In this document: positions 1-64,000 of the stretch, one piece after another
Numbering within the stretch: position 1 is the stretch's first letter
Layout of the letters: every line of letters begins with the position of its first letter
IMG/VR virus record: IMGVR_UViG_3300021957_000014
Location: 1 to 64,000 of that record
From: a virus
Lineage: Duplodnaviria > Caudoviricetes
Length of the DNA: 64,000 bases
Direction: 5' to 3' (one strand)
Notes under the pieces: model-generated
What the model saw: the letters and a program-made list of their open reading frames with translations, nothing else
What the model was told of the DNA's origin: nothing
Database searches by the model: none
Position numbers and translations under genes: made by a program

Positions 1-1538
1 TCTGTAGATAGTTGAGTGTTAGTTGTTGTGACCGAACCACCCAATGCAACTGATTGACCATCAACTGTTATTGTGCTGTTTGATAATTTTGCGTTTGCAA
101 TAGAACCTGCTAACATGGCATTAGTAATACCTAATGCTTTTACTTGAAGTGTGTCTGAACTTGTTTCGATTGAACTGCCATCTACTGTTACGGAAAGAAC
201 ACCACTTGAATGTGCAAGACCGTCACCAGCGACTGATGCGTCTAGGTTTAAAGTAACTGCACCACTTGAACCACCACCACTTAGACCGTCACCTGCTGTA
301 ACACCTGTGATGTCCGCTGCGTTTCCGTCAATTGTAAGTGTTCCAGCTGCATCATCATATGTTGCAGTGATGTTTGTACCACCAACAATTAATGCACCAA
401 CTCTGTCATCTACTCTTTCGTTTGTATAGTAAAGGTTACCACTCTCTGTGATTCCACCAGTGTTTAGTGTGATGTTTGCTGTACCGTCAAAGGAAACACC
501 CGAGATAGTTCTTGCACTTGCAAGTGCAGTAGCAGTTCCTGCTAATCCTGTTGTATCTTGGTTAAGTGTTCCAATTGTAAAGTCTAAAGTGTTATCTGCA
601 TCTTGGTAAGCAACTGTAATACCACTTTCTGTGTTTGATGATACCATTGCACCAACTGTATCTGCAATATACTCTGAAGATACTGCAAGGTCAACTGCAC
701 CGTCACCAGCATCATCGTAAGTTGCTGTAAGACCAGTGTGTGAACCGTTAGTTGCTAATTGACCACCAACTACATCTTGAACTCTTTCTGAAGTATGATA
801 GAGGTTAGTTGAACCTTCACCCAAGTCATCTGAATCAAATGCACCCATGTTTACTGAGATTGCATCTGCAGCTACTGAGATACCTGTTCCACCACCAATG
901 TTTAATGTCGCAGCTCCACTTGTTGCACCACCAGTTAAACCCGAACCAGCAACTACTGATTCGATGTCACCAGCATCGTTTGTGAAACTGAATACACCAG
1001 TTGAACTGTTGTATGATATATCACCAGTTGCTGATAGAGCAGCTCTTGCTCTTGCATCTGTAAAGTAAAGGTTACTTGAACCTTCTGTAATTTCGTCTGA
1101 ATTGTCTTTTGTTAGAATACTTGCATCAACATAAGCTTTAATTGATTGTTGTGATGCAGCGTGAGATGCACTGTTCGAAGACATATCGTCTTCGTCTTTA
1201 AGGTCGATTGCAATGTCATCTGCATTTACAGTAATACCTGTACCAGCACCGATGTTTAATGTTGCATCACCCGAACTTGCAGTACCAGTTAAACCAGCAC
1301 CAGCATTAACTCCAGTGATATCACCTTGTTGTCCGTTGATTGTAAGTGTTCCAGCAGCGTCGTCATATGCTAATGATACCCCTGTTCCTGCTGTTAGTAA
1401 GGTATTGACTTGGTCATCGATGACCTCTAGAGCTGCACTACCGAAAGCACCTGCTACTAAGTCACCCGAACTATCTAGGACATCATTTGTTCCTACAGAT
1501 AGACCGTTCTTAAGTATGAAATTCTTTTCGCCTGCCAT
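1..1538 (-). CDS. Long tail/fibre protein, truncated by the window edge (not in ORF track)
   Basis: ATG at 1538 overlaps the TAA of the upstream ORF (TAATG). Reads open to base 1: MAGEKNFILKNGLSVG...EGSSNLYFTDARARAA...ITATYDDAAGTLTI. These G/T/S/A-rich repeats are typical of marine phage fibres. Confidence 0.85.
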   Translation of the reverse strand, partial: MAGEKNFILKNGLSVGTNDVLDSSGDLVAGAFGSAALEVIDDQVNTLLTAGTGVSLAYDDAAGTLTINGQQGDITGVNAGAGLTGTASSGDATLNIGAGTGITVNADDIAIDLKDEDDMSSNSASHAASQQSIKAYVDASILTKDNSDEITEGSSNLYFTDARARAALSATGDISYNSSTGVFSFTNDAGDIESVVAGSGLTGGATSGAATLNIGGGTGISVAADAISVNMGAFDSDDLGEGSTNLYHTSERVQDVVGGQLATNGSHTGLTATYDDAGDGAVDLAVSSEYIADTVGAMVSSNTESGITVAYQDADNTLDFTIGTLNQDTTGLAGTATALASARTISGVSFDGTANITLNTGGITESGNLYYTNERVDDRVGALIVGGTNITATYDDAAGTLTIDGNAADITGVTAGDGLSGGGSSGAVTLNLDASVAGDGLAHSSGVLSVTVDGSSIETSSDTLQVKALGITNAMLAGSIANAKLSNSTITVDGQSVALGGSVTTTNTQLST

Positions 1539-1756
1539 TAGATAGTACCCCCATCAATAACTGCATTTGATAATCTAGTATCAAATGAACTGTTAAATCT
1601 ACTGTCTGTGAAGTATAGATTAGTTGAACCTTCTGTGAGGTTATCTGAAGTAAGTAATGATATTGCAGTCGCAGCTAATTTTCCTGCTGAGGAAATAATT
1701 TCTGTCGACCCAACTGTCAGACCGTATTCTATTACGAATGTATTTTGTGTTGCCAT
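1538..1756 (-). CDS. Small fibre-associated connector protein
   Basis: 72 aa. Shares the LTEGSTNLYFT repeat with the downstream fibre; C-terminus IDGGTI; AAGGA RBS. Confidence 0.75.
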   Translation of the reverse strand: MATQNTFVIEYGLTVGSTEIISSAGKLAATAISLLTSDNLTEGSTNLYFTDSRFNSSFDTRLSNAVIDGGTI

Positions 1757-1833
1757 TTATGTGTCCTTTTAAGGTTTACCTTGAGGGGTGATACATTTAT
1801 TTATCGATTCTGCCCACTCATAAGTAACGTATT

Positions 1834-2667
1834 TTATGCATCTACTAAAATCTTTTTAAATTTATAGACGGTTGAATTTGTAGAAGCAGAAGTTACTCTA
1901 ATTCTTAAAGTTCCTATATTGATATCTACTCCAAATGTTGCAAGTTCTGAACTCCCTGTAAGGACTGTACCGTACTGAGACACACTTGCAGTTGTTCCAT
2001 TATGAACAATTGATAATTCTGTAAATTGATATACACCACTTGTTGCATCTGAAATAGATACTTCATACTTTGCACTTCTATATGCAGTAGTAGAGAATGT
2101 ATCCATACTTGTTTCACTTGTAGATGTTGTGGTAAGTGTACCACCATCTAATCCAGCTGCTGATTGAAATGTTAATGTACCACTACCATTTGTAGTAAGT
2201 ACTTGACCCGAAGTACCATCCGAGGTTGGATAATTGATACTTGCACCTGTTAAACTATTTGTTGCAGTCAATGTTGTTGCAACTAAGTCACCAACATGTA
2301 AGTCTGCTAATGCATAACCACTTCCACTTAAATTAACAGTGGATGTAGGTTCTGTTTCTAATCCATCAAATAGTTTCCATGTCGAATCTGTAGCATCTCT
2401 GAATAGACCTGTGTATTCACTTGCACCCCCTTCTCCACTTAAACCATCATTATAGTTACCATAGATTCCTATGTCTACTGTATCTGCAGTGGTGTTACCA
2501 CTTGCAAGTTCTATCAATGAATCTGTAACCGATTGAGTTGTGGAATCTATAACTGTGTTAGTTCCATTTACAGTTAGGTCACCAGTGACTACGAGATTTC
2601 CACCAATAGATGTATCTCCCGATGTTTGGATGCCTACGTCTGCAAAAAATTTGGATTGAGTTGCCAT
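1834..2667 (-). CDS. Fibre-associated virion protein
   Basis: 277 aa. Contains the GNLVVTGDLTVNGT fibre motif and PTSDGTSGQVLTTNGSG linker. The C-terminal ~100 aa domain is paralogous to those of the two neighbours. Confidence 0.8.
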   Translation of the reverse strand: MATQSKFFADVGIQTSGDTSIGGNLVVTGDLTVNGTNTVIDSTTQSVTDSLIELASGNTTADTVDIGIYGNYNDGLSGEGGASEYTGLFRDATDSTWKLFDGLETEPTSTVNLSGSGYALADLHVGDLVATTLTATNSLTGASINYPTSDGTSGQVLTTNGSGTLTFQSAAGLDGGTLTTTSTSETSMDTFSTTAYRSAKYEVSISDATSGVYQFTELSIVHNGTTASVSQYGTVLTGSSELATFGVDINIGTLRIRVTSASTNSTVYKFKKILVDA

Positions 2668-2672
2668 AGTAC

Positions 2673-2680
2673 TATTTATA
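2673..2680 (-). promoter_or_regulatory. T4-type late promoter TATAAATA
   Basis: Exact TATAAATA 5 nt upstream of the ATG at 2667. Confidence 0.75.
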
Positions 2681-2682
2681 GC

Positions 2683-2710
2683 AAAAAAAAGGGGAACCGA
2701 AGTTCCCCTT
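2683..2710 (-). terminator. Rho-independent terminator
   Basis: GGGGAAC-TTCG-GTTCCCC followed by T8. Confidence 0.9.
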
Positions 2711-2729
2711 AAAAGAATTTAATCTTTGT

Positions 2730-3143
2730 CTATGCGTCTACTGTCGTCCTAATAAATTTAGTAACGGTTGAAGTGGTACTAGCAGGTGTGATTCTCAATC
2801 TGAGGTCATCACCACTAATGTCAGCATCAAATGTTGCCAAAGCAGAACTACTTTTTAACGTGCCGTATTGAGTTAGTGTCACATCACTTCCATCATGAAC
2901 TAACATGATTTCAGTCGAATGAAACTCTCCCGCCGAAGACATTGCAACCACATACCTTGCAGCTCTATGAGATGCATGGGCAAACGTATCCAAATTAATT
3001 TGGGTAGTTGCAGTCGTAGTGGCATCACTACGTGTGGTATTCTTATCACTCATAGGTTTAGTCGTACTAATCTCATCTGTAGATGTATTATACTGTAAGA
3101 CACGGATTAATTCTGCTATTTTAAATGCATTAGATTTAGCCAT
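2730..3143 (-). CDS. Fibre-associated virion protein (stand-alone C-terminal paralogous domain)
   Basis: 137 aa. LDTF...RAARY...EIMLVHDG...QYG matches the C-terminal domains of 1834-2667 and 3157-3984. Confidence 0.75.
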   Translation of the reverse strand: MAKSNAFKIAELIRVLQYNTSTDEISTTKPMSDKNTTRSDATTTATTQINLDTFAHASHRAARYVVAMSSAGEFHSTEIMLVHDGSDVTLTQYGTLKSSSALATFDADISGDDLRLRITPASTTSTVTKFIRTTVDA

Positions 3144-3156
3144 AGTTCAATCCCCC

Positions 3157-3984
3157 TTAAGAATGTCTAATTTGGAATGTATCAATTGTAGTGTTAGTAT
3201 TGGCTGGAGTTACGAGTAATCTCATATTCCCCGAATCAACATCTGCACTCAATGTGAACAAACTTGCTGTTGAATACACATCTCCGTATTGTACGAAGTA
3301 TGCATTCGAGCCGTTATTAATAAGTAAAACTTCACATGCATGTGTCCCTGCCGAAGCATGAGTTGCATTAATTACATACTTGATGCCCTTAATTGCAACT
3401 GCATTTGAAGATAATACTTGGTCTGCTGTGGTCGCAGTTAAAACAGATGCAGTATAATAACCTTGTACAAGGTTAGCTGCTTCTGTAATTGCTACTACTT
3501 CTAACACATCTCCACTTAAAGCATTTGCTTGTAGTGTGATGGTAGTACTATTGGTTGCAGCGTAGTCGACACTTCCATCGATTAACTTCACACCATTCAA
3601 ATAAACTTGTTCCGTACCTGCTGTATAGAGCAACGCATTACTATTATCATCATTGCCTGAGATAACAGTAGTTGTTGAACCAATTGTGTAGGTAAACGTT
3701 ACAACTCCACTTGATGCTTGAGAAGAAAATGATATTGCGCCTGAACCATCTGTTTGTAGTACTTGGCCAGAAGTTCCGTCACTAGTAGGAAAGGAGTAGG
3801 CATCATTAACAGAAAGAGTTTTAGGGTTAGAACCGATTTCAGTAATCGCTGCTGACCCATCGTTCTTCTCAGTATACATTCTACCATGATAGGTATTAAT
3901 CGCGACTTCACCTAGTGATAAATCACCAGTAGTCGGGACTGCATTCTGAGTCGAACTTCTTTTAAAATTAATAACTGTTGCCAT
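3157..3984 (-). CDS. Tail fibre protein with T4 gp36/gp37-like N-terminal module
   Basis: INFKRSS...P...L.LGEVAIN resembles the T4 gp37 N-terminus (IQFKRSK...LAEGELAIN). Confidence 0.8.
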   Translation of the reverse strand: MATVINFKRSSTQNAVPTTGDLSLGEVAINTYHGRMYTEKNDGSAAITEIGSNPKTLSVNDAYSFPTSDGTSGQVLQTDGSGAISFSSQASSGVVTFTYTIGSTTTVISGNDDNSNALLYTAGTEQVYLNGVKLIDGSVDYAATNSTTITLQANALSGDVLEVVAITEAANLVQGYYTASVLTATTADQVLSSNAVAIKGIKYVINATHASAGTHACEVLLINNGSNAYFVQYGDVYSTASLFTLSADVDSGNMRLLVTPANTNTTIDTFQIRHS

Positions 3985-4022
3985 GTTACTCTCCTAGTAT
4001 TGATTGATTAGTGAAATATTAA

Positions 4023-5639
4023 TTAAAATGTTCCGCCGTCAATACCAGTGATAGCTACTGCACCCGAAGTTACCGTGAAGTTTGCAGAAGCAAAACTTGC
4101 GATACCTTTGTTAGATGTTGTTGCATCTTCACCAGCGACTGTTACTGTTCCGCCAGAGTATGATGCATCCATCCCTTCTCCAGCTGCAACGATAACAACA
4201 CCAAGGTTAGAACCTGTACCAACTTCTGAAGCGATTGTAATCGCACCATCAGCATTAGTTACATCAATTCCTTCACCAGCAGTTAGAGTTGCAAGTTCCA
4301 TGTCTCCATTAGAACCATTACCAACCATCAACTGTCCAGCTGTTGGAGCTGCACCATCGATAGATGTAATTGAACCACTTAATGCAAGACCAGTACCTTC
4401 GATTCCACCAAATGCTACATTACCAGCACTTCCACTGAAGACTGAAGATGTATCTGTTGCATCTTGGATAAATGTGAATTTACCAGTTGAATCGTCTAAA
4501 CCAAAGAAACCAACTTTAGCAGCTGACCCATTGTGCCAGTTGAATTTGATACCTCTGTCTAAGTTATCGTCTGAAGTTCCTTCACCGATTTCAAATACAG
4601 GGTCATCAATTTCTACTGTTGTAGAGTTAACTGTTGTTGTTGTTCCGTTTACTGTCAAGTTTCCTGAAACAGTTAAGTTTCCTGAAGCTGCAATGTTTGT
4701 AGATGTGATGTCATCAGATGTAAGTGTTCCATCAACGTCTACGTTGTTGAAAGTTACGTTAGATGTTGTTGCAACTGCCTGACCAATAGCGAAAGTCGCT
4801 GCTTGACCTGAAACAGAAGTTGTTACACCAGTTCCACCAGTAAATGTGATTGACTGAGAGTCTAAGTCGACTGCACCAGTTCCACTATCACCAGCAAGGT
4901 CTAAGTCCTGTGCTGTTACTTGTGAATCTACATATGCTTTAACAGATTGCTGAGAAGGAACTTTGACTGCAGAGTCAGAAGCCATATTGTCTTCGTCTAC
5001 TAAGAAGTCGATTTTTCCTACTGTTACATTACTGTCTAGAATCTTAGCAGTTGTAACTTTATCGTTTCCGATTGTTACTGCACCACTAGATGCCATAGTA
5101 ACGTCACCACTCATTGATACGTTGTCAAAAGAATTACTTCCGTCATGAACAAGTAGTTGTCCACCTGTTGGAGAAGAAATATCTGAATCCGTTGCACCTG
5201 CTAGTGTTGATGTTGTTGATAAGAATGATAAGTTACCACTGCCATCTGTACCGATGACTTGGTTAGCAGAACCATCCGCTGTAGGTAGAGTAAAGGTTGT
5301 CGAAGCACCTAATACGTCAGCAGCTTTTAATGCAACGAAGTTCGTTCCATTATCACTGTCTTCCATTAACTGTACACTTGCACCTGCTGTAGCACCATTA
5401 CCAACTTTGAAGTTGGATGGAGTTGCAGCTGAACCTGCTAACATATCCGTATAATACTTACCACCGATGGCTTGTATTAATGGAGTACTGTTATCAGAAT
5501 CTACGGATTCAATATAAAGTTTTGCTCCGGCACCCGAATTCGACCTATCCTGTACGTACGCTAATTCACCTTCCGAAAGGTCGGAGATAGCTGGTGCAGA
5601 TACACCTGTACTTCTTTTAATCTGAATTACTGTTGCCAT
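4023..5639 (-). CDS. Tail fibre protein
   Basis: 538 aa. N-terminus IQIKRST...LSEGELAY; GNLTVSGNLTVNG fibre motif; C-terminus IDGGTF. Confidence 0.85.
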   Translation of the reverse strand: MATVIQIKRSTGVSAPAISDLSEGELAYVQDRSNSGAGAKLYIESVDSDNSTPLIQAIGGKYYTDMLAGSAATPSNFKVGNGATAGASVQLMEDSDNGTNFVALKAADVLGASTTFTLPTADGSANQVIGTDGSGNLSFLSTTSTLAGATDSDISSPTGGQLLVHDGSNSFDNVSMSGDVTMASSGAVTIGNDKVTTAKILDSNVTVGKIDFLVDEDNMASDSAVKVPSQQSVKAYVDSQVTAQDLDLAGDSGTGAVDLDSQSITFTGGTGVTTSVSGQAATFAIGQAVATTSNVTFNNVDVDGTLTSDDITSTNIAASGNLTVSGNLTVNGTTTTVNSTTVEIDDPVFEIGEGTSDDNLDRGIKFNWHNGSAAKVGFFGLDDSTGKFTFIQDATDTSSVFSGSAGNVAFGGIEGTGLALSGSITSIDGAAPTAGQLMVGNGSNGDMELATLTAGEGIDVTNADGAITIASEVGTGSNLGVVIVAAGEGMDASYSGGTVTVAGEDATTSNKGIASFASANFTVTSGAVAITGIDGGTF

Positions 5640-5784
5640 TTTTATTTTCCTTTAAATAAAATTAATTAGTTGTGTTTCTCGTTCACTATCCCGAGAAGTT
5701 GATTGCATAATATAGTCTGTCCACTCACAATGTGGGTCGTTGTCTCACTGTCGACAACCTTGATTTGTACTAGTATTTAGACAA

Positions 5785-6030
5785 TTAAAACGTTCCACCG
5801 TCTAGTACGGTAGTTGTTGTCCACTTATCTGACGTTGCATCATATGATAAGAGTCCGTCATCTGTTTCAGATGCGTTTACGTCTGCAAGTTCATTGATTG
5901 ATTTTGCAGTAATGTCTGTTGAAGATGCAGAAGTTCCACCCATAGCAACCTGTGTTGCTTTGATGTTTCCACCACCAGTGACTTTACCACCAACGGTTAC
6001 AACTCTACTTAATGTTCCTCTAATTGCCAT
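5785..6030 (-). CDS. Small fibre connector protein
   Basis: 81 aa. Contains the INELADV...LLSYDATSDKW fibre repeat; C-terminus LDGGTF. Confidence 0.75.
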   Translation of the reverse strand: MAIRGTLSRVVTVGGKVTGGGNIKATQVAMGGTSASSTDITAKSINELADVNASETDDGLLSYDATSDKWTTTTVLDGGTF

Positions 6031-6034
6031 ATTA

Positions 6035-6364
6035 TCACCTCGTTACACTTGGGGTTACGATGGCTTGTCCTTCTATTACTCTAGTAGTTGTTGAACCACT
6101 AGTTACAGTCATATCATATACATAACGACCTGGCTCCAATGCTCCGCTTTGTGCATCAGTTAATGATAATGTTACCTTACCATCGGATGCTGATACTGAT
6201 GTTGTAAATGTTGCACTTGCACTTGAGGAAGTATAAGTCTTTCTCATTTGTGCTGCTGCAGTATAACCTGTTAAGTTAAGAACATTTCCAGTTGCATCGG
6301 TTACATCTACAGTAATACTGAAGTCTGTATGTTGGTCGATGAATATGTTTGCAAGAATAGCCAT
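6035..6364 (-). CDS. Conserved T4-like virion adaptor protein (BppU/Ig-like)
   Basis: ANIFIDQ.TDFS...LTGYTAAAQMRK...GRYVYD...RVIEG...V.P.VT is a widespread marine myovirus family. Late promoter TATAAATA at 6370-6377. Confidence 0.8.
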   Translation of the reverse strand: MAILANIFIDQHTDFSITVDVTDATGNVLNLTGYTAAAQMRKTYTSSSASATFTTSVSASDGKVTLSLTDAQSGALEPGRYVYDMTVTSGSTTTRVIEGQAIVTPSVTR

Positions 6365-6400
6365 GTAACTATTTATACCTTTTTAAGTTTTACTTAAATG

Positions 6401-7585
6401 TTAACCACCAAACTCGCCCTCTGAATACTGAGCAGTTGGTATAGATTGGTGAACTTTTCGTGCTGTTCCACTATCGTTTACGTGAACCTCGTCTAATTTT
6501 CTTAAAGTTCCACTATCGTTTACAAAGACACCTTTAACTTTTGCATGTCTAGGTATGACTCTAGTAGTAGTATAAGTGACTTGATATGTGAATGGACTTC
6601 TATGTTGATATGTTACTTGACTACCAGCATTATAAAAGAAAGGTGTTTGATTGTTTCTAATATTAGGTTCTTGTCCTTGTACTGAGTTTTGATAAGTGAA
6701 AGGTGACCTATGTTGATAAGTAAACGGTGTTTGTCCATTTGCAATGTATGGATATGGTAATTGCCTACTTCTAATATTAGGTTCTTGACCACTTGCAATA
6801 TATGGGTAAGTTACATTAGTATTAGCAGGTATAGGGTTTTGTCCAGTTCTTTGATACGTAAACGGACTTCTATGCTGATAGGTAAATGGTTGTCGACCAG
6901 TTCTTTGATATGTGAATGGAGTCTGACTTGCCTTTACAACATTTGTCTGTGCATTGCTAGGATTTCTATATGTAAACGGAGACTGATGCTGATATGAAAC
7001 AGGTGTAAGTGCTTGTCTTGCATACGTAAATGGTGACCTATGATTATAAGTTAACGGACTTCTATGTTGATATGATGCAGGCTGTCTAGCATTCACTGGG
7101 TTCCTATAAGTGAAAGGTGACCTGTGATTGTATGTAAACGGTGCTTGATTGTTTCTAATATTAGGTTCTTGTGCATTACGTATATTAGGTTCTTGTTGAT
7201 TTCTAATATTTGGTTCTTGTGCATTCACTGGATGTCTATATGTAAATGGTGACCTGTGATTGTACGTAAACGCTGTTTGACTGCTCCTAATATTTGGTTC
7301 TTGTGCATTTACAGGGTTTCTATAAGTGTTAGGTTGCCTTGCGTTTGCAATACTTGGTTCTTGTCCATTCACTGGACTTCTATACGTAAATGGTGACCTA
7401 AAGTTGTACGTAAACGGTGTTCGACCAGTTCTATCATAAGTAAAAGGTTGTCGTGCATCCTTAGTCTCGTTTGACTGTGCATTTGCTATATACGGATATG
7501 GTTGCTGTGCGTTCACAATGGAAGGCATCGCATAATCAACGATTAACGGATTTCGATATGGATATGGTTGTTGTCCTGTTGCCAT
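6401..7585 (-). CDS. Q/P/Y/R-rich modular repeat protein (predicted 'return strand' of a zipper fibre)
   Basis: 394 aa. About 340 aa of HRSPFTY / QEPNIR / QQPYPYIA / RNPV modules, then two VxVNDSGTxRK motifs. Confidence 0.85.
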   Translation of the reverse strand: MATGQQPYPYRNPLIVDYAMPSIVNAQQPYPYIANAQSNETKDARQPFTYDRTGRTPFTYNFRSPFTYRSPVNGQEPSIANARQPNTYRNPVNAQEPNIRSSQTAFTYNHRSPFTYRHPVNAQEPNIRNQQEPNIRNAQEPNIRNNQAPFTYNHRSPFTYRNPVNARQPASYQHRSPLTYNHRSPFTYARQALTPVSYQHQSPFTYRNPSNAQTNVVKASQTPFTYQRTGRQPFTYQHRSPFTYQRTGQNPIPANTNVTYPYIASGQEPNIRSRQLPYPYIANGQTPFTYQHRSPFTYQNSVQGQEPNIRNNQTPFFYNAGSQVTYQHRSPFTYQVTYTTTRVIPRHAKVKGVFVNDSGTLRKLDEVHVNDSGTARKVHQSIPTAQYSEGEFGG

Positions 7586-9315
7586 TATACAAATGGCCCC
7601 CCACCGCCACCGCTACCGCCATTATTAAATGCTTTTGCATAAACAGTTCCAGCACTATAACTAGTATACAATGATGTTTCTCCTGTTTTAGAAACTCTTA
7701 CCACAAAACTAGTACCAGTACTGGTTACTGTTGCTTCTGCTTCACCTTGGTTACTCACAGATGCTGTCCAGTGAAAAAATGCAGCATTTTGTGTAGTCCC
7801 ATTCCATAAATTATAATATGTATTTTTTGCTTTGTATAAATTAGAGGTTGTTGCATACTCATGAGGCGCAAAAGCGATGCCTTTGGAGCTATACCCAAAC
7901 TCTCCAGTAGAATTCCATTTTACTGCCCATGACCACGTACTGTCAATTCCTGCTGGGGAATGATGGTTTATAGTATCTGCATATGTAGGGGCGTGGGAAG
8001 TATCTGTACTCTCTATGCCGTACCATTTGGCCTTAACAGTAGCTGCTGTTGTTCCATTATAAAAGAATTCCATAGCAACTTTGGTATTGCAAGCGCTACC
8101 AGACTGAGTATTGACTTCTTTATTCCAGGCTCTGGTTGGAGAGACTGGGAGCATTGGAGTTGCCCCAGCGTTAGCAAGTGTAGCAGCTGGGTTGCCAGGG
8201 CCCCAAATTGTAGTTCCAGTTGGATTTGAATCATCCCCATCGATACCATCAAATATGTAAGGTCTCTGAGCAATCAAAGGTTGTTGTTGTGATGTAGTTG
8301 CTGGTGTTTGCAAAGAATAAGTAAACGGGTTTCGGCCCTGTCTTGCATACGTAAACGGTGACCTATATTGATAAGTAAACGGTGTTTGTCCATTTGCAAT
8401 GTATGGATACGGTTGTTGAGCACTCTTAATCGTAGGTTGTTGTGCGTCTACAGGATTCCTATATGTGAAAGGAGTTCTCAGTTGATATGTAAACGGAGTC
8501 TGACTATCCACTGGATTCTGATAAGTGAACGGACTTCTATATTGATATATCGCAGGTTGTCTTGCCTCTCTAATATTAGGTTCCTGTGCGCTTACAGGGT
8601 TTCTATAAGTGAACGGAGACTGGTGGTCATAAGTCAATGGACTTCTATGATTGTACGTAAACGGTGACCTATGTTGATATTCTGAAGGTTGACGTGCCTG
8701 TCTAATATTAGGCTCTTGTCCATTCACTGGATTTCTATAGGTGAAAGGTGTTTGACTGTTTCTAATATTAGGTTCTTGTTGACTTCTAATATTTGGTTCT
8801 TGTCCAGCTGCAATGTACGGATACGGCACCTGTGCATCACGTATGTTTGGTTCTTGTGCGTTTACAGGATTCTGATAAGTAAAAGGACTGGGATGCTGAT
8901 AAAACCCAGGCTGTCTTGCATTTGCTATATACGGATATGGTTGTTGTGCAGACTTAGTCTCGTTTGACTGGGCAGCTGCAATGTATGGATATGGTTGTTG
9001 ATGTTGATATATCGCAGGTTGCTGTCCCTGTCTTGCATACGTAAATGGACTTCTATGTTGATAAGTTGTTGGTGTCTGACCTTGTCTTGTATAGGTAAAA
9101 GGTTGACGTGCATCTCTAATATTAGGTTCCTGTGCGCTTACAGGATTGTTGTATATAAATGGAGACCTATACTGATATGTTGATGGTTGTCGACCCGATG
9201 CAGGGCCCTGAACTTCCATTGTTCGAATGTTCGGTTGTTGAGCATTTACAGGGACACGGGCAATGTATGGTTGCTGTACCTCTGTTGCTATATTTACAAA
9301 TAATTCTTCAGACAT
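7585..9315 (-). CDS. Q/P/Y/R-rich modular repeat protein with C-terminal globular domain (predicted 'outgoing strand' plus tip)
   Basis: 576 aa. Same modules over aa ~16-352, then a ~220 aa W/T/S-rich non-repetitive domain ending GGSGGGGG. Confidence 0.85.
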   Translation of the reverse strand: MSEELFVNIATEVQQPYIARVPVNAQQPNIRTMEVQGPASGRQPSTYQYRSPFIYNNPVSAQEPNIRDARQPFTYTRQGQTPTTYQHRSPFTYARQGQQPAIYQHQQPYPYIAAAQSNETKSAQQPYPYIANARQPGFYQHPSPFTYQNPVNAQEPNIRDAQVPYPYIAAGQEPNIRSQQEPNIRNSQTPFTYRNPVNGQEPNIRQARQPSEYQHRSPFTYNHRSPLTYDHQSPFTYRNPVSAQEPNIREARQPAIYQYRSPFTYQNPVDSQTPFTYQLRTPFTYRNPVDAQQPTIKSAQQPYPYIANGQTPFTYQYRSPFTYARQGRNPFTYSLQTPATTSQQQPLIAQRPYIFDGIDGDDSNPTGTTIWGPGNPAATLANAGATPMLPVSPTRAWNKEVNTQSGSACNTKVAMEFFYNGTTAATVKAKWYGIESTDTSHAPTYADTINHHSPAGIDSTWSWAVKWNSTGEFGYSSKGIAFAPHEYATTSNLYKAKNTYYNLWNGTTQNAAFFHWTASVSNQGEAEATVTSTGTSFVVRVSKTGETSLYTSYSAGTVYAKAFNNGGSGGGGGPFV

Positions 9316-9316
9316 A

Positions 9317-10939
9317 TCATATCACAAACCATATGTGCCCAACTTCCGTACTCCCTACAGATGTAGGTGCGCTCGACACTATTTCATAATCCAATTTAAT
9401 TTTATCACCAACACCACTGCCTGAGTGTGTTAACCCATCGCCTGGGTCGGTATCAAATCTCAATGTGTTTCCATCTCCAGTGTACGTTTCGGTAATACCA
9501 GTACCACCCACTGTCAAAGCAGCGACATCATCATCTCCATATAATGGTGGTGCATTTAGTAGAATCTTATCAGATGCATCGTCATAAGATGCAGTAATGT
9601 TTGTATGAGAACTATGGTTTAATAGACCCGATACTTTGTCTTGTGCGTATTCTTGGAAAGATACAGTGGCACCACTTACTTGGAATGTTAAATCACCAGC
9701 AATATCTACATCGCCATCGATGTCAACATTACCACTAATATCTAAAGAACCTGCGTCAAGTTCTCCACTAAGTGTTATGTTTCTGAATCCAGTAATGTCT
9801 TTATTTGAATCTACTGCAACTACTTTACTAGCAATTACATTTCCGTTTGTTAGGTCATCGATTTTTTCTAAATCTGTTTGGTCTATTCTTGCAGCTCCGA
9901 TTACGAATTCACTTCCAGCAATTATGTCTGTAGATGAAGTAATGTCTCCAGTTGTATCAATGTTTCTGAATCCAGTAATATCTTTATTTGAATCTACTGC
10001 AACTACGTTACTAGCAGTAACACTTCCTAGTGTAGTTCCGTCAAGATAGTTAATCTCTGTAGTAGATAAAGTTGCACCGTCTAGTATTTCTAGTTCGGCC
10101 TCATCTACTCTTGCACTTCCGATTACGAATTCACTACCAGCAATTATGTCTGTAGATGAAGTAATGTCTCCACCAGCAGTTACCGTTGAAGTTAAAACTG
10201 CAGTTGTACCACTTAGATTACCGTTGAATATTGTTGAGGTGATAGAACTAAAACCTGTACCCACACCGCCTGTAATCGTTGCTGTTGAATCGGTGAAGGT
10301 TGGTGCAGTGATTGTATGTCCAGTGTCTACTGTAAAGTTTCCATCATGCAATGTTTGACCATACATTGCAATTGTGTTTCCACCACTAAGAGCTGTTACC
10401 CTGTTGGCTGCATCTGCATAGTTACCATTTATAATAACACCACTATCGTTATTATTATAAATTGTATTTGCAGCGGTCTCTGTAAAGAACCCAATTGATT
10501 TAGCACCAATTGTAGATGTTCCTAAGTATGAACCTGTGAATGAGTATACAACAAGTTTATCACCTGCTGATGCACCACTTGTTAGAGATAGTTTGAAATA
10601 AACGTTTCCAGTAACAGAAGATATAGAATAATCTGCACCCTCTAATAATAGAGTAGAATTTCTGAATACTTGGAATCTATCCTTTCTTAATCTAAGTGGA
10701 TTGTCGAAATCGTCAACTTCCATTGTTGTACCCAAACCAAATTCAGTTTGGCCACTTGTACAAGTATAGATTAACTCTTGAAAGAAGAAAGACTTGTCTT
10801 CTAAACTATTCAGAGCATCAATAACTGTTTCTTGATTCTCTGTTCTCAGGCCAGAAATATCACCAACATTGACTGCCAGTTCATTGTACTTCGTTCTAAA
10901 CTCTTCAATAGTTGAGTATGTGTCTACTGTTTTTGCCAT
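9317..10939 (-). CDS. Trimeric fibre protein
   Basis: 540 aa. N-terminus TIEEFRTKYNEL; internal duplication (GDITSSTDIIAGSEFVIG...VAVDSNKDITGFRN twice); C-terminus SSAPTS...GHIWFVI. Confidence 0.8.
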   Translation of the reverse strand: MAKTVDTYSTIEEFRTKYNELAVNVGDISGLRTENQETVIDALNSLEDKSFFFQELIYTCTSGQTEFGLGTTMEVDDFDNPLRLRKDRFQVFRNSTLLLEGADYSISSVTGNVYFKLSLTSGASAGDKLVVYSFTGSYLGTSTIGAKSIGFFTETAANTIYNNNDSGVIINGNYADAANRVTALSGGNTIAMYGQTLHDGNFTVDTGHTITAPTFTDSTATITGGVGTGFSSITSTIFNGNLSGTTAVLTSTVTAGGDITSSTDIIAGSEFVIGSARVDEAELEILDGATLSTTEINYLDGTTLGSVTASNVVAVDSNKDITGFRNIDTTGDITSSTDIIAGSEFVIGAARIDQTDLEKIDDLTNGNVIASKVVAVDSNKDITGFRNITLSGELDAGSLDISGNVDIDGDVDIAGDLTFQVSGATVSFQEYAQDKVSGLLNHSSHTNITASYDDASDKILLNAPPLYGDDDVAALTVGGTGITETYTGDGNTLRFDTDPGDGLTHSGSGVGDKIKLDYEIVSSAPTSVGSTEVGHIWFVI

Positions 10940-11148
10940 TACGTCCTATCCAATAATTGTTGAAGCATTCCTTTCATTTGTGATACTTCAGACTTAAGTG
11001 TGTCTATCTCTTCTCTCTGTGCTAGAAACCTTTGTTTTCTAACTTTATGTAATCTATACTGTTCTACATCTGTATTTATAATAGCATGAGAAGATTCTTC
11101 TCTATAAAGATGGGATTGTCCTTCGACTTTAATACCCATCTTATGCAA
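10939..11148 (-). CDS. Conserved small protein following the DUF4815 gene
   Basis: IKVEG.SHLYR...AIINTD plus coiled-coil tail, in its usual position in marine T4-like phages. Confidence 0.75.
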   Translation of the reverse strand: MHKMGIKVEGQSHLYREESSHAIINTDVEQYRLHKVRKQRFLAQREEIDTLKSEVSQMKGMLQQLLDRT

Positions 11149-14100
11149 GTGCCATACATCTAAGTGCAGTTACCGCTGGTACTATAGATGTACTTGTTCC
11201 TTGACCTACTATTTTAACCACAAACCCACTAAACTCGGGTAAATCGTTTACAGTAAACTCGTACTCTTTAAAGTTCCTTGCATCTGACTCTGTAACGACA
11301 TCGGGTGAACCATCGATGTTGAAATATTCAAAACCAACATCATCGAGTAAAGTTTCTTCATCATTCTTGATAATTTTATACATCAATTTAAGTTCAGTTG
11401 TTGGTGGTCTAAAGATATCTGCAATAACTTTTAAAGATGTTGCTGGAGTCTTAAGATTAACCTTTCTTGTAACATATACCATTGCATTATTATCACCCTC
11501 TGCTTCTGTTGATGGAATATATCCTGTACCAACTGGAAGGGATTTTGTGGTACCGTTGTTTTTAGTACCATCTGCACTGTCTATGTTGTTAATTCTGTTT
11601 GCAATACCTAGACAACCCGCTGCTTGAACATCAATCATAGGTGATATATTAGGGTTGAATGACATTAACTGTAACTGTAAGTCAAATGATTTACTGGATG
11701 ACATCTCTCTAGATTCATTTTCGGGTGAAGCTACGATGGATGGTGAACCAAAGAATACATTATCATTCAATGTTACAAATCTGTTTGCAGTTCTTCTTGT
11801 ATATGCACCCCCATCAATAATACCTTCGGGTGAATATTGAGGTGTTGTAAGAACGTTTGCACTAATGATTGTCCCTTTCAAGTTAACTGAAGGAATCATT
11901 GTGTGCAATGAATCAAAGTAGTAGTTTCTTGTTGATGTTACATTCGAACCACCACCTGTTGTTGTTTCGAATGCATAAGAACTTGCAAATGAGTATCCTG
12001 CTAGAGATGGAGTAAATCTAAATGAATCTATTCCTCTATCTGCAAGAGTGCTATGTAATGCATTGATTACTTCAATAGGACATCCACCTAAAGTGTCTTC
12101 GGGTGTTCCTAGTATTACACTTACATCTGCATTTGAACTTCCAATGTTTGTAATTGTAATGTTATCGGCTGCAGTATAACCCTGTCCACATTTGAGAATG
12201 TTTACATCTGTAATTGCACCACTTGATATGATGACTTCACACTTGATTCCACTACCTGTTCCACCACTATGGGTATCACCTGTACAGTCGATTGTTCCAT
12301 CTGCTGGTAGTGCATCACTACCAATCTGTGAGAAACTTGTTACTACTACCGCAGAATTCTGTTTATCTCCAATAACACCTGCTATTGTTACATTATCTTT
12401 GTTACTAGTATCGTCATACAAACCATGCATGTATGAATACACTTTTAACTTGTTGTCTGCATATGTTTCAATTGGATTAACCTGTAACTTAGCTGCTGGT
12501 AGAGCATCGTTTTCAAAATGCACACTACCAACCTTATCAATCTGATATTTTGCAGACTTTATATCAAACTTAAGGTCATCTGTTTGTTCCGCAGTCCATG
12601 TTGATGCGTTCTGTGATAAGAACAATGAACCAGCGTATGGTTGTCCACTAATAGTTTCTCCAGTTGTTATATCTGTTTCACCCATTCTTGAAATAAATGC
12701 TTCATATTCATTTGAATTAGAATAGATAACAAAACAGTATTCAGTATCTTCTATCAAATGAACTGGAGAGTCAAATGTAAAGGTAGTTTTTAAAGAACCA
12801 TCAGCTGATATATTAATATCATCGGGATTTTTAGTAACATCTGAGAATGGTAGTACTAACTGGCCTGGATATCCATTAACCATGTTTCTGATTTGTACTG
12901 AACAAGGCATGAAAGTATCTTTTGTTGCAAAGTATAAATCTATTGAGGTTAAATCTAATCCACCTACAGTGTCAACTAAGAATGATTGAGCAAGTGGGTC
13001 TCCCCATCCTCTTGGGTTACCACCATTAACTACTTGAACCATAGGTCTACGTAGTTGCAATTCAGGCATCTCTCTTCTATCTTGGATGACCATTACTTGT
13101 GGCACGTGTGGTGGTGTTGGGAATGTTATTACTGGCGGTACAAATACAACCTCTGGCGCTATGTTTGGAACCTCAAATAAATCTAACACACGTCGGCCTT
13201 CTTCCCATGGGTTCTCAATTGGGTCTGGAACTGGTATAACTACTGGGTCTGGCGTTAAAATCGGAGGCCCAGGCACAAAGATAGGCCCTGTTGGGTTTCT
13301 TGGTGGCGGAGTGTTATCAACTGGTATTTCATTAATTGGTCTTGGTGGTAACTCGGGTGCAGTTGTATCGTGACGTTCAGAGTTTAGTCTCTCACCTCTT
13401 TTTGAGAAGTCTCTTGTTGATGAACGGTCTTCTCTAATTACTCTTGCATTTCTTGTAGAGATAACTTCTGTTTGAGATGCTTGTAAGATACCTTGAGCAG
13501 TATATAATGTGGTTCCCTGTGAAGAAGGGTTTGCCATATTATAGAAACTTGATGTAATTCTCAACTCTCTTGTACCTGTTGGGAATCTTTGAACTGCAGT
13601 ATTAGGCAATTCAAAATAAGCTCTTAGTCTTCCATTACCATCTGTTTTAAGGTGAGATGCAGTAGTCGTACCACTATCTTGTGAATAGGCTGCACTGTAA
13701 GGTCTTACATATTTATTTACCATTATGTTATCAAAGTAGAAGTAATGGTTTGAATTTGGTTTCAAGTTGGTTGCATCAATTTCAATAGTCTTTGCACGAA
13801 TGAATGGTATCAAAGACATTGATACTACTCTATCATTTCTTGTTTCTACTAAATCTTCAACAACTGTAGTTGTTACACCAGTTCTTGTTTGAATTTCGGG
13901 TGTATCTGTAATCTCTCTAGTAATCTGTAACCCAGCAACCCATTGTCCACCTTGTAGTGGGTCTCCACTCCATGAACCATTAGAAGTTGCTTGTACTTCT
14001 GTAGATGTAGTAGTAGGTTCTCCGACCCATGTTGTTTGCCATGAGTTCCATACAGTTCCCAATGCATTAGCATTTTCAGCCATTACTGCATCAAAGTTAC

Positions 14101-17100
14101 CCTCTCTGTTTACTGTAACTTCAGGCAGTCTTTCTGTGTCTTGCCAAATATCTGTATCGGGTGATAACTTAATATTACCAATAAATGCAAACACATGATA
14201 GGGGTTAACATTTATTGAACGTGATGCTTTATTTTGGTTCACATAACTAACTTCATCATATGGTAAAGTAATTATATCACCAGTTTTCTGATAGTTTGAT
14301 GATGCACCTTCGTTCTGTGTAACACCAAAGAACTGTGTGAATGACTTAGGTCTTAACATACCCATTCCAGTATCAATAGCACAGTTATAGTCGGGATGGT
14401 TTACATCACCAATCTTGTGACCTCTAAAGTTGTCTACTAAGAAGCCTGACTTATATCTGTCGAAACCATCTGCATCTAAAATTTGTTTTGTTTGAGTATC
14501 CTTTTCTAATAGAGAAAGAGATGTAATTCTTTCAAGGTTAGTAACTCTGTTTTGTATCTTACCGATATCCTTCATGGTATATCGTCTATGGTCGAAGCTT
14601 CTTACTCGTATGTCTTTTAACTTGTTAGTATAAGCTGGGACTCTAATTTCGAACAATTGAATACAGTCGTCTAACCCTGCTGGTTTAGTCGGTGACAATG
14701 CTGGTGTTCCTTGAGATATTTCAAACTTACCTTTTTTATGTAAAAAGATTTTATCAATTCTTGGAACATAGAATGAGATGTCACCTTTAAGAGATGTTCC
14801 ACTAACAGGAACGTCCACTGCGTTAGCATTTGTTTCGGAGATACCAGTTCTTGCACCTAAGAAAGAACGACCAGTCTCGTAACCAAATGGTGCATACACT
14901 GCTCCACTAGTAGAGTTTGATAAGTCAATTGGATTTGATGGGTCTTGTGAATTGTTTGTTCCGAATGTTGTTGTACCAATAATCTGACCTACCACTGGTC
15001 TAAAGTCTAGACAATCTGAAAGTTCAAATGTTCCATCGGGTTCTAAACCACCCAAGTCTACTTTGTTTGGAGAGTAAACTGGAATCTGAGAATAATCGAT
15101 TGCTGAATATGAGGATACATCAAAGAAGTCACCACCACCCGATACTCTGAAGTAATCGAACAATACCATGATTGGGCCGTTAGGTGTTGGTTGCCCAGGC
15201 TTCAATGTCATTTTTGATAAGTCATAAAAACCATCTCTCTGACCATTGTCAAAGAAGTATCTATCTTTAATGTCGGGTGAACCTTGACTAATAGTTGCAC
15301 CTAAAACTCCAACTGCAACGGATGTCTGTCCTACTACTGTTTCACCACCAACGAATGTTGCACCGTCTTTAGATGTATAATACCAATATGATGCATTACC
15401 ACCACCGTTGTTAATGAGTATTGCTCTTGCGCCCGATGTTTGTCCTATGAGTTCTTCATAATTAACAAACGTACCACTTGATGTGGTAATAACACCGTTA
15501 GGTGTGATTGGTGTTCCGTCAACACCTTCGTATACTGCAATAATCTTATGTACGTCTGCAACACCTAATGTGATATCTTTATCATCGTATGCAGTTCCGT
15601 AGAACCCATTTGAAGTTCTAGGACTCCCTACTTTAAGACATCTTGCTTGAGATAATGCTTTACCTCTTGCAGTCGGGTCTGAGATAGTAACTGTGTAAGT
15701 TACATCAATAACTGCATTGTTATTTGATGATGCAACGGTGCATGCCAATGTTTCTGTTGAACCACTTGTAGTTATATTTGGACTCAAGTCTTCGATGTTT
15801 AGTACATCACCAGCTGCATAACCACCTGCTGGTTCTCTTACTGAGATTGCAAAATTGTCTGTGTTTCTTGCACCGAATGTTTCTCCAGCATTAGTAGTGA
15901 TACTGAAACCACCACTGGAAACTAATTTAGTGACCTGTCTTCTTACTGTAACAAAATCTGGGCTGTGTGTTTTAACCCAATCTCTTGGCCATGCATGGAT
16001 GTTTGCAGTTTGGTTTTGGTCAATCAGTTTTGCACGTCTTCGAACTGCATTACCACTGTATGAGTCTGTACCGCCAGAGGTCAAAGTTAAACTTGTTTCT
16101 GTTTCCACTGAAGCAATGGTATTAACTGCACCTGCTTGGTCTAATAGTTGGTCACCTTCTTTTAATTCTTTTATGAACTGAGTTGCAAAACCTGTAACGG
16201 TAGTGCTATTATCCATTGTAATTGTTCCAGCTAGAACTTGGTCTGAATCTAAGAAGACATCTCCAGTAAAGATTTCTCTACCAGTAACGTTTGGTAATTG
16301 GGCAACTGACCTTGCACGGTCAATGTTGTATGCTCTAACTGCAGTATTATTGGCTGCAGTAATTGTTGCATTGCTGGTTTGACCAACTGCTGTTATTGCA
16401 TCATCAGTTATGAATGCACCCTGTACATCATGAACAAATAGTCCTGCTGTGGTACCACTTCCTTCAATGTGATGAACTATAGCACTTGCACCACTTACAC
16501 TACCAGTGACTTTATCACCTGCTGTAAATGTATTTGTCTGTGTTCCAGTAATTTTAGTGAACATCTTGATATCGAACATATACAGATTGAATAATGTATC
16601 TGTACCATAGACATCATTTGTGTCTACACCACTGACATGGTCTACGTTTCTAACTCTTGCAGTACCAATATTTCCAGTTGAAGATAATGATGTAGCATCT
16701 GTGTCTGATATACCTAAAGTTGCTTTTAATCCATCATACAATAGTACTGGATTGTGTGGGTCGATAGTATCCTGTCCAGTTTCATTACCGAACTCGGGTA
16801 GACCATGAGCATTATATACTCGTAATTTGTTTCCTAATCTAATGGGTGCTGATACATTATTTAATGATTCTGTTGTTCTTGCTTTGTTTATGGTTAGAGT
16901 TGTTGTACCAACTTTATCAATCTCATATCCTCTTACATAAGCCTTGCCTGGCGACACCATGAATACAAATTTATCATCGTCTCCACCATTTCCTTTTGCA
17001 TAAAACCCTAAGTTCTCACCAGTATCTAAATGTTGTCTTGTAGATGCAGTGAACTGATTTACAACGAAGTCACCATTTGCATCGAAGGTTCTTCTTGCAA

Positions 17101-18010
17101 GAGTGTTTTCTATTTCTGCATATTTTGTTTTATCAATCTTGAGTGTTATAACACCTTGGATTACTCTTGTTAATTCAACGAAAGATGTACCCAACACTGA
17201 ATCTAAGGTATGTTTACCTAGTACTAGATTAAACTGTAATCTGTCTGCTCCACCAGCGTTCTCATTTGAGGAACCTGCTGCATTGTCTAATAATGAAAGG
17301 TCTGCAGATGAGGTCACCAATGTCTCGGTGATGTTTAGACCTACTTTGAAAGATGGAGCTCCATTGTATTTTTCTAACAGAATTATCTGTTTATCGACCT
17401 TTGTAAAAAATCCTCTTACAAATACAACACCTTCTGATATCTCTGCAATTGATGCTCTACCTAAAGGTTTTTCTGATATTGGTTGAATTTCGAAATCATT
17501 ATGAGAAGCTGAATCTGCAGTAACCGTACCACTTGAATTGTAACCAACTAGTTCTAAAGTTTCTGATGCTGAGAACAAGAAGTCATTACTTTCATTCGTA
17601 CCTTGTTGTACTGGTCTAACAAATAATGTTAGTTTATCGTCTGTAGTTTCTGCTGTACTTGTTACTACCTTTGCAACCACTCCACTAGTTTGTCCTCTGA
17701 CATACTTATTATGAAATGATTCTCTATAAGTTTCTACTGCAGTATCACCAAGTGGGTTAGGATTTGAAGCCTTTACCTTGACAAAGAAAACTTCCATGTC
17801 GATGTTTGCTTGTGCGCCTTGGATGATAGTCCCTTCTTCAAAGAAGTGGTCTCCAAGTCTAGAAATTTGGTTTTGTAGAATTGACTGAGACTGTGTTAAT
17901 TCCCTTGCTTGTAAAGGACGGCCTGCTCTATAAAGAACTTTATGAAATTTCTTATCTTCGGAATAGTCGTCATAATAAGGTGATATATTTAAGTCTGTCT
18001 TCTCTGCCAT
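11141..18010 (-). CDS. Large baseplate/structural protein, DUF4815 (VrlC-like)
   Basis: 2289 aa. Hallmarks TDLNISPYYDDY...RPLQARELTQSQSILQNQ, LARRTFDANGDF, SGFLVDNF, DPLAQSF. Confidence 0.9.
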   Translation of the reverse strand: MAEKTDLNISPYYDDYSEDKKFHKVLYRAGRPLQARELTQSQSILQNQISRLGDHFFEEGTIIQGAQANIDMEVFFVKVKASNPNPLGDTAVETYRESFHNKYVRGQTSGVVAKVVTSTAETTDDKLTLFVRPVQQGTNESNDFLFSASETLELVGYNSSGTVTADSASHNDFEIQPISEKPLGRASIAEISEGVVFVRGFFTKVDKQIILLEKYNGAPSFKVGLNITETLVTSSADLSLLDNAAGSSNENAGGADRLQFNLVLGKHTLDSVLGTSFVELTRVIQGVITLKIDKTKYAEIENTLARRTFDANGDFVVNQFTASTRQHLDTGENLGFYAKGNGGDDDKFVFMVSPGKAYVRGYEIDKVGTTTLTINKARTTESLNNVSAPIRLGNKLRVYNAHGLPEFGNETGQDTIDPHNPVLLYDGLKATLGISDTDATSLSSTGNIGTARVRNVDHVSGVDTNDVYGTDTLFNLYMFDIKMFTKITGTQTNTFTAGDKVTGSVSGASAIVHHIEGSGTTAGLFVHDVQGAFITDDAITAVGQTSNATITAANNTAVRAYNIDRARSVAQLPNVTGREIFTGDVFLDSDQVLAGTITMDNSTTVTGFATQFIKELKEGDQLLDQAGAVNTIASVETETSLTLTSGGTDSYSGNAVRRRAKLIDQNQTANIHAWPRDWVKTHSPDFVTVRRQVTKLVSSGGFSITTNAGETFGARNTDNFAISVREPAGGYAAGDVLNIEDLSPNITTSGSTETLACTVASSNNNAVIDVTYTVTISDPTARGKALSQARCLKVGSPRTSNGFYGTAYDDKDITLGVADVHKIIAVYEGVDGTPITPNGVITTSSGTFVNYEELIGQTSGARAILINNGGGNASYWYYTSKDGATFVGGETVVGQTSVAVGVLGATISQGSPDIKDRYFFDNGQRDGFYDLSKMTLKPGQPTPNGPIMVLFDYFRVSGGGDFFDVSSYSAIDYSQIPVYSPNKVDLGGLEPDGTFELSDCLDFRPVVGQIIGTTTFGTNNSQDPSNPIDLSNSTSGAVYAPFGYETGRSFLGARTGISETNANAVDVPVSGTSLKGDISFYVPRIDKIFLHKKGKFEISQGTPALSPTKPAGLDDCIQLFEIRVPAYTNKLKDIRVRSFDHRRYTMKDIGKIQNRVTNLERITSLSLLEKDTQTKQILDADGFDRYKSGFLVDNFRGHKIGDVNHPDYNCAIDTGMGMLRPKSFTQFFGVTQNEGASSNYQKTGDIITLPYDEVSYVNQNKASRSINVNPYHVFAFIGNIKLSPDTDIWQDTERLPEVTVNREGNFDAVMAENANALGTVWNSWQTTWVGEPTTTSTEVQATSNGSWSGDPLQGGQWVAGLQITREITDTPEIQTRTGVTTTVVEDLVETRNDRVVSMSLIPFIRAKTIEIDATNLKPNSNHYFYFDNIMVNKYVRPYSAAYSQDSGTTTASHLKTDGNGRLRAYFELPNTAVQRFPTGTRELRITSSFYNMANPSSQGTTLYTAQGILQASQTEVISTRNARVIREDRSSTRDFSKRGERLNSERHDTTAPELPPRPINEIPVDNTPPPRNPTGPIFVPGPPILTPDPVVIPVPDPIENPWEEGRRVLDLFEVPNIAPEVVFVPPVITFPTPPHVPQVMVIQDRREMPELQLRRPMVQVVNGGNPRGWGDPLAQSFLVDTVGGLDLTSIDLYFATKDTFMPCSVQIRNMVNGYPGQLVLPFSDVTKNPDDINISADGSLKTTFTFDSPVHLIEDTEYCFVIYSNSNEYEAFISRMGETDITTGETISGQPYAGSLFLSQNASTWTAEQTDDLKFDIKSAKYQIDKVGSVHFENDALPAAKLQVNPIETYADNKLKVYSYMHGLYDDTSNKDNVTIAGVIGDKQNSAVVVTSFSQIGSDALPADGTIDCTGDTHSGGTGSGIKCEVIISSGAITDVNILKCGQGYTAADNITITNIGSSNADVSVILGTPEDTLGGCPIEVINALHSTLADRGIDSFRFTPSLAGYSFASSYAFETTTGGGSNVTSTRNYYFDSLHTMIPSVNLKGTIISANVLTTPQYSPEGIIDGGAYTRRTANRFVTLNDNVFFGSPSIVASPENESREMSSSKSFDLQLQLMSFNPNISPMIDVQAAGCLGIANRINNIDSADGTKNNGTTKSLPVGTGYIPSTEAEGDNNAMVYVTRKVNLKTPATSLKVIADIFRPPTTELKLMYKIIKNDEETLLDDVGFEYFNIDGSPDVVTESDARNFKEYEFTVNDLPEFSGFVVKIVGQGTSTSIVPAVTALRCMALA

Positions 18011-18036
18011 AGTCTTTTAGCCTTGGTATGAAAATG

Positions 18037-18054
18037 TAAAGGGGATTACTCCCC
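18037..18054 (-). terminator. Short terminator-like hairpin after gp8
   Basis: GGGGA-GTAA-TCCCC followed by TTTAC. Confidence 0.55.
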
Positions 18055-18058
18055 AGTA

Positions 18059-19528
18059 TTACATTTCAATAATTAATTTAATATCTTCGATTTGGTCTGC
18101 AGCTCTTGAAACAGCACCACGGTTTTCGATGTACATGATGTTGCCTGAGTAAGCTTGAACCTCGGGGTGTGCAGCGTTAACTGAAGACACCGTACCAATG
18201 TTTGAACCACTCTTGTAAACTACGTCTGCTTGAGCAAAGTTTGCATAACCACCTTCACTGTTTGCTACAGGTATGTGAGATACAACTACTCCGTTTATAG
18301 AAACTATTCTAGAAACTGCTACTCCAACTCCGTCTGAAGATGCATCCATGATTAAATCATCGGGTGATAAACCACTTGTGCTTGATAAAGTCATTTGTGA
18401 ATATGCTGTCATAGAAGGGTCTGAACCAATAGTTGTTGTACCCTTTTTGAATGGGTCTTGTACTAATCCGATTCTTCTGAAGTCATTGTCTGTTGGGAAA
18501 TCTCCACCACCTTCACCAAACTCAAATCTAGAGTTGATGATAATGTAGTTTCCACCTAGTTCTTCTACTGGGTCTGCACCATGTCCAATGATTGGTGAAA
18601 GGATGACTTTAATTGCTGCCCCAGTTCCACCAGCTACTGCTGCTGCAATGTCTACACTTGCACGTCTGTAACCAGAGCCTGGTGTTGTAACTGTTACGTG
18701 TGTGATAGTACCACTGGATACATGTATTGAACATCTACCACCTGTACCATCTCCATCGATTACAACGTTTTCGTATGTACCATCTCCATCGGTATAACCA
18801 CTGCCTGCTGAAGTTACTACTGCATGATAGATTGCACCATCTACTGAGTCATTTTCTACATCCCATTGTGCTGTACTATCATTTGTTGCAACGGTTCCTA
18901 ATCCACCGTTCTCACCTGTTCCAAATATTTCGGTTTGAGCTCCAATTGTTTTAACTGGGATAAAGTCGTTAGTTACAAATTTGATTACGTCTGAAGCTGA
19001 GATTGAATACATGTATTTCCATTTGTATCCTCTACCTGTTCCCGCGTCTGCATCAGCAGTTTCAATAATTGCAGTTGAAGATGTACCACTAGGTGCTACA
19101 GTAGAGGCAACGACAGCACCGCCTGAACTTCTACCTGTTCTGATACATTTGTACACGTTGTAGTCTTCTGTCATCACATAAAATCTAGAATCGTAAACGT
19201 TTGATGCACTAGTTGCTGTTGAGTTGTTCCCAACTGCACCTACATCATGTTGATATTCGTCATAAGTTGTGTTTGCAGTCCAGTTATATCTAACTAAACC
19301 ATGAGTTACATCGCCAGTAGGCACTTTCTTTAGTGCAATCATGTCTGACCATGCGTCTAACTCTTCACCAACTGAATTAGTTGGGTCTGTAGGTACTGCA
19401 TCGTTTGGCCATGCAAATGACCTTCCTATGAATATATAAGTTGAAGAGGAAGTTTCTGCTGATGAGAAGTCCTCTTTGAATTGTTTCGCGTTATGTGTAC
19501 GAAACTTCTCTGTGATTATTGCTGCCAT
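18059..19528 (-). CDS. gp8: Baseplate wedge subunit gp8
   Basis: MAAIITEKFR, YIFIGR, YNVYKC, GYKWKYMY, and C-terminus YIENR...R..DQIEDIKLIIE. Confidence 0.92.
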   Translation of the reverse strand: MAAIITEKFRTHNAKQFKEDFSSAETSSSTYIFIGRSFAWPNDAVPTDPTNSVGEELDAWSDMIALKKVPTGDVTHGLVRYNWTANTTYDEYQHDVGAVGNNSTATSASNVYDSRFYVMTEDYNVYKCIRTGRSSGGAVVASTVAPSGTSSTAIIETADADAGTGRGYKWKYMYSISASDVIKFVTNDFIPVKTIGAQTEIFGTGENGGLGTVATNDSTAQWDVENDSVDGAIYHAVVTSAGSGYTDGDGTYENVVIDGDGTGGRCSIHVSSGTITHVTVTTPGSGYRRASVDIAAAVAGGTGAAIKVILSPIIGHGADPVEELGGNYIIINSRFEFGEGGGDFPTDNDFRRIGLVQDPFKKGTTTIGSDPSMTAYSQMTLSSTSGLSPDDLIMDASSDGVGVAVSRIVSINGVVVSHIPVANSEGGYANFAQADVVYKSGSNIGTVSSVNAAHPEVQAYSGNIMYIENRGAVSRAADQIEDIKLIIEM

Positions 19529-19569
19529 TTTTATTTCTCTCCCGAAATTATATAATACTATTTATAACA

Positions 19570-22500
19570 CTAACCCGACTTAACATAAGCGGAATAGGTC
19601 AAATTTGTTCTTTTATTTGCATAACTCTTCTCATATTCATCTGAATATCTATTTGGGAAGTAGTTATCAAAGGATGATATTCTCAGTCCTTCATATTTAG
19701 GTGTTTCCACCATTACGTTTCCATAGCCATTTTCTAAGATGATACCATCATCACTCTCGTCTTTTAGATAATACGATATGTCATATGATTGTTGACTTGA
19801 TAACATATTTAGTCGTCTTAATGTTGTTCCAAAACCATAATTCTGTTCTGCTCTTGCATAAGACTGAGTTCTTTCTGATACAAAATACTCTTCTTCTCTA
19901 GAGGTGGTTGCATCTTCCAAGAACATGATTGTTCCATCTTCATATTGAATGAAGTCTCCTTCCTCTGCAGCTGTATTCTGTGCATGGGTAGGTTCCATTC
20001 TCATGAAGTTATCAATCTGTTCTTGTACAATCTTGTCTCCATCTTCCAATACTAACCTTTCATCACTGAGTGTTTGTATTGAAGTCTGTACTTTACCATC
20101 TAAAGACGTTCTTGTTGGTAATGTGATAAGGTTTCCAGCAGTATCATAGATATTACTGTTCATATTACCACCAATACCCGATATCTCTACGTGAGTTCCA
20201 TAAGCATCTGTTGGATATAAAGATAATACCGTATCATATGAAGGAACACTTTTTGCAGCTCTTCCACCCATTCCAGCATGTAATGTACAATAATAGTAAA
20301 GAGTAGAAGGTGTTGTACCATCTACAATCAAATGAGTCATGTTATATAAATCAGCTGAATTATTGTGTGTGTAGTTTATAACACCACTTGTATAAATGGT
20401 ACCACCACCGTGAGTTCCATCTGCGGTTGTTGAGAATTTTAGTACATGAGTTTTAGGAACCGTAAAGTAGTAGTTGTATCCTTGTTTGATTTGAATTGCA
20501 CCTGCTTCATCGGCTAAGTCCATTTTAAATCTACCACCACTGACTGTAACATTTACATGAGCGTGTTTAGGATTGGTATCAGTTCTTGTTGTTTTTCTTT
20601 GCAGTGGTTCAGACTTAGAAACAATTTTAAAAATGTTTACGTGTCTAGCCTGTAATCTAGTATGATGCAATATGGATGAAGCATCTAAGACTCCATCTGG
20701 CTCAGGTGACCCAGCATCCACATAGAATGTTATTGGGTCATTTATTCTAGCAGGAGCAATAAATCTTGCATCCGTAATTTTACTTTCGGGTCTTGCTAGT
20801 TCGTTGATAACTTTAAAACCATCCTCTAATAGGATATTATTGTTTTCATATAACTTACCATCTTCTTGTGTCTCAAGAACCATGTAATCTGTAAGATAGG
20901 TTTGTAATTGCTTAAGTGTCTGTTTAGAGAAGTGGGCAAAGTTATCTCTAGAGTTTTCATTCTCTAGTAGATGTATATTTGATGTGGTATATAATTCGTT
21001 ATCAACTGGAAGACCGTCTTCCAAGGCCAAGTGGTTTTCATTATTTCTATCTGAAGTTTCCAACAATACATTGTCTGTTGGGTGCAACTGCATAATAACC
21101 ATAGGCACGAATGTAGTTGATATGATACCCATTCGGTTTTCGGGATTGAGGTCTTCGTCTGAAAAACGTCCTTCGGGTATGTCTGTACTTTTTACAACCT
21201 TTTGGATTGCAACTTCACCAAAGAATATATGACCAGCTGGATGTAGTAAATCTTTAACTACACTTCTCCACTTGTTGATAGATTCACCAACTCTAACTAT
21301 ATAAGAATGTGATTGATATCTATGACTATCATGTATGTTGGCTGCTGTAGCATCTAACCAAGACTTGTCACCAATGAAATGTTCTTGTACAACACCTTCA
21401 CCACCAAACGTACCACGACCATTATAAGGGTCATCATACATTACTTCAAATGAATCTACATTGGCATATGCAACCCTTTCGTTGTTTTGAAAAGACCCCT
21501 TTAAATTTGTATACTTAAGAACGTGTCTGTCTTGGTCGTAACTAATAACTTCAGCAGTTGCTCCCGAAATGTCACCAACAATTTTTTCTCCTTGGTTTAG
21601 AGAGGATGTTGGAGTTGTAATCATCATAGGGAAAGTTGATGTAGGACTTGCGACTGTGTCTGAAGTAAATCTATTACCTTGGTCTAGAATGTTTAACTTT
21701 TCAATTGCACCAATAGTTGATGAGTAGGTAAACATTTTTGCACCGTTACCTGTTGAAACATTTTGATTACGAATAATTGCAGTTGCTTCAGAGGTGTTAC
21801 CTTCGATTGGAGCTCCCTCTACGAACACACCAGTATGAGTACTATCCCTAAGAATAGTCATTCTGTTTAGACGTAAATCTATTTCTAAAATCTTTCCTGT
21901 AGCAGTTATACTAAAGTCTTGTATCTGAGATAACTGCTCACCTTCAACAAATGCACTAACATCGTCAAGGAATATATACCCGCCTGGATATACTTTAGGA
22001 AGAGTGTGATAACCAGCGCCAGGGTCTGAAATAAGAACTTCTCTGATTCTTCCATCGGTAGTATTATAGTTCATTGCTCTACCGTCTTCGTATACTATTC
22101 TATAGTATTCAATGACAATCTCTATAACATCACCAGCAGAACATGGTTCTGTAAATACTACTCTATCATTTTTGTGTGAGTAGTCATGAACTGTATGTGA
22201 GGTATTAGCCTTTCTTTCTATACCATTTTTAAATACCTTAATGAAGTTATCATTAAAGAATAGGCTCTTTCCATGGATATCATTTCCATTGAAAAGTGTT
22301 TGGTCTGCAATTGCAATGAACTCGTACTGACCAAAAGTTTCGTGGTTTTCTTGAATGACTTCGTCACCCACTGACCCTAAAACACCAGCTGCGCCCGAAC
22401 CACCTGTGGCAAAGTTATCAAAGACAACCATCTCTCCACCTTCGTAGTTCGTTCCACCAGTTTCAATAAATACTCTTTCAACTCCACCTAGTGACAACCC

Positions 22501-23805
22501 ACTTACGTTGGTTACACATTCTACACTGTCTAGGTTGTCCTTTGCACCGATAAAGTTAATCTTATCAGCATTACTATACATGGAACCAGCATTTCCACCT
22601 TCAAGCAGTACACCACTGCCATCTTCCCATAATAGGTCAAAGTCTACAGGTTCTTTTAAAATTAACCCACCGTCTTCTAATAATGCGTTGTCACCAGTTT
22701 CGGTTAGTATACTACCATCTTCTGAGTCCACACCAACATAAGTTGAAGATGCATCGTGGTTTATAGAATGTACTAGACCTTGAAGTACCCCAGTCTCGAT
22801 GGTCACACCATCTCTATCGACTAACTCTACCGCTGCACCAGCAGTAAATGTTCCTTTGTGATTGTCTGTAATTTGTAATGAAAATTCATCGTTGCTGAGG
22901 TCAAGAACATATACGGATTCAACAACTGACTCAGCTTGAATTGTAGTTCTAGTGGCATCTTTGTATTCTACAATTTTATCTGTAGCAACTGGAAGTCTAC
23001 CTTCCTTATCCATCTTGACATTTACTCTTCTTTCTTGAGAGTAGTTTGAATCAGATGCAAATATTGTTTCGTTGTAGGGGTAACGCACCTCGGCATCGTC
23101 CCCATATAGAAGTCTCATCAAGAATTTTAATGAGTCTTCTGTTCCCTTTTGTTGATATAGGTCTTTGATGTTTTTGATTGTGAGTCTCTTGTTCATTGTG
23201 AGACCCAAATCGAAAGCTGGTGCTAAATCTGTTTGGAAGTAATTTAAAAAATCTTCCGTTGTATGGTCGATATCAGAATAATCTAATAGTCGATTGTTTG
23301 CGAGAATTGTATTTTCTTTATATGAAACAACGGAAGTTTCTCGTCCACCTTCTCGTCCTTTAATGATTTCACCCTTGGCAAAACCTGTTCCCGATATTGT
23401 TTGTAGATACAATGTGTTATTATTAATAACTGTTATTTTAGAAACAGTTTTACTTGTGCTACCTACAATGTATTCACCAACTTTATATGGGTCGGTAAAT
23501 GCATTTGTGCTATCATCATAACCATTGTATAATACTTTTGAACTTTCTTGGTCGGGTGATGGCGAGACGGTAGCAGTTTCCAATAACATGGAACCTGTAC
23601 CGTCTTCATTTAAAATACCATCTATGTCACTCTTACTGAAATCAGATTTATTACTGACTTCGAAGACTAAGATTTCTGCTTCTAGATACTCAAAGTATGC
23701 ATTGAGGAAAGCCTCAAACATCGGAGACTCTTCCTTCAAATACTCGGGAAGTAATGAAGGTAGTCTATGACTTAGTTTATCTATTGAAAATTCTTGGTGT
23801 GACAT
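19570..23805 (-). CDS. gp7: Baseplate wedge initiator gp7-like
   Basis: LPEY...FL.AYFEYLE, IKNIKDLY..KGT..S.KFLMRLLYG, DS.RYQ.HSY, LLHPAG..FFGE. Lies between gp6 and gp8. Confidence 0.88.
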   Translation of the reverse strand: MSHQEFSIDKLSHRLPSLLPEYLKEESPMFEAFLNAYFEYLEAEILVFEVSNKSDFSKSDIDGILNEDGTGSMLLETATVSPSPDQESSKVLYNGYDDSTNAFTDPYKVGEYIVGSTSKTVSKITVINNNTLYLQTISGTGFAKGEIIKGREGGRETSVVSYKENTILANNRLLDYSDIDHTTEDFLNYFQTDLAPAFDLGLTMNKRLTIKNIKDLYQQKGTEDSLKFLMRLLYGDDAEVRYPYNETIFASDSNYSQERRVNVKMDKEGRLPVATDKIVEYKDATRTTIQAESVVESVYVLDLSNDEFSLQITDNHKGTFTAGAAVELVDRDGVTIETGVLQGLVHSINHDASSTYVGVDSEDGSILTETGDNALLEDGGLILKEPVDFDLLWEDGSGVLLEGGNAGSMYSNADKINFIGAKDNLDSVECVTNVSGLSLGGVERVFIETGGTNYEGGEMVVFDNFATGGSGAAGVLGSVGDEVIQENHETFGQYEFIAIADQTLFNGNDIHGKSLFFNDNFIKVFKNGIERKANTSHTVHDYSHKNDRVVFTEPCSAGDVIEIVIEYYRIVYEDGRAMNYNTTDGRIREVLISDPGAGYHTLPKVYPGGYIFLDDVSAFVEGEQLSQIQDFSITATGKILEIDLRLNRMTILRDSTHTGVFVEGAPIEGNTSEATAIIRNQNVSTGNGAKMFTYSSTIGAIEKLNILDQGNRFTSDTVASPTSTFPMMITTPTSSLNQGEKIVGDISGATAEVISYDQDRHVLKYTNLKGSFQNNERVAYANVDSFEVMYDDPYNGRGTFGGEGVVQEHFIGDKSWLDATAANIHDSHRYQSHSYIVRVGESINKWRSVVKDLLHPAGHIFFGEVAIQKVVKSTDIPEGRFSDEDLNPENRMGIISTTFVPMVIMQLHPTDNVLLETSDRNNENHLALEDGLPVDNELYTTSNIHLLENENSRDNFAHFSKQTLKQLQTYLTDYMVLETQEDGKLYENNNILLEDGFKVINELARPESKITDARFIAPARINDPITFYVDAGSPEPDGVLDASSILHHTRLQARHVNIFKIVSKSEPLQRKTTRTDTNPKHAHVNVTVSGGRFKMDLADEAGAIQIKQGYNYYFTVPKTHVLKFSTTADGTHGGGTIYTSGVINYTHNNSADLYNMTHLIVDGTTPSTLYYYCTLHAGMGGRAAKSVPSYDTVLSLYPTDAYGTHVEISGIGGNMNSNIYDTAGNLITLPTRTSLDGKVQTSIQTLSDERLVLEDGDKIVQEQIDNFMRMEPTHAQNTAAEEGDFIQYEDGTIMFLEDATTSREEEYFVSERTQSYARAEQNYGFGTTLRRLNMLSSQQSYDISYYLKDESDDGIILENGYGNVMVETPKYEGLRISSFDNYFPNRYSDEYEKSYANKRTNLTYSAYVKSG

Positions 23806-23820
23806 ATTTTTAGCTTAACC

Positions 23821-24294
23821 TTAAGTTATAGTTGCACCATTCTTTGCCACAACAAACCAAGCAGTACCATTCCACATAAGTAGAACTGACTCTCCACGAG
23901 TATCCATCTGAATCTGAAGAGTTGTATCTGTGGAGTAACCCCAAGAAGCAACTTGAATCTGAGCTTTATGAGTTGAAGCTGGTTCAGTAGATAGTAGGAT
24001 AATTTTTAACTGACCTACGTCTGTTCCGTTATCCAAAGTGAATTCAACATCACCACTGAATGCAGTTCCATCAATGAACGTTGCAAAAGTTGATGCAAGG
24101 TTTGATGCTGTTGCTGTCAATGTAGCAATATCATCTATCGCTATGTGAGTTGGAATGTTTTCAAACATCTGACCAATGGTCATCTTTTTGTTTACAGGAG
24201 TTCCGCCTGGGTTGTCTACAATGTGCAATAAATCATCAGCACCGATTTCTGAATCGGCAACTGCTGTTAATGCTGTTATTTTCTTATCTGCCAT
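23821..24294 (-). CDS. Virion structural protein (MADKKIT.L family)
   Basis: 157 aa, strong RBS, beta-rich C-terminal domain ending LMWNGTAWFV. Confidence 0.7.
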   Translation of the reverse strand: MADKKITALTAVADSEIGADDLLHIVDNPGGTPVNKKMTIGQMFENIPTHIAIDDIATLTATASNLASTFATFIDGTAFSGDVEFTLDNGTDVGQLKIILLSTEPASTHKAQIQVASWGYSTDTTLQIQMDTRGESVLLMWNGTAWFVVAKNGATIT

Positions 24295-24392
24295 TTTTAT
24301 TTCTCCTAAAATTGACTAATTTAATTAAAACCTCTTTCGAGGAATGCTACTCTAAGCACTGAACCTACAGTCTTAGACCACTCTATGCATAA

Positions 24393-26264
24393 TTAATATG
24401 TCGAGGATGATGTGGATTTGTATCCAACACCAGCACTTGACTCACCACTTGCAATGGTGTCTACTTCACCTGTTACACTAACATCTGTTGGGTCGATATC
24501 CACTAGATTACCTAGTGTTGCAACCACATCATTACCTGCTGGTATAACTGTGAAATCAATCGTTGAATCAGTATTGACCGTTGAGGTAATATTGATGGCA
24601 TTGATTGTTATTTTCCCATTCGGATAATCCACTGTACCAGCTGCACTATCCAAATAAACTCTGGCCCCACTTGATAAGTAGAACCGTCTAAGAGTACCCT
24701 TACCGTCATCATCGAAATAATGAACGTTAACTGTATCTCCTTGAGTATAGAAACCTGTTGTTTGGGTGATACCACCACCCGCTGCATTATATCCACTGTT
24801 TGGATTGTATAATGCATTACCGAAAGCACTTAAATAACCAGTCTCTTGTCCAGTCTTTATAGTAGTTGCTTTCCTTAATCTGATATTACATGTATTAGAT
24901 AGTATTGACCCATCTGTTTCATCGATAGACTTAACAAGATTTGAATGTCTGAACACTGAATCAAAGTTTGCAAGATTAGTATTATCGAATGTGTTAATTG
25001 CACTCGTTACTAGTGTTACCAATTCTCCGTTAGAATATTGAGTTGCATTCTCGTTATACTTGAATACACATGTGATTAAAATTTTGACTATGTCTGCATC
25101 GATGATAGTAGGTCTAACAGTCAACATGTTTAGTTTGTTGAGTTTGCTTTGAACTAACTTCTTCTCTGTATCAGATAAGTAGTCTGCGTTCTTAGGTTTA
25201 AGTGCAATAAACACTTTACCATATTCGGGTGGGTCATTGTCTTCACCACCCCATACTGCAACTGCATCTGCATTCGGATAATACTCACTGACCTTTGCTT
25301 TGTAGTCATTCAGTGTTACCAGTCTGTTTTGAGATGTATAGAACTTCGTTGCTTTAAACTTGATAGAATCTATAGACTCTTTCTCTGCACCACCTGTAGC
25401 TGGAATAACTCTAGTTGTTCTTATATCTGAGAAACCATTGATACCACCCACCATTGTAAATAAGTTAGCACCATCTGCATGGTTTTCATCTACTACAATG
25501 TATGTCACTGCAATCGAATCCCCATCTTTGAGATTAGCACCAAGAACTCCATCACCAAAGTATAATTCAATATAACCTTCTTCGTTTTCTTGGGTATAGT
25601 ATACTTTACTCGATGTTGTAATTGCAGAGATGTTTGTTGATAAAGCATAGTTAGATGATAAACCACCACTTGTAACTACAACACTCAATTTAGATTTGTC
25701 TACCCTTGCATTACTAAGTACAAACTTTGAATTTGCAATTTGATTATCAAAAACAAAAATGTCTGTTGCATAAGTTCCTTGTACAAGGTTTACGTCCGTG
25801 TAATTGTAAGTAGTTCCATTCTGGCTAGGTCTTACTGTTGATGATACTACAAAATCGTAGTTAGTTCCATCATACACTGTCTGAAAAACTGTTCCTCTCA
25901 ATAGTTGCATTTCAGCTGTAGTTGGAGAAGTACCATTTGCATTTCTAACTCCACTACATGCAACATCAATTGTTGCTTCAGAGGCTGATTCAGACGCTGG
26001 AATGAATCCTAAATCCTTTGCACGAGATACTACATTCTTTCTCATCTGTGCAGAGTCTAGGAATAATTCCGAAGCTGCTATGTTTGTATTGATTGCACCT
26101 ATGTGAGATGCATATGCGAGAAGGTCAATCAAGACTGACATGTTTGACCCTTCAAAATCATAATCTTTGAATTGAGACTGACCTTTTAGATATCCCTTTA
26201 GGTTATCTGAAATTGAATCAAAATCTAAATCTGTTACATTTATTTGTGAACTGTTTGTTGCCAT
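24393..26264 (-). CDS. gp6: Baseplate wedge subunit gp6
   Basis: LDFDSI..NLK.YLK.Q..F.DYDFEGS, FLDSA..R.NVVS.AK, QNRLVT..DY, PP.YGKVFI. Confidence 0.95.
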   Translation of the reverse strand: MATNSSQINVTDLDFDSISDNLKGYLKGQSQFKDYDFEGSNMSVLIDLLAYASHIGAINTNIAASELFLDSAQMRKNVVSRAKDLGFIPASESASEATIDVACSGVRNANGTSPTTAEMQLLRGTVFQTVYDGTNYDFVVSSTVRPSQNGTTYNYTDVNLVQGTYATDIFVFDNQIANSKFVLSNARVDKSKLSVVVTSGGLSSNYALSTNISAITTSSKVYYTQENEEGYIELYFGDGVLGANLKDGDSIAVTYIVVDENHADGANLFTMVGGINGFSDIRTTRVIPATGGAEKESIDSIKFKATKFYTSQNRLVTLNDYKAKVSEYYPNADAVAVWGGEDNDPPEYGKVFIALKPKNADYLSDTEKKLVQSKLNKLNMLTVRPTIIDADIVKILITCVFKYNENATQYSNGELVTLVTSAINTFDNTNLANFDSVFRHSNLVKSIDETDGSILSNTCNIRLRKATTIKTGQETGYLSAFGNALYNPNSGYNAAGGGITQTTGFYTQGDTVNVHYFDDDGKGTLRRFYLSSGARVYLDSAAGTVDYPNGKITINAINITSTVNTDSTIDFTVIPAGNDVVATLGNLVDIDPTDVSVTGEVDTIASGESSAGVGYKSTSSSTY

Positions 26265-26265
26265 C

Positions 26266-26685
26266 TTATCGTGCCCTTGTTACTGTGAATGTCAAATCGT
26301 TATTTGGAACACCCTCGTTAATGTTGTAGAATACTGTTACATCCATATTGTTGTCATCCACATCATCAAATTTTATAGTTACATTTGAGACTCTTGGTTC
26401 GAACTTCTCTATAGTATCTGCTAAGACTCTTTTCATTCTACGTACCTTTCTATCGGTATCTAATTCGAATAACATGTTTCTGATAGACCCACCAAAGTTT
26501 GGTTTAAATGGTCTTTCATATTTGTTGGTTAGAACAATGTTTCTTACTGCTCTACGTATTGCATCCGTATCCGTTTTAATGGTTACATCACCTGTGACTG
26601 GATGAGCTCTCATAGTGATATCCATATCAGAGTGTATGTTTTTGTTTGCAACGGTCTTTCCGTTATTTACTAGTTGGTCTGACAT
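26266..26685 (-). CDS. gp25: Baseplate wedge subunit gp25
   Basis: HPVTGD, AIRRAVRNIVLT...ERPF.P.FG, I.KFEPRV. Late promoter at 26691-26698. Confidence 0.95.
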   Translation of the reverse strand: MSDQLVNNGKTVANKNIHSDMDITMRAHPVTGDVTIKTDTDAIRRAVRNIVLTNKYERPFKPNFGGSIRNMLFELDTDRKVRRMKRVLADTIEKFEPRVSNVTIKFDDVDDNNMDVTVFYNINEGVPNNDLTFTVTRAR

Positions 26686-26713
26686 ATATCTATTTATACT
26701 CGCTTACTTATTA

Positions 26714-28051
26714 CTAACTTGGTTTTTCTGACTCATTCTTTTTACCAGCATTCGTACCTTGACCAGTATCCATAGATATTGTTTTGTGGGTATGAGATGA
26801 AAGTTTAGGTTTATTATTCTGTAGGGTTTGTATCTCTCCGTCTGCAACTATAGATTTCTTATTAGTCTGAGCTCCAGTGATATGAACCGTACCGTCAACT
26901 GTTAGATTTGTAGTCATTTTTGTAGTTGGTGAAGTGAATGTTGTATTACCCACTACATCTGCATTTAGTGTTCCACCTATCTGTGCATCTACGTTACCTT
27001 CGGTCACATCTAGATTGACATTACCTTTTGATACGGTTGTGAGAACATTTCCTTCTGATACTGTCGTGGTCATGTCTCCCTTCAATATGTCTGTTGTTAC
27101 ATTTCCTTCTGCTACTGTTGTGTGTACATTTCCTGTATTCACATTGATAGTTACATTACCTTTCTCTACGATTATGTCTGCATTACCAGCTATGAAAATG
27201 CTCTCGTTTTTACACACTACTTGATAGTGGTCATTTACTATTCTAGAAACTTCTGACCCATCGGGATGTATCTCATGGAATGTTCCCGACCTGTGATGTA
27301 TGTTTAGTCTTTCTGCAGTTGGAGTATCATCAACTTCAATTAGATGACCCGACTCTGTTGCTGTAACTTTGTTGTATGGGTAGACTGGTGCTTCTGCACT
27401 ATCTAAGAATCCTTCTAAGTTGTCTGATAGTTTATGCTCATAAAGAGTACCCTCTTTAGATACACCTCTTGCAAAACTTGACAAATCAGATTGGTCGGTG
27501 TATAATGGATAGAAAGGCAAATCATCTTCTGTTAGTTCTGTCTCTTCAATGGTTGAACCTGTTGCATCATACTTGATGTCAATTGTTTTGGGTTCTTTGG
27601 GTGCAGTATCTAATGCACTCGTTAAACCAAACCCTCTTCTAACATCCTGTTTTGGATTGGGCCCATCGGATGTATCATTGTAATCTTCTACGGTTAACTT
27701 TCTAGGGTCATTGAACCCTCTATCAGTTGCCCTACTAATAAGTTCGTCTGTAACAGATTCTTTGTATCCCACTTGAGGGATACCTGCTGTTGTTCCCAGT
27801 ATGATAGGGTCTTGTTTTAAATCACCATCTCTGAAATAACCAAATACTGTAGAACCTTCTATAAGTCCGTGTTGAGTTCCTATACCCGAAAGTGCAGCTG
27901 CAGTGGTTGGAAGAACTACTTGACACCACGGTAAATCGGGTGTTGCAATTAACTGTTTGTTGTCGGTATGTATTCCGTGTATACGTACACGAACCCTACC
28001 TATCATAAGAGGGTCTTGTCTGTCTTCGACTATACCATAAAAATAATCCAT
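26714..28051 (-). CDS. gp5: Baseplate hub/central spike gp5 (no lysozyme domain)
   Basis: OB-fold GIVEDR.DP...GRVRVRIHG, DLPW; YPYNKV..TESGH..EVDDTP..ER...HRSGTF.EIHPDG; VxxGNV beta-helix repeats. Confidence 0.93.
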   Translation of the reverse strand: MDYFYGIVEDRQDPLMIGRVRVRIHGIHTDNKQLIATPDLPWCQVVLPTTAAALSGIGTQHGLIEGSTVFGYFRDGDLKQDPIILGTTAGIPQVGYKESVTDELISRATDRGFNDPRKLTVEDYNDTSDGPNPKQDVRRGFGLTSALDTAPKEPKTIDIKYDATGSTIEETELTEDDLPFYPLYTDQSDLSSFARGVSKEGTLYEHKLSDNLEGFLDSAEAPVYPYNKVTATESGHLIEVDDTPTAERLNIHHRSGTFHEIHPDGSEVSRIVNDHYQVVCKNESIFIAGNADIIVEKGNVTINVNTGNVHTTVAEGNVTTDILKGDMTTTVSEGNVLTTVSKGNVNLDVTEGNVDAQIGGTLNADVVGNTTFTSPTTKMTTNLTVDGTVHITGAQTNKKSIVADGEIQTLQNNKPKLSSHTHKTISMDTGQGTNAGKKNESEKPS

Positions 28052-29499
28052 TATGTCTCCTTCACTGCTTTGTCACTTGATTCTATGCCCGGCGCATCTG
28101 CTATTTCCATTGTGTAACTTTCTTTAACACACTCTAAATGCATTATACCCGAAGCAGCTGCTGGTTCGAAATTTAAGCTCATGTCCGTAATCAAATACCT
28201 GTCATCGTTTAGATTGCTACTTACATTACCATCCAATGTTTCTGCGCCTGGAATTTTTAATTTAATAACCGTTCCAGCAGAGATGTCGGTTCTCAATGGT
28301 ATGGTTACTATCATCTTATGTTGTTCAAGAATTTCTAGTAATGCTCTTCTCTCTAGTTTTGCATTGTCTTTGTTTTTAATTCCTTGGAAGACTTCATCTG
28401 TTGCAATGGAATCTGCATTATCAAATGTGTGGTTTGATGTGTAAGTATAATCTACGATAGTTTTGAATTCTTTATTCATTGCAAGGTCTACATCTACTTC
28501 AATTGTATCGGGTGATGTCCTATCATCTGATTGGTTGTGAGCAGATAGACTAACTTCATCTTCATCTGTTACGATAAGTGGGAAGCCAGAAAGATGTGTT
28601 CCTCTTGCCATGGTTTCCTTGTAATCATAAATCACATCTTCTTCCAATTTTCTAACTGGGTCATAGACTTTCATTGAGGCACCATATGCACCACCAATCA
28701 TAGCACTAAGAGTATCCATCAATTGTGGTTTGAAGTAACTTAGAATTCTACTATTAAGACCGCCTGGAGCATTCAAATCTTTTTCATGTGTGTCCACATC
28801 TGCAGATGTTGGTTTAAATGAAAACTCAACTGGAAACTCTCTTTGGAACATTCCATCAATTGACCCGAATCTAAATCCACCATTAAGTGTTTGATAAAAA
28901 AACATAGAGTTTCTCCACCCATCACTTTTTTCTGAATGAGAGGTGGTGATACACCAATCCATAAATCGATTAACTGTCCAGTTAGGACAAATGAATTGAT
29001 GGTTTGCTGGGGTAGTCTCTTCCCATAAGTCAAACTCTTCGGGATAGAAATGTGTTTCATCTAATAATGCATCTTGTAGCATTTGACCCTTTGTACCCCT
29101 AAAGGTTTTACTCAATCGTTTTTTGTTTACATAAAATTGTCTAGGGTCACAGAAGAACATAACAAATGTTTGTGTACTCTCTTTAGGTCTCTGAACGTTT
29201 TCTACTTTATAAACTCTAAATGACTTGTCAATCGTAAATTCCTTTGCAGCCTCTTCATCAAATCCTTCTTTCTGTTTAATAGATATACGAATATATTCTT
29301 GACCAGTAAATCTGTAGTTCTTTAATATGTCTAAGCCATCAAGAATAGATGCTTGACCTGAGCAGAACTTTGAGAATATCGATTCGTATAAGGTTACACC
29401 CACAGTCAAAGCATCAATAACAACTGACTCTCCATGTTGATTGATTAGTGTGAATGCTTCGATGGAAAACCCACCTTCAACAAAATTACCTTGGGCCAT
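28051..29499 (-). CDS. gp27: Baseplate hub protein (gp27-like)
   Basis: Between gp53 and gp5; LYESIF, FTGQEYI, FFYQTLNGGF.F.SI, RYLIT patterns. Confidence 0.7.
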   Translation of the reverse strand: MAQGNFVEGGFSIEAFTLINQHGESVVIDALTVGVTLYESIFSKFCSGQASILDGLDILKNYRFTGQEYIRISIKQKEGFDEEAAKEFTIDKSFRVYKVENVQRPKESTQTFVMFFCDPRQFYVNKKRLSKTFRGTKGQMLQDALLDETHFYPEEFDLWEETTPANHQFICPNWTVNRFMDWCITTSHSEKSDGWRNSMFFYQTLNGGFRFGSIDGMFQREFPVEFSFKPTSADVDTHEKDLNAPGGLNSRILSYFKPQLMDTLSAMIGGAYGASMKVYDPVRKLEEDVIYDYKETMARGTHLSGFPLIVTDEDEVSLSAHNQSDDRTSPDTIEVDVDLAMNKEFKTIVDYTYTSNHTFDNADSIATDEVFQGIKNKDNAKLERRALLEILEQHKMIVTIPLRTDISAGTVIKLKIPGAETLDGNVSSNLNDDRYLITDMSLNFEPAAASGIMHLECVKESYTMEIADAPGIESSDKAVKET

Positions 29500-30209
29500 T
29501 ATGAACTCATTATTTTATCAAACTCTTGCACAACTCTTCGGATGTATTGTGGTCTGATAATTTTTATTAATCTTTTTGTATCGTTTTTATCGAACTCGTC
29601 TTGCCAGAGTGTTACTGCAGTATAACCATTTACAAAAGTGTTAGACCGTAATCCTTCATCATTCTTGTAGTATGATATACCATCAATTTGATTGATTGCA
29701 CTTAAAATGGTTGCAGTTTTTTCTGAACCTGTTATGGTGTCTCCACCAATAAAGTCTATTCTACCATCAACACCAATTCTATTATATGTAGGTTCCACTT
29801 TAATGACATGTGCTGTGTTACCAGTATTAGATTTAATTTCTTCTCCTAATAGGAACTTCCCATCTTCATCAATCATATCAGACGTATTACTAAAGGTTAG
29901 GTATTGGCCTGGGTATTTTTCCTTTAGATATGCTTCAAAGGTTGGAGTGTCTTTATGCCAGTCAAAATATGATTCCATTTCATTGACTAGTAGTAGAGTC
30001 CAGTGTAAATCACCGTTACCATACAATTTGGTTGCAACTACATCGGGTCTTTCTCCATCCTGTAGTTCATAGTATTCATAATCAATAACTTTGTGTAAAG
30101 CACCTTGGTCTATCTTTGACTTTCTAAAAAAGTCTTTGATGGTAATCCACTTACCATTAGCTAATTTGTATTGAGTTGTTGGAAAATTTTCGAAATATTG
30201 ATTTGCCAT
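29499..30209 (-). CDS. gp53: Baseplate wedge subunit gp53
   Basis: YFENFP...Y, LysM-like GERPDVVATKLYG...LHW.LLLVN, KR.IKII.P.Y. Confidence 0.93.
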   Translation of the reverse strand: MANQYFENFPTTQYKLANGKWITIKDFFRKSKIDQGALHKVIDYEYYELQDGERPDVVATKLYGNGDLHWTLLLVNEMESYFDWHKDTPTFEAYLKEKYPGQYLTFSNTSDMIDEDGKFLLGEEIKSNTGNTAHVIKVEPTYNRIGVDGRIDFIGGDTITGSEKTATILSAINQIDGISYYKNDEGLRSNTFVNGYTAVTLWQDEFDKNDTKRLIKIIRPQYIRRVVQEFDKIMSS

Positions 30210-30212
30210 AGT

Positions 30213-31349
30213 TTAACCCCCACCACCATTGGCACTTTTATCTCTATTTGATGCTGCAACGGTTTCTTGTCTTCTTTCAGCCAATGAGGTCATCCCACCA
30301 CCTAAGTCTTGTTTCTTTGCTGACTTGGATATTGTCTGATAGTTTTCCTGTGTAAGTATTTTGATTTCTGTGAAACTTAGTGACATTTTTGTTGATATTG
30401 GATACCCATCTTCAAATAGTTTGTTTGAATGCGAGACGTTACATGATGTACATACCATGGGTAAGAAGTCATCAAATTTATCTGCAATTGGGCCCTCCCA
30501 TTCTAATTTAAACATGTTGGGATAGTTGAAATAATTTTCAATTGCAGTATCACCTTCTGCTTCTCCATATGTGTCGGGTAACATTGCAGTCTTGAATCCC
30601 CATACGATATCTTTCACTGCAGTTGCTTCGTCACTATTTCTAGGGAAAAACTCATATTCAAAAGAAAAATCTCTGAAACCCACTCCTTCGAACATCTGTT
30701 CTTCCATAGGGTTGGCTGCTCTTCCAGCAAGGAAGTTGTTTGCACCGCCAGTGAGCATAGAACCTAGTTTGTTCATACCATCTTGGACTGCTCCCTCTAA
30801 TGCAGTTCCAGTTGCTTGTAATGTTGAACCATCCATTTTACCATTGAATGAATCTTTTATCTCAAGTCCTCGTCTAATACCAGCACCAACACCTTCATTC
30901 TTGTAGGTTGCCTTCACATCCCCTTCACTTATTTCATCGGGAACATATAGTGCAATCTCAACTGATTCTGAGGACAATAAATTTTTGTTATTAGCACCAT
31001 CTGCGTTTCTAGCAGTTCTAGGTAAAGTGGTGAATACAAGATAATTCTGTAACTCTTCCCCAATAGGGTACTGCAGTTCTCTAACTCTTGTCTCGGGTGA
31101 TTTTTTCCCTTGTTGTTTTGCTTGTTTCGATGCTTTATTCTTCTCTAAAGAAGACCGTCTTTTGTCTAGTGTTGCTTGTGCTTCTTCTGCTTGTTGGGCA
31201 AGCTTGTCTGCAACATCGGATAATGACCCCGATGCTAGATTTTTTAAGTCGTATCCCTTTCCAGTAAGTTTTGCTTGAATACCCTTAAGAGATTTCACTG
31301 CACTTTTAGCTTGACTTACTTTATTGAGTATTTTGTTGATATTCGGCAT
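30213..31349 (-). CDS. gp48: Baseplate tail-tube cap gp48
   Basis: IALYVP, NP.EEQMFEGV.FRDFSFEYEFFPRN..EA, P......LSFTEI..LT. Confidence 0.9.
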   Translation of the reverse strand: MPNINKILNKVSQAKSAVKSLKGIQAKLTGKGYDLKNLASGSLSDVADKLAQQAEEAQATLDKRRSSLEKNKASKQAKQQGKKSPETRVRELQYPIGEELQNYLVFTTLPRTARNADGANNKNLLSSESVEIALYVPDEISEGDVKATYKNEGVGAGIRRGLEIKDSFNGKMDGSTLQATGTALEGAVQDGMNKLGSMLTGGANNFLAGRAANPMEEQMFEGVGFRDFSFEYEFFPRNSDEATAVKDIVWGFKTAMLPDTYGEAEGDTAIENYFNYPNMFKLEWEGPIADKFDDFLPMVCTSCNVSHSNKLFEDGYPISTKMSLSFTEIKILTQENYQTISKSAKKQDLGGGMTSLAERRQETVAASNRDKSANGGGG

Positions 31350-31359
31350 TCAGAATCCC

Positions 31360-31398
31360 TATAAATAGTTCTTGTTAATTATGGTTACTGTTATTTAT
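31360..31398. promoter_or_regulatory. Divergent late promoters for gp4 (+) and gp48 (-)
   Basis: TATAAATA on + at 31360-31367; CATAAATA on - at about 31392-31399. Confidence 0.6.
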
Positions 31399-31846
31399 GG
31401 CATATTCGGGTAAGTTCAAACCAAAGAACTACAAAAAATACAAAGGAGACCCCACAAAAATCTACTATAGGTCTTTATGGGAGCGTAGATTCATGGTTTA
31501 CTGTGATGAGAACAGTAATATCTTGGAATGGGGCAGTGAAGAAATCATAATTCCGTACATTTCACCACTAGATAAGAGACCACATAGGTACTTTCCCGAC
31601 TTCTATATAAAGTATAAGAATGCAGCAGGCAAAATACTACGTGAAATCATTGAGGTCAAACCAAAGAAACAAACTAAACCCCCAAAACAACCCAAAAGGA
31701 AGACACAACGTTACTACAAGGAAGTTGCAACCTATGTTGTCAACGAAGCAAAGTTCAAAGCTGCAGAAAGTTTCTGCAAAGATAGGAAACTGGGTTTTCG
31801 CATACTAACCGAAGACCACTTACTACCGAGGAAAGAGAAAAAGTGA
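31397..31846 (+). CDS. gp4: Head completion nuclease gp4 (TnsA-like)
   Basis: YSGKFKPKN..KYKGDP..I.YRSLWER, WGSEE, HRYFPDF, EVKP. Confidence 0.95.
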   Translation: MAYSGKFKPKNYKKYKGDPTKIYYRSLWERRFMVYCDENSNILEWGSEEIIIPYISPLDKRPHRYFPDFYIKYKNAAGKILREIIEVKPKKQTKPPKQPKRKTQRYYKEVATYVVNEAKFKAAESFCKDRKLGFRILTEDHLLPRKEKK

Positions 31847-32424
31847 AAAAATTATATGTATTTGATTTAGATGGAGTCTTAATTGACTCAAAAAGTAACA
31901 TGGAGAAGTCATTTATCTCCTTACAAACTGGAAAACCATTTGAAGACTACTTCAAGCACATCGGGAAACCCTTCAAAGACATCTTAACTGAGATGGGTAT
32001 ACTCACTGACCAAGATGAACTGATGGCACAGTACAATAGAGCATCTGCAGAGAACTCCGATATGATAAAGTATTACGATGGTGTCGAATCACACTTACAA
32101 CATTTAAAGGCTGAAGGTAAAAAGTTAGCGGTGGTAACTTCAAAGCATTCAGGCAGAGCTCATGTTATTTTGGATGCGTTAGATGTTGAGTTTGATGCAG
32201 TCGTTTGTCCCGATAATGATTGGAGAGGTAAACCAGCACCCGACCAATTATTGATTGCACTTGCACATTGTAATGTAGACCCAAAAGACGCAGTCTATGT
32301 GGGTGACATGCAAGTCGATATGGATTGTGCAGACAGAGCTGGTGTTGATTTTATTTACGCAGAATATGGATATGGAGATATAGAATGTTGTTGGAACAGA
32401 GCAAGTTCAATCGAGTCGGTTTAA
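31843..32424 (+). CDS. HAD-superfamily phosphatase (phosphoglycolate phosphatase-like)
   Basis: Motif I FDLDGVL, motif II VVTSK, motif III KPAPD, motif IV YVGD...D. Confidence 0.9.
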   Translation: MKKLYVFDLDGVLIDSKSNMEKSFISLQTGKPFEDYFKHIGKPFKDILTEMGILTDQDELMAQYNRASAENSDMIKYYDGVESHLQHLKAEGKKLAVVTSKHSGRAHVILDALDVEFDAVVCPDNDWRGKPAPDQLLIALAHCNVDPKDAVYVGDMQVDMDCADRAGVDFIYAEYGYGDIECCWNRASSIESV

Positions 32425-33125
32425 TACCTGCCCGTTGGGGTTCATCTAGATTTGAGGGTAAACCCCTTGCATTAATCTGTGGTGAATCTATGATTAAGAG
32501 AACCTATGACCGTGCATCGATGTCGAAGAAACTAGACAAGGTCTACGTGGTTACGGATGATAACAGAATCGAATACCATTGTGAGATATTTAACATCCCT
32601 TGTATAAGAGTTGATGATGATTGTGCAACTGGTACAGATAGATGTGCAATTGCATCTAAACAAATAGACGCAGATATTTATGTCAACATACAAGGTGATG
32701 AACCCTTGATTGACCCCGAAGCAATTGATAGACTATGTGATTACTTTAACCCCACACTTGGTGTTGCAAATGCATATGTGATAATCAAAGAGCCGTATAA
32801 GGTAATGGACAACGATGTGGTAAAGGTTGTGTTCGATTCACATCATTGTGCAATGTATTACTCACGTCTTGGTATACCTTTCCCACGAGGTGAGGATGCA
32901 AAGGTAAATCAACAACTTGGTTTGTATGCATTCAGTAAAGAACGTCTACAAGAATTCTCAACATTACCTATGCAGACTTTAGAGAGAGCTGAAAGTGTTG
33001 AGATGTTAAGGTTCCTAGAACATGGGTATAAGGTTCTAATGGTTCATGTAGATGATGATGGTCTATCAGTAGACACCCCCAAAGATATTAAACTAGTAGA
33101 AGAGAGAATTAATGGATATAACTGA
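32385..33125 (+). CDS. kdsB: CMP-Kdo synthetase (3-deoxy-manno-octulosonate cytidylyltransferase)
   Basis: IPARWGSSRFEGKPL, TGTDR, NIQGDEP, VKVV, YYSR, LERAESVEMLRFLE.G, VDTP.D. Confidence 0.93.
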   Translation: MLLEQSKFNRVGLIPARWGSSRFEGKPLALICGESMIKRTYDRASMSKKLDKVYVVTDDNRIEYHCEIFNIPCIRVDDDCATGTDRCAIASKQIDADIYVNIQGDEPLIDPEAIDRLCDYFNPTLGVANAYVIIKEPYKVMDNDVVKVVFDSHHCAMYYSRLGIPFPRGEDAKVNQQLGLYAFSKERLQEFSTLPMQTLERAESVEMLRFLEHGYKVLMVHVDDDGLSVDTPKDIKLVEERINGYN

Positions 33126-33828
33126 GGATAAATTACAGAGTGCTTTTGAAGAGAAGTCTAAAACATCTATCCCTAAGTTTGCAACCCTAGGTGAATGTAA
33201 GCAATGGCACCCATATCATCCTAAGATGTTTGCAAAGAATTTGCTGGAAACTATACATCATAAAGATGTTGCAATCAATAGAACAGATGAAGATAGTAGA
33301 AGAAACGAATCACAGAAATTAGTGTGGTTAATCGACCAATACAAATCAGTGGGATTTTACTCTACACCCCAAGCTTGGATTAAACCTAATGGTAGGTGGA
33401 GAGTACATCCAGGCTCCGTTCGTGTAAATGCTATGATACAATGTAAAGCTTATGAATCAAAATTCGTCATTTGGGATGACTCAAATTATCTTCCCGACAA
33501 TAAACAAGTTACATATCAAGAATGGTTAGACCAGTTCCCCATACCCGAAGGTAGGACTGCAAGGTTTTTTGATGTTGAGGGTATGATTGAATTCCACATA
33601 TCTGAAGACCGTCCTACAATGTATGAATACTATCTAGACCTTAGAAAATTATATGATGGTAAACGTCCTAAACTGATAGGAACCTGTGATGATAGTATTA
33701 AAGATTTATTCGGAAGTGGCCCAGTGACCGTTCGTGGTCACATCACTGAAGATGAGTTAGGTTCCTTCCTAGAACTAAATCCAAATAACAGAAAAGTTAC
33801 TGAAACTAATTTTACTATTGTAGGCTAA
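33112..33828 (+). CDS. Hypothetical protein, translationally coupled to kdsB
   Basis: 238 aa, overlaps the kdsB stop; contains a VHPG..R motif. Confidence 0.7.
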   Translation: MDITEDKLQSAFEEKSKTSIPKFATLGECKQWHPYHPKMFAKNLLETIHHKDVAINRTDEDSRRNESQKLVWLIDQYKSVGFYSTPQAWIKPNGRWRVHPGSVRVNAMIQCKAYESKFVIWDDSNYLPDNKQVTYQEWLDQFPIPEGRTARFFDVEGMIEFHISEDRPTMYEYYLDLRKLYDGKRPKLIGTCDDSIKDLFGSGPVTVRGHITEDELGSFLELNPNNRKVTETNFTIVG

Positions 33829-33845
33829 AATGCATAAATAGTTCT

Positions 33846-34418
33846 ATGGTATCTAAAGTATTATCAACTGTAGCAAAAATGTTACCCGAAGAAATAGAAT
33901 CGGGAACCGAAGATAGTCTGCAATGGTTTAGACAAAACGTCCGTGATTTAAAAATCAAACCAATAAAGATTATGAAAGGATTAGACACAGTCACTAATAC
34001 TGGACTGAGACAAGGTGGAGTATACATGTTCCATTATGATGCAAAGTGGAAAGACACATTGCCGTATTGGGATAAGTATCCAATTGTCGTACCATTAGAA
34101 TTATACAACAATGGATTTTTGGGAATCAATATCCATTACATCTCACCTACAATGAGAGTACCTTTGTTAAGTAAGTTATTTGAATTTACTATGGAAGGTG
34201 AGGATGATGATAGAATGCTTGTAGACTATGACTTGACCCAAATAGAAAGTGGTCTAAGAAATGCCGGGCCGTGTATCAAAAGATATTTAACATCTCATAT
34301 CGGTGCAAGAATTGTTAAGGTACCAAGAGAACAATGGGAAACATTAATGATGATGCCAACAGCACAATTTAATGTAAACGCAAACACTGTATATGCAGAC
34401 AGTAGAAGGAAAATTTAA
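33846..34418 (+). CDS. gp2: DNA end protector gp2
   Basis: SLQWF, YMFHYDAK.KDTLPYWDKYP, GFLGINIHY, PCIKRYL..H. Confidence 0.93.
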   Translation: MVSKVLSTVAKMLPEEIESGTEDSLQWFRQNVRDLKIKPIKIMKGLDTVTNTGLRQGGVYMFHYDAKWKDTLPYWDKYPIVVPLELYNNGFLGINIHYISPTMRVPLLSKLFEFTMEGEDDDRMLVDYDLTQIESGLRNAGPCIKRYLTSHIGARIVKVPREQWETLMMMPTAQFNVNANTVYADSRRKI

Positions 34419-35203
34419 TGAGTATAACAATAGACACATTTAAAGCAAACTTTGATACAGGTGCAAGAGCAAACCTATTCGATGTTCATCTTATGTCACC
34501 ATCAAGCCTAGGGTGGCAATTCTCAGAAGGTGATATGCTTAGATGTAGGTCAATAACTATGGAAGGTTCATCTGTAGGAACCAATACAAGAGACCAATAC
34601 AATTCGGGATATGAAATCCCCGATGGAACTGTAGACCAAGGTGGGTTTGTTGAGATATCATTTCTCTGCGACCAATCATTCCATGACCGTGCATTAATAG
34701 AAGCATGGCATCAATGGATTTACCAAGGAACAGATGCCAATTCCAGAGCTGGGTCAGCACAGATACCAGTAATGAAATACTTAGATAGTTTTATCGGTAC
34801 AATGGAAGTGTATGCATTGAGAAAGGATGAGACAAAGTCAATGAAATATACGTATTATGATGTGTACCCTTCATCATTTGATGCAATGGATTTTGGTGCA
34901 GACGAAGAAGGAATCTTAGAAATTACTGCAACATTCCAGTATAGGAACTGGACAACCGAATACCTAGTAGAAGAGAGAAAACCAAACAGAAGCTATCAAG
35001 AAGAGTATGATAAGTTACAAACTAAAAGGGAAAAATTGCCTCCGTTGAAAACTATAAATAGAGGTGGACAAGTTTTAGATGGAACGCTTTCAGCATTAAA
35101 AGTTGGTGGACGTTTCAATAAAAAGACTGACGGATACTTTAAGAAGTTAAGTCAAGTCGATTCAGCTGCAAACAGATTTAGAAATATATTTGGTGGCGGT
35201 TAA
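34418..35203 (+). CDS. gp54: Baseplate tail-tube initiator gp54 (gp19-like fold)
   Basis: AR.NLF.V, F.CD, W...I, YP, TATFQYR.W; located between gp2 and gp26. Confidence 0.8.
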   Translation: MSITIDTFKANFDTGARANLFDVHLMSPSSLGWQFSEGDMLRCRSITMEGSSVGTNTRDQYNSGYEIPDGTVDQGGFVEISFLCDQSFHDRALIEAWHQWIYQGTDANSRAGSAQIPVMKYLDSFIGTMEVYALRKDETKSMKYTYYDVYPSSFDAMDFGADEEGILEITATFQYRNWTTEYLVEERKPNRSYQEEYDKLQTKREKLPPLKTINRGGQVLDGTLSALKVGGRFNKKTDGYFKKLSQVDSAANRFRNIFGGG

Positions 35204-35222
35204 TTACAATATGGAGTAAATT

Positions 35223-35930
35223 ATGGGATTACCAATCCAATCAGCACCCACCTATACGTGTGTGCTACCAAGTAACGGAACTGAAGTAAAGTTTAGACCG
35301 TTTCTTGTAAAAGAACAAAAGGTATTGATACTTGCACGTGAGAGTGAAGACACTGTACAGTCATTAAGAGCTGTAAAGGATTTAATACATGCAGTGACTT
35401 ATGAAAAGGTAAATGCAGATGAACTTGCAATGATAGATTTAGAATATCTATTCTTAAAGGTTCGTTCTGTATCGATAGGTGAAACGATAGAACTATCGTT
35501 AACATGTAGAGACCAAGAATGTAATGGGACTGAGAAAGTTTTAATTAACTTGGATGAGATTGAAGCAAGCGGGGAACAACCTACAACCAATACAGTCATG
35601 ATAAATGATACTGTTGGTATTGAAGTAAGAACACCGTTAGTTAAAGACATCAAGTTAACTAATCAGAATCAAGCCGATGCAGATGTTGGTTTAGATGTAG
35701 TTAAAAATTCTATCACATCTATTTTTGATGAAGAGCAAGTTTATGATAAGAGTGATATGAGTAAATCTGATTTAGATGACTTCATTGATTCTCTAACTTA
35801 TAAGCAGTTGGAGTTATTAGGAGACTGGTTTGATGACCTACCTAAACTTTCTCATACTGCAGAATGGAAATGTAATGTTTGTGAAAGAGAAAACAAAAGA
35901 GTATTAGAAGGTATAAACTCTTTTTTTTAA
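35223..35930 (+). CDS. gp26: Baseplate hub assembly protein gp26
   Basis: LP....P.Y...LPS....VKFRPFLVKEQK.L, D.EYLFL..R..S.GE, two CxxC-like pairs, ends EGINSFF. Confidence 0.93.
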   Translation: MGLPIQSAPTYTCVLPSNGTEVKFRPFLVKEQKVLILARESEDTVQSLRAVKDLIHAVTYEKVNADELAMIDLEYLFLKVRSVSIGETIELSLTCRDQECNGTEKVLINLDEIEASGEQPTTNTVMINDTVGIEVRTPLVKDIKLTNQNQADADVGLDVVKNSITSIFDEEQVYDKSDMSKSDLDDFIDSLTYKQLELLGDWFDDLPKLSHTAEWKCNVCERENKRVLEGINSFF

Positions 35931-36109
35931 TGGCTCTTTCTCATGAGGGATTAGTAAACTATTACAATACTAATTTCCAAATGATGCAACATCACAAATA
36001 TTCATTGAGTGAGTTAGAAGACATGATGCCATGGGAAAGAGAGATTTACATTAAGCTCCTTTTGAACCACCTTGAAGAGGAGGCCGAAAGGAATAAACAA
36101 AACAGATAA
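35930..36109 (+). CDS. gp51: Baseplate hub assembly catalyst gp51 (59 aa, not in ORF track)
   Basis: MALSHEGLVNYYNTNFQMMQHHKYSLSELEDMMPWEREIYIKLLLNHLEEE; the ATG overlaps the gp26 TAA. Confidence 0.92.
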   Translation: MALSHEGLVNYYNTNFQMMQHHKYSLSELEDMMPWEREIYIKLLLNHLEEEAERNKQNR

Positions 36110-36126
36110 TATTAGAGGACACACTA

Positions 36127-36507
36127 ATGAGCGAAATAGATAAATTCTCGGGGGACATGAGTCGTAACGAGGTTGAAATTGACTTGAAGAAGTTCATGGC
36201 AATGGTAACAGAGATTGGCGAACTTAAACAAGAAATTTTTGAATTAACAAACGAAGATAGAAAGAACCCTTGGCAGAAATGGATATTTGCAGCCAAGACA
36301 ATTGATGCATGGAGAATTATACCTCGTGCATTCCTAGGTATTTACATGTACCTACTTTATTATGCAACATTTTGGTTCATGGACTTAGCAGACCCAACAC
36401 TAGAACAGTCGGGATTGATTTCCGTACTAGTCGGTGCTGGAGCAGCTTGGTTTGGACTATACACTTCAAGTGCAGCGAAAGAACACGGTGACACAAACCC
36501 CAATTAG
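36127..36507 (+). CDS. Two-TM membrane protein, holin-like
   Basis: DAWRIIPR followed by two hydrophobic helices; a common marine phage family. Confidence 0.6.
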   Translation: MSEIDKFSGDMSRNEVEIDLKKFMAMVTEIGELKQEIFELTNEDRKNPWQKWIFAAKTIDAWRIIPRAFLGIYMYLLYYATFWFMDLADPTLEQSGLISVLVGAGAAWFGLYTSSAAKEHGDTNPN

Positions 36508-36517
36508 GATATAACCA

Positions 36518-38926
36518 ATGGCAGGAAGAGACAAAGGAATTACTGAAGCAGAAAAAGACCAGCAACGCAAATTAGAAACATTAAATACCAACTTGGAGAA
36601 AGCTTCGGGTAAACTTAATGGTACTTTTGCTAATCTTGTAGCTAATGTTGCTGAAACGAATAGAGAGTATGCTCTTGAGCTTGCAGAAAAGCGTCTAGAG
36701 ACTCGTGCTACATTCTCGGGATTTCTTGCAAGAAGTAAACTTGCTGCACACACTAGAGAGTTTCTGGCAGATAATGCTGACTCAGAGAAGGAAAGAGCAG
36801 AATTAAAAGCAAAACTTCTAAATGACGAGAAACTTGAAATTAATCGTAACAAATCACTAAATGCAATGAAAGACAAAGTGTTTAGTAAGCAGTTCTCTAT
36901 TGATAACAATATCACTATGGGTATTGAAGACCGTCTTAAGAAACAAACAGAGATTGACGCGATACAGCAAGAGGTTGATGCAAAGGAATCTGAAATTAAG
37001 AAGTTCCGTGCGAAACAATTTGCAAAAATTAGTAAAGAAGAAGAACAAGCACAGGAAGATTATACAAAGATGCTTAATGAGGCTTCTAAAAGTGAGGACT
37101 TTGATAAGTTTTCGGGTTCAGTAAAGAACCTTACAGGTGGTCTTCTAGATATCGGTGGTATGCTTGATGACGTTGTTAAGTTCGGTGAAGATTTACAAAA
37201 TGTTGCCAAAGGGATTCAGAGTGCATTTGGAAAGATTTCCGAGCTCAGTAATAAACTTGGTAACTTTATTGGTGACAGTCTTAAAAGCTTTGCAAGTGAG
37301 ATAGGCAATTTCTTCAAAGCTGGATATGCGAAACTTGAAGACCTACCAATAGTTGGTGGTGCTTTCACCAAATTGAAAGATATAGTCATGAGTCTCATAG
37401 GTTCTATTGGTGCTTTATGGTTAACCATGAAAACTAAGATGAAAGATTTAGTGAGTGGTATTAAAACTAAAGTTAAAGATGGTACATCTAAAGTCGGTGA
37501 GAAGTTCAAATCTGCAAAGGAAAGTATTACTAGTAAAGTCGGAGAGAAGTTCCAACCTGTTAAAGATGTGTTCTCTGAGAAAGCAAAACTCTTTCAAGGT
37601 AAGATGTCTGACTTAGGTAACACTATGAAGAACGGTGCAAAGACTATGGGTGGTAAAGGACTCAAAGCAATTAAGATGGCACCTAAGATGTTAATGAAAG
37701 GTGCAACAAGGTTTGTATCTCTACTTGCACGAATCCCAGCAATGTTAGCTGCAATCCCAGCATTACTTGCATCACCGTTTGTATTAATCGGTGCAGCGGT
37801 TCTACTTCTTGCAATTGGTTTAGTTCTCGTATGGATGAAGTTCAAAGACCAAATCATGGAAAAATTTGAAATGATGAAGACTAAGGTGACGGAAGTAGTT
37901 ACCAACATTGTAGATGGTTTCCTAGATGTCTGGCAAAGAGTAAAGAACTGGTTCTCTGATAAGGTGTTCGGTATTAGAAGTTTCTTAGGTCTAACCTCTG
38001 AGGAAGAAGAAGCAGAACATGCTAAACAAGAGGTAATCAAAGAAAAAGAAAAAGAAAAGGAAAGACTTAAAGAAGAACAAAAAGAAATCGCCATGCAGGC
38101 AAAAGAAGCTGAAATCGATGCACAGTTAAAAGCAGAGTTTGGTGAAGACGCTCTCAACTGGGGCTGGGGTAGAGGTGACTCTGATGCAAAAGATATGAAG
38201 AAACAGATGATGGAACAAGCAGAAGCTGACATTGACCAAGACATGGCAATGGATGATATCTCCTCTAAGGATTTACTTAAAGAAAGGAATCAATCTGAAG
38301 ATGATTATGATAATGTTCAAAATGTCATAGATGCAAGACAAAAAGAAGTTGAGAATAAGGTTAAATTTAGTAACTTAAAAATCAATGGTGAGGATGCAAC
38401 CGAAGAACAGAAGAGAGAGTACTTTCAAGAACAAGCAGACAAGGGACAGTTAGATGGTCGACTGGGCGGTGGACTAGAAAGATTCGAAGGAACAAAAGGA
38501 GTAACCACTCAAGAGCTTCGTGAAGAACAAGCAGCCGAAGTCTTAGATATTAATAGAGCTCAGAAAGAACTCGATACAAGAGAAGACTACATCCCAATGA
38601 ACAGGGGTGACAATGCCACAATAGCGAGAAGAAATGAACTCCAAGGAATACAATCAGATGATGAGGTCTTTGGTGATGGTGAAGGTCTTACAGAAAAAGA
38701 GAAGATGGAACTGACTCGTTTAGAGAGAGACCAAGGTGATAGGATTAAAGACTCAGCAGACCGTGCTAAAGAAATGGGGCCCAAGAGACCCGACCCTAGT
38801 ATTAATACATCTGTTGCACAACAAAACACTAATAACAATGTAACTAACAATACGATATCTGCATCACCTAATCCTAGACCCACAGATAGAACTATTAATA
38901 GAACTGCTACTGTAAATCAGAATTAG
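36518..38926 (+). CDS. Tape measure protein (gp29-like)
   Basis: 802 aa, helical and K/E/A-rich, 11-residue periodicity, central hydrophobic segment, C-terminal NNNVTNN; follows gp26/gp51. Confidence 0.75.
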   Translation: MAGRDKGITEAEKDQQRKLETLNTNLEKASGKLNGTFANLVANVAETNREYALELAEKRLETRATFSGFLARSKLAAHTREFLADNADSEKERAELKAKLLNDEKLEINRNKSLNAMKDKVFSKQFSIDNNITMGIEDRLKKQTEIDAIQQEVDAKESEIKKFRAKQFAKISKEEEQAQEDYTKMLNEASKSEDFDKFSGSVKNLTGGLLDIGGMLDDVVKFGEDLQNVAKGIQSAFGKISELSNKLGNFIGDSLKSFASEIGNFFKAGYAKLEDLPIVGGAFTKLKDIVMSLIGSIGALWLTMKTKMKDLVSGIKTKVKDGTSKVGEKFKSAKESITSKVGEKFQPVKDVFSEKAKLFQGKMSDLGNTMKNGAKTMGGKGLKAIKMAPKMLMKGATRFVSLLARIPAMLAAIPALLASPFVLIGAAVLLLAIGLVLVWMKFKDQIMEKFEMMKTKVTEVVTNIVDGFLDVWQRVKNWFSDKVFGIRSFLGLTSEEEEAEHAKQEVIKEKEKEKERLKEEQKEIAMQAKEAEIDAQLKAEFGEDALNWGWGRGDSDAKDMKKQMMEQAEADIDQDMAMDDISSKDLLKERNQSEDDYDNVQNVIDARQKEVENKVKFSNLKINGEDATEEQKREYFQEQADKGQLDGRLGGGLERFEGTKGVTTQELREEQAAEVLDINRAQKELDTREDYIPMNRGDNATIARRNELQGIQSDDEVFGDGEGLTEKEKMELTRLERDQGDRIKDSADRAKEMGPKRPDPSINTSVAQQNTNNNVTNNTISASPNPRPTDRTINRTATVNQN

Positions 38927-39144
38927 ATTAAGTCTGGGCCTCTAAGGATATCTGCTTTAGATACCTTTCGATTGTATTTGGTTTTGTCTTTTTGGACTTG
39001 AGTAAGTCCATGTGATGGTGTAGTCTTTCTAACCTTTATTTCAGTTTTCTTCTTACCAAAGATTGCTTCCCAATTATCTGAGTATGCTTTCTCGTTAGAA
39101 TTTCTACGTTTAGAACCTTTTCCGCCATGCCATTGTTCTGCCAT
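38923..39144 (-). CDS. Small basic hypothetical protein
   Basis: GGKGSKRR...NWEAIF and DKTKYNRK motifs. Confidence 0.7.
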   Translation of the reverse strand: MAEQWHGGKGSKRRNSNEKAYSDNWEAIFGKKKTEIKVRKTTPSHGLTQVQKDKTKYNRKVSKADILRGPDLI

Positions 39145-39148
39145 AATC

Positions 39149-39394
39149 TCAACCTAACGGCCCTCTGAATCCACGTCTACCCATTGATGCTCTCTTAGCA
39201 TCTAACTTCTTACGTCTTTTTAGTTGTTGGTTCTTTTCGTTTTTGATAGTGTTAGGTTTGATATGATACTTCCTATCCCTACACTCTTGAACTATATTTG
39301 CCCTTTCACATTCCTTTTTGAATCTGCGAAGTAGTTGGTCGAACCCTTCTACGTTCCGATTCTTTGGATTTATTTTTGGTGTTACACTTGGCAT
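39149..39394 (-). CDS. rpsU: Phage-encoded 30S ribosomal protein bS21
   Basis: E.FDQLLRRFKK.CE...I..E.R.R.Y..KP is the S21 signature. Confidence 0.9.
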   Translation of the reverse strand: MPSVTPKINPKNRNVEGFDQLLRRFKKECERANIVQECRDRKYHIKPNTIKNEKNQQLKRRKKLDAKRASMGRRGFRGPLG

Positions 39395-39399
39395 AATTG

Positions 39400-39573
39400 T
39401 TCTCTTAAAAAGTGTGATTTCGCCCCGCGCCTTACAGCAACCCGCTCTTCACCGACCAACCCGCTATATGCTGTTAGTCTTTCCCTTACTGAGTACCCCC
39501 AATTTTTTTCCACGGTCTCAGTGATGCAGTCGTCTTTTTTCAAGGACACATTTTGAATATACACGACTGCCCC
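39400..39573 (-). ncRNA. Candidate structured RNA / rpsU leader
   Basis: GC-rich, follows TATAAT (39574-39579). Stems GCAGTCGT/ACGACTGC, ACTGAG/CTCAGT, ACAGCA/TGCTGT. Confidence 0.5.
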
Positions 39574-39592
39574 ATTATAAGAAACTTAACTA

Positions 39593-40492
39593 CTAACTAT
39601 CAGCAGCCAGTTTCTTAAAGTAGTCCATCGCATCATCTTCCGTATCAATCGGAGTAGATTCAGCTGATGCAACTACAGGTTCATCAGCAACTGACTCTTT
39701 GTTTACATCTGCCCAAGGAACTTCTTCCATGTCATTTGCAACTGATTCAGCTGTTGAGTTAGTTACTGCACCTGTTAATCCAAGAACTCTATCGAGTTTC
39801 TCTTTTAACTCTTCGTAAGATTTAAACTCACTTGGTGCAATAATTCCACTTAAGCTATGTAGGTTGTTTACCACATCTACAAGCTTTTGCTCATCATCAA
39901 ATAAAGGTGCTTGTGTATCAAATTCAGATTTGTCATAGTTCCAGTAACCATCTACCTTTCTAATTTTAATCTTAAAGTTTGCACCTTCTTCTCTGAGGTC
40001 AAAAGGATTGATTGCTTTCTCATCTTCAAATGCTGGTGAGATTGCTTCCTTGAGTGCTTCAAAGATTTTTTTACCGTAACGATATTTGAATACTTTACCT
40101 TCGTTAGCAGGATTTTTAGGGTCTGAGATAACAAGGATGTTAGACACATAATGTAAACGTCTTTTCTGTTTACGTGCTTGGTCTTTGTTTGCCTCAACAC
40201 CAGTATTCCATAACTGAGTATTGTATTCAGACACAGGGTCTTGTTTATTGACAGTCGTTAAAGACTTCTCAATATACCATCCGCCTGGGCCTTGGAAACC
40301 GTGGTCGAAATAAGATACCCATGGCATCTCTTCTCCCTCGGGGGTGGGTAAAAAACGAACTACAGCGTAACCGTTACCACTCTTATCGAGTTCGGGTTTC
40401 CACATAGTATCGTCTGAGTAGGATTTTTTTTCTCCGCCTGTTGGGGAAGCTGTTTCCATTGCAGCTCTTAGTTTATCTAAACTACTTGACAT
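39593..40492 (-). CDS. gp32: Single-stranded DNA-binding protein gp32
   Basis: WKP.LDKSGNGYAVVRFLP, HGFQGPGGWYIE.SLTT, GKKIF, GANFKIKIR, NYDKSEF, acidic tail. Confidence 0.97.
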   Translation of the reverse strand: MSSSLDKLRAAMETASPTGGEKKSYSDDTMWKPELDKSGNGYAVVRFLPTPEGEEMPWVSYFDHGFQGPGGWYIEKSLTTVNKQDPVSEYNTQLWNTGVEANKDQARKQKRRLHYVSNILVISDPKNPANEGKVFKYRYGKKIFEALKEAISPAFEDEKAINPFDLREEGANFKIKIRKVDGYWNYDKSEFDTQAPLFDDEQKLVDVVNNLHSLSGIIAPSEFKSYEELKEKLDRVLGLTGAVTNSTAESVANDMEEVPWADVNKESVADEPVVASAESTPIDTEDDAMDYFKKLAADS

Positions 40493-40590
40493 TGTATTCT
40501 CCTATTGTATTACAATTGTATTTGCATTTTATCGCATTATATCAAGATACTCGTAAGTATCCATTCTTCACTACTTTCATAGTATAATTC

Positions 40591-40619
40591 ATTATAGTCT
40601 ACTTTCATGAAACCGTCAA
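40591..40619 (-). promoter_or_regulatory. sigma70-like promoter of gp32
   Basis: TTGACG-17 bp-TATAAT. Confidence 0.8.
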
Positions 40620-40669
40620 TAGGCTTTTTCAATAGACTGTAATGTATTATTTAGGTAAAGCTAAAACTC

Positions 40670-41263
40670 TTATGTAGAACATATTTCTAGAAGTTTTGCT
40701 TTGTATTTCTTTTGGTCGTATGTTACAAACGACTTGTATTTGTTAATTCTAATGTGTAAGTCGGGATAGACTACCTTCTCTGAGATAAGTCTTTCCCAAT
40801 CTTTAGTGAAACCAATTATCTCATCCATGATGCAAATGGTTTCTAAACTTACATCCTTACTCATGTAAGCTTTCAGTAGTCTAGGGTGTTGACCATCTAC
40901 TACCTTAAGTTGTGTTTGAATCTTGAACTTTCGTATCAAGTCATTCACCTCTGTTTCAAACATATAACCAAGCTTCTGATTTCTCTTCTTCCATTCCTTA
41001 TATCTCTTATCACATTCTTTGTCTAGAAGGTCACCCGCCCAGAAATCTTTGTAAGATAGATTTGCAATGTAGAAGTCTTGTAGTTCTTGTTTATATGTTC
41101 TGAACAACTTACCAAAATGGTATTTGTCTTTACGTTTAAGAAAGGATTTGATATCCGACTTTACTTTTCCGTTGTACTTGACGAAATCATAATCCTTAGA
41201 GTGGAAGTGAAGTTTTATACCTAAGTATAAAGTGTACGCATCATATCCTTCTCTAGAAGTCAT
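40670..41263 (-). CDS. gp59: Helicase loader gp59
   Basis: Y..YL.IKLHF....YDF.KYNGK, F.KRKD.Y.F, HP.LL......VSLET. Confidence 0.92.
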   Translation of the reverse strand: MTSREGYDAYTLYLGIKLHFHSKDYDFVKYNGKVKSDIKSFLKRKDKYHFGKLFRTYKQELQDFYIANLSYKDFWAGDLLDKECDKRYKEWKKRNQKLGYMFETEVNDLIRKFKIQTQLKVVDGQHPRLLKAYMSKDVSLETICIMDEIIGFTKDWERLISEKVVYPDLHIRINKYKSFVTYDQKKYKAKLLEICST

Positions 41264-41571
41264 TAAGTAATAATCTTCTTCTCTGCTGGAACTTCAACTC
41301 TAGGAGCTTCTTTCTTTCCTGTTGCAATGTCATATGCGTCAGCAACACCTTTGTTTGATTCTGTCACAAACACATAGTTGTTAAACACAATCGACTCGGG
41401 AGCTTCACATCCTGTTACCGCTACACCTCTTGCAAATCCCATCCCACCATCGGGGTTTGAAACTATCATTTTTGGTTGAGTCAATGTAATAGTTGTATCC
41501 AACTGACTGTCGAACTCACCTACGTACTCACCACTAATTGCCACTACTGTGACTGTATCACCTTTTTTCAT
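41263..41571 (-). CDS. Hypothetical protein (Sm-like fold possible)
   Basis: 102 aa; GD.VT.....GE.VG pattern. Confidence 0.7.
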   Translation of the reverse strand: MKKGDTVTVVAISGEYVGEFDSQLDTTITLTQPKMIVSNPDGGMGFARGVAVTGCEAPESIVFNNYVFVTESNKGVADAYDIATGKKEAPRVEVPAEKKIIT

Positions 41572-41577
41572 AATTAC

Positions 41578-41814
41578 CTACTTGTTAAAGAAACCTGTAA
41601 TGGTTCCTTGTGCTGATGAACCCCTGTTTATCATTTTCAAACCAGTTGCTTCTGCTTCTAATTTTTCTTTGAGAGGTTGGGATATTAACCTCTTTGCTGA
41701 TTCGGGTTCGACCTTGTTGTCGTCACAAACTTTTATGATTGCTCCCATAACATCTGTCTTACCACCTATCAATAACTTTTCCACTTGTTCCGTAAATTCT
41801 TTTTTACTTATCAT
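41578..41814 (-). CDS. gp33: Late transcription coactivator gp33
   Basis: F...VE..., AII..C....VEPE....LIS.PLKEKLE.EA. Confidence 0.9.
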   Translation of the reverse strand: MISKKEFTEQVEKLLIGGKTDVMGAIIKVCDDNKVEPESAKRLISQPLKEKLEAEATGLKMINRGSSAQGTITGFFNK

Positions 41815-42146
41815 CGGTACAGTGCCTCTCCGTCTTTGATAAACGAATGTGTAACTTCTGTAAAACCTTTTCTATCTGAAATCCAATCCTCTTCATCATC
41901 AAATGTTTCTGAATACTCGATGAGTTCTCTAATAGCATCATCAACATGATAACCATTGAGGTGTGCATAGTTTGGGTCAATTACGTTTTCTATTTCAAAC
42001 CCAACTTCAACTTCTCCATCCTCGATGAACTCTTCAATCATGGTATCACATATACCTAAAACTTCTAGTGCTTCTGCACTGATTCTCTTTTCTTTTATTA
42101 ATGAAACATGATGTCCTTCATGCACTCTTATTCTGATATCTTCCAT
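41811..42146 (-). CDS. Acidic hypothetical protein
   Basis: 111 aa ORF coupled to both neighbours. Confidence 0.7.
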   Translation of the reverse strand: MEDIRIRVHEGHHVSLIKEKRISAEALEVLGICDTMIEEFIEDGEVEVGFEIENVIDPNYAHLNGYHVDDAIRELIEYSETFDDEEDWISDRKGFTEVTHSFIKDGEALYR

Positions 42147-42147
42147 A

Positions 42148-42816
42148 TTATACTCCGTGAAGGTTACCGTACTGTTCTCTTAACTTATATAAATCTTCAA
42201 CATAGTCCATAGGGTCTGCTGAGAAGATTTGAAAGCTCCCGTTTTCTAGACTCACAATAGCAGTAATCTCTTCGATTGGTGTTCCTGTAAGTTCTTCCAC
42301 CATAACTGCATATGCAGTCATTTGATAGAACCAAGGTTTTGCCATATACTCTTCCTTAAAAGAAGCTGAGGTCTTGAAATCTATAATGGATAATGCATCT
42401 TCGAACACTCCGATGCAATCCACACGTCCAGCCATTTCCAAGTGCCTAGAGAGCAATGGTGCCTCTAAAGCAATCGGTACTATTTCATCTAGTACTGGTT
42501 GAACTCCTTTAAATCTGTTTTCTTCGATGATGTCGGTAAAGGTCAATTCCTTTCCTTCATATCTTAGGTAGTCTTCTACGACTTGGTGGAATGATGTACC
42601 ACGTTTGGCTGCACCAGTTGATATACGATTGGCTGTATCTTCACCAACTCGTTCTCTCCACAATTTGATATGTTCTCGATTGAGTAAACCAACAACGGTT
42701 GTTACACTTGGATAGTGAAAGTCTTCATCACCATTTGTGTAAAATCTCTTACCGTCTTTTTGAACGGTATGTAAATCTAAGTGTTCTAATTCCCACAGTT
42801 CTAATAAATTACTCAT
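42148..42816 (-). CDS. PD-(D/E)xK exonuclease (Cas4-like)
   Basis: YPSVTTV, WRERVG, RGT.FH, AGRVDCI, IIDFKTS, Q..AYA.M. Confidence 0.9.
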   Translation of the reverse strand: MSNLLELWELEHLDLHTVQKDGKRFYTNGDEDFHYPSVTTVVGLLNREHIKLWRERVGEDTANRISTGAAKRGTSFHQVVEDYLRYEGKELTFTDIIEENRFKGVQPVLDEIVPIALEAPLLSRHLEMAGRVDCIGVFEDALSIIDFKTSASFKEEYMAKPWFYQMTAYAVMVEELTGTPIEEITAIVSLENGSFQIFSADPMDYVEDLYKLREQYGNLHGV

Positions 42817-42825
42817 AAGTCTATT

Positions 42826-43134
42826 CTACTTCTTTCTTGATTGAATGTCTAGATGCTTTTTAACTATTTCTTTAGTCTTAACTTCTTTGACTCCACGTTG
42901 TCTATGTCTGTCCATAGGTGAGCCTGGGTTTGCAGAAGAAATTTTATTGAGGACTTCTTTGAAGCCATTATCAAGTTTCACCCTGTCACCATGACCACCA
43001 ACAATGCTTGGCGTTCCAAGTATAACTTGTTTGAGGTGTGGGTTGTCTTCTTTGAATTGGTCGAGTTTGGTATAAGACATATTATGCTCTTCAATCTCAC
43101 CAGTTTCATTATTTAAAAAATCATATAGAGGCAT
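42826..43134 (-). CDS. FmdB-like small regulatory protein
   Basis: Probable start MPLYDF.N.ETGE...NPHLKQ; GFKEVL.KI. Confidence 0.75.
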   Translation of the reverse strand: MPLYDFLNNETGEIEEHNMSYTKLDQFKEDNPHLKQVILGTPSIVGGHGDRVKLDNGFKEVLNKISSANPGSPMDRHRQRGVKEVKTKEIVKKHLDIQSRKK

Positions 43135-43657
43135 ACATAAACTCGGGTGTTGGTCTTGCAGTCCATACTGCAAAATCTTTTTTGTATTTGTTGTAGTATT
43201 TATGGTAACCATCTATAGATGATTTCATTTTGACATCATCGGGCATACATTGAGGTGGTTCTCTCCACGCACAAAGGTCAATATTGTTTGGTAACTGGTT
43301 TAGTAAATCCAGTAGTTTTTCCTGCGTTAAATGGGCCCTGGCATAACGATGGGTGTACTCCTTACACAAAGCTGCAAATAGGTCATATACAAATTGGTAG
43401 TGAACTGCGTTCTCTCGAACCCATATATTGGATGGGTGGTTGACGTGTGAAGCCTTGTATAAGTTTTCCATTTCACCTTCAAGTCTCCATCTTTGAATTC
43501 TACGACCACTCGAATCGTCAATATAATGTTTACCATCTAACATTCTATGTGCAGTGGACAAAAGCTGAGCGTATTCTATAATCATTTTGACTACATGTTT
43601 GTCGCAATGTAGTTCAGCTGCAATTTCGGGTTCTTCGTGTAAGTAAAATATATTCAT
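43121..43657 (-). CDS. denV: Pyrimidine-dimer DNA glycosylase / endonuclease V family
   Basis: MNIFYL...P..AA..HCDKHVVKM..EYAQLLSTAHR, LYK..H.NHP...W, PPQCMPD. Confidence 0.85.
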   Translation of the reverse strand: MNIFYLHEEPEIAAELHCDKHVVKMIIEYAQLLSTAHRMLDGKHYIDDSSGRRIQRWRLEGEMENLYKASHVNHPSNIWVRENAVHYQFVYDLFAALCKEYTHRYARAHLTQEKLLDLLNQLPNNIDLCAWREPPQCMPDDVKMKSSIDGYHKYYNKYKKDFAVWTARPTPEFMYASI

Positions 43658-44157
43658 TTGTAAAAGATGTGGTTGTTAATAGTTACAGTCTCATTCAATG
43701 AGTCTGCCCAATACGGATGTACACTGTCATTATGATAATGTGTGGCACCCTCGGTGATATCACCGTAATTATTCCATATAACTGCCCTTGCAGTCATAAG
43801 TGCAATATCCCATGTGACACTATCTTCGGGTATATCGGATTTACCATCACAAAACCACGAAAATTGACACATATGCCTCACTGGCATTGGATTGCCTTTC
43901 CAATTGGTGGCCCACTTGGCCTGAAAAACAACTGCACAAATATCATCGGGGTAATCTCTACTTTTTACTCGATTTTGCACGACTTGTGCTACTGCAATTT
44001 TACCAGCTACCGGCTGATTACCTGCTTCGAAGTAGATATTCTTTGCCATGCAGAAAATTTCACCATTTGGGTCGGAGGCCTGAACCTTCTGAGAGAAGGA
44101 ACCAGTCAAAAACCCTAAAATTGCACCAAAAACTAAATAGTAATGTCTCATTTTCAT
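43654..44157 (-). CDS. SleB-like cell wall hydrolase (Hydrolase_2) with signal/anchor
   Basis: CMAKNIYFEA, AVAQVV.NRV, CQFSWFCDG, GATHYH, NHIFY. Confidence 0.92.
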   Translation of the reverse strand: MKMRHYYLVFGAILGFLTGSFSQKVQASDPNGEIFCMAKNIYFEAGNQPVAGKIAVAQVVQNRVKSRDYPDDICAVVFQAKWATNWKGNPMPVRHMCQFSWFCDGKSDIPEDSVTWDIALMTARAVIWNNYGDITEGATHYHNDSVHPYWADSLNETVTINNHIFYK

Positions 44158-44360
44158 GATTTATACTCCACCCAAGCCTTAAAAACTGTTTCTGCCTGTT
44201 CCCTAGAAAAACCGAAGTTTTCCCTTAACCATCTTGGGGCTCCAAACATGTTAATTTCACCACTTTCCTGTAATAGGTCTAATTCGGGAAACCATTCTGC
44301 TGGTTCGAACGGCAAATCTGCCGATGATAGTTGATTTTGGTTCAAATGAAAATTACTCAT
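44154..44360 (-). CDS. Hypothetical protein
   Basis: L..LQESG.INMFGA...L...F conserved-looking phage motif. Confidence 0.7.
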   Translation of the reverse strand: MSNFHLNQNQLSSADLPFEPAEWFPELDLLQESGEINMFGAPRWLRENFGFSREQAETVFKAWVEYKS

Positions 44361-44602
44361 AAGTTTTCTATCTCCTTCAGATGGAACTCAACGTCCTCGT
44401 CTGATAAATGTCCTAAGACATCACTAGTTACACTAGTATTATAACACAACTCACCGTTTTTGAGAACCGCCAATTCCCATAAATCGTTTTTTCCGCCATA
44501 TGACATGTCATGCTTGACTACACTGGCACCGTAACCATTATGAAACTGGTGTACAATCTGTACACCGTTCAATTCTAACATTGTGTTCTCTTCAACAATC
44601 AC
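44357..44602 (-). CDS. Hypothetical protein
   Basis: F.NGYGASVV....SYGG...LWELAVL is a widespread phage family pattern. Confidence 0.75.
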   Translation of the reverse strand: MIVEENTMLELNGVQIVHQFHNGYGASVVKHDMSYGGKNDLWELAVLKNGELCYNTSVTSDVLGHLSDEDVEFHLKEIENL

Positions 44603-44766
44603 GTGTTGTCGCCATCTTTATATTTGACATCATCTTTGTCAAACTGTTTACGTTTTTCCCATGGAAACGGTTTATTAATGTGTAAACCTGCGAAGGTTAA
44701 GGACGCCATAATTACACATAAGAGAAACCCACCAATCGCACTAATTTGTACTACTTCCTGTTCCAT
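44599..44766 (-). CDS. Small membrane protein
   Basis: Likely start MEQEVV; one TM helix. Confidence 0.6.
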   Translation of the reverse strand: MEQEVVQISAIGGFLLCVIMASLTFAGLHINKPFPWEKRKQFDKDDVKYKDGDNT

Positions 44767-44767
44767 A

Positions 44768-44980
44768 TTAATACCCACTCGTTGTGTGAGCGTATTCATC
44801 GGGACAAGCTTCTTCCCCACAGATGCATACGTTCTCATCAAATTCCAATTCCGTTTGGAATGGATTCATATCAGCAGCGTTGGTAGTACCATACGTTGCT
44901 AGATTCATGACATCGTCGGCTGTCAATTTACCTTCTGTACGTTCTGCAATTAGTTTTGCACTTTCGTAATCTAAACTCAT
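44768..44980 (-). CDS. Hypothetical protein
   Basis: AGGAG RBS; C-terminal CxCG...C...Y.H.TSGY. Confidence 0.7.
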   Translation of the reverse strand: MSLDYESAKLIAERTEGKLTADDVMNLATYGTTNAADMNPFQTELEFDENVCICGEEACPDEYAHTTSGY

Positions 44981-44989
44981 ATTATTCTC

Positions 44990-45349
44990 CTATGAATTTG
45001 CATTGTAGTCGGCTTTGATATTACCACCAACAATTAGGTTTACTAAATCATCTGCAATGTAGGACTTTCCACCTACATGCCATTGACATTCGTTTAGAGG
45101 GACATGTCCGTCCTTCCAGTTATAAATCGTGACCAGTTCACGGTCATAGTCATAGTCTTCCATACCTTCTTCTTCGAAGTACTTGACATTCAGCACCCAC
45201 TCGCAATTAACCTTTGCATATGGGTCTGCATCTGTGTAGGTTGGTTTACCAAACAATGACACTAGAGTGTCATAACAAGTGGTTACATAACCTTTGAGTG
45301 ATGTCCCGCCGACACCCTCTGATTCAATTTCGTATTCTTTTATTATCAT
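44990..45349 (-). CDS. Hypothetical protein
   Basis: GTSL.GY....Y..L...FG.P, K...EW, TIYNWK, WHVGG. Confidence 0.75.
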   Translation of the reverse strand: MIIKEYEIESEGVGGTSLKGYVTTCYDTLVSLFGKPTYTDADPYAKVNCEWVLNVKYFEEEGMEDYDYDRELVTIYNWKDGHVPLNECQWHVGGKSYIADDLVNLIVGGNIKADYNANS

Positions 45350-45699
45350 ATTGCATTTACCTCGCTAATTAATTCTGACACATCGCCCACCCATGTAGGA
45401 TTGTCGATTTCATCGGAACGGAAAGTTCCCTCGATTTGTTCAATCGAAGTGATGTAGTCGAATGAACCATTCAACCCATTATACCTATTGACATGTTTCA
45501 TGACCAATGCAGCTGCACTAGCCTCAGTCAAACTAGGTGCATGGTAGTAAGAGTGTTCGCCCTCACCATAAGCATTCTCCTCGTACACGAGGGTTTCGAC
45601 ATCGAACCCAATGACGTAGTCTGACCCGCCCTTGAACTTATGGAAGTTGTCTCCATACTCTTCAAGATTTTGGGTGGTGATTACATATTGGTTTCTCAT
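45346..45699 (-). CDS. Hypothetical early protein
   Basis: Start MRNQYV after an AAGGA RBS, downstream of the promoter at 45732-45761. Confidence 0.7.
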   Translation of the reverse strand: MRNQYVITTQNLEEYGDNFHKFKGGSDYVIGFDVETLVYEENAYGEGEHSYYHAPSLTEASAAALVMKHVNRYNGLNGSFDYITSIEQIEGTFRSDEIDNPTWVGDVSELISEVNAI

Positions 45700-45731
45700 A
45701 ATTCTTTCCTTTGTTTTTTCATTATATACAT

Positions 45732-45761
45732 AGTATATCAAAAAGCCAGGGCCATTGTCAA
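45732..45761 (-). promoter_or_regulatory. Early promoter
   Basis: TTGACA-18-TATACT with extended TG. Confidence 0.8.
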
Positions 45762-46001
45762 GGCATTCTTAATTAAAAATAGTAGACCTACTGCATTGAG
45801 TAGTATCAATGCCCTGTCGTTCCATATAAAGGACACCCACAACCACAAAGTAATTCCAATCATAGAAAGACCTAGGTCATAGTGTGCCATACCCTCGATA
45901 CCTCTTAGAGACATCGCTGCAAGAACGAATACACATGCAGCCCACTTAACATACCAATCAGTGGTATGCTTAGGGGTTACACTTTTTTTCAACTTTTTCA
46001 T
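45738..46001 (-). CDS. Small multi-TM membrane protein
   Basis: DWYVKW...W.W...WNDRALI.LN; three hydrophobic segments. Confidence 0.7.
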   Translation of the reverse strand: MKKLKKSVTPKHTTDWYVKWAACVFVLAAMSLRGIEGMAHYDLGLSMIGITLWLWVSFIWNDRALILLNAVGLLFLIKNALTMALAF

Positions 46002-46372
46002 TTCAGATAATCCGGCCCGTACTTTCTCATTCCAGTGATTTTGTATCCACCGTCCATGAAGAGATTTCCTCTTGCTGAATTTAATGCTGGGGTTGCCCAT
46101 CCAGCAGACATAAGAACGTCACCACACAAAAAGGTAGTATCTTTCTTATTAGTCCATTCTGACTTATTAATGAAACCCCAAACTGATTTTTGGTTTCCAC
46201 TGTCGGTGATAATCTTAATATACTTCCTAGACACTTTATAAGAGTAGGAATAATCAGTAAGAGTTGGGAACTGCTCAAGATGAGCAGCCGTCAAGTCTTC
46301 AACCAAGTTGTCACACAATTGAAGCAACTCTTGTTCTTGGTTTACTTCGTTCACTAGTGCTGACAATTTCAT
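45998..46372 (-). CDS. Hypothetical protein
   Basis: RKYIKI...SVWGFI...GDVLM.AGW..PA...ARGN...GP.YL, a common T4-like marine family. Confidence 0.75.
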   Translation of the reverse strand: MKLSALVNEVNQEQELLQLCDNLVEDLTAAHLEQFPTLTDYSYSYKVSRKYIKIITDSGNQKSVWGFINKSEWTNKKDTTFLCGDVLMSAGWATPALNSARGNLFMDGGYKITGMRKYGPDYLK

Positions 46373-46623
46373 TACGCTGCCTCCAACATAGTTAAAGGAA
46401 CTGAATATCTACCCTCTGGCAGTTCTACAGTTGCTCTTGATATCTTGACTTTAATTAAAGTCCCCAAAGTCCTTTTAGTCTTTTGGACTACGTAGACTTT
46501 TGCACCTTCGACCAAAGAGGTCTTGGCATTCAGTTTCTTCACTTCATTACAAAGTGCGATAACTTCATTCAACTCTGCAAGAGAGCTTAAAGAAGTGATT
46601 TTGGTTTTTAATGATTGGTTCAT
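46372..46623 (-). CDS. Hypothetical early protein (SH3/KOW-like)
   Basis: AAGGAG RBS, start MNQSLK. Confidence 0.7.
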   Translation of the reverse strand: MNQSLKTKITSLSSLAELNEVIALCNEVKKLNAKTSLVEGAKVYVVQKTKRTLGTLIKVKISRATVELPEGRYSVPLTMLEAA

Positions 46624-46653
46624 AGTGTCTCCTTGATTTTTCATTATATACAT

Positions 46654-46683
46654 AGTATACCAAAAAGCTTAGCCTGCTGTCAA
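46654..46683 (-). promoter_or_regulatory. Early promoter
   Basis: TTGACA-18-TATACT, near-copy of 45732-45761. Confidence 0.8.
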
Positions 46684-46950
46684 GGCCTCACGCTCTTTAA
46701 TATATGCAAGTACTGAATCTTGTTCAAGGGGGGTTAGGTCGTTCACTGTCTTGAACCTCGAATAGGTCAACCCTATCGTGGTCATTTTATTGCCTGCTGT
46801 GACCGCTGCATTCCATAGACGTAGTGACTCTTCGTCATTGCCTGGATGTAGTTCACCCATCTCACAGGCGGTTATAATCTCCCTACCTAACTTAACAATG
46901 TGCATTTGGGATTCGGGGGACGTGTATATACTATCACGATGTTTTCTCAT
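46669..46950 (-). CDS. Hypothetical early protein
   Basis: 93 aa, AGGAG RBS. Confidence 0.7.
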   Translation of the reverse strand: MRKHRDSIYTSPESQMHIVKLGREIITACEMGELHPGNDEESLRLWNAAVTAGNKMTTIGLTYSRFKTVNDLTPLEQDSVLAYIKEREALTAG

Positions 46951-46985
46951 GTTTAACTCCTAAAGTTATTTCTTTATTGGAGTAC

Positions 46986-47015
46986 AGTATATCAAAAAGC
47001 GGGGGGTGCTGTAAA
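46986..47015 (-). promoter_or_regulatory. Early promoter
   Basis: TTTACA-18-TATACT with the same GCTTTTTG spacer. Confidence 0.7.
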
Positions 47016-47021
47016 GGCCTT

Positions 47022-47267
47022 TTATAAACTCTTTTGTATGTCGTCTAGTTCTTTAAGTTTCTTATTGATGATGTCTACTCTATTGGGCCAATAGATATAG
47101 TCCTTGTCTGAATCCTTTGCAAGATTCTCAAGTAGGGGTCTCACAAAATTATCAAGTTTGTTGATTACATCCGTTGCAGTTGTAGTCTTCTCAATAATCT
47201 TTGTATCAATGGCTGCAAGTTCATCTGCATCCATCGCTGTAAATCCGAAATCGTTGTATTCTGTCAT
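47022..47267 (-). CDS. Conserved late hypothetical protein
   Basis: DFGFTA...PLL.NL....KDYIYWPNR; TATAAATA at 47273-47280. Confidence 0.75.
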   Translation of the reverse strand: MTEYNDFGFTAMDADELAAIDTKIIEKTTTATDVINKLDNFVRPLLENLAKDSDKDYIYWPNRVDIINKKLKELDDIQKSL

Positions 47268-47275
47268 AGTATTAT

Positions 47276-47872
47276 TTATAACGAATCAGTGTGTAAATGA
47301 TAGTAAACTTCCTTTAAAGTTTCCTTGTCACTCTGCACGTCTTGGTAGTTTGCATGTGCTTGTAGTGTCACGTCTGCAATCTCATAGTCGGGATAGGACG
47401 TAATCAGTTTGTAGATAAGTCCAGCAACGTCTTGGTGTTTGACACTAGGTAGATTCTCATCGTTGAGAAGACCTAAATTGATTGTGGTCATTTTATATCT
47501 CTTCTTAGAATTGTATTGTAGATTATTTGCAAGGTGATTGAGTTGTGCTTTCTCTGATGCGTAAACAAATCCTTTTGAAATATTCGGCTGGGCTGCTCGA
47601 CTTGAGATATTGATAATAGTCTTAGACTTGTCTGTCTCCCATGCCTTATGTGCAATCGATAGAATCTTAGATTGGTCTACATGTGCAAGATTGATTAGAA
47701 CATCACAAGGTCTATGACCGCTGCTGAATAACCAGCAGTTAGTTCCATTCATTGTAATGTCTTCACAACGAATTGTGTCTACTGTAATAACCTCTCCTTG
47801 AAAGGGTGTTGCTTCTAGTGTGTCTTTGATTGTCTTTGCAAGACCACTACTTCCTGTTATTGCTACTCTCAT
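47276..47872 (-). CDS. Short-chain dehydrogenase/reductase-like protein
   Basis: VAITGSSGLA Rossmann motif, DVLINLA, IINISS, catalytic YxxxK (YASEK). Confidence 0.8.
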   Translation of the reverse strand: MRVAITGSSGLAKTIKDTLEATPFQGEVITVDTIRCEDITMNGTNCWLFSSGHRPCDVLINLAHVDQSKILSIAHKAWETDKSKTIINISSRAAQPNISKGFVYASEKAQLNHLANNLQYNSKKRYKMTTINLGLLNDENLPSVKHQDVAGLIYKLITSYPDYEIADVTLQAHANYQDVQSDKETLKEVYYHLHTDSL

Positions 47873-48773
47873 AATATTCACTCACTATGTCGAAAGATTG
47901 CTTGCCGAACAAGCTGCCATCGACACTGCACTTGTTACAGGGGGACATAGACCTGTCACCCTTCATTAATTTCTTTCTAATCTTATTCATAGGTTTAGAG
48001 AACCATACATTATGTAGGGTCTCTGATAACAAGTTGCCTACAACATGTTCTCTACCCCAGTCATTGGAACAGAATAAAACATCACCATTCCAATCAACAA
48101 ACATTTTATAAAAAGGATAATGACACGGTTTACCTTGTAACGCTTCAATTGTACTCTCCTCAATTCCTACCCAATCCATTACACCACTTCTATTGTTTAG
48201 TATCAATCCATGATTTGCCATGTCACCCCAATGCATACGATACTTGTATTTCGTTTCGGGAATCGTTTTCATTATCTTATCGAAGTGTTCCATCTGTTCG
48301 ATACCATCATATAGATTGATGTAGAGTAAATCCAATCCACTAAATTCGAATAACTCTTCTGCATATTCTCTAGTGAGTTTATCTCCGTTCGTGTTGCATT
48401 CTATTGTTGCATAAGGAACTGCTGACCTAAAGGTATGAACGATTTCTCTGAACCTTGGGTTAAGTAGATTCTCTCCGTATCCACTTAAAGATATCTTCCC
48501 TCTAAATCCATTCTTATGTAATTCATCTCCAATGGTCTTTGCAGCCTTGGGAGTCATATGTAAATTTCTATTTGGGAATACTTCGGGATTTGCACGTGGA
48601 CAAAATGAACATGTCCTGTTGCATAACTCTGTAGTGTTAACTTCAACTGTAAGAATAGAACTGAGTTCATTCAGTTGGTCTTGTCGACTCCAATGTTTCT
48701 CTTCCTGTTCTCTACGATGTTCTAGAAAGTCGTATTGGTCTACTGCTTTAATCGGTATGTTACGTATCGACAC
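47847..48773 (-). CDS. Radical SAM / SPASM domain protein
   Basis: CNRTCSFC, SGYGENLLN, NTNG; SPASM CHYPF...DWNGDV.FC..DW...PCNKC. Start uncertain (GTG at 48773 or ATG at 48845). Confidence 0.9.
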   Translation of the reverse strand: MSIRNIPIKAVDQYDFLEHRREQEEKHWSRQDQLNELSSILTVEVNTTELCNRTCSFCPRANPEVFPNRNLHMTPKAAKTIGDELHKNGFRGKISLSGYGENLLNPRFREIVHTFRSAVPYATIECNTNGDKLTREYAEELFEFSGLDLLYINLYDGIEQMEHFDKIMKTIPETKYKYRMHWGDMANHGLILNNRSGVMDWVGIEESTIEALQGKPCHYPFYKMFVDWNGDVLFCSNDWGREHVVGNLLSETLHNVWFSKPMNKIRKKLMKGDRSMSPCNKCSVDGSLFGKQSFDIVSEYYESSNNRK

Positions 48774-49260
48774 GCCTGCACCTAATGTGTCTTTCTTCTC
48801 CATCCAAAACCTGTTCTTGGTAAGAAAACTCGATTGTGTCGCCAATGTCGATTACTCCTTCAGTAAAGTATTGTGGTATGATAAAAAACTGTGCTGATTT
48901 GTCTTCTGAAATCATACAACTTTGTGGGTCACCATGTCTATTATAAAGATATGGTCTAATGTGTAATCCGTCTGTTTGCCTGTCGTGTGCTGAGAAAATT
49001 AACTCACCATCTTCAAGATAGAGATTTACAAAGGGGGTATCGTATTGGATTCCTAAGCGGATTGTATATTCAAGGGGAAAGTTTAAACGTAGAACGTCAT
49101 CTTCAATATCGTGAAAACGTTCTACGTATCTGTGACTTACTTTGTCTAATTCAAGGGGTAGTACTTCTGATTCCTTAGAAGTAACCACCGTCTCGCACAG
49201 TATCATTGTCATTATCATTTCCTTCATCACTGTCGACTGCTGATACGAATGACCCATCAT
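48760..49260 (-). CDS. Hypothetical protein (true start probably near 49190)
   Basis: ORF overlapping the ends of both neighbours. Confidence 0.6.
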   Translation of the reverse strand: MMGHSYQQSTVMKEMIMTMILCETVVTSKESEVLPLELDKVSHRYVERFHDIEDDVLRLNFPLEYTIRLGIQYDTPFVNLYLEDGELIFSAHDRQTDGLHIRPYLYNRHGDPQSCMISEDKSAQFFIIPQYFTEGVIDIGDTIEFSYQEQVLDGEERHIRCRRVDT

Positions 49261-50662
49261 CCTGTAGTGATTGTATTAATTCATCTGTTTGGTCTTGAAA
49301 TGATTCAATCAATTGTGCTTTTGTTTGAGACTTATCAAGTGTAAAGTTTAAATCCGTTCCAGCTTTAATAATAGCACTCTTAGTCATTGCATCTAATTCT
49401 GCACTAGACGGAATTGTAATTTCGTCATATACTTCTTCTTCTTCAATGTCTGTTTGTGCATCAATCTTTGCTTGTGCAGCTGCAAGTAATTCTTCTTCAC
49501 TATCATATGAAGGGATTGTCTTTTCAGCTGGTGCCTTTACTGAGTCACCTGTCTGTAGAGTTTCTGCTCTTGGTTTAAAATTACCACCAGTGATTACTGG
49601 TTTTGCTAAGGACGATTCAGTTCTAGTATCTTCTTCCTGTACTGAGAACTCTGAACCTAATGGTTCTACTTCGTCTGATACTTCAAACCCTTGGTCTTCT
49701 TCAATCTCTTGTCTGAATGCCTGTTTGGTTTCTTCTACCCTTGCATTGAAATCTGCATCGGTTGAGATTGCTTCATCCCACTCTTCGGGTGTTGCATCAT
49801 TGATTGATTTGTAGGACTCATCCGTAATCACTTCGTCAGCAAATGCAACTTCGTTAACTCTATCAACTTCATCAAAGAAAGACTCGGTTGTATTCCCTTG
49901 TGGTTGATATCTTGTATCAGACTGTGGTGTATCTAAAGGAACGAAAGGTTCGACTTCTGTCGGGTCAACAAATGTTGTTTCATTTACTTCTACGTCTGTT
50001 CCAACATCAACTGTATCTTCTGTAGCAGGATTCATTGCACGTGCAAGACCCATGTTACCTGTTGCCTTACTAGGTTTTGCTAGAGGGGTTTGTTGTACAG
50101 GTGCTGGTTGTGGAATTTCGTATCCATGTTTCTTGGCAAGTATTGCGACTTCGTCAGCAGACATTTCAACAAAACCATCTTTGTTTAATGTACCTTGTTT
50201 AACACCGATAACTCCGTCACCGTTTAAGTCAACACCAATCCCATGTGATGCAAGAACAGCTTCAAGTTGTGCAATCTTATTGTTTGCTTCTTTCCTTGCA
50301 ATCCTTTCGTCTGCAAGTCTTTGCTGTTGTTCTTGTTGTGATTTTTCAAATGCCTGTGCCTTTGCAAGTTGGTCAGCAGCGATAAGTTCTTGAGACCTAC
50401 GTTGTGCATTCTCGACAATCTGATTGTACTCTGCTAATCCAGCAGCGTATTCTTCGGTTACAGTATGCAATGGTACAAGTTCACCTTGGGTGACCTTACC
50501 ACTTTGTAGATGTGATTGAATCAGTGCATTAACAACCCCAGCACTGTTGACGGTAAATCCTACTTTGTAGTCAGCAATTCTTTGTTGAATTCTTTCTAAC
50601 TCTGTAGGTTCGGGTTTTTCTTGTGCAAACTGTGACACAGTTTGATTTTCATTTGTTGCCAT
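49175..50662 (-). CDS. Large acidic coiled-coil protein
   Basis: 495 aa. N-terminal coiled coil, DLNGDG loop, long D/E-rich region, HeH-like C-terminal motif. Confidence 0.8.
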   Translation of the reverse strand: MATNENQTVSQFAQEKPEPTELERIQQRIADYKVGFTVNSAGVVNALIQSHLQSGKVTQGELVPLHTVTEEYAAGLAEYNQIVENAQRRSQELIAADQLAKAQAFEKSQQEQQQRLADERIARKEANNKIAQLEAVLASHGIGVDLNGDGVIGVKQGTLNKDGFVEMSADEVAILAKKHGYEIPQPAPVQQTPLAKPSKATGNMGLARAMNPATEDTVDVGTDVEVNETTFVDPTEVEPFVPLDTPQSDTRYQPQGNTTESFFDEVDRVNEVAFADEVITDESYKSINDATPEEWDEAISTDADFNARVEETKQAFRQEIEEDQGFEVSDEVEPLGSEFSVQEEDTRTESSLAKPVITGGNFKPRAETLQTGDSVKAPAEKTIPSYDSEEELLAAAQAKIDAQTDIEEEEVYDEITIPSSAELDAMTKSAIIKAGTDLNFTLDKSQTKAQLIESFQDQTDELIQSLQDDGSFVSAVDSDEGNDNDNDTVRDGGYF

Positions 50663-50772
50663 AATTTAGGTTTCTCCATGGAGCAGAACTAGACTAGAAA
50701 GTTGTTTACTGAAGTTGATATATCAACTTCCCTTTTTAATATGTATAGTCTCGGTCTACTGTAATTATTTAG

Positions 50773-51288
50773 TTAACAATTAATCTCGGGAAAGGCTTCT
50801 TTCACGATATTTGCTGTGATATTTGGGAATGCCCAAGTACCGTCTTTAACGAGGTCAAGCAGTTCTGCTTCTTCTTTAGGGATGCCTTCAAGAAGACCAA
50901 TCCACATTGCCTCTCTCTTAGTTGCAGAGATTTGTTCCGTAACAAAATACTGGAACAACCTATGTTCAAATCTAAGTGATGTTTCTGTTAAATCAGAGCT
51001 AGGTGCTGAGTTCTCTCTGTAAGGTGTTTTGCCTTCGGGTAAGACGGTTGTAATATTCTCATCGAATTGCCACTGCAATACTTTCTTAACTCCACCGTTA
51101 GTTTCATTGAATACTTTCAATCCGTTAACTGCTTTTGCTGAATCAGTCTCAGCAACGATATTTGCTTGACATAGTATTTCATATACGTCTGCATTTTTCT
51201 GAAGCTTTACTCTTTCGGTAATCAACTTCATTTTAGGTTTATTGGGAGCTCCCTTCGGTCTTCCTCTTCCTCTTTTTTTCTCGGTCAT
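50773..51288 (-). CDS. Conserved rnh-adjacent protein (DUF6433-like) with AT-hook
   Basis: LPEG.TPY, KRE.MW..LLEG....EA.LL..VKD; N-terminal KRGRGRPKG. Confidence 0.75.
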   Translation of the reverse strand: MTEKKRGRGRPKGAPNKPKMKLITERVKLQKNADVYEILCQANIVAETDSAKAVNGLKVFNETNGGVKKVLQWQFDENITTVLPEGKTPYRENSAPSSDLTETSLRFEHRLFQYFVTEQISATKREAMWIGLLEGIPKEEAELLDLVKDGTWAFPNITANIVKEAFPEINC

Positions 51289-52127
51289 AATGTAAAATCC
51301 TCTACATGGTTTAACAACTGGTCTAGTCGATGTGTTCTTAAATAATCAAAGACTTTACCCTTTACTGGTGCTGTCTTTTCAAACTCATCTAATATATTCT
51401 TTTCTATATCAGTTGGTATAAACTCTAAATCAATTAGAGTTTGGTTTCTTAAATAGTTACGATAGTATTTATCGTCACTCTCAATTGTAATTCTTAAGTA
51501 CTTATCTTTGACAGGCTTCCTTAAAGGTGTTTGTCTAATACCTAAGTCCAAGCAATCATCATTAGATAGAATGTTTGGAACTCCGTCTGACTTATCACCA
51601 GTAAGAATATGTTCTCTCAAAAATAAATCGGGGTCTTCAACTGTAATAAGTTTATTAAGGTTGGGACTCCATTGAGTTACGTACTTGTATTTATGGAGTT
51701 GCTGAAAGTCTTTATCTCCACTTACTATCATGACCTTCTCTCCGAAGGGTGCATGTTTAGTTAACACTGCAATGATATCATCAGCTTCACACTTCTCGAC
51801 ATACATATAACGGTATGGAAAGTTCTCTTTGATTTCCATCTTCACCTTATGAAGTGTATCAAATATTAATCCCCAGTCTTTGTTATCTGCTTCTCTAGAC
51901 TTCTTACGATTTGCTTTGTACTGTGGGAAGTAGTCTCGTCTCCATGGATGTGATGCATCCGTACAAAGAGTAATCTCTCCATACTCTGCAGCGTACTTCC
52001 TTTGATATCCTCGAACTGAATTGAGAATCATGTGTCTTAACATGTCCTCACTTACTTCTCCGTTGTTCATTTTTAGTTGAACCATTAAACCAGCAATGAT
52101 GGTTTGTGTAAAGTCTATTAGAATCAT
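51285..52127 (-). CDS. rnh: T4-type RNase H (5'-3' exonuclease)
   Basis: MILIDF, WRRDYFP.YKANRK, EADDII, SGDKDF.QL, GDKSDGVPN, RN..LIDL. Confidence 0.95.
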   Translation of the reverse strand: MILIDFTQTIIAGLMVQLKMNNGEVSEDMLRHMILNSVRGYQRKYAAEYGEITLCTDASHPWRRDYFPQYKANRKKSREADNKDWGLIFDTLHKVKMEIKENFPYRYMYVEKCEADDIIAVLTKHAPFGEKVMIVSGDKDFQQLHKYKYVTQWSPNLNKLITVEDPDLFLREHILTGDKSDGVPNILSNDDCLDLGIRQTPLRKPVKDKYLRITIESDDKYYRNYLRNQTLIDLEFIPTDIEKNILDEFEKTAPVKGKVFDYLRTHRLDQLLNHVEDFTL

Positions 52128-52837
52128 TTTACCACTTTCAATAATAATGTATTTTTGGTAATCAAGTCGTTTCCGTCTTTCAACTTCGACCTAGGAATCT
52201 CATCCATAAATCCACGAGCAATAATATTACCACCTGTTACTAGTCTATCAAGCAACTTGTAATCTGTCAAGGTCTTTTCTTTACATGAGTCATACCCAGT
52301 AATTCTAGAACCTTTGACTGCAAGATGTCCACTGAAGTGTGTAAACTTTTTAGATGCAGTATTGTATGTGAACAAGTCTAATGCTCTTGGTATCTCTTCC
52401 TTGTCTATAGACTTGTAACCTTCCCACTCTTCTAAGAACGGAAGCTTCCTTACCATTCTCTTAGGGGTCATAGGTCTGACCTTACGAACTGGTTTGTACT
52501 CGTCACAATACTTATCGATATCGGATTCGATACCCTCTAAGAATTTGATGTAGTTTTTCTTTTGTGTTTTAGTGAGAAAGTTAAAGGCCTCTTCTAATTG
52601 TTCACAACCTTCTTTGTTCTTAACTTCGAGTTGTGCTTGAAGTGTTTTACCTTTCATGAAGGTAATTACTTTAGAACTATAATCTAGTTGCTTAAGATAT
52701 TTGTACATTGAGAAGGAGCTCTTCTTATCGTCCATAAAGGAATCGATTTGGAACTCAACTTCATCATAGGCATCGATTGCTTTCTCACGCATTCGGTCTT
52801 GGATATTTATTTTTTTGGGTTCAGTTTTCATAATCAT
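52124..52837 (-). CDS. Conserved hypothetical protein
   Basis: NIQDRM, QLEEAF, YNT..KK, L.VKGS.I.GYD, ends NTLLLKV; start just downstream of a promoter. Confidence 0.75.
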   Translation of the reverse strand: MIMKTEPKKINIQDRMREKAIDAYDEVEFQIDSFMDDKKSSFSMYKYLKQLDYSSKVITFMKGKTLQAQLEVKNKEGCEQLEEAFNFLTKTQKKNYIKFLEGIESDIDKYCDEYKPVRKVRPMTPKRMVRKLPFLEEWEGYKSIDKEEIPRALDLFTYNTASKKFTHFSGHLAVKGSRITGYDSCKEKTLTDYKLLDRLVTGGNIIARGFMDEIPRSKLKDGNDLITKNTLLLKVVK

Positions 52838-52843
52838 GTGAGC

Positions 52844-52873
52844 AGTATATAATAAAGCCAGGGGCGTTGTCAA
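52844..52873 (-). promoter_or_regulatory. Early promoter
   Basis: TTGACA-18-TATACT. Confidence 0.75.
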
Positions 52874-52886
52874 GTTGATTTATAAA

Positions 52887-54269
52887 TTAACTATCATCCC
52901 TTTCATCACGTTTGTTTGTAATCATGAACTTACGTGCTGGGTTTATCATTAAGTTTGCACGTTGCATCAAGTCACGGTTCGCAAGAAACGGTATTGCACC
53001 TCTAGTATCTAAACTAACTTCTTGTTCGTATATAGTGTTTAGGAAATTTAACTCAAGTTCTACGACTGGTCTGTCTTCAGCTGGTTTCAATAAAGTAACC
53101 ATTCTCTTTAATGGTTTCTTATACTTAACACCCTCTGTTGTCCATGTAACTATCTTACCCTTGACCTTTAAATCTTCTGCATGAAGTGAACAAGCTGAAA
53201 CTGAATTACCTGTATCTAACTTCACTGTCATCTCTTGACCTTCAATCTCTATGGTTTCTAATACACCACACTCTGTTGGTGACTTCTTCCATATGTCTCG
53301 GTCTTTGTAAATCTTAAGAACCATCTTAACAATGTCCTCACCGATAACACTAGAGATTCCTTCAGTGCCTGGCGAATGATTTACTTCCAATAGGTATGGT
53401 GGTTCGGTCTTTCTGTTTTTGCTAGGAATAAAGTCGACACCACACCATTGTCCGTTGACGGCTTTGCTAGCTCTTAGACAAATATCTTTTTCCATCTCTG
53501 TCAATGTAACTGATTGTGCATCTGCACCTTGGGATACATTACTTCTGAAATCATCTGTAATTTTGTTTCGTCTCATTGCACCAACGATTTCTCTGTTGAC
53601 AATGACTACACGTACATCGTAATCTGATTCGATATACTCTTGTAATAGAATATCACAGTAAGGGTCAATCTTATAAATCAAGCTGACCTGTGATTGTAAT
53701 GAACGTTCTGTTTCGATTAATAGAACACCCACACCTTTAGAACCCTGTAATGTTTTAAGTATCATCGGGAAGTTATTATCTAATGCTTCGTGAGCTCTAT
53801 CTACAGTCTCGGGTTCATCGTTTGGAATCAATACGGTACGTGGTTGGTTTAGACCTATCTCTTGCAGTCTCAGATACGTTCTAAACTTGTCTGAACAAAC
53901 TTCGATACATTCCCTAGGGTTACACGTTGCAATGCCGTAGCGTTCAATCTGAGAGATTAAATCGAGGTAGGAATCTTTAGTGTTTACTGCACCACGAATC
54001 ATAACTAATGTGTCTGCATCAATCTCGAATCCTTTCTCATCGTCTGCATTGTGAATAGTAATCTCACCACTATCCTCATCACGTTCTAAGTATGCACCAT
54101 TGATACGCACGTTGTAAACATCCATGCCCATCTTCTCTGCAACACTAACTATCTTACCACTGGTAGATTTCTTTGATTGTTTCTTAGGACGTTCTGCAAG
54201 AACGACAAGGCGATAGGGGTCGGACTTCTTAATGTCTTCTTCGACTATTAATTCTTGAAATGATTTCAT
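52887..54269 (-). CDS. rimK: RimK-family ATP-grasp ligase fused to a RimB-like / ATP-dependent Zn-protease-family domain
   Basis: DKFRT, P.ILK...GS.G.GV, LLQEYI..DVRV, DFRSN..QG, GVD, LEVN.SPG; C-terminal KLDTGN..SLHA, RPVVEL. Confidence 0.9.
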   Translation of the reverse strand: MKSFQELIVEEDIKKSDPYRLVVLAERPKKQSKKSTSGKIVSVAEKMGMDVYNVRINGAYLERDEDSGEITIHNADDEKGFEIDADTLVMIRGAVNTKDSYLDLISQIERYGIATCNPRECIEVCSDKFRTYLRLQEIGLNQPRTVLIPNDEPETVDRAHEALDNNFPMILKTLQGSKGVGVLLIETERSLQSQVSLIYKIDPYCDILLQEYIESDYDVRVVIVNREIVGAMRRNKITDDFRSNVSQGADAQSVTLTEMEKDICLRASKAVNGQWCGVDFIPSKNRKTEPPYLLEVNHSPGTEGISSVIGEDIVKMVLKIYKDRDIWKKSPTECGVLETIEIEGQEMTVKLDTGNSVSACSLHAEDLKVKGKIVTWTTEGVKYKKPLKRMVTLLKPAEDRPVVELELNFLNTIYEQEVSLDTRGAIPFLANRDLMQRANLMINPARKFMITNKRDERDDS

Positions 54270-54646
54270 TTCTTTAATCCCACCTGTATGGCTTGTTCTT
54301 CTAATGGGGTTAATGGTTTCTTATGCAACTCTACAAAGTATTCTGCATCCACCAACACCAATGGTTTACTTCTATTTCTTTTAATCACAACAATGGGTTC
54401 GTACTTACCACAATTGCTTTCTGCTTGTGTATATGCATTCCACACGTTAACTGCTTCTTGGTTCTTGCACTCTACACTGTATGGAAATAATCTTCGGGAC
54501 TCTGTACCTAGGATGATGTCCTCGCCTTGAGAACCCATAGGTCTTGATTCAGAATCTTCGGGGTCTAAGTCTAACTTCTCTACAAGTAAGTCCCTAAACC
54601 ACTGTTGTAGTTTACGACCTTTAGCTTTTGCTGATGATGTCTTCAT
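54266..54646 (-). CDS. PD-(D/E)xK nuclease (Holliday resolvase-like)
   Basis: AKAKGR.LQQW, MG..GED, FPYSVECKNQE. Confidence 0.8.
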   Translation of the reverse strand: MKTSSAKAKGRKLQQWFRDLLVEKLDLDPEDSESRPMGSQGEDIILGTESRRLFPYSVECKNQEAVNVWNAYTQAESNCGKYEPIVVIKRNRSKPLVLVDAEYFVELHKKPLTPLEEQAIQVGLKK

Positions 54647-54947
54647 TAAATTTTATACTCACTCCACAACCACAACTGGCTTCTTCATTTGGATTCTGAA
54701 ACGTAAATGTTTCATTCAATCCTTGTTTCTCATAATCTAGTGTCATTCCATTTAAAAAAGGTTGACTCATTGTATCTATTAAAAATTTAAAGTTACCGTA
54801 ATCTAATTCTAAATCACCGTCTCTGAATTCATCTTCTACAAAAACATATTCATAACCACTGCAACCACCACCAGTAACACCCATTCTAACTGAGTCTACT
54901 TTCTTCTCTATAAGCTTTGCAATTGCAATGTCTGTGACTTCTATCAT
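54621..54947 (-). CDS. iscA: HesB/IscA-family Fe-S cluster carrier
   Basis: GGGCSGYEY, LDY, F.FQNPN...CGCG.S. Confidence 0.93.
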   Translation of the reverse strand: MIEVTDIAIAKLIEKKVDSVRMGVTGGGCSGYEYVFVEDEFRDGDLELDYGNFKFLIDTMSQPFLNGMTLDYEKQGLNETFTFQNPNEEASCGCGVSIKFNEDIISKS

Positions 54948-54956
54948 AAGAAGTAT

Positions 54957-55607
54957 TTATACTTCTGACTCCCACACACCATCTTGTTCTGCATCATTTT
55001 TTAAATCTTTTGATTTCTTAGGTCGAATTAATTCGTATGGAATACCATCTGGCTGGTCTTCGGGTACGTAAAGGAATCCAATGTCGGAACGATTACATGT
55101 GTCGACTGCATCAAAGATTGTTTCCACTAGAGCTTCTCCACCTAAATTAAATGAAGTATTAAATATAATGGGGGTGCCATTCTTTTCACCCAAGGCTTTA
55201 ATTAAATTGTAATAATTTTTATTCTGCTCTTGAGTAACAGTTTGAATACGACATGTTCCGTCTGCATGAACGATAGCAGGAATCTCTTTGTATGCTTTCT
55301 CTTTGCATTGAATTGCAAACGACATATAAGGTGACTCTTCTAACTGCAACATCTCAAAATATTCATGTGCATGTTCTTTTAATACAGTACCAGCAAACGG
55401 TCTATAATATTCTCTCTTCTTAATTGTATTTACAATTTGCTTTGCATCGGGATTAGTAGGGTCAAATAAAATACTACGATTACCTAATGCACGTGGGCCC
55501 CATTCAGAACTACCTTGGAACATTGCAACAACTTGTTTCTCTTCAACCAGTAATCTAATTACTTCGTCTTGGTCTCTAATGATTTCTAATATTCTATTCT
55601 TACTCAC
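54957..55607 (-). CDS. Carbamoyltransferase C-terminal domain (NodU/CmcH/TobZ), stand-alone gene
   Basis: FQG.SEWGPRALGNRSILFDP, KKREYYRPFA, SPYM, H.DGTCRIQTV, NTSFN..GE.LVET; GTG start overlaps the upstream stop. Confidence 0.9.
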   Translation of the reverse strand: MSKNRILEIIRDQDEVIRLLVEEKQVVAMFQGSSEWGPRALGNRSILFDPTNPDAKQIVNTIKKREYYRPFAGTVLKEHAHEYFEMLQLEESPYMSFAIQCKEKAYKEIPAIVHADGTCRIQTVTQEQNKNYYNLIKALGEKNGTPIIFNTSFNLGGEALVETIFDAVDTCNRSDIGFLYVPEDQPDGIPYELIRPKKSKDLKNDAEQDGVWESEV

Positions 55608-56868
55608 TGTCTGTTTCCTCTGTTGTTGCTTCTTCCTTGTATGGATGGACTGGTGCTTCTGCACTATCTAAGACTCCTTCCTTTACTGGTTCGAAGTATT
55701 CGTTTTCTAAATGATAATGTAACCAAAATGCAGCTCCAACTGCAGTACCACCATCATGGGGTACAGGGTCAACGAATATATTTAATTCGGGAAACTCTTG
55801 TAGGTATCTGTAATTGTTTGTACAGTTTAATGAGAAGCCACCACTGAGAACTAAGTTCTTACAGTCGGGATTTAATTCTACTGCACGTCTGATAACATTA
55901 CATGCATTCTTAAATGATTCTTCCTCACACATCTGTGCAACGATATGTCTATCAAACCTATCGGGTCTGTCTTCGTATAGTCTTCCGTATGATGCCATAC
56001 CCATGACTTTACCCGCTGCACGTCCATGAATGTCTGCACCGAAGGCATAACTCATGTTACTGAAGTTCATACCGCTAGAAGGGAAGCTAGTGAACGTAAC
56101 AGGCAGTCCATCAATCTCTGTCTCTAAGTCTGTGAGACAATGAGCTGAGTCGTAGTACATGTTAGGAAAGAACGTATTGGATACGTCACCTAACATACGG
56201 TGATTAGACATCTTCTTCCACTGGGGAACAATAGTCTTAGTGTCAAAGTCACACTTCCAAATAGATTCAATCTCTTGATAGTTCGGATGTGTTTCATGAT
56301 AACACTTAGCACCACCACCATCCCATGCAATAGCCATTGCATCCTCACCCTTGTCAAAGAAAGGACTGAGATAATATCCACTGTATGCATGATACATGTG
56401 ATGTTCTGTGTCAAAGTGATACTGGTCTACATCAAAGAACTGTTTACACATCTCATCATGAATGGTTTCATCCATTTCTTCGTGCCAGTCTTGTTTGAGT
56501 CCCACTTTGGGATAGGCTTTAATTAATTCTTGGATTCTTGCTTCGGTTAATTGTTCCTTTGCAAGTTCATCTGCAAACTCTTGTGCAATGAGACGATTAT
56601 CCATAAGATAATCTAAGTCCATTTCAAGTTTCATGTCACGTCTATCGAACGATGCAAAGATTAACTCTCCCTTTACATTGCCTTCATCGTCTACCAATGA
56701 GTCTGCAAGACCTTTAGAGTCGATTACATGTAGGTGGGGGGACTCTAAAGTCGGTGAATAATACTTATCACGTCTTTCTCTTTCTTCTTCGAAGAGTTCT
56801 ACGACTTCTCCGTCTTCCATAATACATAAACTGGTATCATGGCTGGAATTAATTCCAATTATTCTCAT
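55600..56868 (-). CDS. Carbamoyltransferase N-terminal (Kae1-like) domain, stand-alone gene
   Basis: IIGIN.SHD, EEER..R.K, HH..HA, DGGG, GKVMGMASYG, SGG..LNC..N, P.PHDGG.AVGAA. Confidence 0.9.
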   Translation of the reverse strand: MRIIGINSSHDTSLCIMEDGEVVELFEEERERRDKYYSPTLESPHLHVIDSKGLADSLVDDEGNVKGELIFASFDRRDMKLEMDLDYLMDNRLIAQEFADELAKEQLTEARIQELIKAYPKVGLKQDWHEEMDETIHDEMCKQFFDVDQYHFDTEHHMYHAYSGYYLSPFFDKGEDAMAIAWDGGGAKCYHETHPNYQEIESIWKCDFDTKTIVPQWKKMSNHRMLGDVSNTFFPNMYYDSAHCLTDLETEIDGLPVTFTSFPSSGMNFSNMSYAFGADIHGRAAGKVMGMASYGRLYEDRPDRFDRHIVAQMCEEESFKNACNVIRRAVELNPDCKNLVLSGGFSLNCTNNYRYLQEFPELNIFVDPVPHDGGTAVGAAFWLHYHLENEYFEPVKEGVLDSAEAPVHPYKEEATTEETDSE

Positions 56869-56889
56869 AATATATCCTTGGTGTTGTTT

Positions 56890-57063
56890 CTACTTTTCTT
56901 TTAATCGTTCGTAGAAGGTTATTATTTGCTGTGGGTCGACAATATTGTCGTCCATGAGCGTTTGAAGTAGTTCTGCATGTCCATGTTTGACACCACTACG
57001 GTGTACGAAATAGACTAGTGCTAGGATAAATCCTAAATGAATCAATATTAATTCTATACTCAT
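56890..57063 (-). CDS. Small membrane-anchored protein (57 aa, not in track)
   Basis: MSIELILIHLGFILALVYFVHRSG...; AAGGAG RBS. Confidence 0.6.
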   Translation of the reverse strand: MSIELILIHLGFILALVYFVHRSGVKHGHAELLQTLMDDNIVDPQQIITFYERLKEK

Positions 57064-57079
57064 GGTTTTATTTATCTCC

Positions 57080-57202
57080 TTAAAATTTAAAGTATTTTTT
57101 GATTAAATAATCAATGTAAAATACGAGACCAACCCATGCAACACCGCTACCGACAAATGCAATGACATAAAACGGTAACAAATACCAATCAAAGATACTC
57201 AT
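57080..57202 (-). CDS. Small TM peptide (40 aa, not in track)
   Basis: MSIFDWYLLPFYVIAFVGSGVAWVGLVFYIDYLIKKYFKF; overlaps the upstream stop. Confidence 0.5.
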   Translation of the reverse strand: MSIFDWYLLPFYVIAFVGSGVAWVGLVFYIDYLIKKYFKF

Positions 57203-57356
57203 TATCGAGAAACTCCCTTATTTTTGTAAGATTATAGTACAATGAAGAGTAGACTCGGGTACTATTCGGTGTCTCCACAATAAAACGTGGAATGCCAGCG
57301 GGTGAACGGTCTTGAAATATCCTACAACCTAGGTAGGATTCTAATAATAGTCTCAT
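57189..57356 (-). CDS. Hypothetical protein
   Basis: Start MRLLLES after GAGG. Confidence 0.6.
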   Translation of the reverse strand: MRLLLESYLGCRIFQDRSPAGIPRFIVETPNSTRVYSSLYYNLTKIREFLDNEYL

Positions 57357-57357
57357 G

Positions 57358-57546
57358 TTATACTTCCTCATCGATGATTGAACCCTTGGATGGTACGTCT
57401 GCACCAATTTCATTTATATAGGGGACTTTATTTTGATTATACATTGCTTCATGTTCTTTATTCATTCTATCTGCTGTTCGTTGCATACTTTCTTCCAACA
57501 TTTTTTCGAAATGTTTATCTAATTTTGCAAGTATCCAACTGAACAT
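57358..57546 (-). CDS. Hypothetical protein
   Basis: 62 aa, GGAG RBS. Confidence 0.6.
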   Translation of the reverse strand: MFSWILAKLDKHFEKMLEESMQRTADRMNKEHEAMYNQNKVPYINEIGADVPSKGSIIDEEV

Positions 57547-57548
57547 GA

Positions 57549-57851
57549 TTATCTCCCTATGTGTTTCACCTCTGAACGTGGTATCACTTGGTAGGCACCC
57601 TTATTATAAGACGGTGCAATGGTATACTCGGACGAGATACGTTGTCGTTCTTCTTTACTTAGGGTATTTAGAGTCTTAGGACTGTCCACACCACACGCCG
57701 ACGGATAGTATACACTCTCACGCACGTAAGGAGCTACCGTTTTCACACTCGTCTCCCAATTATAATCCTTAGCGGTCTTAGTACGAACCTTCCAAGCATT
57801 CGTCTTACGTTTCTTACCACTAAAAGAGTGTGTCATAGAACCCTGTCTCAT
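57549..57851 (-). CDS. Conserved basic hypothetical protein
   Basis: IAP.YNKG.YQ motif seen in T4-like phages. Confidence 0.7.
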   Translation of the reverse strand: MRQGSMTHSFSGKKRKTNAWKVRTKTAKDYNWETSVKTVAPYVRESVYYPSACGVDSPKTLNTLSKEERQRISSEYTIAPSYNKGAYQVIPRSEVKHIGR

Positions 57852-57852
57852 A

Positions 57853-58155
57853 TTATTTCCCCTGTACACACATAGTGTACTGTTCTAGAGTGCCTGGTCT
57901 TATTAACCACTCACACCTCTGAGTATTCTGTTTGTAATCTTTAGGTTTATGGTAGGGTGATACCAAGTCTTTATGCAATGTATCTAATATTATTATAGAG
58001 TCTTTGATATCTTTAGGTTTCGAAACGTCTTCGAGTATCTTCACACTACGTTCTAAACGTTTAAGGTCTTCCACAGCATCCAATACATCCCAAAAGTCTG
58101 CATAAGAATGGGTAGGTATCAGTAGCAATGTAAGTATTAATAATTTGTATTTCAT
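57853..58155 (-). CDS. Secreted/periplasmic hypothetical protein
   Basis: Signal peptide MKYKLLILTLLLIPTHSYA. Confidence 0.65.
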   Translation of the reverse strand: MKYKLLILTLLLIPTHSYADFWDVLDAVEDLKRLERSVKILEDVSKPKDIKDSIIILDTLHKDLVSPYHKPKDYKQNTQRCEWLIRPGTLEQYTMCVQGK

Positions 58156-58266
58156 AAGTCTATTATACCATAAAACTGGGGGGATGGGAATACGGTTTCA
58201 CGCATGTCGTGTAAGTATTTGTGGACTTGGTGATGTTCGATTCCCTGTCCCCTTCCCGAGTGAGTG

Positions 58267-58497
58267 CTATGATGCACCACCCCTATTATAAAAATGTCTA
58301 CGTATGATATACACACGTGTGTATGCAACGACTGTCATCCATGCAGTGATAGTAGTACCTATCTGCAGTGGGGAAGTCATTTCTAGTCTCTCTATGCATA
58401 TGTATAACCCAAATAGATTCAGTGGGTAATTAATTAACAAGCCAGTGAAGACTGTAGTAAATGTTTCTTTGTGTATTCTTCGTGATTTCTCTGACAT
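58267..58497 (-). CDS. Small membrane protein
   Basis: Likely start MSEKSRR; two TM segments, R.Y.IRR.F tail. Confidence 0.65.
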   Translation of the reverse strand: MSEKSRRIHKETFTTVFTGLLINYPLNLFGLYICIERLEMTSPLQIGTTITAWMTVVAYTRVYIIRRHFYNRGGAS

Positions 58498-58629
58498 ATA
58501 AAAAGGTCTTAAGGTTAAAAATTTACCCGAAAAAAAAATTCTCGGTAGTAGTATAGAATGCTTCACAGAGCTATAGAGGTAGGGGGTTGAGTTGCTGCCC
58601 AGATACCCTAGGAGTCCCACAGCACTGTT

Positions 58630-58803
58630 CTAAGAGGCTTTCCGTAGTTCGACTACGTGTTTGTACTCCTCTAACTCTGCACACAGTCTGAGCGCCTCTG
58701 AGAGACTCACAGGTTTCACCGTACGCTTAAGCAGTTCATGTGACCCATCTATGTTGGTCACCTTCGTATCTATACTGTATACATCTACAGTATTCCATTG
58801 CAT
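58630..58803 (-). CDS. Small early protein (57 aa, not in track)
   Basis: MQWNTVDVYS...ELRKAS; GGAG RBS; promoter TTGACA-17-TATAAT at 58817-58845. Confidence 0.6.
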   Translation of the reverse strand: MQWNTVDVYSIDTKVTNIDGSHELLKRTVKPVSLSEALRLCAELEEYKHVVELRKAS

Positions 58804-58854
58804 AGGTTAACTCTCCATTATAACATACTTTGATGCTCTTGTCAAGGCCCTCGT

Positions 58855-58990
58855 AAACCCTTATATAGCAGGGCCTAGAGGGGTGGCGCTTCTCATCGCC
58901 ACGCGTGCTTTCGGTAACAACCCACTGAGACTTAACTCATAGCAATCCACGGTACAATTCTCAGTTCAACTCCCGTACATATAAAGTATA
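58855..58990 (-). ncRNA. Candidate small RNA with its own promoter
   Basis: TTGACA-17-TATACT at 58996-59024, followed by ORF-free GC-rich hairpins ACTGAGA/TCTCAGT and GTGGCG/CGCCAC. Confidence 0.45.
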
Positions 58991-59031
58991 CACCTAGTAT
59001 AACATATCAGCACCTGCCTGTCAACTGGCTC

Positions 59032-59241
59032 TTAGTGGAATACACGCTTGATTCCATCCAGTACCAACCAATCGATGTCTATAGCACCAATGACTCTTAT
59101 GCCAGTACGGTCTTCAACCATCTCCATAGCGGTATCCCAGCCGTCTGTACTCTGCATAACATAGTGAACTTCCCACTCATTCAATTCAATCTCTACAGGC
59201 TGGTTAGTAGCAATGTGAGTACCAATAATTCCGTGTCTCAT
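59032..59241 (-). CDS. Small early protein
   Basis: 69 aa, ATGA-coupled to the upstream peptide. Confidence 0.65.
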   Translation of the reverse strand: MRHGIIGTHIATNQPVEIELNEWEVHYVMQSTDGWDTAMEMVEDRTGIRVIGAIDIDWLVLDGIKRVFH

Positions 59242-59336
59242 AGTATTTCCCCTAGCGTAATAAGAACCAATAGTCCTATAACAGGTTGAATGAAGTCTGC
59301 ATCAAGCAGTCCGTGTTGTTTAATAATCTTTATCAT
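59238..59336 (-). CDS. Small hydrophobic peptide (32 aa, not in track)
   Basis: MIKIIKQHGLLDADFIQPVIGLLVLITLGEIL, directly after TTGACA-17-TATAAT (59343-59371). Confidence 0.5.
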   Translation of the reverse strand: MIKIIKQHGLLDADFIQPVIGLLVLITLGEIL

Positions 59337-59667
59337 ACGCATATTATACCAAGATAGCGGTGCATTGTCAAGGCTTCTCGCCGAAGTTCTGCGGATTTCT
59401 TTGCAGTGCTAGATGACCAGCACGACAGGCACTCGGAGTTTCCCTAGCGAAATCAATGCGCCAGCCTTGCTATTACGGGCTTTCTGTGTTATACTGTAGC
59501 CCCTCTGAAACCCTCTGAGGTGCCTTGACTCCGAACTAAATCTCTGATTAACCTCTCCGAACACAAGCACTCAAACCCACTTTATTCCACTTTCTCCCAT
59601 CAAGTCTAAATACCATTATTATTACACACTTTACCACACTATACCACACATTATATTAGAGACCACC

Positions 59668-60306
59668 ATGATACCCTTTGAATTATATTCCATATCCCCT
59701 TCTATCAACGATTACGGACACATATACTCCATACCTAACTACTACACCCCCTCTGAGATGTCTTCTGTACAGTCTCAAATACAGTCTCATATGGACAAAG
59801 CATCCTATAACTCAGTACCCTTAGAAGCATGGCCGTCTCTACGTGTTGACCTATTTGATAACAAACAACCATTCGTTTCTGAGAAGTCTCAATGGTTATT
59901 AGATAATTGGTCTGAGATACATGAGTTGACCTATACGGATGATATAGAGTACTTTAGGAATGGGTCATGTGTACCCGAACATGTACAAGAGTCTGCACGT
60001 GGTACTGGTGGTGGTAATCGTTTGTATCCCTCTCATAATGATAGAGGTGCTTTGAAGTTATTGACTATTCTAGTTCCTCTCGTTGATGTTGGATGTCCTA
60101 CTCGCTTTCATGGTCGTAAGGAAAATTCTCAGCTCGAGTCTCGTGTATGGTGTCACGAATGGGCGTTGAATAATGCGTATATGTTTAGACCTTCTGAGAG
60201 GTCATATCATTCGTATCAGAATACCATGGGTATTGATAGGTGGATTAGTAATATTAATTTGTGTGGTCGACTTGAGAATGGTCAACAAGTCAATGATGGG
60301 TATTAG
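59668..60306 (+). CDS. 2OG-Fe(II) oxygenase-like protein
   Basis: HxD (PSHND), distal H (SYHSY), R...N.N strand. Confidence 0.7.
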   Translation: MIPFELYSISPSINDYGHIYSIPNYYTPSEMSSVQSQIQSHMDKASYNSVPLEAWPSLRVDLFDNKQPFVSEKSQWLLDNWSEIHELTYTDDIEYFRNGSCVPEHVQESARGTGGGNRLYPSHNDRGALKLLTILVPLVDVGCPTRFHGRKENSQLESRVWCHEWALNNAYMFRPSERSYHSYQNTMGIDRWISNINLCGRLENGQQVNDGY

Positions 60307-61016
60307 TCTCTACTGACTTCTATATGGAGAAAGTTACGTAGCCCTTCCACGTGGTTGTATACTTCTTTGGATTCTAGGGATGTATTCGTGAAGTGTCCGT
60401 CTAGGTGTATGTCGAATGCTTGAGACATTCTAGGCTCCTGTCTCGTGTTAGAGTCTACGGAATGCACGATGAGTGGACTGAATAGATGCAAGTCACCTCT
60501 GATATTCTCTACCCAACCTTTGCCTTGATAGTAAGTACCGTATTCTCTATGGTCGTTATCACTAAGGAATACATTACCGCTAATCATGTGTTGTCTACAA
60601 TCGTCTTCTGCGTGTTTATGTTCTTGAATAGTTACCCATTCGTATTGTCCTGTCTGTTCCATATCCATCGCTGCATGTCGATGGGGTTTAATGCCTTCTC
60701 CTTTGTCCCATAGGTTGCACCATGATTTTATAAACACATCGTTCACGTCTCGTGTGTCTATCTGTTCCATGATTCTTTGTACTAGGTTGATACCTAGGTT
60801 GTCTTCTATGAGGGGTATCCAGTTGAAGGTTGAATGGAGTGCGGTGAGTCCTGTGTATCCATTCGAATCAGCCCATACAGACGAATCGGGAGAATGCTCC
60901 CGAATTAAGTCGTCTGAATGTTCTGAAATAAGTTCACAGATTGAATTGCATTCTTGGTCTGTATAGAACTTGGGGATGACTATGTGATAGTCTTCGGATT
61001 GTCTTATAGAACCCAT
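60303..61016 (-). CDS. 2OG-Fe(II) oxygenase (TIGR02466-like)
   Basis: SWCN, PHRH, SGNVFL, G.L.LF....HSV, R.S.AFD. Confidence 0.8.
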   Translation of the reverse strand: MGSIRQSEDYHIVIPKFYTDQECNSICELISEHSDDLIREHSPDSSVWADSNGYTGLTALHSTFNWIPLIEDNLGINLVQRIMEQIDTRDVNDVFIKSWCNLWDKGEGIKPHRHAAMDMEQTGQYEWVTIQEHKHAEDDCRQHMISGNVFLSDNDHREYGTYYQGKGWVENIRGDLHLFSPLIVHSVDSNTRQEPRMSQAFDIHLDGHFTNTSLESKEVYNHVEGLRNFLHIEVSRD

Positions 61017-61879
61017 AGTTGTAGATATCTATCCGTAGTAGGACACGCATCACCTTTAAGATGTACGAAACTACATTGTTGACTGATATCTCTGTACTCG
61101 TGTTCGAACTCGATGAACCTTGCTTGTTGGTCTCCACCTAGTCCTCTCCATTCTCCTTCATTCTCGAATGATGGTCGTACATTGGTTTCCCATTTCTGAT
61201 TCATGTCGATGTTTGCAAACTCATCACCGATTACATATTGACCTACGATACCATGGTTAGTGTTTAACACCATACCGCTGTTCTCTGCAATTTGGTCTTC
61301 GATGTATTGCTGTACGTTTGAACCATACTTTTCTTGAATGCCTGCTTTGTCGGCTAGGAAATTGTCAATAATGTATTTTGCATCACCTTGTACCCATCCA
61401 CAGAAATGTGGGAAATACTGAGTATCACCGTCTTCCATCCAGTTTCTTTCTTGATAGAAGAAAGAGGTGTTGTTCTCTTTGATGGATGCTGTTTCTTCAT
61501 CGGTGAATGTGAAATTGCATTCGTCTGTAGTACCTTTAGAAGGTAATCCTTCATAGATAACAGATGTACACATTTGTCTTGCAACAACTTTTGCATTGAT
61601 ATATGTGCATTTGGATTCATCTCTGAGTCCTTTCATGTCACCGTCAAATAACAAAGCCTGATACCATTCATCATGAATGATTTCGGGGTCTTTCATTAGT
61701 GGGATGACTCGGATGCCTTCGTCAAGACCTGTAGGGTCATCAGTATAACAAGACAACCTTGCAATAGTCATACCGTCATTGGATAGACTTCTCTGTCTAT
61801 CAAGAGACAGCTTCAATCGGTTTACATCATCGGATGTAACACCTAGACCATCGGTCTTAATCGTAATCACTTCAAACAT
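61004..61879 (-). CDS. Glycosyltransferase-like protein (possibly degenerate)
   Basis: V.RL...L, CYTDDP.GL...I.VIPL, W....LF N-terminus of a marine phage GT-A family; canonical DxD not seen. Confidence 0.55.
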   Translation of the reverse strand: MFEVITIKTDGLGVTSDDVNRLKLSLDRQRSLSNDGMTIARLSCYTDDPTGLDEGIRVIPLMKDPEIIHDEWYQALLFDGDMKGLRDESKCTYINAKVVARQMCTSVIYEGLPSKGTTDECNFTFTDEETASIKENNTSFFYQERNWMEDGDTQYFPHFCGWVQGDAKYIIDNFLADKAGIQEKYGSNVQQYIEDQIAENSGMVLNTNHGIVGQYVIGDEFANIDMNQKWETNVRPSFENEGEWRGLGGDQQARFIEFEHEYRDISQQCSFVHLKGDACPTTDRYLQLWVL

Positions 61880-61933
61880 TTAAAACTCCTATAAAAATAA
61901 TATATTTGATTTGTTCCATTTATTTAGGGATAT

Positions 61934-61983
61934 AAAAAAACCCTTCATACTTCTATTATAAGATATATGAAGGGTCTCGTCAA
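61934..61983 (-). terminator. Terminator hairpin overlapping a sigma70-like promoter
   Basis: CCCTTCATA...TATGAAGGG plus T7; TTGACG-17-TATAAT lies within it. Confidence 0.65.
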
Positions 61984-61987
61984 TTGG

Positions 61988-62101
61988 CTATTTAAACATT
62001 TCTTGTACAAGAACGTGTACGTCACCACTCTTCATCATATCGTTAAATTTGTCTGCTAGTGTCCTAAGATACGAGGCAGACAATGATGCGTAATGTTGCA
62101 T
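61988..62101 (-). CDS. Small protein (37 aa, not in track)
   Basis: MQHYASLSASYLRTLADKFNDMMKSGDVHVLVQEMFK; AGGAG RBS and own terminator. Confidence 0.6.
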   Translation of the reverse strand: MQHYASLSASYLRTLADKFNDMMKSGDVHVLVQEMFK

Positions 62102-62231
62102 TTTTATCTCCTATATTTGTTGTAGCAATCTGATACTCGGACTTCGAACTTAATCTACTTACTCTTGTATCGTACTTGTTACATAAGTGTGACATTTATG
62201 TGCCACACTTATATATAGGTGAATCAACAAC

Positions 62232-62873
62232 TTAGAAGTTGTATAGTAATCCTACTGATATACTATCTGCAACTTGGTCTTCGAACACATCTTGACCAAT
62301 TAAACCTGTTAAGGTAAAATTCTCATTCAAGTCATAACTCACATTGAGTTGACCGAATGTATCTTCACTGTCATATAGACCACCAATCAATGTTACGTCC
62401 ACTACTGGAATGAACCATAGGTCATATCCAATCTCAGCGTAGTTATCATTCGTATCAATATCTTGATAGTATGATAAGGATAGATTGCCTATATATGCAG
62501 CTGCATATAACTCTTCAAAAGATTCCACTGACCCATCGTATGTATATCTGATATACCCAACGTTCAATGTTACCTTGTCGGTTATAGGTAGTAATAGACC
62601 ACCATAGAAATCCGTCTCACTGGTTGCATCATCAAACTCAACGTCTGAGTTCCATGCACCAACATATAGTCCAGTTCCCTCGTGAAGAACCATACCACCG
62701 ACTGACAATGCTGGTTGGTTTCCTTGTGAGACACCTCTCCATACATAGTCTGATTTATAACCTATCTCACCAGTGAAAGAAAATGATGGTGTTGATTCCA
62801 CTACCTGTCTTTCATTTGCTAAGACTCCAAATGACATTACTGTAAACAATAATGTTGCTAATATATTTTTCAT
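62232..62873 (-). CDS. TorF/Gcw_chp (TIGR02001)-family putative outer-membrane porin
   Basis: Signal peptide, [10 protein letters not shown]...PA, G.YVG.W.S.V, E.DFY.G, terminal Y-x-F beta-signal. Confidence 0.88.
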
Positions 62874-62905
62874 ATATTCTCCTTTCTTATTAATTTGATT
62901 ACTAC

Positions 62906-62981
62906 TGGTGGAGCTAGAGGGAATCGAACCCCCGACCTACTGATTGCAAACCAGTCGCTCTCCCAACTGAGCTATAGCCCC
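62906..62981 (-). tRNA. tRNA-Ala(UGC)
   Basis: GGGGCTATAGCTCAGTTGGGAGAGCG-ACTGGTT-TGC-AATCAGT-AGGTCGGGGGTTCGATTCCCTCTAGCTCCACCA; 76 nt, G3:U70, encoded CCA. Confidence 0.97.
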
Positions 62982-62986
62982 AAGTA

Positions 62987-63163
62987 TTAACCGTTATTAT
63001 TTATGTTTGGTTTGTACGACTTTTTCTTAGATTTGTAAACTCTCTTTTTTGACTCATCAACATCGGGTGTTGATTTATCATCAGCAATGTAACGACCTTT
63101 CTCGTCTCTTGCTCTAACAGTTTCGAATCCAAGGAAGTCTGTAAACTTTGTCCAAAATCCCAT
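62987..63163 (-). CDS. Small basic protein (58 aa, not in track)
   Basis: [21 protein letters not shown] motif; GAGG RBS. Confidence 0.65.
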
Positions 63164-63176
63164 AAATTACCTCGTT

Positions 63177-63590
63177 TTAATATCTGAACCCAAATGGATT
63201 CTTATATTGTAATGCATCGGGTGTATCCTTTGCATCTCTTATACACCAATATAATGGTATAAAGTTTAAGAGTGGTATTGGAAACAATAATTGCCACCAA
63301 CCACTACGACCTCTATCATGCAATCTTCTTGCAGTCAATGTAATACTCTGTACTAGTGTTCCTAGTGTAAACAAGGCTACTAATACTCCACTCTCTCGTA
63401 GTTCTCCGAATGGTTCAAGTATACTAAAGAATGTATATCCTATTACATAATAGTCTAACGCCATCAGTCCAACCAAAATGATGGTTGCGTATAAAGTGAA
63501 CCACCAAAATTCGGGTCTGTCTGACCTTCCGTCAATATCTGTTGCTCTATCGACCAACACCGTCTTCAATGTGTCAATAATATGACTCAT
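63177..63590 (-). CDS. DUF805 inner-membrane protein
   Basis: GRS.R.EFWWF, RRLHD.GRSGWW.L, N.FG. Confidence 0.9.
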   Translation of the reverse strand: MSHIIDTLKTVLVDRATDIDGRSDRPEFWWFTLYATIILVGLMALDYYVIGYTFFSILEPFGELRESGVLVALFTLGTLVQSITLTARRLHDRGRSGWWQLLFPIPLLNFIPLYWCIRDAKDTPDALQYKNPFGFRY

Positions 63591-63600
63591 AATTATCTCC

Positions 63601-64000
63601 TTACGTCTGAGCGTAATGTATATTTCCAGCTACCGATATCCTTTCACCTTGTGGGTCATGGAATGGGTAGACGGAATGATTCAACCACGATGGGAAGATT
63701 AGTATATCTCCTTTCTCGGGGTAATGATGCATGGAAGTCCAGTTCATAAACTGAGTCTCTCCATAATGCAAGTCTATATGACCCGCAAGTGCTTTTGATT
63801 CACTAGTTATATTTCTGTCGAACATATTGTCCGTAGCATCTTCTCTAGTGATTGTGTTTTTGGTATAGAATACAAAACTAAACATACCATCATGTGCATG
63901 GATAGGATTGTATTCAAATTCTTTCTGAAGGTTAACCCAAAGGCCCTCTATTTGCAGCTGTTCTGTATAGATTTCCATACCAATACTCTGGGCCCATGTC
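63601..64000 (-). CDS. 2OG-Fe(II) oxygenase (TIGR02466-like), 5' end beyond the window
   Basis: WVN, NP.H.H, SFVFY, P..G...IFPSWL.HSVYP, RISVAGN; frame is open to the window edge. Confidence 0.85.
   Translation of the reverse strand, partial: TWAQSIGMEIYTEQLQIEGLWVNLQKEFEYNPIHAHDGMFSFVFYTKNTITREDATDNMFDRNITSESKALAGHIDLHYGETQFMNWTSMHHYPEKGDILIFPSWLNHSVYPFHDPQGERISVAGNIHYAQT

What the first reader, a model, noticed from the sequence alone, without database searches (positions are those of the whole stretch)
6401..9315. Two adjacent proteins are module-level reverse complements: a protein 'base-pairing' code for an antiparallel zipper fibre
Cutting both proteins at their regularly spaced prolines gives five module types: I (P-NIRxxQx, 8 aa), Y (P-xxYxHRS, 8 aa), G (P-FTYxRxGxx, 10 aa), J (P-YPYIAxxQx, 10 aa) and V (P-FTYRN-P-VxxQx, 12 aa). 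The 576 aa protein reads N to C: V I* Y V I G Y G Y J I J Y V I J I I V I Y Y Y V I Y V Y V I J Y G Y. The 394 aa protein read C to N gives: V Y* I V Y J I J I G Y G I V Y G Y Y V Y I I I V Y I V I V Y G I J I. All 34 positions obey I:Y, G:J, V:V. Partner modules have equal length (the first, terminal V is the loosest match), and the one irregular pair (I*/Y*) is 16 aa in both. The order is aperiodic (e.g. YYY faces III, II faces YY), so tandem duplication alone cannot explain it. Both genes are on the same strand and the I and Y codons are not DNA reverse complements, so the complementarity is at the protein level. Inference: the chains form a register-locked antiparallel two-stranded beta-ribbon of ~335 residues per strand (roughly 100 nm if extended). 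It would carry the globular domain of the 576 aa protein at its tip, with length and register encoded like a duplex. I know of no description of this system, and it would be a programmable protein-pairing code.
Basis: partly seen in the sequence, partly recalled or inferred. Interest (0 to 1): 0.97.

Follow-up and report, generated by a model that had tools for sequence, protein, structure and literature searches.

The report
Mirror-complementary two-protein phage fibre shaft
Two neighbouring genes of an uncultured marine T4-like phage encode repeat proteins that match unit for unit when one is read backwards, and dozens of related phages keep the match, so the chains most likely zip head-to-tail into one long tail-fibre shaft by a readable pairing rule that I could not find described.

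Summary
Protein A (576 aa) read N to C and protein B (394 aa) read C to N are complementary at all 34 modules. No order among 200,000 shuffles exceeded 20 of 34.

The code reduces to two classes (PFTY-type "alpha", xxQx-type "beta") in three lengths (6, 8, 10). Alpha always faces beta of equal length. One gapless register (A i + B j = 358) covers 322 residues per chain.

It is not a DNA reverse complement. In 47 homologous pairs, with shafts of 163-322 residues, 7997 residues face the opposite class and 363 the same class. Module orders differ between phages, yet each pair stays complementary, with compensatory swaps. Facing residues co-vary at even positions only.

Single-gene homologues in the same genomic slot fold back on themselves by the same rule. 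A+B is therefore a split hairpin: up, tip domain, down.

The physical structure is not shown. AlphaFold2 gave no confident shaft and the complex job gave no answer, so the number of chains per fibre is unknown. No family, solved structure or paper matched.

This scan met the same kind of pair earlier on other genomes.

The parts
7585..9315 (-). Gene A, 576 aa: N-terminal cap, 322-residue repeat shaft, C-terminal tip domain
   Evidence: ORF list. 422 relatives at E<=0.001, none named. No Pfam or PHROG family.
9271..9315 (-). A residues 1-15 (MSEELFVNIATEVQQ): conserved N-terminal cap, shared with the single-chain homologues
   Evidence: N-termini of 120 relatives. In the register it lies opposite B's C-terminal domain. 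Its role as half of a base domain is an inference.
8305..9270 (-). A shaft, residues 16-337: 34 modules (41 units in the six-type alphabet), 46 of 46 prolines on even positions
7588..8304 (-). A residues 338-576: linker and all-beta tip domain (about 351-566)
   Evidence: AlphaFold2 gives pLDDT 60-84 over most of residues 395-567, all strands. Best PDB match is only Z 5.0, to pilus and adhesin-type beta sandwiches.
7526..7585 (-). B residues 1-20: N-terminal stretch next to the tip; B's ATG overlaps A's stop (TAATG)
   Evidence: 21 of 46 pair loci have overlapping stop and start, and 45 of 46 lie within 13 nt.
6560..7525 (-). B shaft, residues 21-342: mirror complement of the A shaft (A i + B j = 358), 39 of 39 prolines on odd positions
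6404..6559 (-). B residues 343-394: small C-terminal domain with two VNDSGTxRK repeats, conserved in B proteins and at the C-terminus of single-chain homologues
   Evidence: phrog_13729, function unknown, E 2.2e-6. KVKG anchor found in 47 pairs. Four short strands at pLDDT about 50-57 in the P0016 model, which is weak.
6035..6364 (-). Conserved downstream 109-aa Ig-like gene, a possible fibre assembly factor or accessory protein
   Evidence: Follows within 300 nt in 43 of 46 pair loci and 12 of 12 single-chain loci. Matches phrog_3304 'L-shaped tail fiber protein assembly', E 1.3e-22, and phrog_1084.
9317..10939 (-). Upstream 540-aa fibre-like gene; homologues lie upstream in most related loci
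   Evidence: tblastn hits in most loci. phrog_30158, function unknown.

Best explanation
A and B are the two arms of one long virion fibre shaft. A runs outward from a base formed by A's N-terminus and B's C-terminal domain, ends in a beta-sandwich tip domain that is the likely receptor binder, and B runs back antiparallel along A. The two arms are extended (beta-like) strands.

Each alpha unit (P-x-T-Y..., 6, 8 or 10 aa) lies against a beta unit (P-x-I/V-...-Q-x) of the same length. Unit boundaries, marked by prolines, coincide, which fixes one register over 322 residues.

Specificity sits on the even-numbered side chains. The sub-code pairs xHRS with PNIR and x(N/A)xQ with PYIA. The invariant alpha Tyr4 probably packs against a small beta residue. 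Odd positions are constant.

The stop/start overlap would couple translation and give equal amounts of both chains.

Shown: the complementarity, its conservation and its covariation. Inferred: physical pairing, beta conformation, tip and base roles, fibre function. Unknown: copies per fibre. I lean towards a trimer of hairpins, at about 55%.
For: (1) 34 of 34 modules match, with 282 residues facing the opposite class and 0 the same class in one gapless register.

(2) In 47 non-identical homologous pairs with shafts of 163-322 residues, one gapless antiparallel register per pair puts 7997 residues opposite the other class and 363 opposite the same class. This beats the parallel orientation and all 100 module shuffles in 43 of 47 pairs.

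(3) In token alignments, reverse-complement beats every one of 100 shuffles in 44 of 46 pairs, with 845 matches and 38 mismatches.

(4) The cognate B is the best or tied-best partner for 32 of 42 distinct A proteins, and median non-cognate scores are several-fold lower.

(5) Compensatory change: at A274/B77 the window has alpha8 facing beta8, while L001 has beta8 facing alpha8. A-shaft module strings differ by 10-13 edits from L004, L007, L011 and L014, and B strings by 9-12, yet each pair stays complementary.

(6) The length of A's repeat array tracks B's shaft length: r = 0.958, slope 0.97, 47 pairs, measured without partner information.

(7) In 332 distinct facing alpha8:beta8 pairs, mutual information is concentrated at alpha2, alpha6 and alpha8 against beta2, beta4, beta6 and beta8. 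z is 14-27 even against permutation of partners within the same locus. Odd positions are conserved and even ones variable in both classes.

(8) Proline parity: 46 of 46 in A and 39 of 39 in B here; 96.5% and 93.9% across the family. Proline faces proline at i+j = 359 for 36 of 49 A prolines here and 946 of 1469 in the family.

(9) Single-chain homologues, with an A-like N-terminus and a B-like C-terminus, show the same mirror rule internally. 19 of 25 beat all 50 shuffles; P0016 has 136 residues facing the opposite class and 2 the same. They occupy the same slot upstream of the Ig-like gene.

(10) Context: the pair sits in the baseplate and tail-fibre gene block of a T4-like marine myovirus.
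Against: There is no physical evidence: no proteomics, no structure, no binding data.

The rule is not perfect in distant pairs. There are 38 token mismatches and 363 same-class residues in total. L037 and L070 do not beat shuffles in the token test. 4 of 47 pairs fail the gapless control. 10 of 42 A proteins score as well or better with a close relative's B. 6 of 25 single-chain forms do not beat shuffles. My six unit types clearly miss some units of divergent lineages.

The pairs are phylogenetically related, so the counts are not independent events. The PSSMs were trained on the family itself, although without partner information.

The shaft has no obvious hydrophobic face (Q 15%, P 14%, Y 10%), so what holds two bare strands together is unclear. 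This is one reason to suspect a higher-order assembly.
Confidence: 0.8

Rival explanations
1. B is not a permanent part of the fibre. It acts as a templating chaperone or molecular ruler that pairs transiently with A's shaft during folding and is then released.
For: Phage fibres often need a dedicated chaperone encoded next to them (gp38 and gp57A for T4 gp37: passages in PMC9659904 and PMC6957217). This rival would still explain the complementarity.
Against: In single-chain homologues the returning arm is covalently part of the protein and ends in the same conserved C-terminal domain. B keeps a conserved terminal domain of its own. The 1:1 stop/start coupling suits a stoichiometric partner. 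The separate conserved 109-aa gene is a better chaperone candidate.
Confidence: 0.08
2. A and B each form their own homo-oligomeric fibre or solenoid and do not touch. The mirror pattern is then a by-product of shared repeat evolution.
For: Most known phage fibres are homotrimers (recalled general knowledge). Both proteins share the same unit types, with many forward DNA matches of 83-97% identity between the genes.
Against: I know of no mutational process that produces reversed and class-swapped order at the protein level. Forward identity of the module strings is 0 of 34. Compensatory swaps, matched lengths and cross-chain residue covariation require selection acting on the pair.
Confidence: 0.03
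3. The arms pair antiparallel, but as polyproline-II-type helices or another non-beta extended form rather than as beta strands.
For: A proline every 6-10 residues. Polyproline-II-type assemblies occur in phage adhesins (recalled, not checked here).
Against: Unit lengths of 6, 8 and 10 are not multiples of 3. Proline parity and covariation both show a strict two-residue period, which fits beta geometry and not a three-residue polyproline-II period. This is an inference from periodicity only.
Confidence: 0.07
4. The pattern is a DNA-level artefact: gene B is an inverted duplicate of gene A read on the other strand.
For: Reverse-complement order is what an inverted DNA repeat would give. AATATT (Asn-Ile) within PNIR is itself palindromic, as seen in the antisense ORFs.
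Against: Both genes are on the same strand. The reverse-strand blastn finds nothing beyond 10-13 nt at E = 2.6. Antisense frames carry 5-37 stops and 0 module hits.
Confidence: 0.01

Closest known systems
Needle domain of the T4 long-tail-fibre tip, gp37 (Bartual et al. 2010, as described in passages of PMC9659904 and PMC6957217)
   Same: A phage fibre in which the chain runs out to a receptor-binding head and comes back. [quoted passage not shown] Domain D10 is built from residues 811-881 plus 1010-1026, so the two ends of the segment lie together. A Gly/Phe large-small contact between strands is essential (G921/F970), comparable to the Tyr/small-residue contact I infer here.
   Different: gp37 is one chain and its needle is short (about 215 residues for needle plus head). 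It has no modular alphabet and is held by seven iron atoms bound to histidines. Here there are two chains (or one in the single-gene forms), 163-322 residues per arm, a discrete unit code, and 0 HxH motifs in 20,461 shaft residues. There is no sequence match to any PDB chain.
Single-gene homologues of this same family (e.g. P0016, P0026, L072-L098), all uncharacterised
   Same: The same N-terminal cap, unit types, C-terminal domain and genomic slot. The same mirror rule applies between the two halves of one chain.
   Different: One polypeptide with a short irregular middle region instead of a separate gene and a large C-terminal tip domain.
Antiparallel coiled-coil arms of SMC/Rad50-type proteins
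   Same: Two long antiparallel segments whose lengths and interruptions must match so that the far-end and near-end domains meet.
   Different: Alpha-helical heptads within one chain, with no two-class unit alphabet. Here a proline every 6-10 residues excludes helices.
Short-repeat beta fibres of phages, e.g. the octapeptide triple beta-helix of T4 gp5C
   Same: Short, even-length repeats building a long thin beta structure in a tail protein.
   Different: Those are parallel homotrimers of one repeat type. No antiparallel partner and no complementarity are involved.

Membership tests
T4 gp37-type needle / receptor-binding tip | Sequence similarity to gp37 or its relatives | tested here: not met
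   phmmer of A and of B against all PDB chain sequences found 0 hits at E<=1. No Pfam family.
T4 gp37-type needle / receptor-binding tip | Histidine (HxH) sites binding iron along the needle | tested here: not met
   0 HxH motifs in the shafts of A and B, and 0 in 20,461 shaft residues of 47 pairs.
T4 gp37-type needle / receptor-binding tip | The chain goes out to a head domain and returns antiparallel | tested here: inconclusive
   The topology is implied by the mirror register and by single-chain homologues. No structure was obtained.
T4 gp37-type needle / receptor-binding tip | Homotrimer | not testable with these tools
Any curated protein family (Pfam, PHROGs) | Profile match above threshold | tested here: not met
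   A: no Pfam and no PHROG match. B: no Pfam match; only its C-terminal 34 residues match phrog_13729, function unknown.
Tail fibre of a T4-like myovirus (functional class, not a sequence family) | Encoded in the late baseplate/fibre gene block beside fibre and fibre-assembly genes | tested here: met
   Neighbouring genes match PHROG families annotated baseplate wedge subunit, baseplate hub and tail lysozyme, and tail fiber protein. The downstream gene matches phrog_3304, 'tail fiber protein assembly'.
Tail fibre of a T4-like myovirus (functional class, not a sequence family) | Presence in the virion and binding to a host receptor | not testable with these tools
   No cultured phage in the 50,697-record collection carries a detectable homologue.

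The most novel reading that the evidence does not exclude
This is a natural, evolvable protein-protein pairing code for extended strands. Two unit classes in three lengths, plus a residue-level sub-code on the even face (H..S with N.R; N/A..Q with Y.A; Tyr over Gly or Ala), specify partner, polarity and register over more than 300 residues, much as base pairing does for a duplex. Phages vary fibre length from about 160 to 320 residues per arm by matched edits in both arms. If so, the rule could be read, predicted and re-used to build heteromeric protein fibres of set length.
Probability: 0.55. Interest if true: 0.92.

Novelty: categorically new. Interest (0 to 1): 0.88.

Why it matters
If the two chains do pair as the sequences imply, this is a way of building a long thin protein rod that I could not find described. 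Two extended chains are held in register by a discrete unit-by-unit complementarity that can be read from sequence alone and that evolves by compensatory change, as RNA helices do.

It would explain how abundant marine myoviruses (relatives of SAR11 and OM43 phages) build and re-size a host-recognition fibre. It would give a sequence-only way to find the partner and the length of such fibres in metagenomes. It would also offer a natural template for designed heteromeric beta fibres.

It is also a case where structure predictors return nothing, yet covariation defines the contact map. That makes it a useful test target for structure prediction.

Tried and rejected
Structure prediction gave nothing usable.
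- AlphaFold2 of A with a 17-row alignment left residues 1-357 at pLDDT about 25-30. Only the tip folded.
- AlphaFold2 of the single-chain homologue P0016 with 13 rows gave mean pLDDT 31 and no fold-back.
- The one complex job (A 1-130 with B 228-394, own alignments) returned 'no answer', ipSAE 0.00 in both runs, and the controls were not run. This is neither support nor evidence against binding.
- The fold search of the tip against about 48,000 PDB representatives found nothing above Z 5.0, only generic beta sandwiches.

Searches that found nothing:
- Megablast of 5000-11000 against 'phages'.
- tblastn of A and of P0016 against 'phages'. BLAST's low-complexity filter may hide the shafts, but the terminal domains did not hit either.
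- The protein atlas showed only unnamed viral clusters, all with scores below 0.9.
- The window and the 86-kb virus record hold no second pair.

Literature: six searches found no description of such a pair. I saw listings and abstract starts only, and passages of PMC9659904, PMC6957217 and PMC7029224. PMC7029224 describes a hypervariable host-recognition cluster with tail fibres in pelagimyophages, but the passages I read do not mention mirrored repeats. Supplementary files were not consulted.

Method dead ends:
- The first PSSM retraining let the beta6 profile drift into noise. I retrained on units flanked by other units and used only that model afterwards.
- The first token test of single-chain forms with the untrained model was noisy and was replaced.
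- The regex mis-split NETKSAQQ + PYPYIANARQ.
- L001 was first dropped by a too-strict anchor regex and was added back.
- Entropy matching could not separate the registers i+j = L and L+2. The covariation pattern fits L+2, where proline faces proline, but this is an inference.

Rows left out: loci whose A or B gene was cut by a contig end, or whose next ORF lacked the KVKG-type anchor. Of the 87 ORFs with an A-like N-terminus listed, 46 pairs plus L001 were analysed and 12 loci were treated as single-chain. The rest were fragments or duplicates of the same contig.

It is TAATG.
Full report
WHAT IS THERE. The window is part of an 86-kb record of an uncultured T4-like marine myovirus. PHROG matches place the region in the baseplate and tail-fibre block. 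The nearest cultured phages by the gp6-like wedge protein are Methylophilales phage Melnitz and Pelagibacter phages Mosig and HTVC008M, at about 38-41% identity.

On the minus strand lie gene A (7585..9315, 576 aa) and gene B (6401..7585, 394 aa). A's TAA stop overlaps B's ATG by one base. A 109-aa Ig-like gene follows (6035..6364). A 540-aa fibre-like gene precedes (9317..10939).

A read N to C and B read C to N obey I:Y, G:J, V:V at all 34 positions. The repeat regions are A 16-337 and B 21-342, both 322 residues. The odd pair is 16 aa in both.

Five weak units are assigned by length and position rather than motif.

The composition of B allows 2.8e19 orders. 200,000 shuffles gave at most 20 of 34 matches (mean 8.1). 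Forward identity is 0 of 34.

The DNA is not an inverted repeat. The reverse-strand blastn finds only 10-13 nt matches at E = 2.6, and antisense frames hold no modules. It is not a plain tandem array either.

A SIMPLER STATEMENT OF THE CODE. V is a 6-aa PFTYRN-type half plus a 6-aa PVNAQE-type half. All units then fall into two classes:
- alpha: P-x-T-Y heads, with lengths 6, 8 (Y) and 10 (G);
- beta: xxQx tails, with lengths 6, 8 (I) and 10 (J).
The rule is that alpha of length n faces beta of length n. All lengths are even.

I built position-specific scoring matrices (PSSMs) for the six types. Seeds came from the window only, and retraining used family sequences one protein at a time, never with partner information. 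In the window, 36 of 39 classified A units face an exactly co-terminal B unit of opposite class. 282 residues face the opposite class and none the same class, at A i + B j = 358.

RELATIVES KEEP THE RULE WHILE EVERYTHING ELSE CHANGES. A has 422 relatives at E<=0.001 in the 5.8-billion-protein collection, none with a functional name. Scans of viral and metagenome contigs gave 98 loci. From these I extracted 47 non-identical A/B pairs (42 distinct module strings) and 12 single-gene loci.

Shafts range from 163 to 322 residues. Composition differs strongly between lineages. L013 and L016 have A almost all alpha8 and B almost all beta8. L017 has A rich in beta10/beta8 and B rich in alpha10/alpha8.

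Token-level local alignment results:
- The reverse-complement mode scores above every one of 100 shuffles in 44 of 46 pairs.
- It is strictly the best of the four orientation/complement modes in 45 of 46 pairs.
- There are 845 matches, 38 mismatches, 134 pairs with an unclassified member and 56 gaps.

A single gapless antiparallel register per pair gives 7997 residues facing the opposite class and 363 the same class. It beats the parallel orientation and all 100 module shuffles in 43 of 47 pairs.

The cognate B is best or tied-best for 32 of 42 A proteins. The exceptions are mostly near relatives.

Measured without any partner information, the end of A's repeat array and the position of B's C-terminal anchor correlate with r = 0.958 and slope 0.97.

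COMPENSATORY CHANGE. The window and L001 (73% identity in A) have the same shaft length. At A274/B77 the window has PFTYQLRT (alpha8) facing PSIANARQ (beta8). L001 has PNIRNSQT (beta8) facing PATYQHQS (alpha8).

Against L004, L007, L011 and L014, the A-shaft strings differ by 10-13 edits and the B-shaft strings by 9-12. Each of these pairs still has 0-6 same-class residues.

RESIDUE-LEVEL SIGNAL AND GEOMETRY. In 332 distinct facing alpha8:beta8 pairs, mutual information is concentrated between alpha2, alpha6 and alpha8 and beta2, beta4, beta6 and beta8. It remains at z = 14-27 when partners are permuted only within the same locus.

The commonest combinations are alpha6/beta4 H:R (163) against N:A (49) and A:A (31), and alpha8/beta2 S:N (158) against Q:Y (54). 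xHRS units therefore face PNIR units, and x(N/A)xQ units face PYIA units.

Odd positions (P1, T/I3, R/Q7) are conserved in both classes and even ones are variable, apart from the invariant alpha Tyr4.

Shaft prolines sit on one parity: 46 of 46 in A and 39 of 39 in B here, and 96.5% and 93.9% across the family. At i+j = 359, 36 of 49 A prolines face a B proline; in the family this is 946 of 1469, against at most 71 at other offsets.

A strict two-residue period in unit lengths, proline phase, conservation and covariation is what extended beta strands give. It argues against helices (a proline every 6-10 residues) and against a three-residue polyproline-II period.

The covarying sums (i+j = 8, 10, 12 within an 8-mer) fit a physical register in which proline faces proline and alpha Tyr4 faces the small beta6 residue. 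In 10-mers it would face beta8 (Gly or Ala), and in 6-mers beta4. This last step is inference.

THE PAIR IS A SPLIT HAIRPIN. Thirteen of the 120 listed relatives, and 12 loci, encode one protein with A's N-terminal cap and B's C-terminal domain. Their N- and C-terminal halves obey the same mirror rule. 19 of 25 beat all 50 shuffles; P0016 has 136 residues facing the opposite class and 2 the same, and P0026 has 134 and 4.

They sit in the same slot. The Ig-like gene follows within 300 nt in 12 of 12 single-gene loci and in 43 of 46 pair loci.

The topology is therefore base, outward arm, tip, returning arm, base. In the window the chain is cut after a large tip domain. A 351-566 is predicted as an all-beta sandwich at pLDDT 60-84, with no clear PDB relative (best Z 5.0).

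A's first 15 residues and B's last 52 end up together in the register. They are co-conserved across the family, so I infer that they form the attachment end.

WHAT IS NOT SHOWN. No tool gave a structure of the shaft (see Tried and rejected). The number of hairpins per fibre is open. The shaft is polar (Q, P, Y, N, T, R) and conserved on both faces. This, and the habit of phage fibres, make a trimer of hairpins (six strands) somewhat more likely to me than a bare two-stranded ribbon.

Distant lineages use units that my six profiles miss (L037, L070). The pairs share ancestry, so the counts overstate the number of independent events.

COMPARISON WITH WHAT IS KNOWN. The closest described thing is the T4 gp37 needle. 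[quoted passage not shown] Its D10 domain is made of residues 811-881 plus 1010-1026, and seven iron atoms are held by histidines (PMC6957217, passages).

The present system works like that in topology, but it is not a member of that family. There is no sequence match and no HxH site. It has a much longer shaft, two genes and, above all, a discrete complementary unit alphabet. No Pfam or named PHROG family covers A or B's shaft.

Six literature searches found no description.

Earlier notes of this scan describe the same design in other genomes and reached similar conclusions. I treat them as leads, not evidence. I re-tested here their central claims: the mirror rule in relatives, matched indels and residue covariation.

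VERDICT. Antiparallel register-locked pairing is strongly supported by evolution, though not by structure. The design lies outside any described family.

Noticed in passing
L053:3501-5234 and L061:1555-3429 (A-type genes); also P0024: Some A-type homologues end in a Hint/intein-like domain immediately before their B gene: L053 matches Vint at 1.8e-8 and Hom_end_hint at 3.4e-8; L061 matches Hom_end_hint at 1.3e-9. A sub-family beginning MATGSQKVKTP..GW carries an intein splicing domain (P0024, 1.2e-10). A self-cleaving or ligating step at the tip is conceivable. The window's A has no such domain.
   Followed up: partly
window 6035-6364 (-): The 109-aa Ig-like protein is conserved directly downstream of both the pair form and the single-gene form. 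It matches phrog_3304, annotated 'L-shaped tail fiber protein assembly', at E 1.3e-22. It is a candidate assembly factor for the shaft.
   Followed up: partly
window 7960-8229, 8368-8667, 8689-8967 (+): Open frames of 89-99 aa lie antisense to gene A. They contain 'SNIR'-like strings because AATATT (Asn-Ile) is a DNA palindrome. They carry no module hits and look like by-products of the repeat composition, not genes.
   Followed up: partly
window 4023-5639 and 5785-6030 (-): The 538-aa fibre protein and the 81-aa protein downstream both end in (I/L)DGGTF. The same is seen in the related locus L001. This is a possible shared docking motif within the fibre cluster.
   Followed up: no
window 6001-10000: GC skew is positive (+0.06 to +0.07) over the two genes, while neighbouring genes on the same strand are negative. 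This probably reflects the Q/P/N/Y/T-rich codon content of the repeats.
   Followed up: no
L037, L070, L078, L086, L089 (pairs): Divergent lineages use further unit types, such as PYSFQQSYQN, PTTYQHQQ-PAPYQH and PYxANxQx, that my six profiles do not classify. The alphabet is probably larger than two classes by three lengths.
   Followed up: no
window 11141-18010 (-): A 2289-aa protein upstream of the fibre genes matches only PHROG families of unknown function (phrog_358, E 0). PMC7029224 places the pelagimyophage host-recognition cluster downstream of a 'VrlC' gene (passage). I did not test whether this ORF is that gene.
   Followed up: no
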